From contig NW_027266343.1 of assembly GCF_022045235.1 (NCBI RefSeq), forward strand, positions 55,676,001-55,740,000: a stretch of 64,000 nucleotides of DNA. The letters are read 5' to 3'. Shown here one piece after another: positions 1 through 64,000 of this stretch (its first letter is position 1; every line of letters begins with the position of its first letter). Below the pieces are notes generated by a model, which saw only the letters and a list, made by a program, of their open reading frames with translations, had not been told where the DNA came from and did not search any database. The stretch is from Haliotis cracherodii. Lineage: Eukaryota. The position numbers were made by a program, and so were the translations under genes.

Positions 1-296
1 AGAAGGTCCGGTGTTCGATCCCCAGCCACGTCATTCCAAAAAACGTTAAAAGATGGTACTTGTTGTTACAAGGGGCTAAAACAAGGACTTGTCAGCTCAG
101 AGTCTGTATACTGTGTCTGAGTGGGGTATTCATGTTAAACTGTGGCATGGTATCTCAGTGAGCTAGCACTATAAATCGGTGTCAGTCCGGACTAGTACAA
201 GCAGCCACACAGACACATACACGTGCATGCACGGTGCTATATAATTGCAATAATCTTGGACGCAATGTAAAACCCAATTTCACCTCACCTCACCTC
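1..296 (+). mobile_element. SINE family C (V-SINE-like), cut by window start
   Basis: B box gttcgatccc, V-like domain (gtcattccaaaa..gatggtacttgttg), (cacct)n tail. Confidence 0.85.
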
Positions 297-325
297 CAAC
301 CCATGAAACCCAACTAACTTGTTCA

Positions 326-690
326 TAGGGCTAGGACGATACACCAAGCGTGCGATCCGATACGTTTCACGATATCCTGTTCAGGATCCAATATATATAA
401 CGATACTTGCATGTGCTTTTTTTGTGGTGCGTAAGCCATGTTTTTCATAGACAAGATGGTCAAGTACCTGACACACTAATGATTTACAGTTGGCAGTGTC
501 AAGGATGGCGCATTGGATGAAAATATTACGTTGTCTCTACTCATTTTCACTAGTAATTAGTGTTTGGTGTAACATTTATTAAAGGTAAGAATTGATACTT
601 TTCACTAAGTGTGCGATTGTGATCGGTACTTGTATCGATAAGTAAAAAATCACAGTCCGCAGATGCATCGGTGTATTATCCCACGACTAC
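326..690. mobile_element. Probable hAT-type MITE with cgatac subterminal repeats
   Basis: tagggctaggacgatacacc ... ggtgtattatcccacgacta; related pieces near 17835-18381 and 46030-46125. Confidence 0.5.
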
Positions 691-1246
691 TCGTACACCT
701 CATTGAATAGAGTTAATCAAGAATATCTTACAGTTGTCACAATCATTATAGTGGAATTTCCCCTAGGAGTCATCAACTTCATCTGAACATCTTGATGGCT
801 ATTATTTCCAGGTTATGTTGTTATTAACTGCAGCCTTCTGCCTGTGTTGAGACAGGTGTTGAGTGGGTGTAAGTATTCAGTGTAATGTGACAGATTGCAG
901 CTCCCAAATTGACCGTCTGCTATTGAGATTGCTATCAAGGTGATACTAATTTCGGCTGACCTTTGTCTAACCCCTGTGTTGTCCAAGGTGTGCAGGCTTA
1001 TAGAGTTCTTGCAACTGCCTCAGGGGTAGGAAGAAAAATGTAGGAGATAAATTAATAATCAATAAGGATCATTGGCCTGTGAGATGGTGTTCATATATTA
1101 CGCTTTAGGCAGCGAGTGTGAACAAATTCCTAGATGCCCAGGTGTAGTCGTGGGGTTGAACCACTTCCTAGCCATGCACAGGTTTGTGTGATGCCCATGT
1201 GCCACAATTATGAAGCCCTTCTCAATGTCCAATCTTTATTGCTATA

Positions 1247-1728
1247 TACTACTCAAAAGAAGTTAAAGAACACCTAATTTTCTCATAAGCAGTGGGCGAT
1301 TTAAGGAACTTGAATTAACTTGCACCAAGTGCAACCTTGTTGCACCAGACAAAACCAGGTTGCACCCTGGTCCCATAAATTTATCAAATAACCTCGAAAT
1401 ACCTGCCGTTTGATGTCAAGCCCCCAAAAGCATGACAAATTACACATAACAGGGTTTATTGATGTAGGTAAATCTTTTAGACGTATTGAAGGTGTTCAAA
1501 GATTGATGTTGTGGACATATGAGGTTGGACACAAATATAAAATATGTTGGCATGCGCTTAGTGCTTGTAGACATAAATGTTAGGGTCCATTTTTCAATAA
1601 TAGGTTGCACTGATACGTGTTTTATTTAGGTAAATCGAACCATGCCATGACCAGTTAATCTGTCATAGCAGTTAGGTAATGCTTCACAACCCTCCAGATG
1701 GGGGTGTTGACCTTGTTTTTACAAGTAC
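1247..1728. mobile_element. MITE family F (TIR ctactcaaaagaagttaagg) interrupted by an about 355-bp element at 1290-1645
   Basis: Left TIR at 1249; F interior resumes at ccagttaatctgtcat; insert has imperfect inverted ends cagtgggcgattta / taaatcgaaccatg. Confidence 0.6.
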
Positions 1729-2061
1729 AGAAAACTGTGTAATCTGACTTGTCTAATCCGACATTGTGTCTAATCTGATAAAATGTTTTGGCCCTGATAC
1801 AGCTCCTTATAATTATTATCCTAAACTATGTGTAATCCAACATCTGTCTAATCCGAATTCTGACATTGTTTTGTAGTCGTATGAGCTTTTCTTGCTTTGT
1901 GCAACATGACGGTTAATCCTGAATTGTTTCCTTACTTGATTGGCTGGATTACCACGTAAATCATTGAGGGTGCTTTCAAATATGAAACTGTCTGAACTGA
2001 CATCTGTCTAATCCACATTTCCTCCTGGTCCCGAGCAATGTTATATTAACAATGTACTGTA
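1726..2061. mobile_element. Probable Tigger-like MITE with internal tgtctaatccgaca repeats
   Basis: tacag...ctgta ends; repeated subterminal motif. Confidence 0.5.
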
Positions 2062-2083
2062 TATTACAGCAGCATTGTGATTA

Positions 2084-2422
2084 CCGTATTCGACGTAATA
2101 AGCGCCCCGCTATAATAAGCGCCCTCAGAGACATTTGCTAAGATATCGGCTATTGAACAATCCCAATCAGAACCCCTTCCGAGTGATCAATGTACACAAG
2201 ACTTATTTATTCTTGTGTTATTTATTTGTGTTATATGCACCCTTAATCATGGGCATTTAATTCTGGAAAAATATATGTGTCGTACTTAAACATTTCAGGC
2301 TGTCAGCATAAACCACGAAATTTATCTTTCAACTCTGTTTTTTCCACCAAAATAACATTCTAATAAGAGCACCCTATTTCTAATTTTGAGAGTGCCCTGT
2401 GTGCTTATTACGTCGATTACGG
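2084..2422 (+). mobile_element. Tc1/mariner(pogo)-type MITE, family E
   Basis: TIR ccgtattcgacgtaataagcgc; TA flanks; three copies in window. Confidence 0.88.
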
Positions 2423-2446
2423 TAGTCCTTACTTACATTCAAGAGT

Positions 2447-2613
2447 GGGTGGTTGGGTAGCCTAGTGGTTAAAGCGTTTGCTCGTCACGCCGAAGACCCG
2501 GGTTCCATTCCCGACATGGGTACAATGCGTGAAGCCAATTACTGTTGTCCCCGCTGTGATATTGCTGGAATATTGCTAAAAGCGGCGTAAAACCATACTC
2601 ACTCTCTCACTCA
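2447..2613 (+). mobile_element. SINE family A (tRNA-derived, about 165 bp)
   Basis: A box tagcctagtgg, B box ggttccattcc, tail gctggaatattgctaaaagcggcgtaaaacc-(actc)n. Confidence 0.9.
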
Positions 2614-3044
2614 GGTTCAACTTGAAGTATTTACTGCCATGATGCAGCTGAATTACTAATGACTACGTTGTTAAACAACAAAGAAGCGATAATGGTGTCT
2701 ATAAAATCTCGCTCATAACACTGTGAATGACATAACCGATTCTACCCCTAGAAGTAGACAGGCAATATAGATACTGATGTAAATGATTCAGTAACGTGTT
2801 TATGCAGGTTAGTCAACATGCCAGAACTAGCGGGCACAGTAGACTTTGTATTCTCCATGTTCAGTGTGATTAAATCCTAGTTTCAGGCATTACATTGGAT
2901 ACAGGAAGTATGGTTGTCGGGTTTAATTGTCTTATCAGGGGTTAAATGGTGCAGTGGTTGGGATGGTGGACAGTCCTGACTCTCCAGACAAAGGGACCGT
3001 CTCAACAGCTAGCAGGAAACTTATCCAGCCATTCTAGACTTTAA

Positions 3045-4290
3045 CTTGTTCAGGCTGAGTCGTTCAGCCCAAGTTGTTCAGCCCTTAGTTGTTCGTTCCC
3101 GAGTTGTTCGTCCCCGAGTTGTTCAGCCCTAGGTGTTCATCCCTGAATTGTTCGTCCCCGAGTTCTTCAGCCCAAATTGTTCTACCCTAGGTGTTCAGCC
3201 CTAAGTTGTTCAGCCGTAGGTGTTCAGCCCATGTCGTTCAGCCCTGAGTTGTTCGTCCCCGAGTTGTTAATACCCGAGTTGTTCAGGTCAAGTTGTTCAG
3301 CCCAAGTTGTTCAGCCCTAGGTGTTCAGCCCTGAGTGTTCAGCCCTGAGTTGTTCAGCCCTAGTTTTTCAGCCCTGAGTTGTTCAGCCCTGAGTTGTTCA
3401 GCCCTAGTTGTTCAGCCCTAGGTGTTCAGCCCTAGTTGTTCAGCCCTAGTTGTTCAGCCCTAGTTGTTCAGCCCTAGGTGTTCAGCCCATGCCTTTCAGC
3501 CCTGAATTGTTCAGCCCTGAGTTGTTCAGCCCTAGGTGTTCAGCCCTAGTTGTTCAGCCCTGAGTTGTTCAGCCCTAGGTGTTCAGCCTTAGGGGTTCAG
3601 CCTATGTCGTTCAGCCTTGAGTTGTTCAGCCCTGAGTTGTTCAGCCCTGAGTTGTTCAGCCCTAGGTGTTCAGCCTTAGGGGTTCAGCCTATGTTGATCA
3701 GCCTTGAGTTGTTCAGCCCTGAATTGTTCAGCCCTAGGTGTTCAGCCCATGTCTTTCAGCCCTAGTTGTTCAGCCCTGAATTGATCAGCCCTGAGTTGTT
3801 CAGCCCTGAGTTATTCAGCCCAAGTTGTTCAGCCCTAGGTGTTCAGCCCAAGTTGTTCAGCCCTAGGTGTTCAGCCCAAGTTCTTCAGCCCTAGTTTTTC
3901 AGCCCTAGTTCAGCCCAAATTGTTCAGCCCTGAGTTGTTCAGCCCTGAGTTGTTCAGCCCTAGTTGTACAGCCCTAGTTGTTCAGCCCTGAGTTGTTCAG
4001 CCCTGAGTTTTTCAGCCCTAGTTGTTCAGCCCTAGTTGTTCAGCCCTGAGTTGTTCAGCCCTAGTTGTACAGCCCTAGTTGTTCAGCCCTGAGTTGTTCA
4101 GCCCTGAGTTTTTCAGCCCTAGTTGTTCAGCCCTAGTTGTTCAGCCCTGAGTTGTTCAGCCCTGAATTGTTCAGCCCTGAGTTGTTCAGCCCTGAGTTGT
4201 TCAGCCCTAGGTGTTCAGTCTTAGGTGTTCAGCCCTAGTTGTTCAGCCCTGAGTTGTTCAGCCCTGAGTTTTTCAGCCATTGTTCAGCTA
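3045..4290. repeat. 13-15 bp minisatellite (gttgttcagccctga/ta)
   Basis: Direct tandem copies. Confidence 0.97.
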
Positions 4291-5082
4291 CCAAGTCTGC
4301 CCTTGTCATTTCGCCCAAGATGTTCAAACATCAGTTGTTCTGCTTGTAATTTTTCAGGCGCATGTTCGACCCCTTGTGTTCAGTAAAAATTAATGTAAGA
4401 AATTAGTATGCAAAAAGGATTTGTCAACTTCATATGATGTTGTGATGAATTATCAGCCTATGAACCAGGATATTACGACACACTGCTGTGTGTGCTTTCA
4501 AGAATCCCACAGACACGTGAAGCGACAGACTCTCCGACCTTACGCTCAGGTTCATCGTAGTAATCTGCACTTTCATTATCTCAGTATTTATAGTCACTAA
4601 CAAGACCCTGACTCTCTACGTTCCCACACCCTTTCTATCCTGTAAACCCTCACTTCATCAACAGTTCATCAACACTTTTTGCATGCATGGCAGAAATTCT
4701 GATGATAATGTTAAGAGCCCATGTGCTCATGGTAAAGGGTATGGCCATTCTATTGTCAATGAAAAGCAAATTTCCTGTTGATATTTAAAATTAGCTGCAG
4801 TGTTATGAGAAAAGGTTGCTAGGCATTCTTTCCGTTGAGTAGCGACAGTAGGACCACTTGCCACCAGGATTTGGCGTGAGATCACTTGCTTTGTGTGTTT
4901 TCACCCCCATAACTGGTTTTAAGCTGTATATTTTGTAATTAAATGGTGTTTGGTTTCTTAAGTAAGATAATGGTCTAACTGGATTTTCATAACCTTTGTT
5001 ATCTTGTGATAATGACTGGAGGTAAATGGTGTAAGGAAGACATCTTTTTTTAAGTTTGTTTGTTGTTTCCCTCTGCAATCTT

Positions 5083-5142
5083 GCAGCTATGTGACAGTGG
5101 TCTGTGAATAATGAATCCTGGACCAGACAATCCAGTGATTGA
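5083..5142 (-). mobile_element. Retroposon family B fragment
   Basis: tggaccagacaatccagtgattgat is the reverse complement of the B body. Confidence 0.7.
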
Positions 5143-5305
5143 TGGGCGGTCAGGTAGCTTTGTGGTTAAAGTGTTCGCTCGTCATGCCGAACACCTGGTT
5201 TCGGTTCCGGACATGGGTACAATGTGAGAAGCCCATTTCTGGTGTTCTGAGCCATGATATTGTTGGGCTATTCTTAAATGCAGCGTAAAACAAAACTCAC
5301 TCACT
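5143..5305 (+). mobile_element. SINE family A, diverged
   Basis: Aligns end to end with family A. Confidence 0.85.
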
Positions 5306-5307
5306 TG

Positions 5308-5408
5308 GAGTCTAACCCCGAGTCTAACCCCAAATCAAATCTCGAGTCTTAACCTGAGTCTAACCCTGCATCTTACCCCGAGTCTAACCCCGAGTCTTAC
5401 CCCGACTC
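5308..5408. repeat. 12-bp tandem repeat (gagtctaacccc)
   Basis: About 7 imperfect copies. Confidence 0.8.
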
Positions 5409-6639
5409 TGCATCTCTACTTCATATTTACTGTTATTCTGATGTTTTACTTCAGCCATGAAGTATTCCACCAGTAAGATCCAGAATATCTAACAAGCATC
5501 CGATGCCTTTACATTTGCCATTAGGAGTATCTGTTCATCAATAATTAACAAACATTTTTCAGGATCTTCAGATAAAAGGAAGAAAAAACATTGTCAAGCA
5601 TGATGACTACAGCATGTCAGTGCAAGTGACCGTAGTTGTTGGATGAAGATGTGAGGTTGTCTTATGTTGATACTGATGCTGCTTCCACGTGGTATGCGCA
5701 TCAGGAAGGAAGGCCAAGGATGTCGCACATGTCAACAAACATTGCATTGCCTGCCTCGGGGCTGTCAACAAAATCGAGGCTGTATCGCATTAGTCGAATT
5801 CTGCAAGTAAATTCACAGTGAATAAACAAAGATTTTTGTCCCAATGGGAGTAAATATAGCTGAGAGTAGAGTGAAACATGCTACATCATGTGACTCAACA
5901 TGCTGCCTCAGCAGAATTAGGAATAGCGACAAGATAGATGACATTACGTAATAGAAGGGAGTTGTACTTGAGTTGTACTTGAGTTGTACTTGAGTCTTTA
6001 GTACAGCTGACACAGCTAACAACTTTGTTCTCGTGAGATGGCGGCTATGCAGCGAACGCTTTCGTGGTGAAATTGGGTATTGTCATTTTTTCCGTGCCGC
6101 TTTCTAGTGTGTGTATTCTGCACACTTTATCCATGTTGCTCTTTGCAATCCCATCACTTACTGTTGTCATGGTAACCAAGATGATGATTTATATCCAATT
6201 TTCATTATAATTATGATTATGTTGTGTACTATTTATCATAATGCTTATTAAGAAATTGAGGGACTTCTTTTTTTTTCTGCTCAGGGTTTATCTATGAATT
6301 CAAGCTATGAGGCAGCAAACAGGTGACAAAATATTTGTCACAATTATTTTTTTTATTCAGTAGTACCTGGGAAAAGGCATTAAACATGTTTAGGCTTTTT
6401 TCTTTATGTAGTCTTGTTCTTACATTGGGAAAGCTTAAATGTTATTTAGGATGATAATAACTTGAGTGTGGGTATCCTTACTTCTACCACTGCCCCCTAG
6501 GCCAGAGATGTCCTCTTAGAATGGCCACATGTATGTATATCTCCTTGTAGGTTTCTACCTTGAATCTTGTGCCACCATAATTGCTCAAGGTGTTTTTTTT
6601 TAGATTTGTTTTATGTAAGGGTGTCGCTTTCAACTTGTG

Positions 6640-7175
6640 ACAATATGACACCTTAATTTTTGACATTAGGGTGTCTCCTTCAACTAGTGACACGATGACA
6701 CCTTGATTTTTGACATTAGGGTGTCTCCTCAAACTAGTAATACCATGACACCTTGATTTTGGCATGAGGGTGTCTCCTTCAACTAGTAACACCATGACAC
6801 CTTAATTTTTGACATTAGGGTGTCTCCTCAAACTAGTAACGCCATGACACCTTGATTTTTGACATTAGGGTGTCTCCTCAAACTAGTAACACCATGACAC
6901 CTTGATTTTTGACATTAGTGTGTCTCCTCAAACTAGTAACACCATGACACCTTGATTTTTGGCATGAGGGTGTCTCCTTCCGCTAGTAACACCATGACAA
7001 CTTGATTTTTAAAAATTGGGTGTCTCCTTCAATGTAGTGACATGTTCACACCCTGATTTTTGACATTAGGGTGTTTCCTTCACTCTAGTGAACCATAACA
7101 CCATGATTTTTTACATTGGGGTGTCTCTTTCAATCAAGTGACACCATGACACCTTGACTTTTGACATAAGGTGTT
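6640..7175. repeat. About 50-bp minisatellite with internal gacacc/ggtgtc inverted pair
   Basis: About 11 copies of catgacaccttgatttttgacattagggtgtctcctcaaactagtaacac. Confidence 0.95.
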
Positions 7176-7650
7176 ATGGCAGCACGGGTAAGGGTTTTTT
7201 CATTATTATCTGGAACATCTGATCATGTACTTTTTACCTTGATGCGATACATTCGTTTATGTAATTAATTCGAGAGATGATTTGGGTTATTTCCTTCATT
7301 AGATGTTCCAAAGACGGAAAGGTTTTTGTTTTTAAATCAAATTACTGAATATTCTGTGTTTGATTGAATTCTAAGAAGCTCCTTTCAACGTAATCTACCT
7401 TGGCTTAAGTACGCCAACTTGCATGACTCTTAAAACGAATATTTGTTTTGCGAATTTTATTTCCCATGGAGTTTAGGTGTAGGTTTACTTGGGAGTGTAC
7501 TTTAAGGACTTCACTGTCGTTCCTGGATTTATGATCTTTTTCTCAAAGACAACTTAATCAATTATTTTTTAGCAGTTATAGATAAGACAAACCAAATTCC
7601 TGAGATCTGTGTCTGCATCAGATAACAAATATTTTTTTGTAAAACAAGTA

Positions 7651-8004
7651 CTGTATTCGACGTAATAAGCGCCCCGCTGTAATAAGCTAATATATTGGCT
7701 AGTGAACAATCCCAATTAGCACCCCTTCCGATTGATCAATGTACACATGACGTATTTATTCATGTATAATACGCACTCGTGTGTTATATGTGACCTTATT
7801 TATGGGCAATTAAATTCTGGGTAAGTATATCTGTCGTGTATAATACACACAGACTTTTATTTTGTACCATTTCAGGCTGTCAGCATAAACCACGAAATTT
7901 ACAATCTTTCAACTCTGTATTTTTTTCTCCAAAATTTTATTCTAATAAGAGCCCCCTATTTCAAATTTTGAGAGCGCCCTGGGTGCTTATTACATCGAAT
8001 ACAG
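7651..8004 (+). mobile_element. MITE family E
   Basis: Same TIRs and interior; TA flanks. Confidence 0.88.
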
Positions 8005-8407
8005 TATGTCGAGAACATATACCAGGTTAAGTCTAACTAAATCTATATGCTTGTTTGTCCTGGGGAGCTAATCTGGTGTAGGTGGTGGCTGCCATTAAGT
8101 CTTTGTGCAAGGAATTACAATGTGGAATTCAGCTTTATATATGCTGTACAGGGGATCATGTTCTCTTACTGTTTTTGTGTTGTATTTTTTTAGGCAGTGG
8201 CACACATTGTAAACACACAAAGCTTCTCATTTCATGATATGATATTGTCAGCTGAACAGACCCCGTTCTGGCGAGGAAACAAGAAATATGAACTGAGCAG
8301 ACGCGCCATATACTTGGCGAACAATTGATGAAATTTTAGACTTTGAAAAACGTCTGTCTTCCCTTGCGCTGTGTATTCAACACCACAAGTCGTCCTTTGG
8401 AGACTGA

Positions 8408-8667
8408 ACCGTAAAGATTCAGGGGTAGAATAGGTCTTCAGCAACCCATGCTTGCCGTAAAAGGCGACTATGCTTGTTGTAAAAGGCGACTAACCGGATC
8501 GGGTGGTCAGGCTCGCTGACTTGGTTGATGCAGGTCAATGATCCCAATTGCGTGGATCGATGCTCGTGATATCAATCACTGGATTGTCTGGTCCAGATTT
8601 GATTATTTGCAGACCGCCGTCATATAGCTGGAATAATGCTGAGTGCGGCGTTAAACAACAAACCAAC
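8408..8667 (+). mobile_element. Retroposon family B (about 260 bp, no tRNA head)
   Basis: ggggtagaataggtcttcagcaacccatgcttg...cactggattgtctggtccaga...gctgagtgcggcgttaaacaac-(aaac)n. Confidence 0.88.
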
Positions 8668-8779
8668 CTTTGGAGACTGGTGATTTCCCTCACGGATACA
8701 AGCCCGTCTGCTGTGGTTGCAGTATTAGGTGTATGACCAAGCATCCCTCCCTCACTCACTCATTCATTCTAACTCAAGC

Positions 8780-9048
8780 TAGGGGGACGGGTGCCCAGTC
8801 CATGGCTCATCAGTTCGCTGTGCAGAGTTGCGTCCCTTTGGCATACCAGAAACCTATGATCATGGGTTTGAGTCCTGGTTCACTCCGATTACGTTTCTTG
8901 GTTTGTCAGCACCATACCCATTCTCATGGGTTCATCAAAATGGTAAACGTCTGAGACCTGCATTACTTCCCAAATGAAGCTGACATACCATGATATAACA
9001 GAAATACTGTTCAAAGTTATTAAACCCAACTCACTCACTCACTCACTC
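8780..9048 (+). mobile_element. SINE family D (tRNA-Leu-like head, about 285 bp)
   Basis: Aligns with the 63108 copy; (actc)n tail. Confidence 0.8.
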
Positions 9049-11344
9049 CAGGCACTAGGTGATTGGCCATTTGTATTATAGCATAGGGGCGGTTGCCTTG
9101 ACGGCGCCGCTAACTTGGGAGTTGGGTTACTTCTTGGATTGGTAACTTTGTTGGATTTGGTAAGGGTTTGGCTGAATTTTTGTGAATTCATACTTTCTTT
9201 TATTGATTTATGGTGCCTCCATTACAGTCTTCTTCATCTCATTTGAACTAGGACGCAGTTCTGTGGAGCTTTGTGTGCTATGGTTTTCTTTCTTGTGGAA
9301 CGGCAACAAAGATAGGGCATCAACACCTACTCACCCTGCTATCATGTGATAGATTGCTGGGGTCGTAGCTGGACCATAGTCCAAGGCACTGAAAGTTGCT
9401 TTGCAGAGTTTTCTCCCTTGGCTGAAAGGATCCGCTTTTGGTTGACATCCATTGATTGAACCTGATAGTGTTCTGTATGCACTATGCATGTACTTGTGGT
9501 TTCATGAAAGGGATAAATTATGGGCTGAGGTAACTGAAATACAATTTAAAGCAGCGTTAATTCCAATTTTCCCAATGTGAGCCTGCTTTTGTCACCATCC
9601 TACCAATCGGAGCTGGCTACACCACTATCTGCCGTTACCTTCACCTATTATCATCCCAAGTTATGCCCATGGCACAATCCAGACCCCTCGCCATATCAGT
9701 TGAGATTTGCAAACAATAGCGATTGCGATGCACTTCAGTTGTTTATTCTCCGACTTATTAAAATTGCAAATACAGCCGTCCACGCCAAACTTGACCTACG
9801 GGGCTTGACTGTTGGAATGTTGGCGGTCGTGGCTGGTGCTGGTTGATTGTGCATGTGATAAGTGTAGTAATCGCCTTGTGTCAAGTGACATAAGCAATAA
9901 GTCTGTATCCAGTTTCAACCATGCCACACACTATTGTTTACAAACCGTATCTATTGCATTATTATCTCCACTGGTTAGTAAAGTGTTCGGGGAGATAGTA
10001 TCTTGCACAATACCAGCTGCGATTATGTACTTCCAAATGGAGGGAATATCAAGCAGCCCAACCCATGCTAACCTTTATTTGCACCATTTTCAATTTGATC
10101 TGAAATGAAGCTGTGTCATAAAGGAATATCTTCGCAAGCTGCATCTTATGACAATCATGTCGCAGATTATGTACCATTATGATAAATGTAGTGATGCATT
10201 ATTTACTGTAATATGACAGTCATGATGTTGTACATATTAACCGTAATTTGACATTTATTTCATTGCACATATTTACCGTAATGTGACAATCATGGCGTCA
10301 TACTTATTTACCGTAATGTGATAATGATGTCACACCTATTATGTGTTTCCCCCCACTAACAACTTCAGCTGAGTCTCAAATGAGGCAGGGTTCATTCCTG
10401 GACCATAAGTTAAAACTGTACAATGTTTCAACCAAACTTGGCACATGCATGAAATTTTTTTTTAAATGTTAGTCCACTTGACCAAGACAAGGAAAATTCA
10501 TGAAGGACTTATAATAGTCTTTGTGGAGGTCCACTTAAGTAGATCATTTTTCGGGATAAGTGAAAAAACAAATTTAGTTTCTCATTCTGCTACAGCATCA
10601 AACCACATGGATTCTAGGGCCGCCATAATTTTGAACCCTGCTGTCTGATATCGTTGATCGTTGATCGTTGATCGTTGATACGAAACAACTGGTCACGTGA
10701 TCTGTGAAGGGTGGATCGGTAGTTGTCATATTCACGGTGCCTGTATTGATGGGTGGCATCAGATGTTTGTCCAGCCTTTTCATGTCTTAACAAGGCCACA
10801 TAGTACTTAAACTAATGAATTTGTTATCAAGGGACCTGTTTACAATTTCCATGAATAGTACAGCTGATATTAAATGTTGTGGAACACATTAATGCAGAGT
10901 TATGTCCATCACGTCCTTCAGTGTCCGTTATATTGATGGATGTTCTGAAGGTCAGCAATAATCGATGATTGATCAGCTACCTTACGTAAATGCTAAGATT
11001 GGGAAGAAAAATGCCATTTGAGATAAAAAATTGTATTTAAATTGTTCCTCTTTTATCTGAATATAAATTGTCAATGCAAGAGAATAACCAGCCTTGATGT
11101 AAATAATTCGGTGTGCAACATCAATATGAAAACAACCAAGTATTTTTATCGATGGAGTACAACTGGAATATTATTATTAAAATTTTGAATTGATTTTTTT
11201 AACAGGTTCCTTGGTATACAATAACTGGAAAATTTAGACAAATAGCAACCAATTATGACCGATGATTGATCATTTGGAACAAATTAATTTTAGTCTGTGA
11301 TGATTGATAAAATCCCAAATGTTTCTTACGCTGTTAATCTGTAC

Positions 11345-11885
11345 ATTGTATAATAATAATATACTCAGCTCTGTACTGAAACATGGTGTAATATACACAG
11401 CTTTATTCTGATACACTGTATAATATACAGTTCTTTTCTGAAACACTGTATGATATACACAGCTCCATGCTGAAACATTGTATAGTATACACATACACAG
11501 CTATGTACTGAAACATTGTATAACATACACAGCTGTAAACTGAAACATGGTATAATATATACAGCTTTATACTGAAACATGGTATGATATACACAGCTCT
11601 GTACTGAAACATTGTATTATGTACACAGCACTGTACTGAAACATTGTATAACATTCATAGCACTGTACTGAAACATTGTATTTTATACACAGCTCTGTAC
11701 TGAAACATTGTATTTTGTACACAGCTCTATACTGAAACATTGTATATTATACACAGATCTAACTTGAAACATTGTATTATTCCACAGCTCTGTACTAAAA
11801 CATTGTATAATATACACAGATCTAACTTGAAACATTGTATTATTCTACAGCTCTGTACTGAAACATAAAATATTAACAGCACTGA
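11345..11885. repeat. About 33-bp minisatellite (cagctctgtactgaaacattgtataatataca)
   Basis: Tandem imperfect copies. Confidence 0.93.
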
Positions 11886-11944
11886 ACTGACAACAGAAAC
11901 TACCAAGAAAAGACCATACTTTGTATTTACATGATCAAGTAGCC

Positions 11945-12182
11945 CACAGACACACACACTGTCACACACACACACACAGTGAGTCACACACATACACAGT
12001 CAGACACACAGACACAGTGAGACACACAGACACAGTGAGACACGCACACACACACACGCACACACACACAAACACAAACAGAGTAAGGCACACACTAACA
12101 CACACACACATTCTAAGGCACACAGACACACAGAGAGTCACACAGACACAGTGAGTCACAAAGTCACATACACAGTGAGACA

Positions 12183-12240
<58 letters not shown>

Positions 12241-12268
12241 CTCACACTCACGCTCACATCCACACACT
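11945..12268. repeat. Compound (CA)n microsatellite
   Basis: Direct reading. Confidence 0.95.
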
Positions 12269-12949
12269 GTTCCAAATTAAGGGTAAGCTGGGGTCCTTGA
12301 GGGTAGGACCCCAAATGTTTAACATTGGGGTTATCACAAGAAGCCCTTTCAAACCCTGTGCACATGAACATTTGTGATAAGGACTATAAGTGTTTTGGCA
12401 ATGTCTGCTGTGTGACACTAGGTGAGTGGGAACCTGGTGCTCCGGCATTTGTGATACTGACTATAGGTAACAGGTTTGTTGGGCCACTGACAAGTTGCAT
12501 ACACAGCACCCTGTACTGCAGGCAGGCAGGCTGTGTGCATGCGGCCCACACATGGGGCGAGCTGACAGACCAGGAGTTCACTACCAGTGTTTAACAGTAA
12601 GTAAATCATACACCAGATCCACTCCCGAGTGGTCATTTGTGGTATGTCATTAATTTATATGTTTCACATTACCATGACTGATGTGGGTTTCTGTTGTCAA
12701 GGCGTTATAGTCAGAGGTGTTTGTTTTCTGCTTGTCTTTCAGTATCGACTCCTTCAAATTTCATTTTTATTATATAATTTAACATTTACGCAGGTTTAGA
12801 AATGAATTGTTATTTACCCCAGTCTGTAAAAGTCATCTCATATGGTTTTCGTCTAGCTAGTGTAAGAGTGGTAGTCCACAAGGAAATGTCACTAGCCCTT
12901 CCTACATTTTATTAGATTCTGAGTTTGAACCCTGACAAGGTTATTACAA

Positions 12950-13226
12950 GGATCCTTAGACCTTTATTATTGGTTTCAGACACTTCAAGGATGTAATGTT
13001 GTTGTCATGCAGGTTTGTGGATCCTTAGACCTTTATTATTGGTTTCAGACACTTCAAGGATGTAATGTTGTTGTCATGCAGGTTTGTGGATCCTTAGACC
13101 TTTATTATTGGTTTCAGACACTTCAAGGATGTAATGTTGTTGTCATGCAGGTTTGTGGATCCTTAGACCTTTATTATTGGTTTCAGACACTTCAAGGATG
13201 TAATGTTGTTGTCATGCAGGTTTGTG
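12950..13226. repeat. 69-bp tandem repeat, 4 identical copies
   Basis: ggatccttagacctttattattggtttcagacacttcaaggatgtaatgttgttgtcatgcaggtttgt. Confidence 0.97.
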
Positions 13227-13275
13227 ACTTTTATGCTAAGTGTTTTCTTTTTCGTCTAAGATTTGTATTCATGAT

Positions 13276-13415
13276 TGGGACGGTTGGGTAGCCTTGTGGT
13301 TAAAGTGTCAGTTTGTCATTCCGAAGGCCAGGGTTTGATTCCTGAAATGGGTTCATGTGTGTCACCCATGTGACATGAATATTGCTAAAAGCGGTTTAAA
13401 AACTCACTCACTCAC
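13276..13415 (+). mobile_element. SINE family A, internally deleted
   Basis: Head and tail present; TSD tgtattcatgat. Confidence 0.8.
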
Positions 13416-15222
13416 TGTATTGATGATGTGACATATCACTCACTCACTGTATTGATGATGAGACATATCACTCACTCACTGTATTCATGATGTGACATAT
13501 CACTCTCACAGTATTCATGATGTGACATATCACTCCTCACTGTATTGATGATGAGACATATCACTCACTCACTGTATTCATGATGTGACATATCACTCAC
13601 TCACTGTATTCATGATGTGACATATCACTCACTCACAGTATTCATGATGTGACATATCACTTCTCACAGTATTGATGATGAGACATATCACTCACTCACT
13701 GTATTCATGATGTGACATATCACTCACTCACTGTATTCATGATGTGACATATCACTCTCACAGTATTCATGATGTGACATCACTCTCACAGTATTCATGA
13801 TGTGACATCACTCTCACAGTATTGATGATGTGACATATCACTCCTCACAGTATTGATGTGACATATCACTCACTCACTGAATTCATGATGTGACATATCA
13901 CTCACTCACAGAATTCATGATGTGACATATCACTCTCACAGTATTCATGATGAGACATATCACTCACTCACAGTATTGATGATGAGACATATCACTCACT
14001 CACAGAATTCATGATGTGACATATCACTCACTCACTGTATTCATGATGTGACATATCACTCACTCACTGTGTTAATGATGTGACATATCACTCACTCACA
14101 GAATTCATGATGTGACATATCACTCTCACAGTATTCATGATGTGACATATCACTCACTCACTGTGTTGATGATGTGACATATCACACTCACTGTGTTGAT
14201 GATGTGACATCACTCTCAAATTATTCATGATGTGACATATCACTCACTCACTGTATTCATGATGTGACATATCACTCACTCACTGTATTCATGATGTGAC
14301 ATATCACTCACTCACAGAATTCATGATGTGACTTATCACTCTCACAGTATTCATGATGTGACATATCACTCCTCACTGTGTTGATGATGTGACATCACTC
14401 TCACAGTATTCATGATGTGACATATCACTCACTCACTGTATTCATGATGTGACATATCACTCATTCACAGAATTCATGATGTGACATATCACTCTCACAG
14501 TATTCATGATGTGACATATCACTCACTCACTGTGTTGATGATGTGACATATCACACTCACTGTGTTGATGATGTGACATATCACTCTCAAATTATTCATG
14601 ATGTGACATATCACTCACTCACTGTATTCATGATGTGACATATCACTCACTCACTGTATTCATGATGTGACATCACTCACTCACAGTATTCATGATGTGA
14701 CATATCACTCACTCACTGTATTCATGATGTGACATATCACTCACTCACAGAATTCATGATGTGACATATCACTCTCACAGTATTCATGATGTGACATATC
14801 ACTCACTCACTGTGTTGATGATGTGACATCACTCTCACAGTAATTATGATGAGACATATCACTCACTCACTGTATTTATGATGTGACATATCACACACTC
14901 ACTGTGTTCATGATGTGACATCACTCTCAAATTATTCATGATGTGACATATCACTCACTCACTGTTGATGATGTGACATCACTCTCACAGTATTTATGAT
15001 GTGACATATCACTCACTCACTGTATTTATGATGTGACATATCACACACTCACTGTGTTCATGATGTGACATCACTCTCACAGTATTCATGATGTGACATA
15101 TCACTCACTTACTGTGTTGATGATGTGACATCACTCTCACAGTATTTATGATGTGACATATCACTCACTCACTGTATTCATGATGTGACATCACTCTCAG
15201 AGTATTCATGATGTGACATATC
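13405..15222. repeat. About 27-33 bp minisatellite (cactcactcactgtattcatgatgtgacatat)
   Basis: 1.8-kb array starting at a SINE A tail. Confidence 0.97.
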
Positions 15223-15753
15223 GTGTACCATCAACATGATCAAGTCAACTCACCAGTGCCAATTTGTGGTTGTCAATGATCGATCAGCTACACTGAGGCA
15301 AACCCTTACTCATCATTACAGTAATAAGTAATGAATAATTCCTGTATGTATATTGACTTGTCTGAAATTGTGTAGACAACCGAGGAGAAATGATATTTTA
15401 AGCATAGCCTAAGCTAATATTCATGACTTGGTATTAATACAAATGTAGGTCATGGTTCATTTGTCAAGTACTAGTTCATTGATATAGGGTCTTGGCTTAT
15501 CTTGTGTCGATCATGGCTTATTGATATGGGTCTTGGCTTATCCTGTGTAGAGCATGGCTTATTGATATGGGGTCCTGGCTTATCCTGCGTCGAGCATGGC
15601 ATCATCACACTAGCTATGAAAGAAATGTAAGACCGAAATAACAAATGCTTGGTTCTGGTGACATTGCTTCCCCTTCATTATGCATTAAATTGAAAAAAAC
15701 GTGTGTGTTTCTTGTTTGAAGCCACACTCGGTAATCAATGTTTCCGTTTATTA

Positions 15754-15910
15754 GGGGATGGTGGGGTAGCCTTGTGGTTAAAGCATTTGCTCATCATGCC
15801 GAAGACCTGGGTTCGATTCTCCACATGGGTACAATGTGTGTCCCCCACGGTGATGCTCCTGGAATATTGCTAAAAGTTGCGTAAAACAATACTCACTCAC
15901 TTACTCTCTC
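15754..15910 (+). mobile_element. SINE family A
   Basis: A/B boxes and tail. Confidence 0.85.
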
Positions 15911-16207
15911 AGTTTATTCAGAAAATTTTGGGTCCCCATGACAGATGTACGTACTGTTATGATTTCGCCATAATCAGGATATTTTTTATCTATTATGAGG
16001 CTAAATTCAACTATTATGGAAATAATATAGCTATCAATTTGTTAAAAAAATCAGAGTACATTTTGTATTTTACTCATCTCATTACCTGTAATTTGCTCTC
16101 AAGATTAACATGACATTCTATCCGGAAGTATACTGCAGGGAGCTCGTAATTAATATTTAATTCAGAATTATTTGGTCGTTTCTAATCTGTGTCAATAACA
16201 GTTTTAA

Positions 16208-16421
16208 GCGACTATGCTTGTCGTAAAAGGCAACTAATTGGATCAGGTGGTCAGGCTCGCTGACTTGGTTGATACATGTCATCGATCCCAATTGCGTTGA
16301 TCGATGCTCATGCTGTTAATCACTGGATTGTCTGGTCCAGACTCGATTATTTTACAAACCGCCGTCATAAAGCTGGAATATTGCTTAGTGCGGCGTTCAA
16401 CAACAAACAAACAAACAAACA
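16208..16421 (+). mobile_element. Retroposon family B, 5' truncated
   Basis: Body and (aaac)n tail; ataacagttt repeated at both flanks. Confidence 0.88.
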
Positions 16422-17295
16422 ATAACAGTTTGGCGAGTATGTGAAAATATGTAAACACTATTCCAAATGTAAATGCGTCTTGACAAGCGTGCTCAGTACT
16501 ATAGCGATGATATCGCTCGCAGTGGTGGGTGGTGATAGAAAAAATGCCAAAATACAGACGGTGATCGAGAAAAATGGCCAAAATGGAAGATTCAGCTATT
16601 TACCCAGTCGTAGGGTAATTACTGACAAATAAGTAAAATGACTGAAAATGACTCCTATTTTATCCAGATATTACTGATAAGGCATTGCCGGTTCTTACGT
16701 TAGGGTTTTAACAATTTGAGTGCAGCTGCTTTGTATTTCAGAGACAGACTTATCTATTAGATGACTATGTTTGTAAACCAATTTGCAGCTCTGATAAGGC
16801 AAATAATGATCATCAGAATTAAATATTACAATGCCTCATTGGAAAATATCTTCTGGAAATTAAGAAGTTATGGGTGAAGATTTTGTAAACGAAATGAGCT
16901 ATTAGCATGATGAAGGGACGTTCATGTTCAGTGAACATGTTGTGTAATTAAGACTTTCTTGTGATAATTGCTTTAAGCAGCATGAGAAGTATTGTGTGAA
17001 GACCTGCCCAGAATATAGTCTCCATGTATTATTGAAGAGGCTTTTGACTAACAAGGATTTGAACGATTAGCCTTTAACTGACGTTGATCGATTTTACCTG
17101 TTTGGGAAATTACAGATAATTAGACTAATTAGATTTCCTGTTTTATTGATTAAGTTTAGATCAACATTTTTTGTAAAACAACAGTTGAATTCTGTCAGGA
17201 TATATCTGATGTAGGAAATTCTTCCATGACCGCAGGAAATCTGCAACCATCTTGGAGATAGATCGTACTTGTTTTGAGTTTTAATTAGTTGCCTT

Positions 17296-17535
17296 TATGG
17301 GGAGTTGGGGTTAGAATAGGTCCCCACCAACCTATTCTTGTTGTAAGAGGCGACCATATGCATTGGGTGGTCAGACTTGGTGTCTTGGTTGATTGTGTGT
17401 CATCGTACCCAGACAACATGATTCCTTGTTTACGATACCAGTAACTGGATTGTCTGGTCCAGACTCGAATATTTACATTCCACTGTCGTGTAGCTGGAAT
17501 ATTGTTGAGTGCTGCGCTAACATCAAATAAACATA
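17296..17535 (+). mobile_element. Retroposon family B, divergent subfamily
   Basis: Single cttgttgtaagaggcgac hairpin; altered 5' stem. Confidence 0.8.
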
Positions 17536-17611
17536 CATTCATTTGTTAAGAAGGTTTGTACCCTGTTCAGGTGGTAGTAGGATTGTTTATCCCTACTGCT
17601 TCAGCTTGATT

Positions 17612-17762
17612 ATACTGCTCAAAAGAAGTAAGGGACCACTCTGTTCTTTCATTATGTTCCATAACAGATTAATTAACCATACCTGATTCTTTCATATTAC
17701 TAGAGTTAATCTGTCATGGCTTGCCTATAGTAATTTGAAAGAATTGGGAGGTCCTTAAGTTT
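17612..17762. mobile_element. MITE family F, diverged
   Basis: atactgctcaaaagaagtaaggg..agttaatctgtcatggc..ggtccttaagtt. Confidence 0.6.
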
Positions 17763-18019
17763 ACATTGATCGAGCGGCGTTAAATAACAAACAAACAAAC
17801 AAACAGATGAAAAACTAAAGGAGTAATCATATGATGGGGTCACGATACGCTATGTATCCCGATATTTTGGGTGCGATACCATTCTTTTTCTTTCTTTTTG
17901 CAGGTGAATCACAACCCTGAAACATTTGTAATTAAATTTCAGAGATCAAAGATGGGATATTGTTGGCCAGATATATTGGCTAGAGGGCGATGTGAATGTT
18001 TGCTGTGAAAGTCCAACCA

Positions 18020-18184
18020 GGGGCGGTCGGGTAGCCTAGTGGTTAAAGCGTTCGCTCATCATGCCGAAGACCCGGGTTCAATTCCCAACATGGGTATAAT
18101 GTGTGAAGCCCATTTCTGGTGTTCCCTGCTGTGATATTGCTGAAATATTGTAAAAAGCTGCGTACTCACTCATTCACTCATTCA
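18020..18184 (+). mobile_element. SINE family A
   Basis: A/B boxes, tail; TSD gtccaacca. Confidence 0.9.
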
Positions 18185-18776
18185 TGTCCAACCATGAAAT
18201 ATGAGATAATCTGCGTAAGCTGGCGGTCGAACAGTTTCTGTTATTATCCAAATGTTTTTTCAACTATATAACTTGCAATGAATGTATCATATGTATCATG
18301 ATACAAGGCTCGTAAATCGATGAATTGTATCGTGTCCTCATATTGGTATACAATACTGTATCACTGTATCGTTACACCACTATTAAAAAACTTATATTCA
18401 CTGTACTTGAAGAAAATTGATTCAAACCCTTTGCCACCTGTGTCACGGTCGTAGTATTTGTGAAATGTTTGATATGCTTTTCCTTCTTCTCGCTCGAGTG
18501 TATATGTTGTAACAAGGTATTTTGTGTTGACATATTGTAGGTGCGACTTTGAATGGAATAGACTCAAGTTGGTGGGTTTCCTTTCTACAACTGCTAGCTG
18601 GCATTATGTTGTGGGGTGTTTCACAAGCAGTATATATAGCAGACGTCAGACTGTGGTGCATCTCAGCCTGTGGTCATGCTCTGAATCTAGCTGACTGAGA
18701 CTTGGCGAGTTGGCTTTGTGTATCCTGAGTTGTAACTCTGTTTGGTGATCAATAGACTGTGTGCTGGTCATGTTGT

Positions 18777-18917
18777 ACTTGTTTGCTTGTTTGTTTGTTT
18801 AACGCCACACTCAGCAATATTCCAGCTATATGACGACAGTCTGTTAATAATCGAATCAGAACCAGACAATCCAGTGGTTGACATCAAGACCTATTCTACC
18901 CCGGATCTTCACGGGTA
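18777..18917 (-). mobile_element. Retroposon family B, internally deleted
   Basis: (ttgt)n, reverse-complement tail and head acctattctaccccggatcttcacgggt. Confidence 0.85.
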
Positions 18918-20648
18918 GCATGGTATTGAAATGGGAAAGCAGTGTTTGAATTTAATTTGGATCCTGCGGTCCTTCATATAAATCTAGGGATCTTAGCAAT
19001 TTGACGACCATACACTGAAATGTAAAAATCAGGAATGATCCCTACTCAACAGAGGAATTGCATGGCCCACGTATGATATTTTGGATGAAGTGGGGCGTAA
19101 GGTTTTGGTTCCAAAACCATTCTATCTCTGGCAGTCTGTTTTCAAAGCTGATCTTTCTTCTCATACCCGATCAAAACATTTATATTTCATGATTCCCTAC
19201 ATTTTGAGTATATTTTGTGGGTCATATTGCAGGGAACCGATGCACAATTCAGCAGTAGACACTGGTTCTAGTTATAGGGTCAGAACCAAAATTCCCAGTA
19301 GTTTATATTTTTACAGAATTAATGTCACATCGACAATAATCTATTACCCACAAGGGTATTCTCTTTACTTGTGAAAGTGCAAATGTCAATAAGATATGTG
19401 ACCAACCATGAGATAAAGGAACCTTTTGGGGGGAAAATCACATTTCATCTTCTTATTTTTTGGAACTATAGTGTTTTTGGAACACAAACATACAAATCGC
19501 CAACTTCAATTATTATTTATTACAGAGAAAATGGCATCAATTATGTGGACTCACTTTCTGCAAAGTCCAATTTTCAGACATTTACAACTGTTTATGTAAT
19601 AATTGGAGTTTTTAGATATACTGTCAGATTAATTGAGAGTAGACATATATGCTGAATTTTTTTAAAATGATGTCTTCATTACATTAGGCCACACATTTTT
19701 GATTTTTTATTTCCCTGGCCTGCTGCCCCCACTGAAAAGCAGGTGGAAAAGAAATAAATTAAACATTAAAATATTCATTTTTATAATGTCTCATGCTGTT
19801 ATAAATGCAGTATAAGTGATTCAAGAAGCCAGCACATATAAGTTAAGATACTCATGAAAAACACATTCTTAGATTCATATAATACACAGAAACAAAACTG
19901 ATAACAAAAACATGAAATATTGAATGAAAAAAAAATTGCAGCACTAGCAACCATTTAAAAGCCAAATACTTCTGGAGATAAAAGATTTTTTAAGATCTGT
20001 TTTCTTCTAAAATGTGGCATTACATATCGCATTCCAGAAGGTAAAAGAAAACAGGGATAGAAATAAACGCTCACCCGTAGGCCCAAGGCTAGTAGAAATT
20101 ACCTCTGGCCAAGATTATAATTCTACTCGCCTGGAGGACCTGTAAGTGTTATCACATGTGCTGTTCAAGATCCATTGTCAAAACTGTCATACACTGACAC
20201 CTGTTAATTCTTTGAGGTAAGAAATTTAATTTTAGACTATTAACCTTTTGTATGGCTAGCCAAAAACAATTTCAATAGTCCTGTGGGCTTATGTTGTTTT
20301 TGAGTTAATGTCCCTGGAAAACACACCCACCAAATGTGGTTTGGCCCTGATAAAATTTTATTAAAAAGATAAAAAATGTGCATGTCCTGAAGGACGGAGA
20401 AATAATCAAAGGGAACCCTGGGAATTTTACTGACCATTAAAATGATTTTTTTGAGTAAGATCTGTTTTTGACATTTGGAGAACTCTACCACAATTCAGTT
20501 GAAAAGGTGAAAATACAGGAGTGGAATAAAGATATGATGTGAACAAGTGGAAATGGCTAATTGTTGGAATGGTTCTCTGTATATGAGACCGACATTGATT
20601 GCTGCAATGAGGTTGCTGTTATAACTGAACGTGACTCAATTCTTAATG

Positions 20649-20846
20649 ACCCGTGAAGATCCGGGTAGAATAGGTGTTCAGCAACCCATGCTTGCTGCAA
20701 ATGGCGACTGTGCTTGTCATAAGAGGCGACTAACAGGATCAGGTGTTCAGGCTGGATTGTCTGGTCCAGACTCTATTAAGTACAGACCGCCATCATACAG
20801 CTGCAATATTGCTGAGTGCGGCGTTAAACAATAAACAAACAAACAA
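20649..20846 (+). mobile_element. Retroposon family B, internally deleted
   Basis: 13-bp TSD caattcttaatga. Confidence 0.9.
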
Positions 20847-21358
20847 TTCTTAATGATCATGTGCATGATCCTGTGCTGTGCTGTGCTGTGCTGTGCTGTG
20901 CTGTGCTGTGCTGTGTTCGTTATTTGTTGTCAAAATGCAGATTTTGGTGGGTCAGTCCCTTGTTTATTTTCAGCTGATCCACTGACGATTTGCTTGTTGT
21001 GATATTGATGTTCTAGCCAGGGCAGAGGATCTTATAGATTGCAGAAACTATCATACCTAAGATACTAAATAATCAATGTGTAATGTCTGCTGATATAAGA
21101 TTCCTGGTCTCCCCAGCGTGTAGCTCCAAGATTTGCCTCAGGATTTCAATTGGCAGTTCAGAGATCTAAAATTCTGCGAACATTTTGTTGCAGGTGACTG
21201 TTTCTAGTTGGGGGTACCTACATATACTACTAACAAAGAATTTAAGCACCACCATATTGCTGTAGTTAATCTGTCATACATCTCTGTTTGATTGCCCTGT
21301 CCCTTTGACACTGCCTCTCCTGCAGAAATACTGCCTATCTTTTTCATTGCCAGATTGG

Positions 21359-22150
21359 ACCCGGAAAGATCTAGGGTAGAATCATCTTCCCGAGGCAAGG
21401 GAGTTAACTGACTATGAAAGTCCAGTTTCCACCCTTGCCGAACTAGGCTGAAATTCCTGGGCTCGACCGTAGCGCCACCAGTGGTTATTACGAGTTATGT
21501 TCCTTCTAGGCCTCTCCTATGGACCAATCAGATTCCACCTCTCGTATCACTTGCATTTCAAACAAAATGGTGGCGCCCAGTCAAAACGATCTGATTGATA
21601 ATCAAGATCTATATTGTGATAAAACGGGTCTTACATAGCGAAGTGCAGCAAATCATGTGAGCACCTTGATTAAAAACATGAAAAGACTTGGAAAATATCT
21701 GTTGACAACGAGTTGGCGGTGCACATGCTTTGCAAATCCTGCAATCGACAGAAATATGCACGACATTTTACAAACCGGATTTCGATTTCGGTGCGCGATT
21801 TTGATTGGACTATGCATAGACTCGTTAGCACAGCTAAAATGTAACTCCATAATACCAGCCTAGTTCGGCAAGGGTGGAATCTGGACTTTTATAGTCAGTT
21901 AACTCACTTGCCTCTGGAAGATGGGGTAGAATAGGTCTTCAGCAACCCAAGCTTGCCGCAAATGGCGACTATGCTTTTCATAAGAGACGACTAATGGGAT
22001 CGGGTGGTCAGGTTCGCTGACTTTGTTGATGCATGTCATGGTATCCCAATTTTGTGAATCGATGCTGATGTCAGTCACTGGATTGTCTGCTCCAGACTCG
22101 ATTATTTACAGACCGCCGTCATATAGCTGTAATATTCAAACAATCAATGA
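21359..22150 (+). mobile_element. Retroposon family B split by a TIR element
   Basis: Head at 21359-21382, remainder from 21924. Confidence 0.85.
21383..21923. mobile_element. Non-autonomous TIR transposon, Mutator-like
   Basis: About 67-bp TIRs (catcttcccgaggcaagggagttaactgactat...); perfect 9-bp TSD gggtagaat (21374-21382 / 21924-21932). Confidence 0.88.
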
Positions 22151-22387
22151 ATCATTGCCAGATTGGCCTAATGACATCACTGCACCCATGACGTCAAATC
22201 TGTATATCATCAGTAGATGACGTCATATGCCAGGATTAAGATAATCTGCGGGACACCTGCCATGGGTCTGAGCTGTATTTATATACACATGATATATGGT
22301 ATGGAGTGATAATCCTTCCTCATCATAATTCGCTGCACGAGTTATCAGGAGTGTTAGTAGTCAAAGGTTTTGCTCACCTTTATTCAA

Positions 22388-22566
22388 TTTAAGAGGCAAC
22401 TAGATGCATGGCTTGGGGACCAGGTTCATGCAGGTCATCATATCACAATTGCATGGGTCGATGTTCATGATGTCAATCACTAGATTGTCTGATCCAGACT
22501 CCATTATTTACTGACCGCTGTCATATTGTTGGAATAATGCCGAGTGTGGCATTAAAAGCAAATAAA
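22388..22566 (+). mobile_element. Retroposon family B, diverged
   Basis: taagaggcaact..gtcaatcactagattgtctgatccagac..tail. Confidence 0.75.
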
Positions 22567-22714
22567 CTTTCACCAACCGATTCTGTAAAACTATAGGACA
22601 TATAATCTTCAAATGTTCGGAAGATGTTCACAACATCTTTCTTTATGATAAAGTAAAGTTTTGCTTTTAAAAAATCAAAATGGCCGCCTTACAATTGTGT
22701 GTATGAAACCCACA

Positions 22715-22874
22715 GGGGGCCGGTGGAGTAGCCTTGTGGTTAAAGTGTTTGCATGTCACGCCAAAGACCTGGGTTTGATTCCCCATATGGGTACAATGTG
22801 TGAAACCCATTTCTTGTGTTCCCCGTCATGATATTGCTGGAATATTGCTAAGAGCGGCGTAAAGCCATACTCAC
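22715..22874 (+). mobile_element. SINE family A
   Basis: A/B boxes and tail. Confidence 0.88.
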
Positions 22875-23921
22875 TTTGTTAAAAAGCAGCGAATAGATGT
22901 AGTCTCTTATCAAATAAAATGATCAAAGTTGTGTTGAATTATTATAAACAAGGTGAATGTAGATTTATTGTTTTCAAAGTGGACATGGTCAATCAGTTCA
23001 GTCACTAAGGTCCATGTTTTACATCATGTCCATTGTTCCCGATTATATGACTGGAAAGTTAGCACTTTGTTCTCAACCGGTGTATTTGAAGACCCTACCT
23101 CATTTCCAACACCTGATCCCACAGTAAGATCACAACAGTAAACATACCGCTTGTCCTCAATAGTCCATAGATATTATCGCAATAATTTCCTCAGGCCAAA
23201 TGACAGGCTGTAATAACCTACACCGAACCATCCTGCTGCTGCCATTGTTCGCGACAGCGCTATTGTGGAGTTTAGTATTTACCGCAACAAAAGAGCAAGT
23301 GACTATTGACAAACAGAGAGCTTGGTCGGGCTGACTGGTCGCAATAGGGTATTGTTGTAAGAGAACTGGCTATGGCGGATATAAACATTGCCATATCATG
23401 TTCGATCCTAGGTAGTTTTTAAATGAGCTTTAGGATATGAAGTTCTGTGTTGATGGTTTGGTTGTGTTTGGATTAGGTTTCATGATAATTTGATTGAATC
23501 GCTTACAAACATTTGTGTATGTAGTAATTGTTATTGTTGTGTTATATTCATCTTTTGATTTTGAAATGTTTGGACTTGTATGCAGGTTTCAGTATTGTGG
23601 AGCACCATTTCGATGTGTCCTAGAGGGTTCACTCTATGAATTTTCTCACATAGGCCATTTATCTGAACATGTCCAATATTCTAGAGGTATACCCACACTT
23701 GTCAATACAGCATAATGTTAAAATGCACCAATGTCAATGAAAACGTGGGCCTTGTTTTGAATTTAGGAGCACAAGCCCCCCCCCCCCCCCCCCCCCCCGA
23801 ATTATCCCTGCTGGAAGCAAGATTCACTTAATTACAAATGTCGTACTTGCATGTCTGTTTGGTACGCTGAAGGTTAGTTGGTTCTTTTGTGAGTGAGGTG
23901 ATGGAGTTTATTCCCCATACA

Positions 23922-24087
23922 TGAGTGAGTGAGTATGGTTTTACGCCGTTTTTAGCAATAATCCAGCAATATCACGGCTCGGGACACCGGAAATGGGCTT
24001 CACACATTGTACCCATGTCTGGAATCGAACCCAGGTTTTCGGCGTGACGAGCGAACGCTTTAACCACTAGGCTACCCGACCGGCCCT
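23922..24087 (-). mobile_element. SINE family A, only minus-strand copy
   Basis: Reverse complement of consensus; TSD ccccatacatga. Confidence 0.9.
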
Positions 24088-26249
24088 CCCATACATGATG
24101 TAGAGGCCAGTCTTGATAATTCGCCAAATCAGACCTCATTGGACTTAAACGCAGAATAGTAGTGAAAGGTATATGATTGGATCACTGAAAATCAGTTATG
24201 GCACCAGGTGTTTACGAAAAGGGTAAGCATGCCCTGCCTAACCGGAACACCTGACACTCACAATTTGAATGAAAAAGTCATTTGTGGATCAGTGTCAAGA
24301 TGGCTGTTACATAGATTGTTGTCTACGAGATGTATTGTCCAGCCACTAGTCAATCTACGACTTTAACCCGCGTCAAGTAAAATTATGTTCAGCCAAGTTA
24401 AACATATCATAACACAAAAATCTACTGAAAGTGAAACCCAGAGCCAAGTTTGGGCTGTTCGACTCAAAGGAACGAACAGAGAATGGTCATGAAAACATCC
24501 CCACACGTGTGCTAGCTTGTCAACAAGCTGGATGGTCAGTTCATAGACTTGCACAAGTCTCTAAGGCAATAATATTTAGTTTAAATTATAAGTTCTAGAT
24601 TATGTTAATAATAAGAACATGTTGTCCCTATAACAGACTGGAGTCCTGTCCACATGCCTAGACTTGCCTATTAGGAGGATAGAATTACTTTACATCCATG
24701 GACTTTTCTCTCTGTACAGCCTTGGAGCAAGGCTAGTCAGTTCACACCAATGGAGACATTCAACGAAGAATCTTTACCAGTCTCCTTGGAAGTGTTTGCA
24801 TGATGGTTTTTCACTCCACTTTGTTGACTGTCATATAAATCCTGTATAGCACTTGTTTGAAGCTAAGGCTCTGTTTCCACATATGCTGACTGGGCTGTTT
24901 AGTGTTTGTCGTATTTGCTGTTATCACATGGTTGGTCATATTTGGTTAACACGGCATGAGGATACAAAGTTGGAGACGTCCCTCAACAGCCTAGCCAATA
25001 GGAGGCAACATTTAATACAGACCTGTTTCACTTTGATTATATTCACTTCCATTCAACGTGTTTGTTGATTTGAATTTATTTAGACAGGTAGAGGAGCCAT
25101 GTAAAATTGTCATGGCTTTTGAAATAGATTTTTGTCATGATATGTTTGAACTTTATGTGATGAGTAAGCTGAACTCAGTGTGCACTTTCTTCACCCGTAG
25201 GAGAGGTGCAGTGCGAAGTTTGATTTCGATGTTTGGATTTTCTGAAAAAAATACAGCCTTTTTTTTACCTAGATTTTTTTTACTGAAACACTTGTGCGAC
25301 TTATACCTATAACTTCAAAACTACTGCATGGATTATTTTCAAATTTAGCAAACTGTTCCATACTAATAGAAGTGCATTGCAAAGTTTGATTTCAATAAGT
25401 GGATTTTCTGAGAAAAATATTCCTTTTTTTTCCTGTTTTGAACTTAGTAACATGTTGGGAATCAAAGTCAGGGGTTTTAGAGAGCCTTGCTCACTTTTTT
25501 GCCTTGTCATTGTTATTATTGATATTGAAGTAATGAGTATCAGATTTATATTAATTGTTTTTCATTTTTGTGTAGTTATCAAAGTAAATAAGTAACATAG
25601 AGTGAAACATATAGTATAGACAACTGTCTCTGAAATGAAATATTTTTATATATAATAGCAAGGAGCCCAGATTTTCAGGAACTGAAGAAATCTAGGGAGT
25701 TTGTGATGTTTTTGTAACAGTAGTATAACTGTTGTATAACATTGGTAGTATAGCAGTATAACACTCGATTTGGAGTCAAAGCCAGCCAATCAGAAAGGGA
25801 AATATGGTATATCATGCACAGAGAATTTTTATGATTGATGATTATGATATGTGGGTGGAAACAGAGGCAGGGTCACATGTGGACTGGGTGGAAACAATAT
25901 TGGGTTGGTCATGTCGAGGGGATGCTCTTCACGCTACATGTGCCTGGTGACAAGTTTTACAAGCCGAGGTAAGAAATGTTATTTGTCATGGTATTAAAAG
26001 TCAATATGAAAACTTCTCAATAAAATGCTTGGGCGGTATTCTTTGTTTAGGTAAGCGTTTAAGTGGGAGAGAATGTAACATAGCCGTGTCTTGTAGCACT
26101 TAACACTTTCTTTATCTATGATAAGAGGTATGTAGTGACAGAGTGATATAGTGCAGACAGAGCTTGGACCATCAACATTTCTCACACACTGACTCATCAT
26201 ATCGTGGGGTGGCCCAGGGGGTGGCACGTGTTGCCTGAGGGGGGTGGAG

Positions 26250-28115
26250 GGCTTGGGGTGTTTTTTGAAGAGATGGATGGGTTTGGGATGTTGTTTGAAG
26301 AGATGGGTGGGTTTGGGATGTTGTTTGAAGAGATGGGTGGGGGTGTGATGTTGTTTGAAGAGATGGGTGGGGGTGTGATGTTGTTTGAAGAGATGGGTGG
26401 ATTTGGGATGTTGTTTGAAGAGATGGGTCGCTGTGGGATGTTGTTTGAAGAGATGGGTGAGGGTGGGGTGTTGTTTGAAGAGATGGGAGGGGGTGGGATG
26501 TTGTTCGAAGATATGTGTGGATTTGGGATGTTGTTTGAAGAGATGGGTGGGTGTGGGATGTTGTTTGAAGAGATGGGTGGGTGTGGGATGTTGTTTGAAG
26601 AGGTGGGTGGGGGTTGGGTGTTGTTTGAAGAGATGGGTGGGTGTGGGATGTTGTTTGAAGAGGTGGGTGAGATGGGATGTTGTTTGAAGAGATGGGTGGG
26701 GGTGGGATGTTGTTTGAAGAGATGGGTGGGGGTGGGATGTTGTTTCAAGAGATGGGTGGGGGTTGGGTGTTGTTTGAAGAGATGGGTCGGGGTGGGATGT
26801 TGTTTGAAGATATCGGTGGATTTGGGATGTTGTTTGAAGAGATTGTTGGGGGTGGGGTGTTGTTTGAAGAGATGGGTGGGGGTGGGATGTTGTTTGAAGA
26901 GATGGGAGGGGGTGGGATGTTGTTCGAAGATATGTGTGGATTTGGGATGTTTGAAGAGATGGGTAGGGGTGGGATGTTGTTTGAAGATATGGGTGGATTT
27001 GGGATGTTGTTTGAAGAGATTGTTGGGGATGGGATGTTGTTTGAAGAGATGGGTGGGGATGGGATGTTGTTTGAAGAGATGGGTGGGGATGGGATGTTGT
27101 TTGAGGAGATGGGTGGGGGTGGGGTGTTGTTTGAAGAGATCGGTTGGTTTAGTATGTTGTTTGAAGAGATGGGTGGGGTTGGATGTTGTTTGAAGAGATG
27201 GGTTGGGGGTGTGATGTTGTTTGAAGAGATGGGTGGGGGTGGAATGTTGTTTGAAGAGATTGGTGGGGGTGTGATGTTGTTTGAAGAGATGGGTAGGGGT
27301 GGGATGTTGTTTCAAGAGATGGGTGTGGGTGGGATGTTGTTCGAAGATATGGGTGGGGGTGGAATGTTGTTTGAAGAGATGGGTGGGGGTGGAATGTTGT
27401 TTGAAGAGATGGGTGGGGGTGGAATGTTGTTTGAAGAGATGGATGGGGATGTGATGTTGTTTGAAGAGATGGGTAGGGGTGTGATGTTGTTTGAAGAGAT
27501 GGATGGGGGTGGGATGTTGTTTGAAGAGATGGGTAGGGGTGTGATGTTGTTTGAAGAGATTGATGGGGGTGTGATGTTGTTTGAAGAGATGGGTGGGGGT
27601 TGGATGTTGTTTGGAGAGATGGGTAGGGGTGTGATGTTGTTTGAAGAGATGGATGGGGGTGTGATGTTGTTTGAAGAGATGGGTGGGGTGTGATGTTGTT
27701 TGAAGAGATGGATGGGGGTGTGATGTTGTTTGAAGAGATGGGTGGGGGTGGAATGTTGTTTGAAGAGATGGGTGGGGGTGGAATGTTGTTTGAAGAGATG
27801 GGTGGGGGTGGAATGTTGTTTGAAGAGATGGATGGGGATGTGATGTTGTTTGAAGAGATGGGTAGGGGTGTGATGTTGTTTGAAGAGATGGATGGGGGTG
27901 GGATGTTGTTTGAAGAGATGGGTAGGGGTGTGATGTTGTTTGAAGAGATGGATGGGGGTGTGATGTTGTTCGAAGATATGGGTAGGGGTGTGATGTTGTT
28001 TGAAGAGATGGGCAGGGGGTGGGATGTTGTTTGAGGAGATTGGTGGAGGTGTTGGGGTTTTGTTTGAGGAGATTGATAGGGTTGGAGTGTTTGAAGAGAT
28101 GGGTGGGGGTAGGTT
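26250..28115. repeat. 30-bp G/T-rich minisatellite (gatgttgtttgaagagatgggtgggggtgg)
   Basis: About 60 copies; generates the long frame-shifting ORFs. Confidence 0.97.
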
Positions 28116-28315
28116 TGAGGGGTGGAGAGGGTTGTTTGATGTGTTGTTTGTGGATGGGTGGGGTGGTATCTAGGGATGGTGGTTTCATGTGTTGGGTTGG
28201 GAATGGTGGGAGTGGATGTGTTGGTAGGGAGGAGCCACAGTGGTTTCATGTGTTTGGAGTGGATGTGTTGGTAGAGGGGTGGTTGAAGGGTGGGGAGAGT
28301 GTTTTGATGTCATGA

Positions 28316-28355
<40 letters not shown>

Positions 28356-28875
28356 GGTGTTTTGATGTCATATGATGAAGATGCTGATGATGATGGTAGG
28401 ATGTCAGTTGTGATGGGATTGTAGTGACAGGGCAATGTAAGCATGTGATCAGATCTAATGACCAAATGTTCCAACCAAGGACTAAACATCTGCAAGCTTG
28501 ATATTGTACCACGCCACACCTTACACACTCAGCCTTCGGGAGTGTACAGGACTCACAAGCTACTTAAGCCATCCAGCTTTACATAGGTCTCTAAAGTATC
28601 ATTTTCCCATAAATTTTTAATGGCGTCACAAACAGGTGAAGCTGTAGCGGTAACCTTTGAGAGGGGGCAGCTTGCCAACTTCATGCTATAACCTGTAGGA
28701 TAGGGCAACTTTATGCAGTCACAGCACCCAACACTTCGCTGTTATCTCGGTGCGCATCTTGTAATACAAATAGTCTCAAGTGTGGGACTCTTGCCGCCAC
28801 CTTCAGAAATGTTAACAAACATCAAAGGACATGTGTTAATTTGTTGTTTCATATCAACCTGTCTTGCTTGAAATT

Positions 28876-29041
28876 GGGGCGGTCTGGTAGCCCAGTGGTT
28901 AAAGCGTTTGCCCGTCACGCTGAAGACCTGTGTTCGATTCCCGACATGGGTACAATGTGTAAAGCCCATTTCTGGTGTCCCCCGCCATGATATTGCTGAA
29001 ATATTGCTAAAAGCGGCGTAAAACCATACTCACTCACTCAC
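28876..29041 (+). mobile_element. SINE family A
   Basis: A/B boxes and tail. Confidence 0.9.
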
Positions 29042-29939
29042 TGGAAATCAAGGTTTGTATTTCATAACTTCCTGCGCTGTTAACAGTCAGACATGCCCAA
29101 ATGTCAGTTCCCCATGAAAAACAGGTTTACGAGTTGTGGCACAATGACTATATTTCACTAATCCCAACCACCTGTTTTTTTCAGTTTCTTAGGAAGATAG
29201 TACATGATGTCAAGTGTTTGTTCCCGAAGCCGATAAGCATTGCTTATTATGAAAGTATTTGTGGGTTGTTGCTTCTGTTAAGGTTATGGAGTTGCCAAGT
29301 CATTAATTACTACTATTATGTTCCTGGTGACAGCGTGCAACTATTACATACATTCAGTAGAGGCAAACGTGCCGTTTTGATCTTGTTGGTGAACCGGCAC
29401 AAGACTTGTGGCATTTGCCGATGTAGTTTCAGTAATTGCATGTTGTAGTAGGTCTTAGCAATGCAATGTCACACTAGAGTGGGGTGGCATTCAGTGACTG
29501 ACAACGGAACATATTTGTTACGCTCCATTGAACTGTAATCCTGTGTATGGAACATCACACGACCCGCACAAGAATTCATGTCTGCTCCTATGAAGCAGAT
29601 TCCGGGCAGATTATCAGACATGTATTGGGACCATGCCAGGCAGCCATTGTTTGCAAATCTCCTTTCAACCAGATTTACATGAAGCAAAAACAGAGGTCTT
29701 GTACGTCTGCCATGGTCTTTTCATACTTAGTTGTGAATGTGCAAGCCGCTTTGATAAACGCTGGCTGAGGTCCAATGGTATCGCTGTGGTGTTTGGGTAA
29801 TGTGATCAGGATTAATCAGATTGGTAAGTGGACTTCTTTAGCAGCGCAGCTGACCAGTCTACAGTTGGTGTTGGCTTTGGACCGTCGTGTCCACATTTCC
29901 TGAGCCCAGTACACTGCCTTCACTTGACCTGGGAGACCT

Positions 29940-30177
29940 CTCAATAGGTCTTCAGCAACCCATGCTTGCCGTAAAAAGGTGACTATGCTTGTCGTAAGGG
30001 GCAACTAACGGGATCGGGTGGTCAGACTTGCTGACTTGGTTGATGCGTGTCATCATATCCCAATTGCTTAGATCGATGCACATGATGTTAATCACTGGAT
30101 TGTCTGGTCCAGAATCGATTATTTACAGACCGCTGTCATATAGATGGAATATTGCAGGGTGCTGCATTAAACAACGA
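29940..30177 (+). mobile_element. Retroposon family B
   Basis: Matches consensus from aataggtcttc. Confidence 0.88.
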
Positions 30178-30434
30178 ATGAAAATATAAAATATGTTCTC
30201 GGGAAGAGTCTGTCTTCAGATTTGATGAGGTGCACTAGTGTTCCTGTGGGTTATATCATCTATGTAGAGTTGTGGCCCTTAGTACTACCTGGATACACTG
30301 TTCATAGGTTCAAACACTGATTCACCCACATTATGGTCCGTATGCTTTTGCAGTCTCCACCTGTGTTCATAGCTTCACCAAAATGGTGAACGGCAGTACT
30401 CAGTACAGATATAGCCCAACAACTTCATTGTCTT

Positions 30435-30620
30435 GAGCTGTGCAGAGTTGCATCCCTTGAGCACACCAGACACCTATGATCGTAGGTTTGAACCCGGGTT
30501 CACCCCGATTATTTTTAAGCTTTGTCAGCACCATACCTGTACTCGTGGGTGTCACCGAAGTAGTAAAAGTCGAAGACCTGATTCACTTCAGGCTTTCCTT
30601 CCTCACTCACTCACTCACCC
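30435..30620 (+). mobile_element. SINE family D, partial; runs into ACTC/ACCC array
   Basis: gctgtgcagagttgcatccc..ggtttgaacccggg..tgtcagcaccatacc. Confidence 0.8.
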
Positions 30621-31559
30621 ACCCACCCTACCACTCACTCACCCACCTTCCACCCACCTTCCACCCACTCTCACTCACTCACTCACTCACTCACTCACCC
30701 ACCCACCTTCCACCCNNNNNNNNNNNNNNNNNNNNNNNNNNNNNNNNNNNNNNNNNNNNNNNNNNNNNNNNNNNNNNNNNNNNNNNNNNNNNNNNNNNNN
30801 NNNNNNNNNNNNNNNNNNNNNNNNNNNNNNNNNNNNNNNNNNNNNNNNNNNNNNNNNNNNNNNNNNNNNCACCCACTCTCACTCACTCACTCACTCACCC
30901 ACCCACCTTCCACCCACCTTCCACCCACTCTCACTCACTCACTCACTCACTCACTCACCCACCCACCCACTCACTCACTCACTCACTCACCCACCCACCC
31001 ACTCACTCACCCACCTTCCACCCNNNNNNNNNNNNNNNNNNNNNNNNNNNNNNNNNNNNNNNNNNNNNNNNNNNNNNNNNNNNNNNNNNNNNNNNNNNNN
31101 NNNNNNNNNNNNNNNNNNNNNNNNNNNNNNNNNNNNNNNNNNNNNNNNNNNNNNNNNNNNNNNNNNNNNNNNNNNNNNNNNNNNNNNNNNNNNNNNNNNN
31201 NNNNNNNNNNNNNNNNNNNNNNNNNNNNNNNNNNNNNNNNNNNNNNNNNNNNNNNNNNNNNNNNNNNNNNNNNNNNNNNNNNNNNNNNNNNNNNNNNNNN
31301 NNNNNNNNNNNNNNNNNNNNNNNNNNNNNNNNNNNNNNNNNNNNNNNNNNNNNNNNNNNNNNNNNNNNNNNNNNNNNNNNNNNNNNNNNNNNNNNNNNNN
31401 NNNNNNNNNNNNNNNNNNNNNNNNNNNNNNNNNNNNNNNNNNNNNNNNNNNNNNNNNNNNNNNNNNNNNNNNNNNNNNNNNNNNNNNNNNNNNNNNNNNN
31501 NNNNNNNNNNNNNNNNNNNNNNNNNNNNNNNNNNNNNNNNNNNNNNNNNNNNNNNNNNN
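30600..31559. repeat. ACTC/ACCC simple repeat with assembly gaps (N at 30716-30869 and 31024-31559)
   Basis: Direct reading. Confidence 0.95.
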
Positions 31560-32016
31560 TCATGTAATGAACTTGGACTGACCCCCAATGTGTGCTGTCT
31601 GTGATGTACTACAAGTACTACACATCTGACCAGGTGTACTTTTAGCAGTTGTGACAATACATTACAAGATATAGGCACCCTTTACACACGAGGCATGGCT
31701 GTTATTCAATATAATAATGTGATGAATACAGTGTTTGAAAGTATTGTAGAACCGACAAGACAGTCGGCCAGGTGACCCGTAAGTGTTGCCTGTCCATCTT
31801 CAAAGTTACCGGCCTGCATTCAGGCATCATGAATAGTGAAAATCCGAAAAATAATAAGATTGAATACGAAAGTATGTCACAAGTGGATAATGATGGTTTG
31901 GTTTGAACAAATTAGGCCACTTTTTTTCGTAAACGTTTAACCAACACTGAAAAATGTGGCATGCAATGAAATGTACTGTGTACCTCAATACCTGGTAACA
32001 TGCTTATAAATAACTA

Positions 32017-32217
32017 GGGTCAGATGGGTAGCCTAGTGGTTAAAGCGTTCGCTCGTCACGCCGAAGATCTGGGTTCGATGGGTACAATGTGTGAAGCCCA
32101 TTTCTGATGTCTCCAGCCGTGATATTGCTGGAAGGAATATTGCTAAAAGCGGCGTAAAACCAAACTCACTCACTCACTCACTCACTCACTCACTCACTCA
32201 CTCACTCACTCACTCAC
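32017..32217 (+). mobile_element. SINE family A with expanded (actc)n tail
   Basis: A/B boxes; long ACTC run. Confidence 0.88.
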
Positions 32218-32544
32218 TATAAATGACTGTGTTGCATATCATTTTGTATTGATTCGTATCGATTTACAATAGTGGTATTGTGACTTGACATATCATCGAA
32301 TCATTCCGTCCAATCAAGGCCAATGTATGCATATATTTTGGCATGGAAATACCTTGATGTCCCACATTGTGTGGAATCTGCTTGTCTCCATGGTGATTAC
32401 ATGTTGGTACTGGTCCCGAGCAAATGATGCTTGTCTCCATGGTGATTTCAGGTTAGGATTGGTCCCCAGCAAGTAATGCTTGTCTCCATGGTGATGACAT
32501 GTTAGGATTGGTCCCCAGCGATCTATGCCAGTCTTAATGGATTG

Positions 32545-32600
32545 TCACGATATGGCTAAAATATTGCCGATGTGACTATAAACCTTAACTCACTCACTCA
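32545..32600 (+). mobile_element. Tail-only (5'-truncated) retroposon insertion
   Basis: cacgatatggctaaaatattgccgatgtgac..(actc)n between perfect 12-bp TSDs cttaatggattg. Confidence 0.75.
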
Positions 32601-32624
32601 CTTAATGGATTGAGTGTTCAGGTT

Positions 32625-32785
32625 CATTGACCTTGTTGAGTGTGTGTCATCATCCTCTGGTGGAGTAGATCGATGCCCATTTAACAATTACTTCATTGTT
32701 TAGTCCAGACTATATTTACGTACTGCCAGCCGGCATAAATCTGGACTATTGCTGGAATATTGCTGAGTGAGACGTTACAAACAAG
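32625..32785 (+). mobile_element. Retroposon family B, highly diverged
   Basis: gtagatcgatgc..gtccagac..gctggaatattgctgagtgagacgttac. Confidence 0.6.
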
Positions 32786-33044
32786 CCTTTGTGTCCCAAA
32801 CAATTCTGTCACATGTTCTCAAGAATCTTCTGTAACATGTACCCAATAATGTACTGTCACAGTTCTATCTTTTGTAAGTCCAGAATAATAGTTTTTATGT
32901 CCAGAACACAGCCTATGAATTGCACTCTCAGCATTAAATTGGCTATCAGACATATTTTATTGGTATTCTGTGGTATAAACAATTCATTCAATACAGATTT
33001 CTGTGTGGAATTATCTACACAAAGAAAGAACTATTAACAACAAG

Positions 33045-33715
33045 ACCTGTGAAGGTCCGGGATAGAATAGGTCTTCAGCAACCCATGCTTGCCGTAAAAG
33101 GCGACTATGCTTGTCGTAAAAGGCGACTAACAGGATTGGGTGGTCAGGCTCACTGACTTGGTTGATGCATGTCATCGATCCCAATAACGAGGTGACCGCC
33201 TCCATGGTCTAATGGTAGAGCGTCCGCCCGGAGAGCGGAAGGTTCGGAGTTCGATCCCTGGCCACCTCATACCAAAAGACGTTACAAGATGGTACTTGTT
33301 GTTACCCTGTCTGGCGCTCGGCATTAAGGGGTTAAAGCAAGAACTGGTCGGCTCGGAGTCAGTATACTGTGTCTGTGTGGGGTATTCATGTTAAACTGTG
33401 TCATGGTATCTCAGTGGGTTAGCACTTTAAATCGGCATCATTCCGGTCTAGTACAAGCAGCCACACACACACGTACATGCACGTCGCTATATAAGTGCAG
33501 TAATCTTTGACGCGACGTTAAACCCCATTTCACCTCACCATCACAATAACGTGTATCGATGTTCGTGATGTCAATCACTGGATTGTCTGGTCCAGACTCG
33601 ATTATTTACAGACCGCCGTCATATAGCTGGAATATTGCTGAGAGCGGCTGAAAAGAAGACGAAGAAGTCCTTGGCAGTTATTCAGACCAACAAACCAACC
33701 AACCAACCAACCAAT
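33045..33715 (+). mobile_element. Retroposon family B split by a family C SINE
   Basis: 5' part 33045-33189, 3' part from 33544. Confidence 0.88.
33190..33543 (+). mobile_element. SINE family C (V-SINE-like), full length, nested in a family B copy
   Basis: A/B boxes, V-like domain ataccaaaagacgttacaagatggtacttgttgttaccctgtctggcgctcggcattaaggg; TSD caataacg (33182-33189 / 33544-33551). Confidence 0.9.
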
Positions 33716-33720
33716 TAACA

Positions 33721-34075
33721 AAGAATCTTGTAGACGACAGTGTATGCAGCTTTTGTAATGTGGTCATTGAGGACATCAGCCATGTCTTTTTGGAATGTAA
33801 TGAAATTAAACAATTTTGGAATGATCTCGAACTTTTGCTCATTAATTATCTTTCACAAAAAATTAATTTGACAAAATATCTTATTTGGTTTGGCTGTAAC
33901 TACTCTAATACTTAAATCAATCAAATACTTTTATTTGGGAAAATGCATATTTATGTATGTTGAATCAGAAGAACCAAACCAAAAATATATGTACTTTTAA
34001 AACTACTTAAAACATATGTTCAATGGATAAATCTTTTGCTATGAAAAGGGTGACAAAAATAACTTTCATAAGTAA
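33721..34075 (+). pseudogene. L1/Tx1-type LINE ORF2 C-terminal relic (zf-RVT region)
   Basis: Frame from 33721 reads KNLVDDSVCSFCNVVIEDISHVFLECNEIKQFWNDLE...IWFG...NQILLFGKMHIY with in-frame stops; CxxC..E...H....C......W is the zf-RVT signature. Confidence 0.8.
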
Positions 34076-35603
34076 ACTTTAGGTCACTTTTATTCTCAGC
34101 ATTTGAATCTTAGCCCTCTGTTGATGCATGCTATGTTTGAATCTGATAGTGTATTGCAACCCTTTTGGTTTAAAAGGGGACAATGTTTGTTCCAAAATTT
34201 TTAAAGAGTGTATTGTGTCATTCTCTTCAATCCGAAATATATTTTTGATGGAATACTGTATTACTCTCAAACTCTTGGAACAATTAAAAAATATAAAAAA
34301 TCATATTAGGAGTAATATTTAATCAGCTCTAAGTTTTTTATCGACCGTAAAGAAATGTGTAACCTACATAAAACATCTAGAAAAATAGCTTTAGCAATGG
34401 CTACGAAATTGATTGCCATCCTGCATATTATGATTATCTGTGTGCATTTCGATATCCTTGAAAAGATTTACAGTGTGCACATTATATCCCATGCTGGGAC
34501 CGGTGCCAGTGAATGACTCACTGTTTATTGACATACTGGTACTGGCTATTTGCATCAATATATCTTCTTGATAGTCCCCGTGTTTGCAATCCCTTGCTCT
34601 CGGAGCAGGGCCTTTGTTCTGTTCAAGGTGTCATTTGTCAGGTGTGTTTGCTGTTGTGAATATTGATAATGTTGATCACACTGCTGAGTATTTGTGAAAG
34701 CTTATGTTTGATGTGTGCCTCTCCAAGTGTTTTCATTGGTTTCTGTCTGTGGTTTGTTTTCTTCATAATTGATTGGTTTTGTTGTGGACAAAGTCGTGTT
34801 GTGAAATATACCTGTGACAGCCCGTCAGGAAGAATGTACCCATGACTGACTCTTTCATGGTGTTTTATTGTTATTCTTTGCCTGTTTTTGGGGCCCATTC
34901 TTGAAGTGGCCCCACCCAATTGAGGCCAATAGTTCATGCAGGTGATAAATCATGTATACCCTACAGACATTTTTGCTGTATTTATGATGAGTCAACGGGA
35001 ATAATTCCTTTGTTAGTTGTTTACATTTGTGTGAGAGGCAGTGAGTTGTCAAGTGGTTAAAGCTTTTGTTTGGAGTTCTCAAAAAAAGGTTTGTTTTGAA
35101 GCTCTGATGGGCCTATTATGCTGTCATCAGCTACTGGCTGTGGTCACTCACTCACTCACTCACTCACTCACTTTAAGAAAGCCTAATTGTCATGTGAATG
35201 GAATGTAAATTTTGTTGTTTTGTAATTTATTGCTAAGCCTTTGATAGAAATGATTGTTTGAATAATTGCAGTTACTTTGACAAAACAAACAATATAATGG
35301 TGAACAAATAGCGGAGGCGAAAGATGGGCTGGCCGGCCACCATCTTGTTGTCTGCATGTTTTCGATGTCTGATAGTGCTGATGGAGTACAAGGAATGAGG
35401 CTGTTGATAGCTCAACACTGCCCAGTCGTTAGCATGACAGGACTCAACCAATATAGTCATTACATGGAAAATGCTTGGAAGGGAACATCTCAAAAGTCAT
35501 TTACAGCATTTTGGACATCAAGTCAGCAGTCAGTGTACTTTAATGGTTTAAAGATTTTTTTGATTTACTTTATAATTTACTGCCCTTTATTCATTGACTC
35601 ATG

Positions 35604-35806
35604 ACCCGTAAAGATCTATGCTTGTTGTAAGAGGCGACTAACGGGATCGGGTGGTCAGGCTCGCTGACTTGGTTGATGCTTGTTGTATCCCAATTGCATG
35701 GATTGATGCTCATGGTGTCAATCACTGGATTGACTTAGTTATTTACAGACTGTTGTCATATGGCTGAAATATTGCTGAGTGTGACGTTAAACAACAAACA
35801 AACAAA
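35604..35806 (+). mobile_element. Retroposon family B with deletions
   Basis: Head joined directly to second hairpin; tail intact. Confidence 0.85.
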
Positions 35807-36847
35807 TCATTGAGTCAAAATCTGTGAAGTTTCGCCTTGATTATTATCCTTGGTTCATACAAATCAAACACTTCTGTATATCACCAGACCTCCATGAAAT
35901 GTATTAATTTGGATTTCCTCTACTATTCCACCCAGATATGAATGAATACTGTTCAAGGCAGCATTGTATCTCTAAATAATAGAAAACTTGGAACACACCT
36001 ACTCCAAACATCTATCTGATTTTGAGATGTCCCCTGGGGTGTGTGAGGCACCATTGTAGAGAATCAGCGTGTTCTGTCTCCCAGTCCCTGAACCATCTGA
36101 TATTGACTTCCGCCTAGCCCTGTCTGTAATGCAAAAGTCCTAAATTATGCAAGGCTAGATTTTTCTTAGGTTCTGAACTTTTTCACTGGAGCTCCTTTTC
36201 ATTTTACATAGAGTTATTTTTTTCCATCAAAATCATATATTTTCAGTCTAACAGGCTTCCGTCCACTTATCTTGTCACGACTGGGTGTCAGTAGCCTTGC
36301 TTCAAGGCTGAAATGAATAAGTCCATGGGTGTAGAGTAATTCTAACTTTATAGTAGGCTAGTCTGGATAGTACAAATCTACTGACTCCAGATATTATGCC
36401 TGAGAGACTGATGCAAGTCTAGGGCACCAGCAGCTCACTCGATGCTTAACGCTTGTCAGTGGGATTATGCCGAGTACAGATAGGTCAGGAGGTGTTTGAT
36501 CTGACCATGATGTTATTACGTCTTGCACAGTTACCCTGTACTTGGATGCAGGGTGTCGTGGACGGCCTCACAGTATGATTGGCCACTGATTAGTAAGGGC
36601 TGTAGATGATTTGATACTGATTGGATTAGTGAAGGTGATATATTTCGTGTTACATCTGAAGTGCTGCACGTGATGAGTATATCCAAACAGTTGTTCTTGA
36701 TAGTATGTATCGTAGACTGGTTTTGTCTTTCATGATGGCCCCTTAGCAGAAAGTCAAGATGTCAAGACTTTCATACAATTTCAAAGAAAGTAATTATTCT
36801 GGCCACAGGTATTAACACTAGGGCTGGGACAAGTCCAAATTTACTGA

Positions 36848-36998
36848 GGCATGGTATCTCAGTGAGCTACCACTATAAATCAGCATCAGTCCGGATTAGT
36901 ACAAGCAGCCACACAAACGCACACACGTACATGCACGTTGCTATATAAGTGCAATAATCTTGGTCGCGACGTTAATCCCCATTTCATCTCACCTCACC
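36848..36998 (+). mobile_element. SINE family C, 3' half
   Basis: Matches the 3' half of the 33190 copy including tail. Confidence 0.85.
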
Positions 36999-37586
36999 AA
37001 GGCAATGATGCCGCATTGCATAATATGTCTTGATCAGTGTAAGATGTATTTTGAAAGTAATAATTTTCAAGATGTTGATGTGTTACTTGAAGAAGGGAGT
37101 TCAACGATATATCAAACTATTGAACTATCACAATTGATAGATCACAATCGATAGTTTCAATATTGATAAATAAAACATATTATGTAAATTACAAACCTGC
37201 CTGTGTGGTTAGTTCGCAAGGATTACGACAACTTCAGATTAGAGTTACTTGAACTTACTTTCTTTGGTTTGAGTAGCGACAGGAAAATTTACCATGTTTG
37301 AGATTGTCAGCATTACTTTGAACTTGGTTTACTACTATTGCAGTCCTATTGCAAAAGTAAGGGCTACTCTTGCAATATAATCGCAGTAGTGAAAATAGCC
37401 CAACTGCTCACCCCTAATCGAAAAGGTCTGTTCAGGGTGTGTCATTGGAGAAATTCATTTGACTCAATCATATAACATCGCTCACTCCAACTGAACCCAC
37501 TACCTAACAAATGTCATGAAAAATGTGATTGCAATTCCATGTTAACTTGTCTATCAATGGACTTTATGTATTTTTGTGTATTTCAG

Positions 37587-37811
37587 AGTCCATCAAACAC
37601 GTGCACTTGGCCCGACCAACCTCCCACGGTCCAGCATGGAGCTTTCTCTCTCTCGCCTGGGGTCTGAGTTTCAAGCTCAATGATCCGATGTGGTGGCAGC
37701 CACTTTCTGATTGGTCAAGGAGTGACCACGCAACCACACCTCCATGGCCCGGTATTGAGCCCCTTCGCACCCTGGTTTTATGCCTTCCAGGCCTCGCTCT
37801 TATCTCAGACG
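37587..37811 (+). other. Probable 5' UTR part of the FAM53 start-codon exon, with upstream ATGs
   Basis: Acceptor tttttgtgtatttcag| at 37586, second acceptor ttttatgccttccag| at 37790; higher GC than flanks; ATGs at 37636, 37688, 37744, 37780. Confidence 0.5.
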
Positions 37812-37919
37812 ATGCTAGCGCTGATAACGGAGAAGCTTCAGAACCAATCTCTTGATGATGCAGCAGCCGCGGCAGCCGCTGTTTCAGCCAATCAGGCAGC
37901 TAGACACTTGAAAATACCA
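37812..37919 (+). CDS. FAM53: FAM53-family protein, first coding exon (MLALITEKLQNQSLDDAAAAAAAVSANQAARHLKIP)
   Basis: ATG at 37812; LITEKLQNQSLDD closely matches the FAM53A-type N-terminus (MVTLITEKLQSQSLDD); consensus donor CCA|GTAAGT at 37919/37920, phase 0. Confidence 0.88.
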
Positions 37920-37977
37920 GTAAGTTAGATATATGCTACTCAAGTTAAGGAACACCTGATTTTAATATGACTCTAAA

Positions 37978-38140
37978 GGGGAGTGGGGTGGCCTGGTGGT
38001 TAAAGTGTTCGCACGTCACGCCAAAGACCTGGGTTTGGTTTTGACATGGGTACAATGTGTGAAGCCCATTTCTGGAGTCTGCTGATGTGATATTGCTGGA
38101 ATATTGCTAAAAGTGGTGTAAAAGAATACTCACTCACTCA
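37978..38140 (+). mobile_element. SINE family A nested in a family F MITE
   Basis: Flanked by atatgact duplication inside MITE sequence. Confidence 0.85.
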
Positions 38141-38395
38141 ATTCATATGACTAGTTAATCTGTCATGGCTGGTGAGTATTAAAAGCATTAAAAGCGATAA
38201 AAGCATTTTTATTCTGCTAGTCCTTATAATAATAGCACATATCAAATCCCTTTTGAATGGCAAATTTCTACTGGTCCTTAACTGTTGGATGATGAGGCAA
38301 GGACTAAAAGACCAGTGCCAGTTTCTATCACTGTTTAACTAATGCAACACACAACCTTCCAACTGTGGCTGTTCTTTAACGTGTTAAAAAATATA

Positions 38396-38487
38396 TACTA
38401 CTCAAAAGAAGTTAAGGATCACCCGATGACAGATTAACATTACCAATATGAAAGAATCGGGTGATTCTTAACTTCTTTTGAGTAGTA
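38396..38487. mobile_element. MITE family F, hairpin mini-copy
   Basis: tactactcaaaagaagttaaggatcacccgat / atcgggtgattctttaacttcttttgagtagta. Confidence 0.8.
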
Positions 38488-38569
38488 TATATTGGTATTT
38501 GGACTGTTGTTGATTGAAGTATTCAGGGGGATTTGGCTGATCCAGGGGTCTACAAATCGTGGTGCAGTG

Positions 38570-38705
38570 TTGCACCAGGATCTGCTGATTGTAGGTTTGA
38601 AACCCCAGATTTTCCTGTCTGTCCACACCAAAATGTCACCCCTGGTCTTTCTTGACTGACATGCTGGTGTTATCAGTGAAATACTGTTTTTATCCACCTC
38701 ACTCA
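38570..38705 (+). mobile_element. SINE family D, degenerate
   Basis: gattgtaggtttgaaacccc..ctgacatgc..gaaatactgtt..cactca. Confidence 0.45.
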
Positions 38706-38715
38706 GTCATGTTTA

Positions 38716-38985
38716 CACCTGTGAAGATCCGGGGTAGAATAGGTCTTCAGCAACCCATGCTTGCTGTAAAAGGCGACTGTGCTTGTTGTGAGAGGAGGCT
38801 AATGGTTAGGGATGGTAAGACTCGCTGACATGGTTGATGCATGTCATGGTATCCCAATTGCGTGGATCGACGCTTATGATGTCAGTTACTGGATTGTCTG
38901 GTCCAGACTCGATTATTTACAGACCGCCGTCATATAGCTGGAATATTGCTGAGTGTGACGTTAAACAACAAACAAGTAAACAAAC
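38716..38985 (+). mobile_element. Retroposon family B, full length
   Basis: Consensus match; tcatgtt repeated at flanks. Confidence 0.9.
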
Positions 38986-39772
38986 ATTCATGTTCACCTG
39001 AGTTAGCAAACTGAACTAAGTTGCAAAGCCTGATTTGATAGCCTACGACTTGTGAAGTCAATTAACAACTGTAAATCATGAACTAAATGCATCGCCAAAT
39101 GAATGCGAGTGTTGACCCTTGACTTAAAGTGCATCTTGAAATTAATGAGGTTAGCCCTACCTTTGATCTTTAAAAACAGATCAGCAAACAATAACACCAA
39201 CACTGTAGACATTGATCGCCCTGAATAGCTCCCCTATTGCTGATCCGACATTAAGCAATAATCACTCTCTCTGTAGACATTGAATTCCATGATATTGTAT
39301 AGGGTTGTAGCACTTCTGCACTGAACCGACATGACAGTATACTTCAATGTGTCCCGATAATGATGTCGATCTATGATGTGAGCAAGGACACTCATATTTT
39401 TTGCGTAAATTTCATGCTCGTGTAGCCTCTATGAAAGTCCTGTGATGGGATTCAAACCATAGACCTTCCATCTTGACCAAGGAGGTTAACAAGGTCAAGG
39501 TCATCTGTCATCTGTAGGATGACTCCATGCCCTGTTATGCTCGCAATAATTTCATAATTTGCAATATGTATCACAAGATAATCATAAGTAACGCTCTGTT
39601 TCCAATATGTAATCAATATTTTGTTGTTGAGTGAACGGGCTTCCAATGTTTGTGAATAGACATTGAATCATTGGATCATTAATCTACTTGCTTATCTCAC
39701 GTGGAAACCATTACATGTTTATGTCCAATGTTTTGAGGGCGAGAAAACCTTTTGTCTCATTCATGCAAGAAA

Positions 39773-40075
39773 GACCGCCTCCGTGGTCTAGTGGTAGAGC
39801 GTCCGCCCCGAGAGCGGAAGGACTTGATCCCCGGCCGCGTCATACCTAAAGACGTTAAAAGATGGTACTTGTTGTTACCCTGTCTGGTGCTTGGCATTAA
39901 GGGACTAAAACAGGAACTGGTCGGCTCGGAGTCAGTATACTGTGTTTGAGTGGGGTATTCATGTTAAACTGTGGCATAGTATCTCAGTGAGCTAGCACTA
40001 AAAATCGGCATCAGTCCGGACTAGTACAAGCAGCCACACAAACACACACACACACACACGTACATGCCTCACCTC
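39773..40075 (+). mobile_element. SINE family C, near full length with 3' deletion
   Basis: gaccgcctccgtggtctagtggtagagcg head; V-like domain. Confidence 0.88.
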
Positions 40076-40854
40076 ATGCAAGAAACTTAATGCCTTAACA
40101 AAAATTAAGTGGCAATATCTCTTAGAAAACGATGGATTGCCCCAAACACTCAACATTGAAAGCATTTTCTTTTTGCTCAACTAACCTAAAATATTTACTA
40201 TTTAACTGAAACAAATTTGTTGGACAGGATATGCTAATTTGTCAGAAGACAATGTCTGAGGATCAATTGTTTATATTTCTTTAGCTTAACAATTTGCAAA
40301 TTGGAAGTATTTAATATTTAATTATGGGTGTTATTCCTAAGTGTCTTTCCTGACCATGAATGGAGAATAGTGTTTGATCTGTAATGACCAGGGCTCCTTT
40401 GTGTGTGGGCATGCTGCTGTACTACATGCTTAATCGCTGTGGGATACAAGAATTGACCAGTGGTCAGCTGGCGACTGCCTTCCCATGTGTTTAACATCAA
40501 TAACAGGTAGTTTCCACTTCCCGGATATGTTTGTCCAGCCAATCCCAATGTGTACATGGTGTTGACCAGGTCCTGAGAATGACCAGGGGTTTGTGGGAAG
40601 TGTCACCCCAGAGGTTGGAGGGACCAGATGGCCCAGGTCACGACCTAGGTTTGAACCCAGACCATGATGGCACTACGTCTGTCAAAGTCAGAGGACAGGG
40701 TGGATGTTGTTCAGAAACCCATGTTGATACAGCCCTAGCAGTAAATTTGCGTAACTTAATGCATGTCATTTCCAATATAGCACCACATTGGTGGGGTATG
40801 CTTGTGTCTACCATGTATGTGGGGTCATTATTCCTGTCTCTGCCACTTTGGGAT

Positions 40855-41335
40855 AATATGGACTATACTATGCCAGTCATATGGTCCATACTGTGGCAGG
40901 TATATGGACCATACTATGCTAGCCATGTGGATCCTACTGTGCCAGGTATATGGACCATACTATGCCAAGTATATGGACCATGCTGTGGCAGGTATATGGA
41001 CCATACTATGCCATGTATATGGACCATTCAGTGTCGGGTATATGGACCATACTATGCCATGTATATGGACCATACAGTGGCAGGTATATGGACCATACTA
41101 TGCCATGTATATGGACCGTACTATGCCAGGTATATGGACCGTAATATGCCAGGTTTATGGACCTACTCAACCATGTATATGGGTCGTATTATGCCATGTA
41201 TATAGACCGTACTATGCCAGGTATATGGGCCATAATGTGCCAGATATATGGACCCTACCGTGGCAGGTGTATTGACCCTACTCTGCCAGGTATATGGACC
41301 TACTATGCCAGGTATGTGGACCCTGTTTGGACCCT
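40855..41335. repeat. 23-bp minisatellite (ggtatatggaccatactatgcca)
   Basis: About 20 imperfect copies. Confidence 0.93.
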
Positions 41336-42946
41336 TCTATCCCTGTAACCACCGAGTACAGCACGTCGTCGTGAGAGCTCCAGCAGGAGATGTGACAGGC
41401 GTGCAGGAGATATCATTGATTGCTGGCTCTGTCCCATTACATGTGATCAATCATGCAGACCCACACAATACCTCCCCTTACCACTTCTCAAACAAAAGAG
41501 ATTTGTGTCATGTAAATTGCAGGTTTTCTGTTGAAACTGTATTCAGTATTTGACCTACTTCGTGATGCACAATACCCAGAAGACATGCTTGTGTTATTGT
41601 TAGTACAGAACGTCTATTCCTATAGCTGGATCAGTTTTATGTTACCTGCCCGGGGACTAATCCCCTTTCATATGAGTATCTGCTTTACGTCGCTGAATAA
41701 AGATGAAATGTTTGATATCAGAGATGTATTGATATTTTACAAGAAATATTTGATGGAAAAGTAAGTAGTTTTGTGTCATAGATCAGGCATGATTTTTTGA
41801 AATTTTGAATTATTAGAGGGTGATGGGTAGTTTTGGAAATAGAATTTTAGTGTTAAATTTTTATGAGCTGTTTTCTATACTCCTTTTATAGAGATAACAC
41901 CTGCCACTCTTCCAGCCCTGTATCAGCACCTGTGGGTGATACACCTTGTATCTTCTCAACCACAGGTGATAACCTTTGTATCACATGGCCAGGCCATATC
42001 GGATTAGATATAAACCTCTACTGTTCATGGTTATAGTGTATTGATAGTCACTGAAGGGCAGGGCGATCTAATGTTTGTAAAACTGCCTTTCTTGACACAG
42101 TGGGTTTGTAGTTGTAGGAGATAACTTGAGTAGGTTGGCACATAGCACTACGTAATCAATTCTTGGCTTTATCAGAGGTGACCCTGTTGGTACAGATTCC
42201 ACGTATTTGTAAATTGGGACGTTTGTTTATGTGGCAGATTAGGTCCAGATTAAGTGTAAGGTCCAGACAAGGTATTGTACATGCAAGTCTCAAGAGTTAT
42301 CTGTTCTTGAATTCCTCATTTCACACCAGGTATGAGCTAAAAATAAATGGTTTGTTTGCCCATTCTGCATTGCAACCAACCCATAAAAAAACCACCTGAC
42401 TCTATTAATTTGGAACTTGTTCTTGACCAAATTTTTTTCGTTAAACTGTGATTAACATTTAAAGAAAATGGAAAATAAATACAAAAAACATGTCTTTGAT
42501 CATATTTTCTTGAACATTTTGATATTGGTATATCATCTGTCAGTCCTGTGATGGTTGAACAGCAGATGAAAAACAGTTTGGGTAGGTTGCAAAACAAATG
42601 CCAAATAGTTGGGGCAGTTGTTTTTGCTACATCAGCTGATGAAAAATGCTGCACCTACTCACACACACAATTAATGACCAGTTGCTTAGTGGGGTCTTGA
42701 GTATATACACAACAATGTCCTTTGTGTTATATTGACATCCATCAATCATTGTCAATCTCTGAGATTTCGTGGATAGGTTAAATTGCTCAGTAATATTGTG
42801 GCTAATGCTGGCAATGTGTTTCCTGAAATTATGATGAATGATTTGTTAACAAGTAGAGATACATATTTTAGATTGTTTTGCAGGCTCAATAGCTTCCCCA
42901 GTATTTACCATATATATACTTCACAAAAGAACTTAAAGAACACTTA

Positions 42947-43277
42947 CCATATTCAACGTAATAAGCACCCAGGCCGCTCTCTCAAAATTAGAAATAGGGG
43001 GCTCTTATTAGAATATTACACCGTTGAAAGATAAATTTCGTGGTTTATGCTGACAGTCTGAACTGTTTATATACGACAGATGCATTTCTCCAGAATATAA
43101 ATGCCCATACTTAAAGGTGCATATAACACAGGAGTGCGTATTATACACGAATAAATAAGTCTTGTGTACATTGATCAATCAGAAGGGCTGCTAATTGGGA
43201 TTGTTCACTTGCCAATATATTAGCAAATATCGCCGTGGGCACTTATTAGAGCGGGGCGCTTATTACGTCGAATACGG
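42947..43277 (-). mobile_element. MITE family E nested in family F
   Basis: Reverse-orientation interior; TA flanks. Confidence 0.88.
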
Positions 43278-43452
43278 TAATTCTTTTATATGATTAGAGT
43301 TAACACATCATGGCCATGACATAATAACTTCAGTCCTGAAAAATTGGGTGCTCTAACAAGTAGTATTTCAGCAGTAATAATTATACCAAATAATAAGCAT
43401 TTTTTGAAATATTTATTTTTGGAATAACTGCATTGTGAGGGCAGCTATTCTT

Positions 43453-43648
43453 ATGATTGTGGGTTCGAATCCTGGTTCGCCCCGAATATGTTTCTAGGTT
43501 TGTCAGCATCATACCCATGCTCTAGGGTTTCACCAAAGTAGTTAACGTCTGAGACCTGCATCACTTCAGGCTTTCCTCCCATATTTAGTTGACATGCCAT
43601 GATATATCTGGAATACAGTTCAGAGCAGCGTTAAACTCACTCACTCAT
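43453..43648 (+). mobile_element. SINE family D, 5' truncated
   Basis: B box gggttcgaatcc, body and tail. Confidence 0.85.
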
Positions 43649-43837
43649 GAAAACTAAACACCTGTGTATCACTTGTTTAGTATATGCTGATCTTGTGAAA
43701 TAATGTTATTACTGCAGGCGATATGTTTATTGGAATGCATGTGAAAGTATCATAGTCAAATATTAAATTGTTCTCTTGTCTGTTTCCTACTCAACAAACA
43801 GTGGCCAGACAGTGAATAAAACAGTTCTCTGTGTTCT

Positions 43838-44010
43838 GGGGGCGGTCTGGTAGCTTCGTGGTTAAAGCGTTCTCTCGTCACGCCGAAGACCCGGGTTCGA
43901 TTCCTGACATGGGTACAATGTGTGAAGCCCATTTCTGGTGTCCCCCGCCGTGATATTGCTGGAATATTGCTAAAAGCAGCGTAAAACCATACTCACTCAC
44001 TCACTCACTC
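43838..44010 (+). mobile_element. SINE family A
   Basis: Near consensus; TSD tgttctgg. Confidence 0.9.
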
Positions 44011-44124
44011 TGTTCTGGAGAGTATAAAGTTGCTCTTTACAGGGATGGGCAGGGAGTGTTGGCGTGGGTGTCGTATGGAACGTCATGTGTATTTGGGTGT
44101 TGGACAGGTGGCAGGGGTATGCTC

Positions 44125-44629
44125 TAGGGCTGGCTAAAAAGATGGATAATCTGAATTATCATCGCTGTGAAGAAATATTAACAAAAATCGATATGAAATT
44201 GTTGTCATCAATAATAATTTTAGATTTACCGAAACAGACTTGTTATTGTTAATAATGTCAGTTGTCGAAGACAGTTGTTTTTGTTACATCTCAAATGTAC
44301 ACACTGCTCACCAGTGGCATAAAATGAGTTGGTTTCTGTCAGGACTTTCTTGGGGCGGTTGGGTAGCCTAGTGGTTAAAGCATTTACTCGTCACGCCAAA
44401 GAACGGGTTCGATTCCCGACATGGGTACAATATGTGAAGCGCATTTCTGGTGTACCCCGCCGTGATATTGCTGGAATATTGCTAAAAGTGGCGTAAAACC
44501 ATACTCACTCACTCACTCGGGACTTTCTTGCATATTTGCTTAAAGTTACTTCTCGGGTATTATCGATAATTGATCGATGTTTATTTAGCAATTTTCGATC
44601 TCAGTTGTTTCTATCGATAGCCAGCCCTA
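44125..44629. mobile_element. hAT-type MITE
   Basis: TIR tagggctggcta / tagccagcccta; perfect 8-bp TSD gtatgctc; atcgat subterminal motifs. Confidence 0.88.
44352..44518 (+). mobile_element. SINE family A nested in hAT MITE
   Basis: TSD ggactttcttg. Confidence 0.9.
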
Positions 44630-44753
44630 GTATGCTCTACAGTACATTAAATTCTCTTTGGAAGTTTTGTCTTGAGGAAAGCTTGTATGGGAAGTTGTGT
44701 CTAAAGGAAGCCTTTGATGGAATTAAGCCTTGCTTACCCACCTCAGAATCTAT

Positions 44754-44873
44754 ACTACTCAAAGAAGTATAGAATGCCCAATGTTTTCATATGACTATAG
44801 TTAATCTGTCCTGGCTGGCGGTATTGCAACAAAGCCTTCCAGTTGGGGGGTTCCTTAAGTTGTTTTGAGTAGA
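44754..44873. mobile_element. MITE family F, uninterrupted about 120 bp copy
   Basis: ctactcaaagaag...cttaagttgttttgagtag. Confidence 0.75.
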
Positions 44874-45269
44874 ATATGTTGAAATAACATTTCAAATCTA
44901 CCTGTTTTTCTGCATTTTTGGCAGTCTCCCAGACAAAAATAAAAGATTAATAGAGGCATGTGAACAAATTGTTTTCCCTATGGTGAATGAGGTATCTCGC
45001 TCAGCATGCTACACAGGGAATATGTCTGCTAATTACAGGTATAATTAGCTGGCCATCTGTCACGCTCGTGCATGACGGTGAGTGATCTGAGTGCTGCAGA
45101 GGGCCATGTCTGGAACTAAATGCCTTTCATGCAGCGTTGGTTATGCATGCACAACAGGTTGTTGTGTGCTGGTTGTGGGACAACTAATTACCCAATGAAA
45201 CGTTTGTTCATTTCAACTTGAACAGTTCACTTCTGGTCACTGATGTTGGGAGGCCCTACTGAATTTGCT

Positions 45270-45500
45270 TGTTTCATGGATTCTGTTTGTTAACTCAGCA
45301 TTTGCTGTGGACCACATCTTTGACAAAACATGACTATTTTCATGACTGTTTCATGGATTCTGTTAGTTCACATACTACTCAGCATTTGCTGTGGTCCACA
45401 TCTTTGACCAATTATGACTATTTTCATGACTGTTTCATGGATTCTGTTAGTTCACATACTACTCAGCATTTGCTAAGGTCCACACCAAAGATGACTATTT
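45270..45500. repeat. About 84-bp tandem repeat, about 2.7 copies
   Basis: tgtttcatggattctgtt recurs at 45270, 45347, 45431. Confidence 0.85.
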
Positions 45501-46129
45501 TGGTCCTTAGCAAGTGTTGAGCAGTATATGTCAGAATGCTGAGGGGAGACAAGTTACAAGTACAGACAGTGAACAATAAAGTTCAATATATTTTGTTTCA
45601 AAGGACAATAGATCATGAGGCTGTTACTTTTTCCTAAAAACTGATCTCTAATTAATTAGAAAATAGCTATAAAGAAAGTACTAATTATCTGTCCTGATCG
45701 AAGATGTTTTGTGAGTCACAGCGCACTGGTACAAGATCAGATCATTGGTCGTGTAGAGGAGTTGGATTGGTGAGCGTGGTTATAGTTTATAGTGGCCCAC
45801 AGTGAAGCGCATCTCAAAACAGGCAAGTAACTTTTGTGAAATATGCCTCTGTCCACAAGCAGTGAATGGGTACCCGGCAGGAAATGATGGTAATGTGACT
45901 GTTACCTTATAGCGCCTCACAGACAGCATAGTTGTAGACATATGTTCGTAGCGGCTATTTTTAGACTGACAAAAACGCAGGGATGGGGGTGGGCGTCATT
46001 AGACAAGTAGTAAGTAATTTAATTTAGCAAGTGTATCGCCTTGTATCAATACAGAACAAAACGTATCGTGTTTTGTATCATCGCATGAAAACTCATGATG
46101 TACTGATGCATCGTTTCATTCCTAGTTAC

Positions 46130-46270
46130 AGGTTGATTGCGTGTCATCATTTCCCAGTCGTTGAAATGATGGTCATGCTGTCAGTCACTGGATTGTCTGA
46201 TCCAGACTCCATTATTTCTGCCACAGCTGTAATATTGCTGAGTGGGGCGTTAAACAACAAAGAAACAAAT
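46130..46270 (+). mobile_element. Retroposon family B, 3' fragment
   Basis: gtcactggattgtctgatccagactc..gctgagtggggcgttaaacaac. Confidence 0.75.
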
Positions 46271-46740
46271 CATGCTATCAACTGGTTTGACTAGATTTAC
46301 AATCCAGATTGATATGGCGGTAATTTTGATAATGACAAATATTGATGAATATATGTGGAGTATGTGTGTATTCCTGATAAATATTCCATGAATACAGCAG
46401 ACATTCCAGCATACCACTGTCATTATTTGTCTTGTCCAACATTGTTGTTTGTGAAGATGTGTGTGTAGTTTCATTTCATTTAAACGCTCATGAGTTGTTG
46501 TTTTTAGGGGGGGGGGGAAATATCACAGTACAGGCAGTGAATGAACTTGTTGCCCAAGTTGACAGGCCAGGAGGGCTTGTTACAAACTATGTTGCAAGCT
46601 CTTATCCTATTTTACCGACTTACTTTATGACTACAGCCTACATACTTTCAGTTAACTTACATTTGTTCTGTGTGTTTCAGAACATTACGCTAAACAGCGG
46701 CAAAAACTGCTAGGCTGCTTGGTACTATACATATTTCTGA

Positions 46741-47012
46741 ACCCGTGAAGATCCGGGGTAGAATAGGTCTTCAACAACCCATGCTTGCCGTAAAAAGCGA
46801 CTATGCTTGTTGTAAGAAACGACTAACGGGATCGGGTGGTCAGGCTTGCTGACTTGGTTGATGCATGTCAGCGATCCCAATTGTGTGGGTCGATGTTCAT
46901 GATGTCAATGACTGGATTGTCTGGTCCAGACTCGATTATTTACACACTGCTGTCATATAGGTGGAATATTGCTGAGTGTGGCGTGAAACAACAAACAAAC
47001 AAATAAACAAAC
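46741..47012 (+). mobile_element. Retroposon family B, full length
   Basis: Consensus match; tttctga at both flanks. Confidence 0.9.
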
Positions 47013-47617
47013 TTTTTTCTGACGTTTATGGTGGTTCTCCGACTTTCACACACATTGCTAATAACACATGTGCATATCAGTCATAATCAGTGTACAGCAA
47101 GGAGTCAGTTTAGTACTTTATGTGGGTTTCTGATAAACTACGAAATGAAAACGAAATGACAACAGACCTTTGACATTAAACGATGATGACTTGAGGCAGT
47201 TATACGGAAATGTTACTGGCCCAGTGTAAAAGTCACTTGCATTTGGCTAGTGGGCAGGCAGTTATTTCATCCCTGAGTACAGGCATTAATATTTTATGTA
47301 TGTGATATTCATAAATATATATCACACACTATAGTTTAGTGCACACTATAATATTAGTGTTAGAAATAGGCACTAGTCCTGTAACCCTTTCCAAACTGCC
47401 CAATAATTAAGGTATCATAAGGACTAGTAGAAATTTGCCCCATTTAAAGGTTTTGCTTTATTTAATACTAATAAGGACTAGTGGACTAAAAATGTTAATT
47501 TCTGCCTCTGTATTGATTATATATGGGCCATGTCCTTGTTCAATGTGTATGTCTTGGAAGTGCATTGGTCTTTCCCAATATCATGTAATTGTGTTATTTT
47601 AAGCCTGTGAATCATGT

Positions 47618-47930
47618 CACTCCCCCCCTCAGTGATGTCAGTGTTACCTTGTGTGGCATTCCCCCATCAGTGATGTCAGTGTTACCTGGTGTGGCACTCC
47701 CCCATCAGTCGGTGTTACCTGGTGTGGCACTCCCCCGCCAGTGATGTCAGTGTTACCTGGTGTGGCACTCTCCCATCAGTCAGTGTTACCTGGTGTGGCA
47801 CTCCCCCGCCAGTGATGTCAGTGTTACGTGGTGTGGCACTCCCCCGCCAGTGATGTCAGTGTTACCTGGTGTGGCACTCCCCCGCCAGTGATGTCAGTGT
47901 TACCTGGTGTGGCACTCCATCAGTGATGTA
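47618..47930. repeat. About 38-bp minisatellite (cactcccccgccagtgatgtcagtgttacctggtgtgg)
   Basis: About 8 copies ending just before the 47963 acceptor. Confidence 0.92.
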
Positions 47931-47962
47931 TCTGTGATAGTAATGTCGTTGTTTGTTTGCAG

Positions 47963-48023
47963 ATATCAAGAGAGGAAGCCATTAACCTTTCACCTACCTC
48001 ACCAGCCAGTCTTGCAGTTAAAG
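47963..48023 (+). CDS. FAM53: FAM53-family protein, probable small internal coding exon (ISREEAINLSPTSPASLAVK-G)
   Basis: Acceptor gttgtttgtttgcag|, donor AAG|GTAATC; 61 nt, phase 0 in and phase 1 out, which joins the flanking exons in frame; no recognisable homology on its own. Confidence 0.65.
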
Positions 48024-48039
48024 GTAATCGTTTGGACGA

Positions 48040-48825
48040 TGGTGGAGGGGGACAGGGGAGGAGCGGGACAGGGGATGGAGGAGGGGGCAGGGGTTTGGGG
48101 AGGGGGTGGAGGGGACAGGGGGTGGAAGAGGGGACAGGGGGTGGAGGAGGGGGCAGGGGTTTGGGGAGGGGGTGGAGGGGACAGGGGGTGGAAGAGGGGA
48201 CAGGGGGTGGAGGAGGGGACAGGGGTTTGGGGAGGGGGTGGAGGGGACAGGGGGTGGAAGAGGGGACAGGGGGTGGAGGAGGGGACAGGGATGGGAAAGG
48301 GGATGGAAGAGGGGACAGGGGGTGGAGGAGGGGACAGGGGTGGGGGAGGGGATGGAGGAGGGGGCAGGGGTGGGGAAGGGGATAGAGGGCACAGGGGGTA
48401 GTAGAGGGGGTTGGGGGACAGGATGGGGGTGTAGGAGGGTGTAGGGGACAGGGGTGGGGGAGGGGATAGAGGATGGGGGAGGGGATGAAGGAGGGGACAG
48501 GGGATGGAGGAGGGGTGGGGAGGGGACAGGGGTGGGGGAGGGGATGGAGGAGGGGACAGGTGTGGGGAAGGGGATAGAGGGGACAGGGGGTAGTAGAGGG
48601 GGTTGGGGGACAGGATGGGGGTGGAGGAGGGTGTAGGGGAGGAACAGGGTTGGGGGAGAAGACGAGGTGGAGGGGGAGTGGGTTGTGGAGGCAGGACGGG
48701 GGTTGGGAGAGGGGGACAGGGTTGTGGAGAAGGGATGTGGGGTTGGAGAAGGGGATGGTTTGGAGGCGGCAGACGGGGGCTAGGAGAGGGGGCTGTGGGG
48801 GTGGAGGAGGCAGGACAGGGGATTG
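48040..48825. repeat. G-rich low-complexity tandem tract
   Basis: ggaggaggggacagggggt units. Confidence 0.93.
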
Positions 48826-49196
48826 GGCGACAAGTTGACTGTCAGTGTGATCCTATACAAAGAGTGCGACATGCCGGTGTCATTATGTTTCAAGTGTGGG
48901 AGGCGTTAAGAAAATAAAATTTAAAGTTCAAACGTTCTTCCTGTTGATGTTTCAGAAGTAAAGATGATATTGCTGGAAAAGTGTTTCTCCAATACACAGC
49001 ATAAACAAACGTCTTCTGGGAAAATGAAAGTGTAGCTGAAAGTGCACCTAACGACTCGAGTGCCAAGTTTCTTTGGATTTGATCATTTAGAATTACAAGC
49101 AAACTTGTTTGGCAGTGAAGCAATCTTTTTTGCAAAGTGTAATGTCTTTTGTCAGATGTGGAATTTGCCAAATGATTTTAAAAATTGCTTTTGTAG

Positions 49197-49987
49197 GGAA
49201 GAATGTATGGGCATTGCCTGTCCCCCCCTCACAGATGCCACCGCCCTCTGCAGGAGGGAAGGGGAAGGGAGACAACTCTGGCAGCAGACATGGCAAAAGT
49301 TGTGATAAGCACTCGTCTGTGGTAACATGTCGCCACAAGAACCCGCTACACAAATGTATTCTCTGTGATACGAACTCCGGCATCGCACCACCGAAGAAAA
49401 AACACTGCCGATCTCTCTCAGTGCCGGTTGACTCCATGACATCATCTCCATGGCAACCAGATGGAACCAAACTTTGGCGACCAATAGCTGTGATTCCGTT
49501 GACAAACAATAATGTAGATCAGCAGAACAGGAACATAACGTCCCGTGTTCCTGAGTTCAAGGCCACATGTAGAAATGTGACAAACTTTACCCGGTTTGTG
49601 TCGTCACCATTGAGTATGGACAGTGGTCATTTCACGACATCAGACTTTCAGACTCCGCCTGGTTCGCCTGTACCAAGGCCAGCATCTGCTCTTAGTGATT
49701 TTTCCCAGAGTTCATTTGGAGCACCGTGGCTCGAACACAGCCCATTACGGAATAACAGATTTGAAATTCTCCAGAACCGAAGTCTTTCTTATGAGGAACA
49801 GATATCACTTGGAGCTGGATCTACGCCGTGTATGTCCGAACATCTAGGCTCAAACCCGTCCTCGCCGTACCGACACAAAATACCAAGGTGTCGCTCTCAG
49901 CCGTGTGTTCTCCATGATAGACGTTACGCCAAGAAACGACGACGTGAAGATTGCAGACCAACCCTTAATTTTCAAAAAATGACTGAG
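49197..49987 (+). CDS. FAM53: FAM53-family protein, large central coding exon
   Basis: FAM53 motifs APPKKKHCRSLSVP, WQPDGTKLWRPI, TPPGSPVPRPASA, RSLS, RCRSQPCVL, KKRRREDCRPTLNFQKM; acceptor ttgcttttgtag| (phase 1); donor GAG|GTTAGT (phase 0); gene continues beyond the recognisable exons. Confidence 0.92.
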
Positions 49988-50130
49988 GTTAGTAGTTATA
50001 TTCGGAATCTGCTTGTTTTTATTTTCCTGGATATTCTTTAATTAATAATTATTTCCTCTACCTGCATCTATTCTAGATATTTGTGTTACAAATGTAAAGA
50101 TTTAACGGGTAGGTCAGGGGAATGTGAACT

Positions 50131-50376
50131 AAGTAGAGACAATTTGTGGATAACAACTTCTTTATTTACTGTGAAGGCGACGTTTCGGTATATATCCTTA
50201 CACCGTTGTCAAACAAATCTGTTGATGGTGTTGATTGCCACATCTCCATGTTGATGATGGATGAATTGTGTGACAGGTATTACTCAAAAGTTGACGGATT
50301 ACAAAGTAGACACAATTTATGGAGAACAACTTCTTTATTTCCTGTGGAGGCGATGTTTCGGTAAAGATCCTTACAA
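50131..50376 (-). mobile_element. Penelope-like terminal-repeat relic: two direct repeats (about 173 bp apart) with hammerhead-like motif and AATAAA
   Basis: Units start at 50131 and 50304; minus strand reads TTGACAA-C-GGTGTA-AGGATA-TATACC-GAAACGTC-GCCTTCACAGTAAATAAA. Confidence 0.6.
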
Positions 50377-50628
50377 CCCACTTCTTTCAGTGACCGAATT
50401 AACTGCCTGCCCACCTGCCCGTGGCTAGTAACTTTTCTGTCGGGCTGCATGAAATTTTACTCCGCCTGCCCGACTGTCTGGCAGATAATTTTTGAGACTA
50501 CTTATATTTTCAGTTTTATTATGACCAAACATATGCAAAAAGAAGGTCTTCAAGAAGGGGAGCATGATTGGTACCCATGGGGATGCCTACTTCTTGTCTA
50601 AATATCCTACCCTCAAATTGTACATGGT

Positions 50629-52380
50629 CAGGGTTAGAATTTAATTTTTTTAGGCACAAGCAAATTTTTGCTTGTGGTTTTAAAAGATACAAGCAAAATC
50701 AGAAATCAACAAGCAATTATTTTTTCTCAACTCAAAACTTCAAAATATATATCACAAGATTGCATGATCATGATTTATGCTGCATATAAATAATGACTGA
50801 TTATGCATGTTATGACATTCAGATAACAAAGTGATTAAATTACACTCATAAAACATTTATCAAAGAAAATATCTGCATGTTTGTAAAACATTTTTATACA
50901 CCATTTCAAGTTCCAATCCTATTGTTTATAAAATATGTTATGTTTATCACATTATTTAGATAATGCATTTACAACTTAATTATGTTCATTGTAAATAAAG
51001 AAAATGTAAGCTAACACATTCATAACGTCCAGATTAAGGACCAAGGAAGATTTCATAAAAAACGCAATTGGAAAAATATTTTAAAATGAATTGTAAATAG
51101 ATTTGGTATATATGCCATCACCCATTTCCTGATAACAGTGGCTGTTCGTTCAGTAACATGAACAGATACCTCCGTTTTCGAATAACACGGTCGTCGAAGA
51201 CTGCCATGTGACACATCGCTAGAAAGCTTCGATAAAATTGGTTTCTAATGACTCTGTCTTTGCCAAAATCTGCTACAAGGTTCGTGACTGGTCAAATCTG
51301 AGCACGTGACCTAAGCCGGCCAATCAAATTACATCTATGGTCTGATAAATTTCAGAATTTGACGAAAGACTTTTGTTAAATCGTGTTATTCTGAACGTTT
51401 TAAGCAGGAAATTGCGATCTATATTAAAAATATGGAACTTCATAGATGTATTGTGCCAGGTTAAGAGCTGTGACAAAGATTTTTCATGCTTATATTTTTG
51501 CATTAAACATCGTCTCCGAACCGAGGAAATTGAGATGACGAAAGCCGAGATGTCATTTGACTTACATTACACGCGATCGCACGAAAAGATGGAAATAAGA
51601 ACTTAAATGTAAGTTTGACAACTTTAAAATTTTATCTATTACTTTGTATAATATATAGCTTGAAACGTCTTTACATTGCTTTGACATGTTCGATGTGGAC
51701 CCGTTGTGGAAAAGTGTTTTCGAGATTTTATTTTCAATAACATTGCGGGAAATAGTGAATATTTTTTTAATTTATCGATAAGAAATGATAAATTGAAATG
51801 GAATACGTATTTCAGACATTGTGAAATGTGATAGATTAAATAAATGAATCATAGGACAGGTAGGTTAATAAAATTATATATTATTTTGACGTGACAACGG
51901 CTTCGTCAGTCTGAACCGGCCTACGGGTGTCGTCTGGGATTCGAGGATGGCATGTCATCTTAAGATAAGAAACGACCTTGGGTCAATTGAATAAATTACC
52001 GATGACAGTTTTTACGGCATTTGATTGGTGTCCCGAAAATAGACATACGTCATTTCCATAATATTAATCCTCGTGCTATATGTTCATTGGTCAAAAAGAG
52101 CTCGGAATAGTCCGCGTTCACAAAAGTTGAAAAGAAGTAAAAGTTTTTCCTGGAAACGCGAATTGGGAGGTAACTCTAAATTGGAGGTAAACAAATCAAG
52201 GAAAATCTTCGCGAAATCAAATGTTATCACAGTGTATTTAGAAATTTAGGTATTTCTCAACCAATTGTTGAACGGAAAAAAGCAAGACGCAAAAAAATTT
52301 GTCTTTATTTTGAATCATAGACGCAAAATCATAAATTAAGATGCATTTTGCGTCTTAGCGTCCATTAATTTTGAACCCTG
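50629..52380. mobile_element. hAT-like non-autonomous DNA transposon (1.75 kb)
   Basis: TIR cagggttagaatttaat / attaattttgaaccctg; subterminal acaagcaa and agacgcaa repeats; imperfect TSD; no transposase ORF. Confidence 0.8.
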
Positions 52381-52383
52381 CAT

Positions 52384-52533
52384 GGGGTGGTCGGGTAGCC
52401 ACGTGGTTAAAGCGTTTCCTCGTCATGCTAAAGACCCGGGTTTGATTCCCGACATGGGTACAATGTGTGACATTGCTGGAATATTGCTAAAAGCGGCGGT
52501 AAACCATACTCACTCACTCACTCACTCACTCTC
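52384..52533 (+). mobile_element. SINE family A, internally deleted
   Basis: TSD ctcaaattgtacat at 50612 and 52534, separated by the later DNA transposon insertion. Confidence 0.88.
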
Positions 52534-53479
52534 TCAAATTGTACATAGATGTTATCAGTGAGGATGTCCAGCTTTTTATATATTGTTTTGTCATTGAGTT
52601 TCAGATGGCATTTGCTTTTATTTTTGAATAAGTGTACTTGACCTTTGAAGATAGAGATGATCTATGGTCATAGACTTTAGTGACAGATGCCCGATAAGTT
52701 ATGAAGTTTGTCTTGGAGGATAGAGATATTCAAAGTTGAAAAAAAAACCTCTCAGCTGGCTCAGTCACTATGGCCAAGGGTATGGATGTTAGCACAACTA
52801 AAGACTGACTCAGCTGACTCAGTTAAAAAGAGAAAAAGAAGATTACTCCCATCCCACACTATCTGTCTCACCTGACAAGCTCAAAAAACCTTTGACAAGA
52901 TTTATTCATATGTAAACCAGAAAAAGATATTTTAAAGGACAAAATATTGCAGGTCCTTTGAAGCATGACAGGTTATATGAAGTATACAGACCCACCAAGA
53001 GTGTTGTTGAGTAACACCAGTCACAACTATACAGGTTATCCTTGCATGTAATGTTGGGAGAAATGGCACAAATGTTGTGTAAATGGAAGGTCCATCTGCC
53101 TCTGATTATGTTGAGTTGAAAAAACCCAAAACATTTCCCAATTCGGATACAGAACATGTGTCTCTATTTTCCTCCTGAAATAAAAGTTCATGTTGCCACT
53201 GAAAACATCTATCTTTTTGTCTACAACCTTTTCCCTTTAGAAAATATTTTCATTGATCCACCGATAAACCCGCTCCTTGTGTCCCCTTTCCACTTACTCT
53301 ATTCTTCTCTTTCCTTTTCCTTGCGTATCCACCCTTCATCCTCCTCGCGTCCGCCGACCCACAACCCCTCCCTCCATCCTGTTGCTTGGTCTGTAAACAC
53401 CATCCTCGTGTTGTGTTTGCACCAATGCATCACTTTACCATATAAAGTTGACATGACCTGATATAACTGGACTACTGTT

Positions 53480-54212
53480 ACCCCCACCTCATCCCTCTTA
53501 CCCGCACTCCCAACCCTCAGCCCCCCTCTTCCACCTCTTCCTCCCAACCCCATCCCTCCTCCACCTCTTCCTCCCCAACCCCACAACCCAATCCCTCCTC
53601 CATCTCTTCCTCCCCAACCCACAGTCCCTCCCTCCTCCACCTCTTCCTCCCCAACCCCACAACCCCATCCCTCCTCCACCTCTTCCTCCCCAACCCCACA
53701 ACCCAATCCCTCCTCCATCTCTTCCTCCCCAACCCACAATCCCTCCCTCCTCCACCTCTTCCTCCCCAACCCCACAACCCAATCCCTCCTCCATCTCTTC
53801 CTCCCCAACCCCACAACCCAATCCCTCCTCCATCTCTTCCTCCCCAACCCACAACCCCCTCCCTCCTCCACCTCTTCCTCCCCAACCCCACAACCCCTCC
53901 CTCCACCTCTTCCTCCCAACCCTATCCCTCCTCCACCTCTTCCTCCCAACCCCAGAACCCTCTCCTTCCTCCACCTCTTCCTCCCCAACCCCACAACCCC
54001 TCCCTCCACCTCTTCCTCCCAACCCACTCCCTCCACCTCTTCCGCCTCAACCCCACAACCCCTCCCTCCTCCACCTCTTCCTCCCACAACCCAATCCCTC
54101 CTCAACTCTTCCTCTCCAACCCCCCTCCCTCCTCCATCTCCCCAACCCGACAACCCTATCCCTCCTCCACCTCTCCCTCTTGCCCTCGCCCCTCCTTCTT
54201 CTCCTCACCTCT
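53480..54212. repeat. C-rich tandem tract (ccctcctccacctcttcctccccaaccccacaac)
   Basis: About 35-40 bp units. Confidence 0.93.
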
Positions 54213-54669
54213 GCTGATGACATTCAGTGCAGCATGTTCATGCACTGACTGGAGGCTTGTCTTGTTATGTAACTGAAGTTTCTAGCCATGAGGATGAGTC
54301 ACTATCGGTCTTCACATATTCCGCCCACACATGACTGTGATGTACCTGCTGGGTATGCATACAACGGCAGTGAAATTAAGGGGTACTGGAGTCTTTAAGG
54401 TTTCCTCATACGTGGGGACGCCCCCTTTTACTTGCCACTCCTTGTAAACATGATTTGTAAATTGACCTACTTGATCATTGCTTGCGTCTTGCCATGGAAT
54501 TCTGTTTGATATAGATTAACAGTTTTTCTGTTCTTTAGATCCTTTAAGTACAAGCATTTTACAGGTTAAAGGCAATAATTTATTTTCGTGTAGATATTTC
54601 AGTGTAATCTTACCACAAATGTATCCTAGTTATAGACACAGTATGGAAGTCACTGCCTAAATGTCATTG

Positions 54670-55048
54670 TGGGAGTATGGGTAGCCCAGTAGGTAAAGTG
54701 TTTGCTCGTCCAGGTGAACAACAGGGTTTGACTCCATTAAGGTACAATGGAGGCAGGGGCAGAGCATGGGTCATCTAAGTCGCGGCAATTTGTGTGCAGA
54801 TTTGCATCCCATGACTGTGGGTTCGAATCCCATTTCTTGCTGGTTATGTTTCTAGGTGTGTCTGCACCATACCCTTGCTTGCGGATTCACCAAACTGATA
54901 AATGTCTAACACCTACATCACCTCAAATTTCGCTCCTACATATTGAGGACCTTCTGTTATATAAGTGACATACTGTTCAAAGCGATGTGGGGGCAGTCAG
55001 GTAGCCTGGCAGTTAAAGCGTTCACTCATTACGCTGAGGACCTGGTTC
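54670..55048 (+). mobile_element. Cluster of degenerate SINE fragments (A head, D body, A head)
   Basis: gggtagcccagtaggtaaag; gtgggttcgaatcc..ttatgtttctagg; ggtagcctggcagttaaagcgttc. Confidence 0.65.
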
Positions 55049-55264
55049 CAAGGCAAAGTCATTCTGATTAATAGATTAAAGAAGCTATGAGTGGAACTTT
55101 AATGTATAGTCAATGAATGAGAGGTCTTGTCAGTAGTTAAGAAAGGGTAACAGATCTTGTCTGACTCACTAAATACAGGCATTGCGTATAAATGAACTCT
55201 GCTGCAGTGCCACTTGTAGCTTAGACATGTATACTGTTATGAGGTCATGTCACATGGGACTCTA

Positions 55265-56095
55265 AGGAGCTCTTAGGAGCCCTGAGCAGCCTTTGGAGCC
55301 CTGAGCAGCTCTTGGAGCCCTGTGCAGCTCTTGGAAGCCTTGAGGAGCTCCTGAGAGCCCTGAACAGTAAGCCTTGAGCAGCTCTTGGGAGCCCTGAGCA
55401 GCCCTGTGCAGCTCTTGGAGCCCTGTGCAGCTCTTGGAAGCCTTGAGGAGCTCCTGGGAGCCCTGAACAGTAAGCCTTGAGCAGCTCTTGGGAGCCCTGA
55501 GCAGCCCTTGGAGCCCTGAGCAGCCCTTGGAGCCCTGTGCAGCTCTTGGAGCCCTGTGCAGCTCTTGGAAGCCTTGAGGAGCTCCTGGGAGCCCTGAACA
55601 GTAAGCCTTGAGCAGCTCTTGGGAGCCCTGGGGACCCCGTGCAGCTCCTGGGAGCCCTGGGGACCCCGTGCAGCTCCTGGGAGCCCTGAGCAGCTTTTGG
55701 AGCCCTGAGCAGCTCCTACAAGCCTTGTGCAGCTCCTACACGCCCTGTGCAGCTCTTGGGAACCATGAGGAGCTTTTGGAGCCCTGAGCAGCTCCTACGA
55801 GCTTTGTGCAGCTCCTACACGCCCTGTGCAGCTCTTGGGAACCATGAGGAGCTCCTGGGAGCCCTGAACAGTAAGCCTTGAGCAGCTCTTGGGAGCCTTG
55901 AGCAGCTCTTAGGAGCCCTGGGGACCCCGTGCAGCTCTTGGGAGCCTTGAGCAGGTCCTACAAGCCTTGTGCAGCTCCTACACGCCCTGTGCCGCTCCTG
56001 GAAACCATGAGGAGCTCCAGGAGCCCTGAGCAGGTCCTACAAGTTCTGTGCAGCTCCTGGGAGCCCTGAGCAGCTCTTGGGAGCCATGAGGAGCC
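55265..56095. repeat. About 20-bp minisatellite (gagccctgagcagctcttgg)
   Basis: Tandem imperfect copies with higher-order blocks. Confidence 0.93.
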
Positions 56096-56154
56096 CACTC
56101 CCCAATGTACCATGTTGTCCTTTAGTCAAGAAGTAGCCTTAGTTAGGTTTCTTT

Positions 56155-56402
56155 AATAGGTCTTCAGCAACCCATGCTTGTTGTAAAAGGCGACTCTGCT
56201 TGTCATAAGAGGTGACTAACAGGATCAGGTGGTCAGGCTCGCTGACTTGGGTGAGGCATGTCATTAATCCGAACTGTGTGGATTTATGTGCATGACGTCA
56301 ATCACTGGATTCTCTGATCCAGACTCGATTAACAGACTGCCGTCATATAGCTTGAATATTGCTGAGTGCAGAGTTTAAACAACATACAAACTAACAAACA
56401 AA
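56155..56402 (+). mobile_element. Retroposon family B
   Basis: Consensus match from aataggtcttc. Confidence 0.85.
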
Positions 56403-56929
56403 CTCTGTATGAAAGACAATCTTGTTCTCACTAAACATGTCAAAACAGATTCATCCTTAAGACAACATGACATTTCAGAATGTTTGTTTTTGTGTTCTTT
56501 AATGTTGCTCAATATTGCACAACTGGTGCAGGGTGTGAAAGGTTCACTTTGACATTTGGGTGCACAGGATGCACATATAACTGCACCTGCTGTGCTTGCT
56601 GAATCTCAGTTGGACGACGCCCCCTCACGCCCACGCCTCATGGCGCTGTGAAATATTCATACACCTCTCGTCAAGAGAACCGAGGGAAGAATTTTACATG
56701 AGTTTTAATCTGCTAATGTTTTTATGAAATTTGAATCAGTCACTCTTGTCCATTAGTTCCGATCGTTGCCTGTATGGTCCCTGGAGATTGTACCTCACAA
56801 AAAGCAATTTTAAAATGACACTTGAAATCTATTATTTATGTTGGAGTGCTATACTCATGTGGGAGTCGAAATGATGAGAAGTACTTTTGTTTTAAATGTT
56901 CTGTGTTCGACCACATTTCCTCTTATTTT

Positions 56930-57098
56930 AGGGGCGGTTGGGTAGCCTAGTGGTTAAAGCGTTCGCTCGCCACACCGAAGACCCGGGTTCGATTCCCGAC
57001 ATGGGTACAATGTGTGAAGCCCATTTCTGGTGTCCCTCGCTGTGATATTGCTGGAATATTGCTAAAAGCGGCGTAAAACCATACTCACTCACTCACTC
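56930..57098 (+). mobile_element. SINE family A
   Basis: Near consensus; TSD cctcttatt. Confidence 0.9.
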
Positions 57099-57323
57099 CT
57101 CTTATTATATGGCTGTTGTGGTCATGTCTTCTAACAGGGTCATTGTGATTCATGGAAAGGATTTGAAGTTATTGTTTTGTACAATTGGGTGTGGCCTTGT
57201 GACAAAACAATGGCACTCTTTGTCAGTTTCATAAATTGAAATGCTGTTTTTTTCCTTCAAAGAAGTAGCTGTTCTATTTTATAAATTGTATTAAATATCA
57301 GCATGGGTAATAAGTTCATGTGG

Positions 57324-57478
57324 CACATAGAGCTATGAATTATTACTCCCTCATCAATCGATGTGTTAATCTAATCCTCCTGTGAAGATATGGACTTTAA
57401 CACATAGAGCTATGAATTATTACTCCCTCATCAATCGATGTGTTAATCCAATCCTCCTGTGAAGATATGGACTTTTAC
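57324..57478. repeat. Local tandem duplication, about 77 bp x2
   Basis: cacatagagctatgaattattactccctcatcaatcgatg.. occurs twice. Confidence 0.9.
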
Positions 57479-57532
57479 ACTGCAGATTCTGCCAGAGATG
57501 TGTGCTGCTATTCCTTGTAGCTTTGAAGTTGA

Positions 57533-57806
57533 GGGGGCTCAGGTGGCCCACTTGTCTGAAGCGCCTAAATACGCTGTGCAGAGTTGCATCCCTTGGGCAT
57601 GCCCGGAAACTGTGATCGTGGGTTAGAATCCTAGTTCACCCTGATTATGGTGCTAGGTTTTGTCATAGGGTTTCACTAAAGTCGTAAACATCTTGGAGCT
57701 GCATATCACTGTGGGCTTTCCTCTCACATTATGCTGACATGCTGTGATATAAGATATAACTGGAATACTGTTCAAAGCAATGTTAAACCCAACTTACTCA
57801 CTCACT
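57533..57806 (+). mobile_element. SINE family D
   Basis: Head, body and tail align with the 63108 copy. Confidence 0.85.
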
Positions 57807-57869
57807 TAAGGTGAGACATTGTTTTTGGCTCCCTTACTGTTCCTGTTGGTGCTGGCGTTCCCATCCTAT

Positions 57870-58192
57870 TCCAAGCCATAACGTGTAAACCAATGTTTCA
57901 ATGAAACTTGCTCTACGCATTGCTCAATAGCTTAATTTTTTTTTAAGCTTCCATGGAAACAATTTTTACTTAGTTTCAAATAGGGGTAGTGTTTGTTTCC
58001 GGGTCATATGTTGAAATCTGTTCAACACATTTCAACAAAACTTGGGATATTCATTGGTCATCAGCTTCGCTAGTACCTATTGCTATTTTGAAATTGTTCT
58101 AAGTTTTGTTTGTTATGTTTCTATGGAAACCATTTTGACTTAGTCTAAAACGAGGGTAGGGTTTGTTTCCAGGACATAACTTGAAAACCTTT
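57870..58192. repeat. Two about 190-bp units resembling Helentron/HINE internal repeats
   Basis: tttcaa..aaacttg, catggaaac and gggtag.gtttgtttcc each occur twice; related motif near 10390-10520. Confidence 0.4.
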
Positions 58193-58195
58193 CTT

Positions 58196-58275
58196 GATTA
58201 TTTACAGATCGCCGTCATATAGCTGGAATATTGCTGAGTGTAGCGTAAAACAACAAACCAACCAACCAAACCAAC
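58196..58275 (+). mobile_element. Retroposon family B, 3' end only
   Basis: gattatttacagatcgccgtcatatagctggaatattgctgagtg..(aacc)n. Confidence 0.8.
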
Positions 58276-58295
58276 CATAATGCTCAAACTAATGA

Positions 58296-61200
58296 TGTTA
58301 CTACTGTATGTCTATATTCAATGTGGGAGGTACCAGTCGTAACACTAGGGTCACCTTGTACAACTGTAACTACTGTATGTCTATATTCAATGTGGGAGGT
58401 ACCAGTCGTAACACTAAGGTCACCATGTACAACTGTTACTACTGTATGTCTATATTCAGTGTGGGAGGTACCAGTCGTAACACTAGGGTCACCTTGTACA
58501 ACTGTTACTACTGTATGTCTATATTCAGTGTGGGAGGTACCAGTCGTAACACTAGGGTCACCTTGTACAACTGTTACTACTGTATGTCTATATTCAGTGT
58601 GGGAGGTACCAGTCGTAACACTAGGGTCACCATGTACAACTGTTACTACTGTATGTCTATATTCAGTGTGGGAGGTACCAGTCGTAACACTAGGGTCACC
58701 TTGTACAACTGTAACTACTGTATGTCTATATTCAGTGTGGGAGGTACCAGTCGTAACACTAGGGTCACCTTGTACAACTGTTACTACTGTTACTACTGTA
58801 TGTCTATATTCAGTGTGGGAGGTACCAGTCGTAACACTAGGGTCACCTTGTACAACTGTTACTACTGTTACTACTGTATGTCTATATTCAGTGTGGGAGG
58901 TACCAGTCGTAACACTAGCGTCACCATGTACAACTGTTACTACTGTTACTACTGTATGTCTATATTCAATGTGGGAGGTACCAGTCGTAACACTAGGGTC
59001 ACCTTGTACAACTGTTACTACTGTATGTCTATATTCAGTGTGGGAGGTACCAGTCGTAACACTAGGGTCACCTTGTACAACTGTTACTACTGTCTGTCTA
59101 TATTCAGTGTGGGAGGTACCAGTCGTAACACTAGGGTCACCTTGTACAACTGTTACTACTGTATGTCTATATTCAGTGTGGGAGGTACCAGTCGTAACAC
59201 TAGGGTCACCTTGTACAACTGTTACTACTGTATGTCTATATTCAGTGTGGGAGGTACCAGTCGTAACACTAGGGTCACCATGTACAACTGTTACTACTGT
59301 ATGTCTATATTCAGTGTGGGAGGTACCAGTCGTAACACTAGGGTCACCTTGTACAACTGTAACTACTGTATGTCTATATTCAGTGTGGGAGGTACCAGTC
59401 GTAACACTAGGGTCACCTTGTACAACTGTTACTACTGTTACTACTGTATGTCTATATTCAGTGTGGGAGGTACCAGTCGTAACACTAGGGTCACCTTGTA
59501 CAACTGTTACTACTGTTACTACTGTATGTCTATATTCAGTGTGGGAGGTACCAGTCGTAACACTAGCGTCACCATGTACAACTGTTACTACTGTTACTAC
59601 TGTATGTCTATATTCAATGTGGGAGGTACCAGTCGTAACACTAGGGTCACCTTGTACAACTGTTACTACTGTATGTCTATATTCAGTGTGGGAGGTACCA
59701 GTCGTAACACTAGGGTCACCTTGTACAACTGTTACTACTGTCTGTCTATATTCAGTGTGGGAGGTACCAGTCGTAACACTAGGGTCACCTTGTACAACTG
59801 TTACTACTGTATGTCTATATTCAGTGTGGGAGGTACCAGTCGTAACACTAGGGTCACCTTGTACAACTGTAACTACTGTATGTCTATATTCAGTGTGGGA
59901 GGTACCAGTCGTAACACTAGCGTCACCTTGTACAACTGTAACTACTGTATGTATATATTCAATGTGGGAGGTACCAGTCGTAACACTAGGGTCACCTTGT
60001 ACAACTGTTACTACTGTATGTCTATATTCAGTGTGGGAGGTACCAGTCGTAACACTAGGGTCACCTTGTACAACTGTTACTACTGTATGTCTATATTCAA
60101 TGTGGGAGGTACCAGTCGTAACACTATGGTTGTCTTGTACAACTGTTACTACTGTATGTCTATATTCAATGTGGGAGGTACCAGTCCTAACACTAGCGTC
60201 ACCTTGTACAACTGTAACTACTGTATGTCTATATTCAATGTGGGAGGTACCAGTCGTAACACTAGGGTCACCTTATACAACTGTTACTACTGTATGTATA
60301 TATTCAGTGTGGGAGGTACCAGTCGTAACACTAGGGTCACCTTGTACAACTGTAACTACTGTATGTCTATATTCAGTGTGGGAGGTACCAGTCGTAACAC
60401 TAGCGTCACCTTGTACAACTGTAACTACTGTATGTCTATATTCAATGTGGGAGGTACCAGTCGTAACACTAGCGTCACCTTGTACAACCGTTACTACTGC
60501 ATGTCTATATTCAGTGTGAGGTACCAGTCGTAACACTAGGGTCACCTTGTACAACTGTTACTACTGTATGTCTATATTCAATGTGGGAGGTACCAGTCGT
60601 AACACTAGCGTCACCTTGTACAACTGTAACTACTGTATGTCTATATTCAGTGTGGGAGGTACCAGTCGTAACACTAGGGTTGTCTTGTACAACTGTTACT
60701 ACTGTATGTCTATATTCAATGTGGGAGGTACCAGTCGTAACACTAGCGTCACCTTGTACAACTGTTACTACTGTATGTCTATATTCAATGTGGGAGGTAC
60801 CAGTCGTAACACTAGCGTCACCTTGTACAACTGTTACTACTGTATGTCTATATTCAGTGTGGGAGGTACCAGTCGTAACACAAGGGTCACCTTGTACAAC
60901 TGTTACTACTGTATGTCTATATTCAATGTGGGAGGTACCAGTCGTAACACTAGCGTCACCTTGTACAACTGTAACTACTGTATGTCTATATTCAATGTGG
61001 GAGGTACCAGTCGTAACACTAGCTTCACCTTGTACAACTGTAACTACTGTATGTATATATTCAATGTGGGAGGTACCAGTCGTAACACTAGGGTCACCTT
61101 GTACAACTGTAACTACTGTATGTATATATTCAGTGTGAGGTACCAGTCGTAACACTAGGGTCACCTTGTACAACTGTTACTACTGTTACTACTGTATGTC

Positions 61201-61958
61201 TATATTCAGTGTGGGAGGTACCAGTCGTAACACTAGCGTCACCTTGTACAACTGTTACTACTGTATGTCTATATTCAATGTGGGAGGTACCAGTCGTAAC
61301 ACTAGCGTCACCTTGTACAACTGTTACTACTGTATGTCTATATTCAGTGTGTGAGGTACCAGTCGTAACACTAGGGTCACCTTGTACAACTGTTACTACT
61401 GTATGTCTATATTCAATGTGGGAGGTACCAGTCGTAACACTAGCGTCACCTTGTACAACTGTTACTACTGTATGTCTATATTCAATGTGGGAGGTACCAG
61501 TCGTAACACTAGCGTCACCTTGTACAACTGTTACTACTGTATGTTTATATTCAATGTGGGAGGTACCAGTCGTAACACTGGGGTCACCTTGTACAACTGT
61601 TACTACTGTATGTCTATATTCAGTGTGTGAGGTACCAGTCGTAACACTAGGGTCACCTTGTACAACTGTTACTACTGTATGTCTATATTCAATGTGGGAG
61701 GTACCAGTCGTAACACTAGGGTCACCTTGTACAACTGTTACTACTGTATGTCTATATTCAGTGTGGGAGGTACCAGTCGTAACACTAGGGTCACCTTGTA
61801 CAACTGTTACTACTGTATGTCTATATTCAATGTGGGAGGTACCAGTCGTAACACTAGGGTCACCTTGTACAACTGTTACTACTGTTACTACTGTATGTCT
61901 ATATTCAATGTGGGAGGTACCAGTCGTAACACTGGGGTCACCTTGTACAACTGTTACC
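58296..61958. repeat. 69-bp satellite, about 53 copies
   Basis: tgtatgtctatattcagtgtgggaggtaccagtcgtaacactagggtcaccttgtacaactgttactac; some units have an extra 9 bp. Confidence 0.98.
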
Positions 61959-63107
61959 AGGTTTTATCTTCCTAACAATGTATTATTATTGTTATTATTA
62001 ATTTTTTTTAATGTATCTATCTCATTAGGTGTTAAATAGATGTAGGTATATTTTTTATTGTTTAAACATAAAAAAAGAATTAAAAATAAATAAAAGTCAA
62101 ATGGTTTACTAAAAAATATGAAAGGTTGCCAAAGTACTAATTATTTACAATAAATACGAAGGTAAAATAATACATATGCAGTTTTAAAATCCTGACTCAG
62201 TTTCCTTGTGCATGTAATGAGATTAATATTTATCACAAGATTGAGAGGGTTTTGAATTTTAGTTTTATTTTCCTGGAAGTGAAAGAAATATTTTTTGAAG
62301 TCAATATGAATGTAGCTTTAGATCACAGCAAAGTACCCTTATAACAAGACATCAGACCATGCCACTTAATTTGTCAGAAGCCATGATTTCTTCTTAGTGA
62401 AGAAAACTGGGTCAGTGTTTGAACAAATGATACCAGTCAAGAGGTTTGACATGAGGTATCCAGAATGTCATGATTAATCAAGGATGTCAAATATGGAATT
62501 TGTCGCTGAAAAAAATGGCTACCTTTTTAAAATGCCCAAATTTAATATCCTGTCTGCTTTTAGAGAATGATTTGACAGCATGACAGCTTAAAGTCACATC
62601 AAAGAAGCATGCTGTCTCTTCTAATAAAATAATTATTTTATCATCTGACTGACTGTATAAATTGTATTTTAAACATTTGATTTAAATAATAATGAGATTT
62701 GAAAATATGAGAGACATTCAATTTTTACAATTGTTTTGAGAATAAATTGACATATTGCATGGTTGAAAATTTATTCGTGGAAGTGGAAGGGTCCTTGTCA
62801 TGATCCCATATTTTAATTTTTTATTCAATTCAGTATTTGACATTACAGAGTTATACATGGAGTAGCACGTCTTGTAGCATACTTGTTAGGTATAGGTTAC
62901 CTATACAGCAGACAGCAGGTCAGCAAGTTTAAGTTCGCTACAGGTGTCCATCAAAGTTTACACATGGTGAAAACCGGCAAATATTTGCCATATTTATTAA
63001 TTAAGTGTGGAGCTAAATCCTTACAAATTGGTTGTGTAAAAACAAATATATATTTAAAAAAAAATTTCATGATCCCATATTAATCAGATGGTGGTTCCTA
63101 GATGCCA

Positions 63108-63392
63108 GGGGGCACGGGTGGCCCAGTTGTCTAAGGCGCCACGATTCGCTGTGCAGAGTTTCGTCACTTGGGCACGCCAGAAACCTATGATTGTGGGTTC
63201 GAATACCGGTTCGCCCCAATTATGTTTCTAGGTTTGTCAGCACCATACCCGTGCTCGTGGGTTTCACCGAAGTGGTAAACGTCTGAGACCGGCATCACTT
63301 TGGGCTTTCCTCCCACATTAAGCTGACACACCGCGATATAACTGGAATACCGTTAAAAGCGGCGTTAAACCCAACACACTCACTCACTCACT
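63108..63392 (+). mobile_element. SINE family D, full length
   Basis: A box tggcccagttgtc, B box gggttcgaatacc; 12-bp TSD tcctagatgcca. Confidence 0.9.
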
Positions 63393-63924
63393 CCTAGATG
63401 CCAATGCTACATGGGAAAACCTCAATGTTGCCCTTTTCAACTTTCAACTCTGCTTTGATAATAATGAAAACACAGAGTTAAGACAAAACATTTTAATTGA
63501 TATCAAAGCAGATTAATAAAAATACTCCAGGGCAGAAATTGAGATTATCAGTTGAGTGATATCCTATTATCTCTGGTTGCTTGTTCGTGATAGTAGTGAA
63601 GAAAGGTGGGGACTTTATCGGTCGGTTTATCTGTTATACTCACACACGTGGGCATTACACGCAGCTGGTCAGGGGCAGGTACGGAGGTGGCGGTAATTCA
63701 CTCACGACCGAGTACCTAGCATCCAGTTTGTGATGGTTTATTTGACTTAAATATAGAAACTCAGAGGGAAGTGAAAAGAAGTGGGATCCTTATCTGCTAA
63801 TACATCTCTCTGCCTCCCAGTGTTGGTACAAGGATCTCCCATGTCCTGTGCTCGGGGATATTGTCTTGTTGATGCCATGCGATATAATCATATATACTCA
63901 ACGATCGTATATCCTTGTTGATGC

Positions 63925-64000
63925 GGGGGCACGGGTTGCCCAGTCGTCTGGGGCCGTGAATCGCTATGCAGAGTTGCATCCCTTTGGCACGCCAGAAACC
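63925..64000 (+). mobile_element. SINE family D head, cut by window end
   Basis: ggggcacgggttgcccag..gcagagttgcatcc. Confidence 0.8.

Follow-up and report, generated by a model that had tools for sequence, protein, structure and literature searches.

A predicted double-pseudoknot RNA module heading LP-type SINEs of Haliotis cracherodii, and carried by LINEs and viruses, as a putative exoribonuclease roadblock

We analyzed a 64,000-nt stretch of the Haliotis cracherodii genome (hereafter, the window) and found that its LP-type SINEs begin with a predicted RNA module of ~75 nt, for which covariation supports five helices and two H-type pseudoknots in series. The same module stands in the 5′ UTRs of LINEs of this genome and in the 3′ UTRs of six RNA viruses and, whatever its function, is a well-supported structured RNA without a match in Rfam. 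Our best explanation, which we hold to be evenly poised between right and wrong, is that the head acts as a putative xrRNA-like roadblock of a new fold to 5′-to-3′ exoribonucleases, which would trim read-through RNA to unit length from the base of helix P1.

The SINE type and its head are already published. The LP (“LINE promoter”) domain of Matetovici 2016 (PMC4758252) comprises ~70 bp common to the 5′ ends of Nimb-17_LMi, I-3_DR, and RTE-9_CPB; it heads the SINEs Hdi_LP/Hmi_LP, Lsa_2, and Sgl_LP and is found in pectinoid MESC heads, and a promoter role was proposed for it, with a call for experiments. By its sequence, the head of the window family is this LP domain. Both the published LP-SINEs and the window family have a ~70-bp LINE-derived head in place of a tRNA, TSDs, and a tandem-repeat tail; in the window family we find homology to Nimb-17-type LINE 5′ ends, a TSD directly flanking the head, and a tandem-repeat tail. 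The published length of Hmi_LP (255) fits the window family, and the scallop “Nimb-17 homology” segment in Fig. S2 of PMC4758252 shares the family's hairpin and, judged by eye, its helices as well, whereas the hexamer AATATA quoted there is absent from the window-family consensus (Hdi_LP was compared by description only). The passages of that paper on LP give neither an RNA structure nor a viral occurrence. New here are the double-pseudoknot fold, the viral copies, the fusion of ribozyme and module, the start ruler that holds in several families, and the tests of the two pseudoknots. Searches of Rfam and of the open-access literature did not turn up the first three of these.

The figure of about 17 copies given by an earlier sequence-only reading of the window was borne out: 16 copies were covered by 19 strong BLAST matches, and with one further, old copy near 32434-32787 the total is 17 (Table 1). 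The repeat unit is ~260 bases long and, as that reading described, its tail is (AAAC)n. In a 250-kb sample taken at round coordinates, 53 matches of at least 80 nt were found, from which a rough extrapolation, with fragments counted, gives ~2 × 10^5 LP-type SINEs genome-wide. TSDs, previously ascribed to all of the roughly 17 copies, were shown for 4 window copies (7-13 bp, one with a mismatch) rather than for every copy. The reported lack of A and B boxes holds insofar as there is no perfect A box, but the head contains A/B-box look-alikes with 2 mismatches; in addition, a single B-box-like nonamer lies at +149 in the SINE body. No tRNA was found in the window copies of the family, nor the combination of A and B boxes that marks a tRNA-headed SINE. 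The possibility that the copies are simply truncated tRNA-headed SINEs is not borne out either: TSDs abut the head, and the base preceding it is random.

Table 1. Coordinates of the SINE copies and of the predicted structural elements of the head within the window.
Feature	Position	Strand	Evidence
LP-type SINE copy: module head, body, LINE-like tail, (AAAC)n	46741..47012	+	BLAST
5′ TSD, 7 bp, occupying the place of the usual first G	46734..46740	+	
3′ TSD of the 46741 copy	47016..47022	+	
Full-length copy, 12-bp TSD, starts at G	8406..8666	+	
Full-length copy	38717..38986	+	
Full-length copy, interrupted by a tRNA-headed SINE at about 33186-33539	33044..33653	+	
Copy with intact head, internal deletion, 13-bp TSD	20648..20840	+	
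Copy with the head's first 31 nt joined to the tail	18779..18916	-	
Older single-hairpin relative	17292..17533	+	40 bits
P1 5′ strand (pseudoknot 1), predicted to pair with 46754-46757	46742..46745	+	5/20000 permutations
L1, single U (19/21 rows); elements start 6 nt before L1	46746..46746	+	
P2, 7 bp (46747-46753 with 46766-46772); loop is P1 3′ strand plus invariant AGAAU 46760-46764	46747..46772	+	double changes 7/7 pairs
P3, 4 bp (46773-46776 with 46782-46785), one pair mutated here	46773..46785	+	double changes 4/4 pairs
P3 loop CCC, the P4 5′ strand	46778-46780	+	
P5 hairpin, first (degenerate) unit of 22-nt duplication	46787..46801	+	
P5 hairpin, second unit; GUCG-UANRAGG-CGAC near-invariant in intact members, decayed here	46809..46823	+	
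P4 3′ strand GGG (pseudoknot 2), after YAA linker	46828..46830	+	0/20000 permutations

From 5′ to 3′, the predicted module consists of P1 (4-5 bp, formed by the 5′ end with the P2 loop), a single U, P2 (7 bp), a variable loop ending in AGAAU, P3 (4 bp), the P5 hairpin, YAA, and P4, in which the P3 loop pairs with the 3′ tail, and one register is common to the family representatives. In the 24 rows fitted to the model, which was seeded without 5′-truncated copies, 90.9% of 452 cells are paired and 12 of 19 pairs show double changes (0/500 shuffles), against 33-49% of cells paired in slid controls. An alignment restricted to animals (15 rows, aligned without structure) gave similar values, with 90.5% of cells paired and 9 of 19 pairs changing on both sides (0/500 shuffles). 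All pairs of P2 and P3 covary, together with one pair in P1, and P5 is invariant; covariation of P1 is weak (80% paired, double changes in 1/4 pairs). Once 3 decayed SINE rows were dropped, comparison of cognate with permuted pairing over the remaining 21 rows gave 5/20000 for pseudoknot 1 and 0/20000 for pseudoknot 2, whereas pairing of the 5′ end with the tail is unsupported (6157/20000); because the rows are related by kinship, all these shuffle and permutation counts overstate significance and are not probabilities. Pseudoknot 2 has 3 bp or fewer in 10 of the 21 rows and is nearly absent from three viral members (L190, L192, and L207). The evidence for the fold is covariation, since single-sequence folding energy alone is unremarkable (z of -1.0 for the window copy, range -0.35 to -2.8, with pseudoknots not modelled).

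From viruses to animals, conservation of 90% or more is seen at roughly 30 positions. The search patterns force part of this, including some of the invariance of P5 and AGAAU, but when the P5 loop was left free in the scans, every structured match again had the same loop, T-loop-like within its near-invariant hairpin. The stem proposed in the sequence-only reading (GAAGAUC/GGUCUUC) is P2, all 7 pairs of which covary, and the absence of covariation that would have spoken against that reading was not observed, the covariation being strong. The proposed pseudoknot is likewise supported, and a second one was found in addition: the loop does pair with the 5′ CCCG, whereas its suggested alternative pairing with the downstream AACCC is weak (700/20000); the partner of the AACCC Cs is rather the GGG that follows CUAAC (0/20000). 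The two 22-nt hairpin units are present (46781-46802 and 46803-46824) but decayed in this copy. As read from the copies, the tandem hairpin is a local subfamily duplication: about 24 of 32 sampled copies have two hairpins and 4-5 of 32 have one, as do the homologues from other organisms and viruses.

The module has no match to any Rfam family searched, including the xrRNA models in that set. The earlier failure to fit it to hammerhead, HDV-like, or twister ribozymes was reproduced, with no Rfam ribozyme match at E values up to 5-10 (pistol, hatchet, and others included). Identity with an HDV-like ribozyme was rejected, as the module has no P3/L3 and Rfam HDV matches end where it starts; identity with class 1, 2, or 3 xrRNAs was rejected because the secondary structure differs from those of these classes (a three-way junction with PK1/PK2, or a stem-loop with a 3′ PK) and because an Rfam match is lacking.

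The 5′ end of the elements is fixed relative to the fold. As the sequence-only reading claimed, copies share a start nucleotide: six begin at the G or A of (G)ACCCG (8406, 18916 on the minus strand, 20648, 33044, 38717, and 46741). In each of three retroposon families, the first base of the element, whatever its identity, lies 6 nt before the L1 U, and the base preceding it is unconstrained. In the genome, the second base is A in 4811 of 5687 exact SINE heads, and the first base is G in 3831 of these 4811; the TSD ends directly before the first G in 8 of 10 evaluable G copies. A G directly before CCCG mostly results from an A-to-G change against a G background (111 copies lacking a preceding G versus roughly 290 having one, the latter extrapolated from 100 listed of 438), and SINE copies starting with T have no diagnostic change in common (best p 0.0025 among 1226 tests). 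Two metagenome families share the start position with different first bases (A in 25/36 and G in 16/18, respectively), and in a third, small family the start is blurred by one base. In one metagenome family, 15 extra loop bases shift the downstream conserved letters while the start stays unmoved. The bases around the start are variable, and the invariant ones lie at least 6 nt inward.

The proposed derivation of the head from a LINE 5′ end proved correct, in that the module occurs in the 5′ UTRs of RNase H-bearing LINEs of this genome (G000) and in locus L239. Among 20 loci around RNase H matches, 18 contain a LINE 5′ end followed by ORF1 and by an APE-RT-RNase H ORF2 of 1230-1261 aa, and all 18 begin with a predicted HDV-like ribozyme of 57 nt, to which the module is joined without spacer. 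The 57 nt match the whole of model RF02682 (E 0.0026; 27.5 bits, below the gathering score of 44), and the representative L293:2441-2497 has P1 with G1-U, P2, P3, L3, GG, and J4/2 GCUAA, with the element starting at G1. In this locus and in L294-L310 the ribozyme is minimal, with a vestigial P4, and young, intact LINEs of the I/Nimb type begin exactly with it. LINE TSDs abut the ribozyme G1 in 11/16 cases, overlap it in 3/16, and leave 1-2 extra bases in 2/16; a single added G was found in 0/16. The ribozyme is 98% identical among LINE copies whose ORF2 is about 81% identical, and its sequence is kept in all 43 head matches of 37 further loci. Exact LINE heads number 731 in this genome; only 4 are without the two terminal Ts of the ribozyme (a test that detects about half of random flanks), 3 of them through C-run slippage and 1 abutting an inverted SINE piece, so that at most 1/731 starts at the module. 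Since LINE copies keep the upstream ribozyme, in LINEs the module is neither an efficient self-cutter nor the main start site.

Between LINE copies, the module is 92% identical, whereas ORF2 reaches 81% and the remaining UTR 69%, which hints at a second job of the module or at cassette exchange. The ribozyme is joined exactly at the SINE start position, which suggests that a LINE formerly starting at the module later acquired it; L239, a LINE of the same kind with the module, has no Rfam ribozyme match upstream (a single copy whose 5′ end is not fixed by a TSD). As the SINE tail resembles LINE tails, the SINEs were likely mobilized by an I/Nimb-type enzyme, and no LINE with the exact SINE tail was found among 30 RNase H loci. 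A block of ~200 nt after the module (L293:2573-2770; L239; L231; L108) is 90% conserved in the LINEs of this genome and recognizable in those of other hosts, and is probably another structured 5′ UTR domain. The young LINEs are also clustered, with about 70 heads in 0.85 Mb at G000:C2:20.9-21.75 Mb, mutually nested (L299, L301, L306, and L308), which may be a piRNA-cluster-like trap or a hotspot. Three times on C1, LINE heads are paired back to back about 690 bp apart (L326/L327 and L329-L332).

To assess the occurrence of the module elsewhere, the hairpin was searched as an exact 16-mer, yielding at least 120 metagenome loci, 7 viral loci, and 21 prokaryote-assembly loci. Of the last, 17 are chance matches, and the other four (L227, L231, L233, and L239) lie in MAGs or a symbiont scaffold and represent retroposon DNA of animal type. 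With a covariance model trained solely on the animal rows, six RNA viruses (L210, L216, L189, L192, L190, a virus also represented by L036, and L214) score 42-72 bits and the DNA-virus locus L207 scores 63 bits, whereas decoy loci matching only the search pattern reach at most 23 bits. In all six RNA viruses, the module lies on the sense strand in the 3′ UTR, 4-121 nt after the last long ORF, with 18-110 nt between the end of its first copy and that of the contig; in L189 and L214 it occurs twice in tandem. The viruses encode a tombus-like RdRP_3 (L192 and L216), an RdRP_4 (L210), a peptidase A21 capsid (L190), an S-domain coat (L214), or an unclassified ORF (L189). The viral stems are rewritten in sequence with pairing kept, and because they are compensated in RNA viruses, the module is selected as RNA, without a DNA stage or a LINE protein. 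A looser viral pattern gave 4 matches, 3 of them already known, and no further member, and a second revealed none among the 120 matches listed (78 loci scored by the model). The ORF of L189 (L031) spans at least 959 aa, is RNA-virus-like without a Pfam match, and has an SDD motif before A/B-like motifs, an order that suggests a permuted polymerase. In the 212-kb DNA virus record, a length that would fit an insect iridovirus, the intact module (L207:1981-2054) separates two ORFs on the same strand, close to a gene for an NAD-dependent ligase.

How SINEs with neither promoter nor tRNA acquire a defined 5′ end is the question these observations touch. A 5′ end can be fixed by three routes, namely a promoter, a cut, or a stalled nuclease, and we prefer the last because the viruses, the ribozyme-bearing LINEs, and the start ruler count against promoter and cut. 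SINE copies would be read through from host transcripts and trimmed to unit-length RNA starting at the P1 base: Xrn1 or Xrn2 would unwind P1 and brace against the conserved junction where P1 meets P2 (L1 U, a G-C pair, and AGAAU), ~5-6 nt from the active site, with the P3/P4/P5 domain and its T-loop-like hairpin buttressing the junction. The trimmed RNA would then be copied by the I/Nimb-type LINE reverse transcriptase via the common tail, and in viruses the same fold would leave a short 3′ RNA. Ribozyme products carry a 5′-OH, which Xrn1 does not attack, and because such ends resist the enzyme, LINE copies should keep their ribozyme, as observed; the ribozyme-plus-module LINE is in this respect a natural built-in control.

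Class 3 xrRNAs of plant viruses (ST9a, SCNMV, and PLRV) bring Xrn1 to a stop “precisely at the base of P1” (PMC12397905), so that a start at this position fits a roadblock. The path from the exoribonuclease surface to its active site is given as ~5 nt (PMC12081666), which fits the 5-6 nt that separate the element's end from the conserved junction. Because xrRNAs have been described in 3′ UTRs, also as tandem copies (PMC8374639), the viral placement of the module, a pseudoknotted fold in the 3′ UTR that is tandem in two of the six RNA viruses, fits as well. With class 3 (PMC12397905) and flavivirus class 1/2 xrRNAs (PMC12081666) the module shares, besides these features, a length of about 55-75 nt and an end at the P1 base, and the ST9a xrRNA contains a T-loop (PMC12397905). 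It differs in having two H-type pseudoknots in series without a three-way junction, in a minimal P2 loop of 12 nt plus the closing pair (versus ~15 nt in class 1; PMC12081666), and in its presence in host retroposons. It is also far more conserved in sequence than the known xrRNAs, which hints at a bound host factor, and several further observations count against a roadblock: the module is conserved behind the ribozyme, where protection would be redundant; pseudoknot 2 is optional; P1 covaries weakly; and the first G could be a copied cap. The chances are balanced that animal retroposons and unrelated viruses have in common a new xrRNA class, that LINE and SINE 5′ ends are made by host 5′-to-3′ decay rather than by a promoter or a ribozyme, and that ~10^5 copies of such an element reside in this cellular genome. 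If so, a decay roadblock would be a third route to a 5′ end beside promoters and ribozymes. A 2021 review counted xrRNAs in cellular RNAs among those still to be found (PMC8374639), and we found no relevant report linking xrRNAs with retrotransposons in the open-access literature. That one 75-nt fold recurs in I/Nimb LINEs, in SINEs from several animals, in RNA viruses whose polymerases differ, and in a DNA virus implies that an RNA device has been exchanged among them.

The main rival, to which we assign a minor but real share of the probability, is that the module is a cap-independent translation element or binds another host factor, recruiting initiation factors or ribosomes to uncapped RNA; it would serve as a 3′ CITE in viruses, act behind the ribozyme in LINEs, and bring SINEs to ribosomes to capture LINE protein. 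This role is compatible with a roadblock, possibly as a second function beside it, and we retain it because of the unusual conservation, the optional pseudoknot 2, the first G, and the conservation behind the ribozyme. The position of the module in the viruses is consistent with a 3′ CITE. Tombus-like and toti-like viruses, which are uncapped lineages, are among the hosts, the module directly follows a ribozyme that leaves uncapped RNA, its hairpin with the T-loop-like loop is near-invariant, and in the DNA virus (L207) a 615-codon ORF begins about 145 nt past its end. In L293, by contrast, it ends about 550 nt before the ORF1 ATG, SINEs encode nothing, and neither the fixed distance from start to fold in unrelated families nor the exact fusion point of the ribozyme is explained. 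Tombusviridae 3′ cap-independent translation enhancers and the mobile s2m motif are modular conserved 3′ UTR elements exchanged between viruses; the module has no Rfam sequence match to them, and we know of no 3′ CITE or s2m that marks retroposon 5′ ends. An RNP or 5′-junction signal bound by the LINE protein, with the viral copies as passengers or replication signals, is very unlikely. The R2 5′ pseudoknot is bound by its LINE protein, and in retroposons the module is always at the 5′ end and is conserved behind the ribozyme, but the compensated stems in six unrelated viruses imply selection without a LINE protein, and the module is also found on an RTE-clade element (PMC4758252).

Self-cleavage and transcription, both raised in the sequence-only reading, fare worse than the roadblock. 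A new-class ribozyme cutting at the P1 base is unlikely, even though HDV-like ribozymes at retroposon 5′ ends (R2, RTE, and L1Tc; PMC5786205) likewise produce an exact 5′ end from read-through RNA at the base of a helix, and the module has many invariant bases, two pseudoknots, and a CUAA after the hairpin that resembles HDV J4/2. The LINEs retain an HDV-like ribozyme directly upstream, the module being a separate downstream unit without P3/L3/P1.1 or an Rfam ribozyme match; the sequence varies both around the site and in the adjoining loop; and viral contigs run through the site within the 3′ UTR, where cleavage would detach the 3′ end from a genome that is presumably linear. An internal Pol II promoter with a capped start, as in the published LP proposal and possibly dual-use like Pr77 of L1Tc, is quite improbable. 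It would account for the fixed start, and the non-target first G of 80% of SINE heads could be a copied cap, in contrast to the LINE junctions of the same genome, which lack it. However, the stem sequences are free, RNA viruses carry the module without a DNA stage, one family starts with A and has no G excess before it, another shifts its conserved letters by 15 nt with the start unmoved, and LINE heads virtually never start at the module.

Other repeats accompany the LP-type family. The tRNA-headed SINE inserted at 33186-33539 has a (CA)n and (CACCT)n tail and is like the Haliotis MESC SINEs described by Matetovici 2016. Short tRNA-headed SINEs with a related tail ending in (ACTC)n occur at about 2445-2615, 43840-44015, and elsewhere in the window; (ACTC)n is also the repeat of the intact LINEs, of which these SINEs are likely partners. 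Satellite-like tandem arrays are built from the first 39 nt of the head or from longer units (L363, L364, L400-L402, and L488-L496). Finally, window positions 47600-47930 contain a tandem repeat with a unit of about 35-40 nt in an intron-like stretch.

Follow-up and report, generated by a model that had tools for sequence, protein, structure and literature searches.

Whether a short hammerhead-like motif, located on the minus strand beside an exon in the genome of Haliotis cracherodii, represents a genuine ribozyme, what kind of element carried it there, and whether this particular copy could still cut are the questions raised by this locus, which lies in a window (i.e., the whole stretch of DNA that was analysed) of 64,000 nucleotides.

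Motif, host intron and anatomy of the insertion

The motif at 50212-50179 is composed of the successive minus-strand segments TTGACAA, C, GGTGTA, AGGATA, TATACC, GAA, ACGT and C and, as a previous sequence-only reading had claimed, is followed by an AATAAA hexamer at 50166-50161. The predicted cut of this core (copy 1) is after 50179, and its architecture is as described in PMC4209133. A truncated copy, said to lie about 173 bp away without the UUGACAA half and with ACGU changed to ACAU, was indeed found in the form of a direct repeat at 50301-50375, 173 bp off copy 1, with 88% identity over 75 nt; in copy 2 the first box is missing, as is the larger part of stem II's 5' arm. A loopless palindromic helix III together with an NUH cut site is present in copy 1 but not in copy 2, and the window copy has no partner for a cis dimer. 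The features of the locus are as follows:

49195..49987, plus strand: host FAM53-family exon, from the Pfam match and the contig block (context, outside the element)
50131..50218, minus strand: downstream terminal repeat (pLTR) copy, stopping at about the short 3' end of the family
50161..50166, minus strand: AATAAA hexamer; AATAAA and ATTAAA alternate here among subfamilies
50177..50178, minus strand: 3' arm (G, C) of stem I, which has 2 bp
50179..50212, minus strand: minimal hammerhead core, copy 1 (U3 U4 G5 A6 C7 A8 A9, then an additional base, stem II, G12 A13 A14, loopless palindromic ACGU stem III, C17)
50213..50218, minus strand: short 5' leader with the 5' arm of stem I (G50214, U50213; G, C in the family)
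50219..50280, minus strand: first 20 codons of the open reading frame (ORF), with the start codon ATG changed to ATA
50264..50303, minus strand: 'tail' of ~40 nt between two preferred 3' ends, straddling the start codon
50281..50375, minus strand: upstream terminal repeat copy, its 5' end cut within stem II
50375-50352, minus strand: partial hammerhead in the upstream repeat, with ACAT for ACGT; this repeat also holds an AATAAA at 50339-50334

The host gene belongs to the FAM53 family (Pfam FAM53 E 2e-26). Positions 49195-49987 form one block within 2.2-kb records among the contigs of three presumed RNA runs, in which 49989-50109 has no cover, this interval being covered in a fourth, larger run; such contigs cannot reveal transcript starts, ends or strand, and the run type RNA is presumed. 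The repeat is therefore intronic, starting 144 nt into the FAM53 intron next after the exon and antisense to the host, in agreement with the earlier placement of the motif antisense just past the big FAM53 exon. A contig under another organism label spans the left edge of the element copy, and thus the insertion is not private to the Haliotis cracherodii assembly. Its bridging across labels, together with its position 144 nt from a splice donor, could suggest that the copy has been co-opted to regulate FAM53; however, its antisense orientation, its divergence of about 10-13% from siblings with changes in stems I and II, and an expectation of intronic copies at the density of this family (about one copy per few hundred kb) render this very improbable.

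Other repeats occur in the surrounding DNA. Two further dispersed repeats adjoin the 5' side of the element at window positions 50388-50627, with matches at four other genomic loci (L029, L015, L040 and L196). A very high-copy repeat with a tRNA-like head and an (ACTC)n end, probably a SINE, occupies 52390-52500 with enormous contig depth, while long minisatellite arrays are located at 58296-61957, 26254-28110 and 13404-15222, with periods of 69, 30 and 32 bp, respectively.

On the minus strand, the insertion reads in the order of a repeat cut within stem II (at 50375), hexamer, tail, 20 ORF codons and second repeat. The downstream repeat begins 6 nt ahead of the core, ends at 50131 and matches its sibling L012 at 80/89 bases; a second comparison of the window copy with L012 gives 97/112. 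The junction at 50219/50218 falls on a CAG common to codons 20-21 and the leader, and about 2.7 kb of the element is missing; no ORF remnant is present in the window beyond the 20 codons, and inspection by eye revealed no target duplication surrounding the copy. Of the proposed Penelope-type tandem repeat, the Penelope assignment holds and the tandem array does not, the locus being instead an internally deleted series of terminal repeat, ORF start and terminal repeat.

Junctions between ORF start and repeat recur in the genome, as 8/16 independent sites (from 30 of 56 ORF-start loci fetched, with 15 loci forming one array) jump to -9..-2 before the core, and these eight leave the ORF at differing points, none of them at a GT. 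Such varied junction points without GT argue for template switching or microhomology deletion rather than splicing or an amplified 173-bp monomer. The 173-bp unit would, in the latter case, be the monomer of a retrozyme-like non-autonomous family spreading via small circular RNAs. Its period is within the small-repeat range, one locus (L003) has an identical junction and another (L018) a nearly identical one, and a 2026 preprint argues for a derivation of animal retrozymes from Penelope terminal repeats (bioRxiv 10.64898/2026.07.22.740005). The non-LTR retrozymes of that preprint likewise contain a short repeat, related to those of Penelope, that carries a type I hammerhead, but they are defined by at least two consecutive complete-motif units, whereas the window locus has one complete and one half motif and no amplified monomer. 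The ORF-start 24-mer (<=2 mismatches) occurs at only 56 genome places as opposed to thousands of repeat-only copies, junctions vary between copies, and the sole long array found, C23:58766276-58768749 (L233-L244, L255-L257), with 15 near-identical 175-bp tandem units of element tail and ORF start, is without a hammerhead; a retrozyme origin is thus very unlikely.

Splicing is very unlikely as well. It would treat the junction as the product of a removed ORF intron, with the CAG before the core as acceptor, as in Drosophila virilis Penelope, where helix I is immediately preceded by the end of an intron (PMC4209133). Family A does exhibit a pyrimidine run and a CAG ending 7 nt ahead of the core, yet sister families have no CAG at that place, the AG or G is usually retained in copies, and the upstream side of the junction ranges over about 40 nt, where the ORF of neither L093 nor L081 has a GT. 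In the favored template-switching scenario, reverse transcription would have begun at the short 3' end, run to the 5' end of the RNA, switched at a short microhomology to a different template, at codon 20-21, and then halted inside stem II; this course of events would give the 173-bp period.

Family size and coding siblings

A search of Rfam returned no hammerhead at E<=10 within 48000-52500, and by itself the 34-mer shows only a modest folding advantage over shuffled sequences (z -1.9, 8/200); a single copy alone therefore proves little. Folding of single copies gave no signal except for stem II, and the pairing probability of stem I was <=0.05 in single-strand folds of the window copy and of a young sibling alike, so that any activity is predicted to need help.

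The proposal of a multicopy family was substantiated by the genome itself. The first DNA search yielded 1,151 first-look candidates, 40 of which were scored. An exact pattern of the 34-nt core with two degenerate letters has 862 genome matches, as compared to 0 for the reversed control, and the motif is consequently not a product of chance; a 21-mer located 15 nt past the predicted cut has 2,936 exact matches, again with 0 for its reversed control.

Four inverted pairs, 1-3 kb apart, were taken, three of which (L062, L063 and L064) contain element ORF sequence. Locus L064 possesses a 594-codon frame with a reverse transcriptase domain (RVT_1 E 5e-11), ending about 205 nt ahead of the core; an inverted partner accompanies it, as does a target duplication of 12 bp. 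The C-terminus of this frame resembles group I intron endonucleases (TIGR01453 E 1.1e-4, below the curated cut-off; PHROG E 0.011), and Pfam returned no GIY-YIG call for it. Residues which we take to be those of the GIY-YIG and CCHH motifs were identified by eye in the sibling ORF, in which no Zn-finger-like linker between reverse transcriptase and endonuclease was seen by eye. At L095, the core is followed 105 nt later by the ORF start codon, and a single ORF with reverse transcriptase is found in siblings L064, L092, L103 and L104.

The closest named proteins are those of Haliotis, with 64-91% identity over the matched part, while a PDB search returned only distant reverse transcriptases, telomerase among them (E 0.027). 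No intact full-length element was present among the 20 reverse transcriptase matches, of 42, that were fetched. Terminal repeats, an inverted 5'-truncated partner and a 30-40 bp tail are all present in the family. Of note, in inverted pairs (L063, L064, L066-L068) the two arms differ, one stopping at the long 3' end and its partner at the short one, and target duplications of ~10-13 bp flank them (by eye). The siblings in which an ORF of reverse transcriptase and GIY-YIG-like type adjoins the core thus provide the expected link between the motif and Penelope ORFs.

Covariation within the hammerhead

Both core boxes, YUGANRA and GAAA, are present, the 3-8 pair is of Watson-Crick type, and nucleotide H of the cut site varies between C, U and A among families. 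With the other boxes fixed in the pattern, pair 3-8 occurs genome-wide as U-A in 3,627 copies and as C-G in 1,112, as compared to 126 for U-G and 148 for C-A (controls 0-2). The mismatched U-G and C-A copies among the matches listed resemble single mutants of the paired families. Pair 3-8 shows two states between families, and not thousands of independent events, because the copies are not independent.

An ungapped alignment was assembled from the window copy and 16 hand-picked rows spanning about nine families. Within these 17 rows 87.2% of cells are paired and 8/11 pairs exhibit double changes, for a covariation score of 0.397 versus 0.216 for shuffled alignments (0/500) and at most 0.182 for slid controls, on the understanding that the rows share ancestry, that the invariant boxes were built into the search patterns and that several families are represented by one mutated copy.

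In stem I, pair 1 is formed in 17/17 rows and pair 2 in 16/17, with G-C to A-U changes, i.e., the stem is conserved and covaries between families, but is only 2 bp long. A third pair is formed in 7/17 rows and further pairs in 2-6/17, and a longer stem I of up to 6 bp accordingly failed; an extension of stem I across the 3' hairpin was dropped by eye, this hairpin being missing in sister families. The 2-bp stem I, which had been regarded as a defect of the locus, is instead normal in all families aligned, and the window copy only weakens its C-G to U-G, being the only row of the 17 with U-G at pair 1.

Helix II begins with G10.1-C11.1 after one unpaired base, and 5/7 of its pairs show double changes, the other two being invariant. 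The best fit across families is 5 bp, one bulged base, 2 bp and a 3-nt loop (pair 21-27 in 14/17 rows); the 6-bp stem with a 6-nt loop that had been proposed fits less well (pair 20-27 in 7/17 rows). In the window copy, pair 4 of stem II is G-U and the closing G-C is gone. The designation of the motif as a U3-A8 hammerhead variant is upheld by the covariation of pair 3-8, stem II and the 2-bp stem I between families.

Sister families with C3-G8 were also observed (L208-L227); their cores are equally long, the AAAGAAGTT-type block recurs downstream of them, and the last nucleotide of the cut triplet is U, C or A. An array at C1:67136436-67137649, mostly with 46-bp spacing, carries a complete C3-G8 minimal hammerhead core in each unit (17 matches listed) and would be a better candidate for cis-dimer cleavage than the window locus. 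Similar short arrays are found at C1:54257526-54257865 and at C23:67496274-67496666, the latter with 72-bp spacing and U3-G8.

The window copy is likely inert, since it lies antisense to the host pre-mRNA, is missing both the predicted promoter and any intact partner in cis, and no longer forms some pairs of stems I and II. Taken together, the size of the family, the reverse transcriptase and GIY-YIG-like ORFs of its siblings and the covarying hammerhead bear out the view of the locus as a Penelope-type relic. It is very probably a decayed 245-bp Penelope-like insertion, carrying a U3-A8 minimal hammerhead for which cleavage is predicted only in dimeric form or with help from the protein of the element, in a copy that is likely inert.

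Copy ends, predicted promoter and related elements

The ends of 98 copies, from the first 100 places listed for the 21-mer, were mapped by alignment to one young copy; the positions are uncertain by a few bases, and inverted pairs are not independent, their partners being counted separately. At the 3' side, 35 copies end at a short and 47 at a long site ~38 nt apart, with 6 between, 8 before and 2 after them. The 5' ends are scattered, with a pile-up at -10..-2 from U3 that includes 25/49 copies reaching that far, a rate of 7.2% per base as compared to 1.3% downstream and 2.0% upstream; 17 of these 25 ends adjoin an inverted element copy. By comparison, 1/80 5' ends lies <=2 nt from the predicted cut, the anchor being past the cut, so that copies whose 3' side ends at the cut are invisible to this mapping.

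A TATA-like run is located at -39..-32 in 13/20 printed rows from four families (seven rows are without it, two of them because they stop short of this position). Most of the 20 rows, across four families with differing spacer, also have an initiator-like TCA at -8 or -6. These runs, which we take to be promoter motifs, were assigned with loose patterns and no shuffle control. They are consistent with a TATA/initiator promoter in the repeat, with a transcription start 6-8 nt ahead of the core, and the end distribution suggests that uncut RNA is the usual insertion template. A literature search found no publication on a TATA/initiator pair directly before the hammerhead core of Penelope-like elements. 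In D. virilis the promoter is described in PMC2377424 as TATA-less with a start about 120 nt upstream, unlike the elements predicted directly before the abalone core.

The RNA of the family would, by this scheme, start a few bases before the motif, which would need a second copy for stem III and probably the element's protein for folding. Protein help has been shown for the anole element (PMC11167929) and is suggested by the low dimer activity in PMC4209133. It is conceivable, and we put it forward tentatively, that a start only 6-8 bases before the core holds stem I at 2 bp and that the ribozyme would clip a capped leader of ~40 nt off the element mRNA, as a switch removing RNA from translation and copying, with only uncut RNA being inserted.

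The hammerhead shape may otherwise be kept for another purpose, for instance as a signal used in binding or folding by the protein of the element, and cut seldom or never in vivo. This is unlikely, though clearly less so than splicing or a retrozyme origin, and it bears on the activity of the family, not on the identity of the locus. The cut site is without a 5'-end pile-up, anole insertion in vitro needs no cleavage with no reads ending at the cut site (PMC11167929), and activity in vitro is low (PMC4209133). Against this, the catalytic boxes are common to thousands of copies across families, pair 3-8, which is a catalytic requirement in hammerheads, covaries, and the anole motif cuts once protein is added (PMC11167929).

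Minimal U3-A8 hammerheads in Penelope-like elements were described in 2014 by Cervera and De la Pena (PMC4209133), and a literature search on U3-A8 hammerheads found nothing beyond this paper. The Cercyon elements of Schistosoma mansoni reported there share with the abalone family the U3-A8 core, the extra base between 9 and 10.1, G10.1-C11.1, the loopless palindromic helix III and the location in terminal repeats, and their motifs are likewise mostly single and dispersed, with pairs on opposite strands; their helix I is, however, 4-5 bp as opposed to 2 bp in abalone, where helix II is bulged. A 2-bp helix I and a bulged helix II are shared with D. virilis Penelope (PMC4209133). This element, too, has a short repeat that lies at the ORF start and terminates the copies as well, and partial tandem and inverted insertions; it differs in a 2-nt helix III insertion and in an intron ending at helix I, whereas the abalone family has no conserved acceptor.

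Similarly, the Poseidon element PAc of Anolis carolinensis (Frangieh et al. 2024, PMC11167929) combines a reverse transcriptase with a C-terminal endonuclease, has two preferred 3' ends that delimit a tail of 30-40 nt and shows no sign of cut RNA as template, but it is of C3-G8 type with its ORF start in stem II, as compared to a start codon ~105 nt past the core in abalone. Tails of 30-40 bp are reported in PMC11167929 and PMC8557442, the former linking the tail to two reverse-transcription start sites.

The window locus adds one more ordinary case to a published kind of motif and, as one worn copy among thousands, is of little weight in itself. The family, on the other hand, lends itself to the study of how hammerheads serve Penelope-like elements, as one genome offers young copies together with sister families, U3-A8 and C3-G8, of equal length, and its insertion ends are readable as a record of which RNA was copied.
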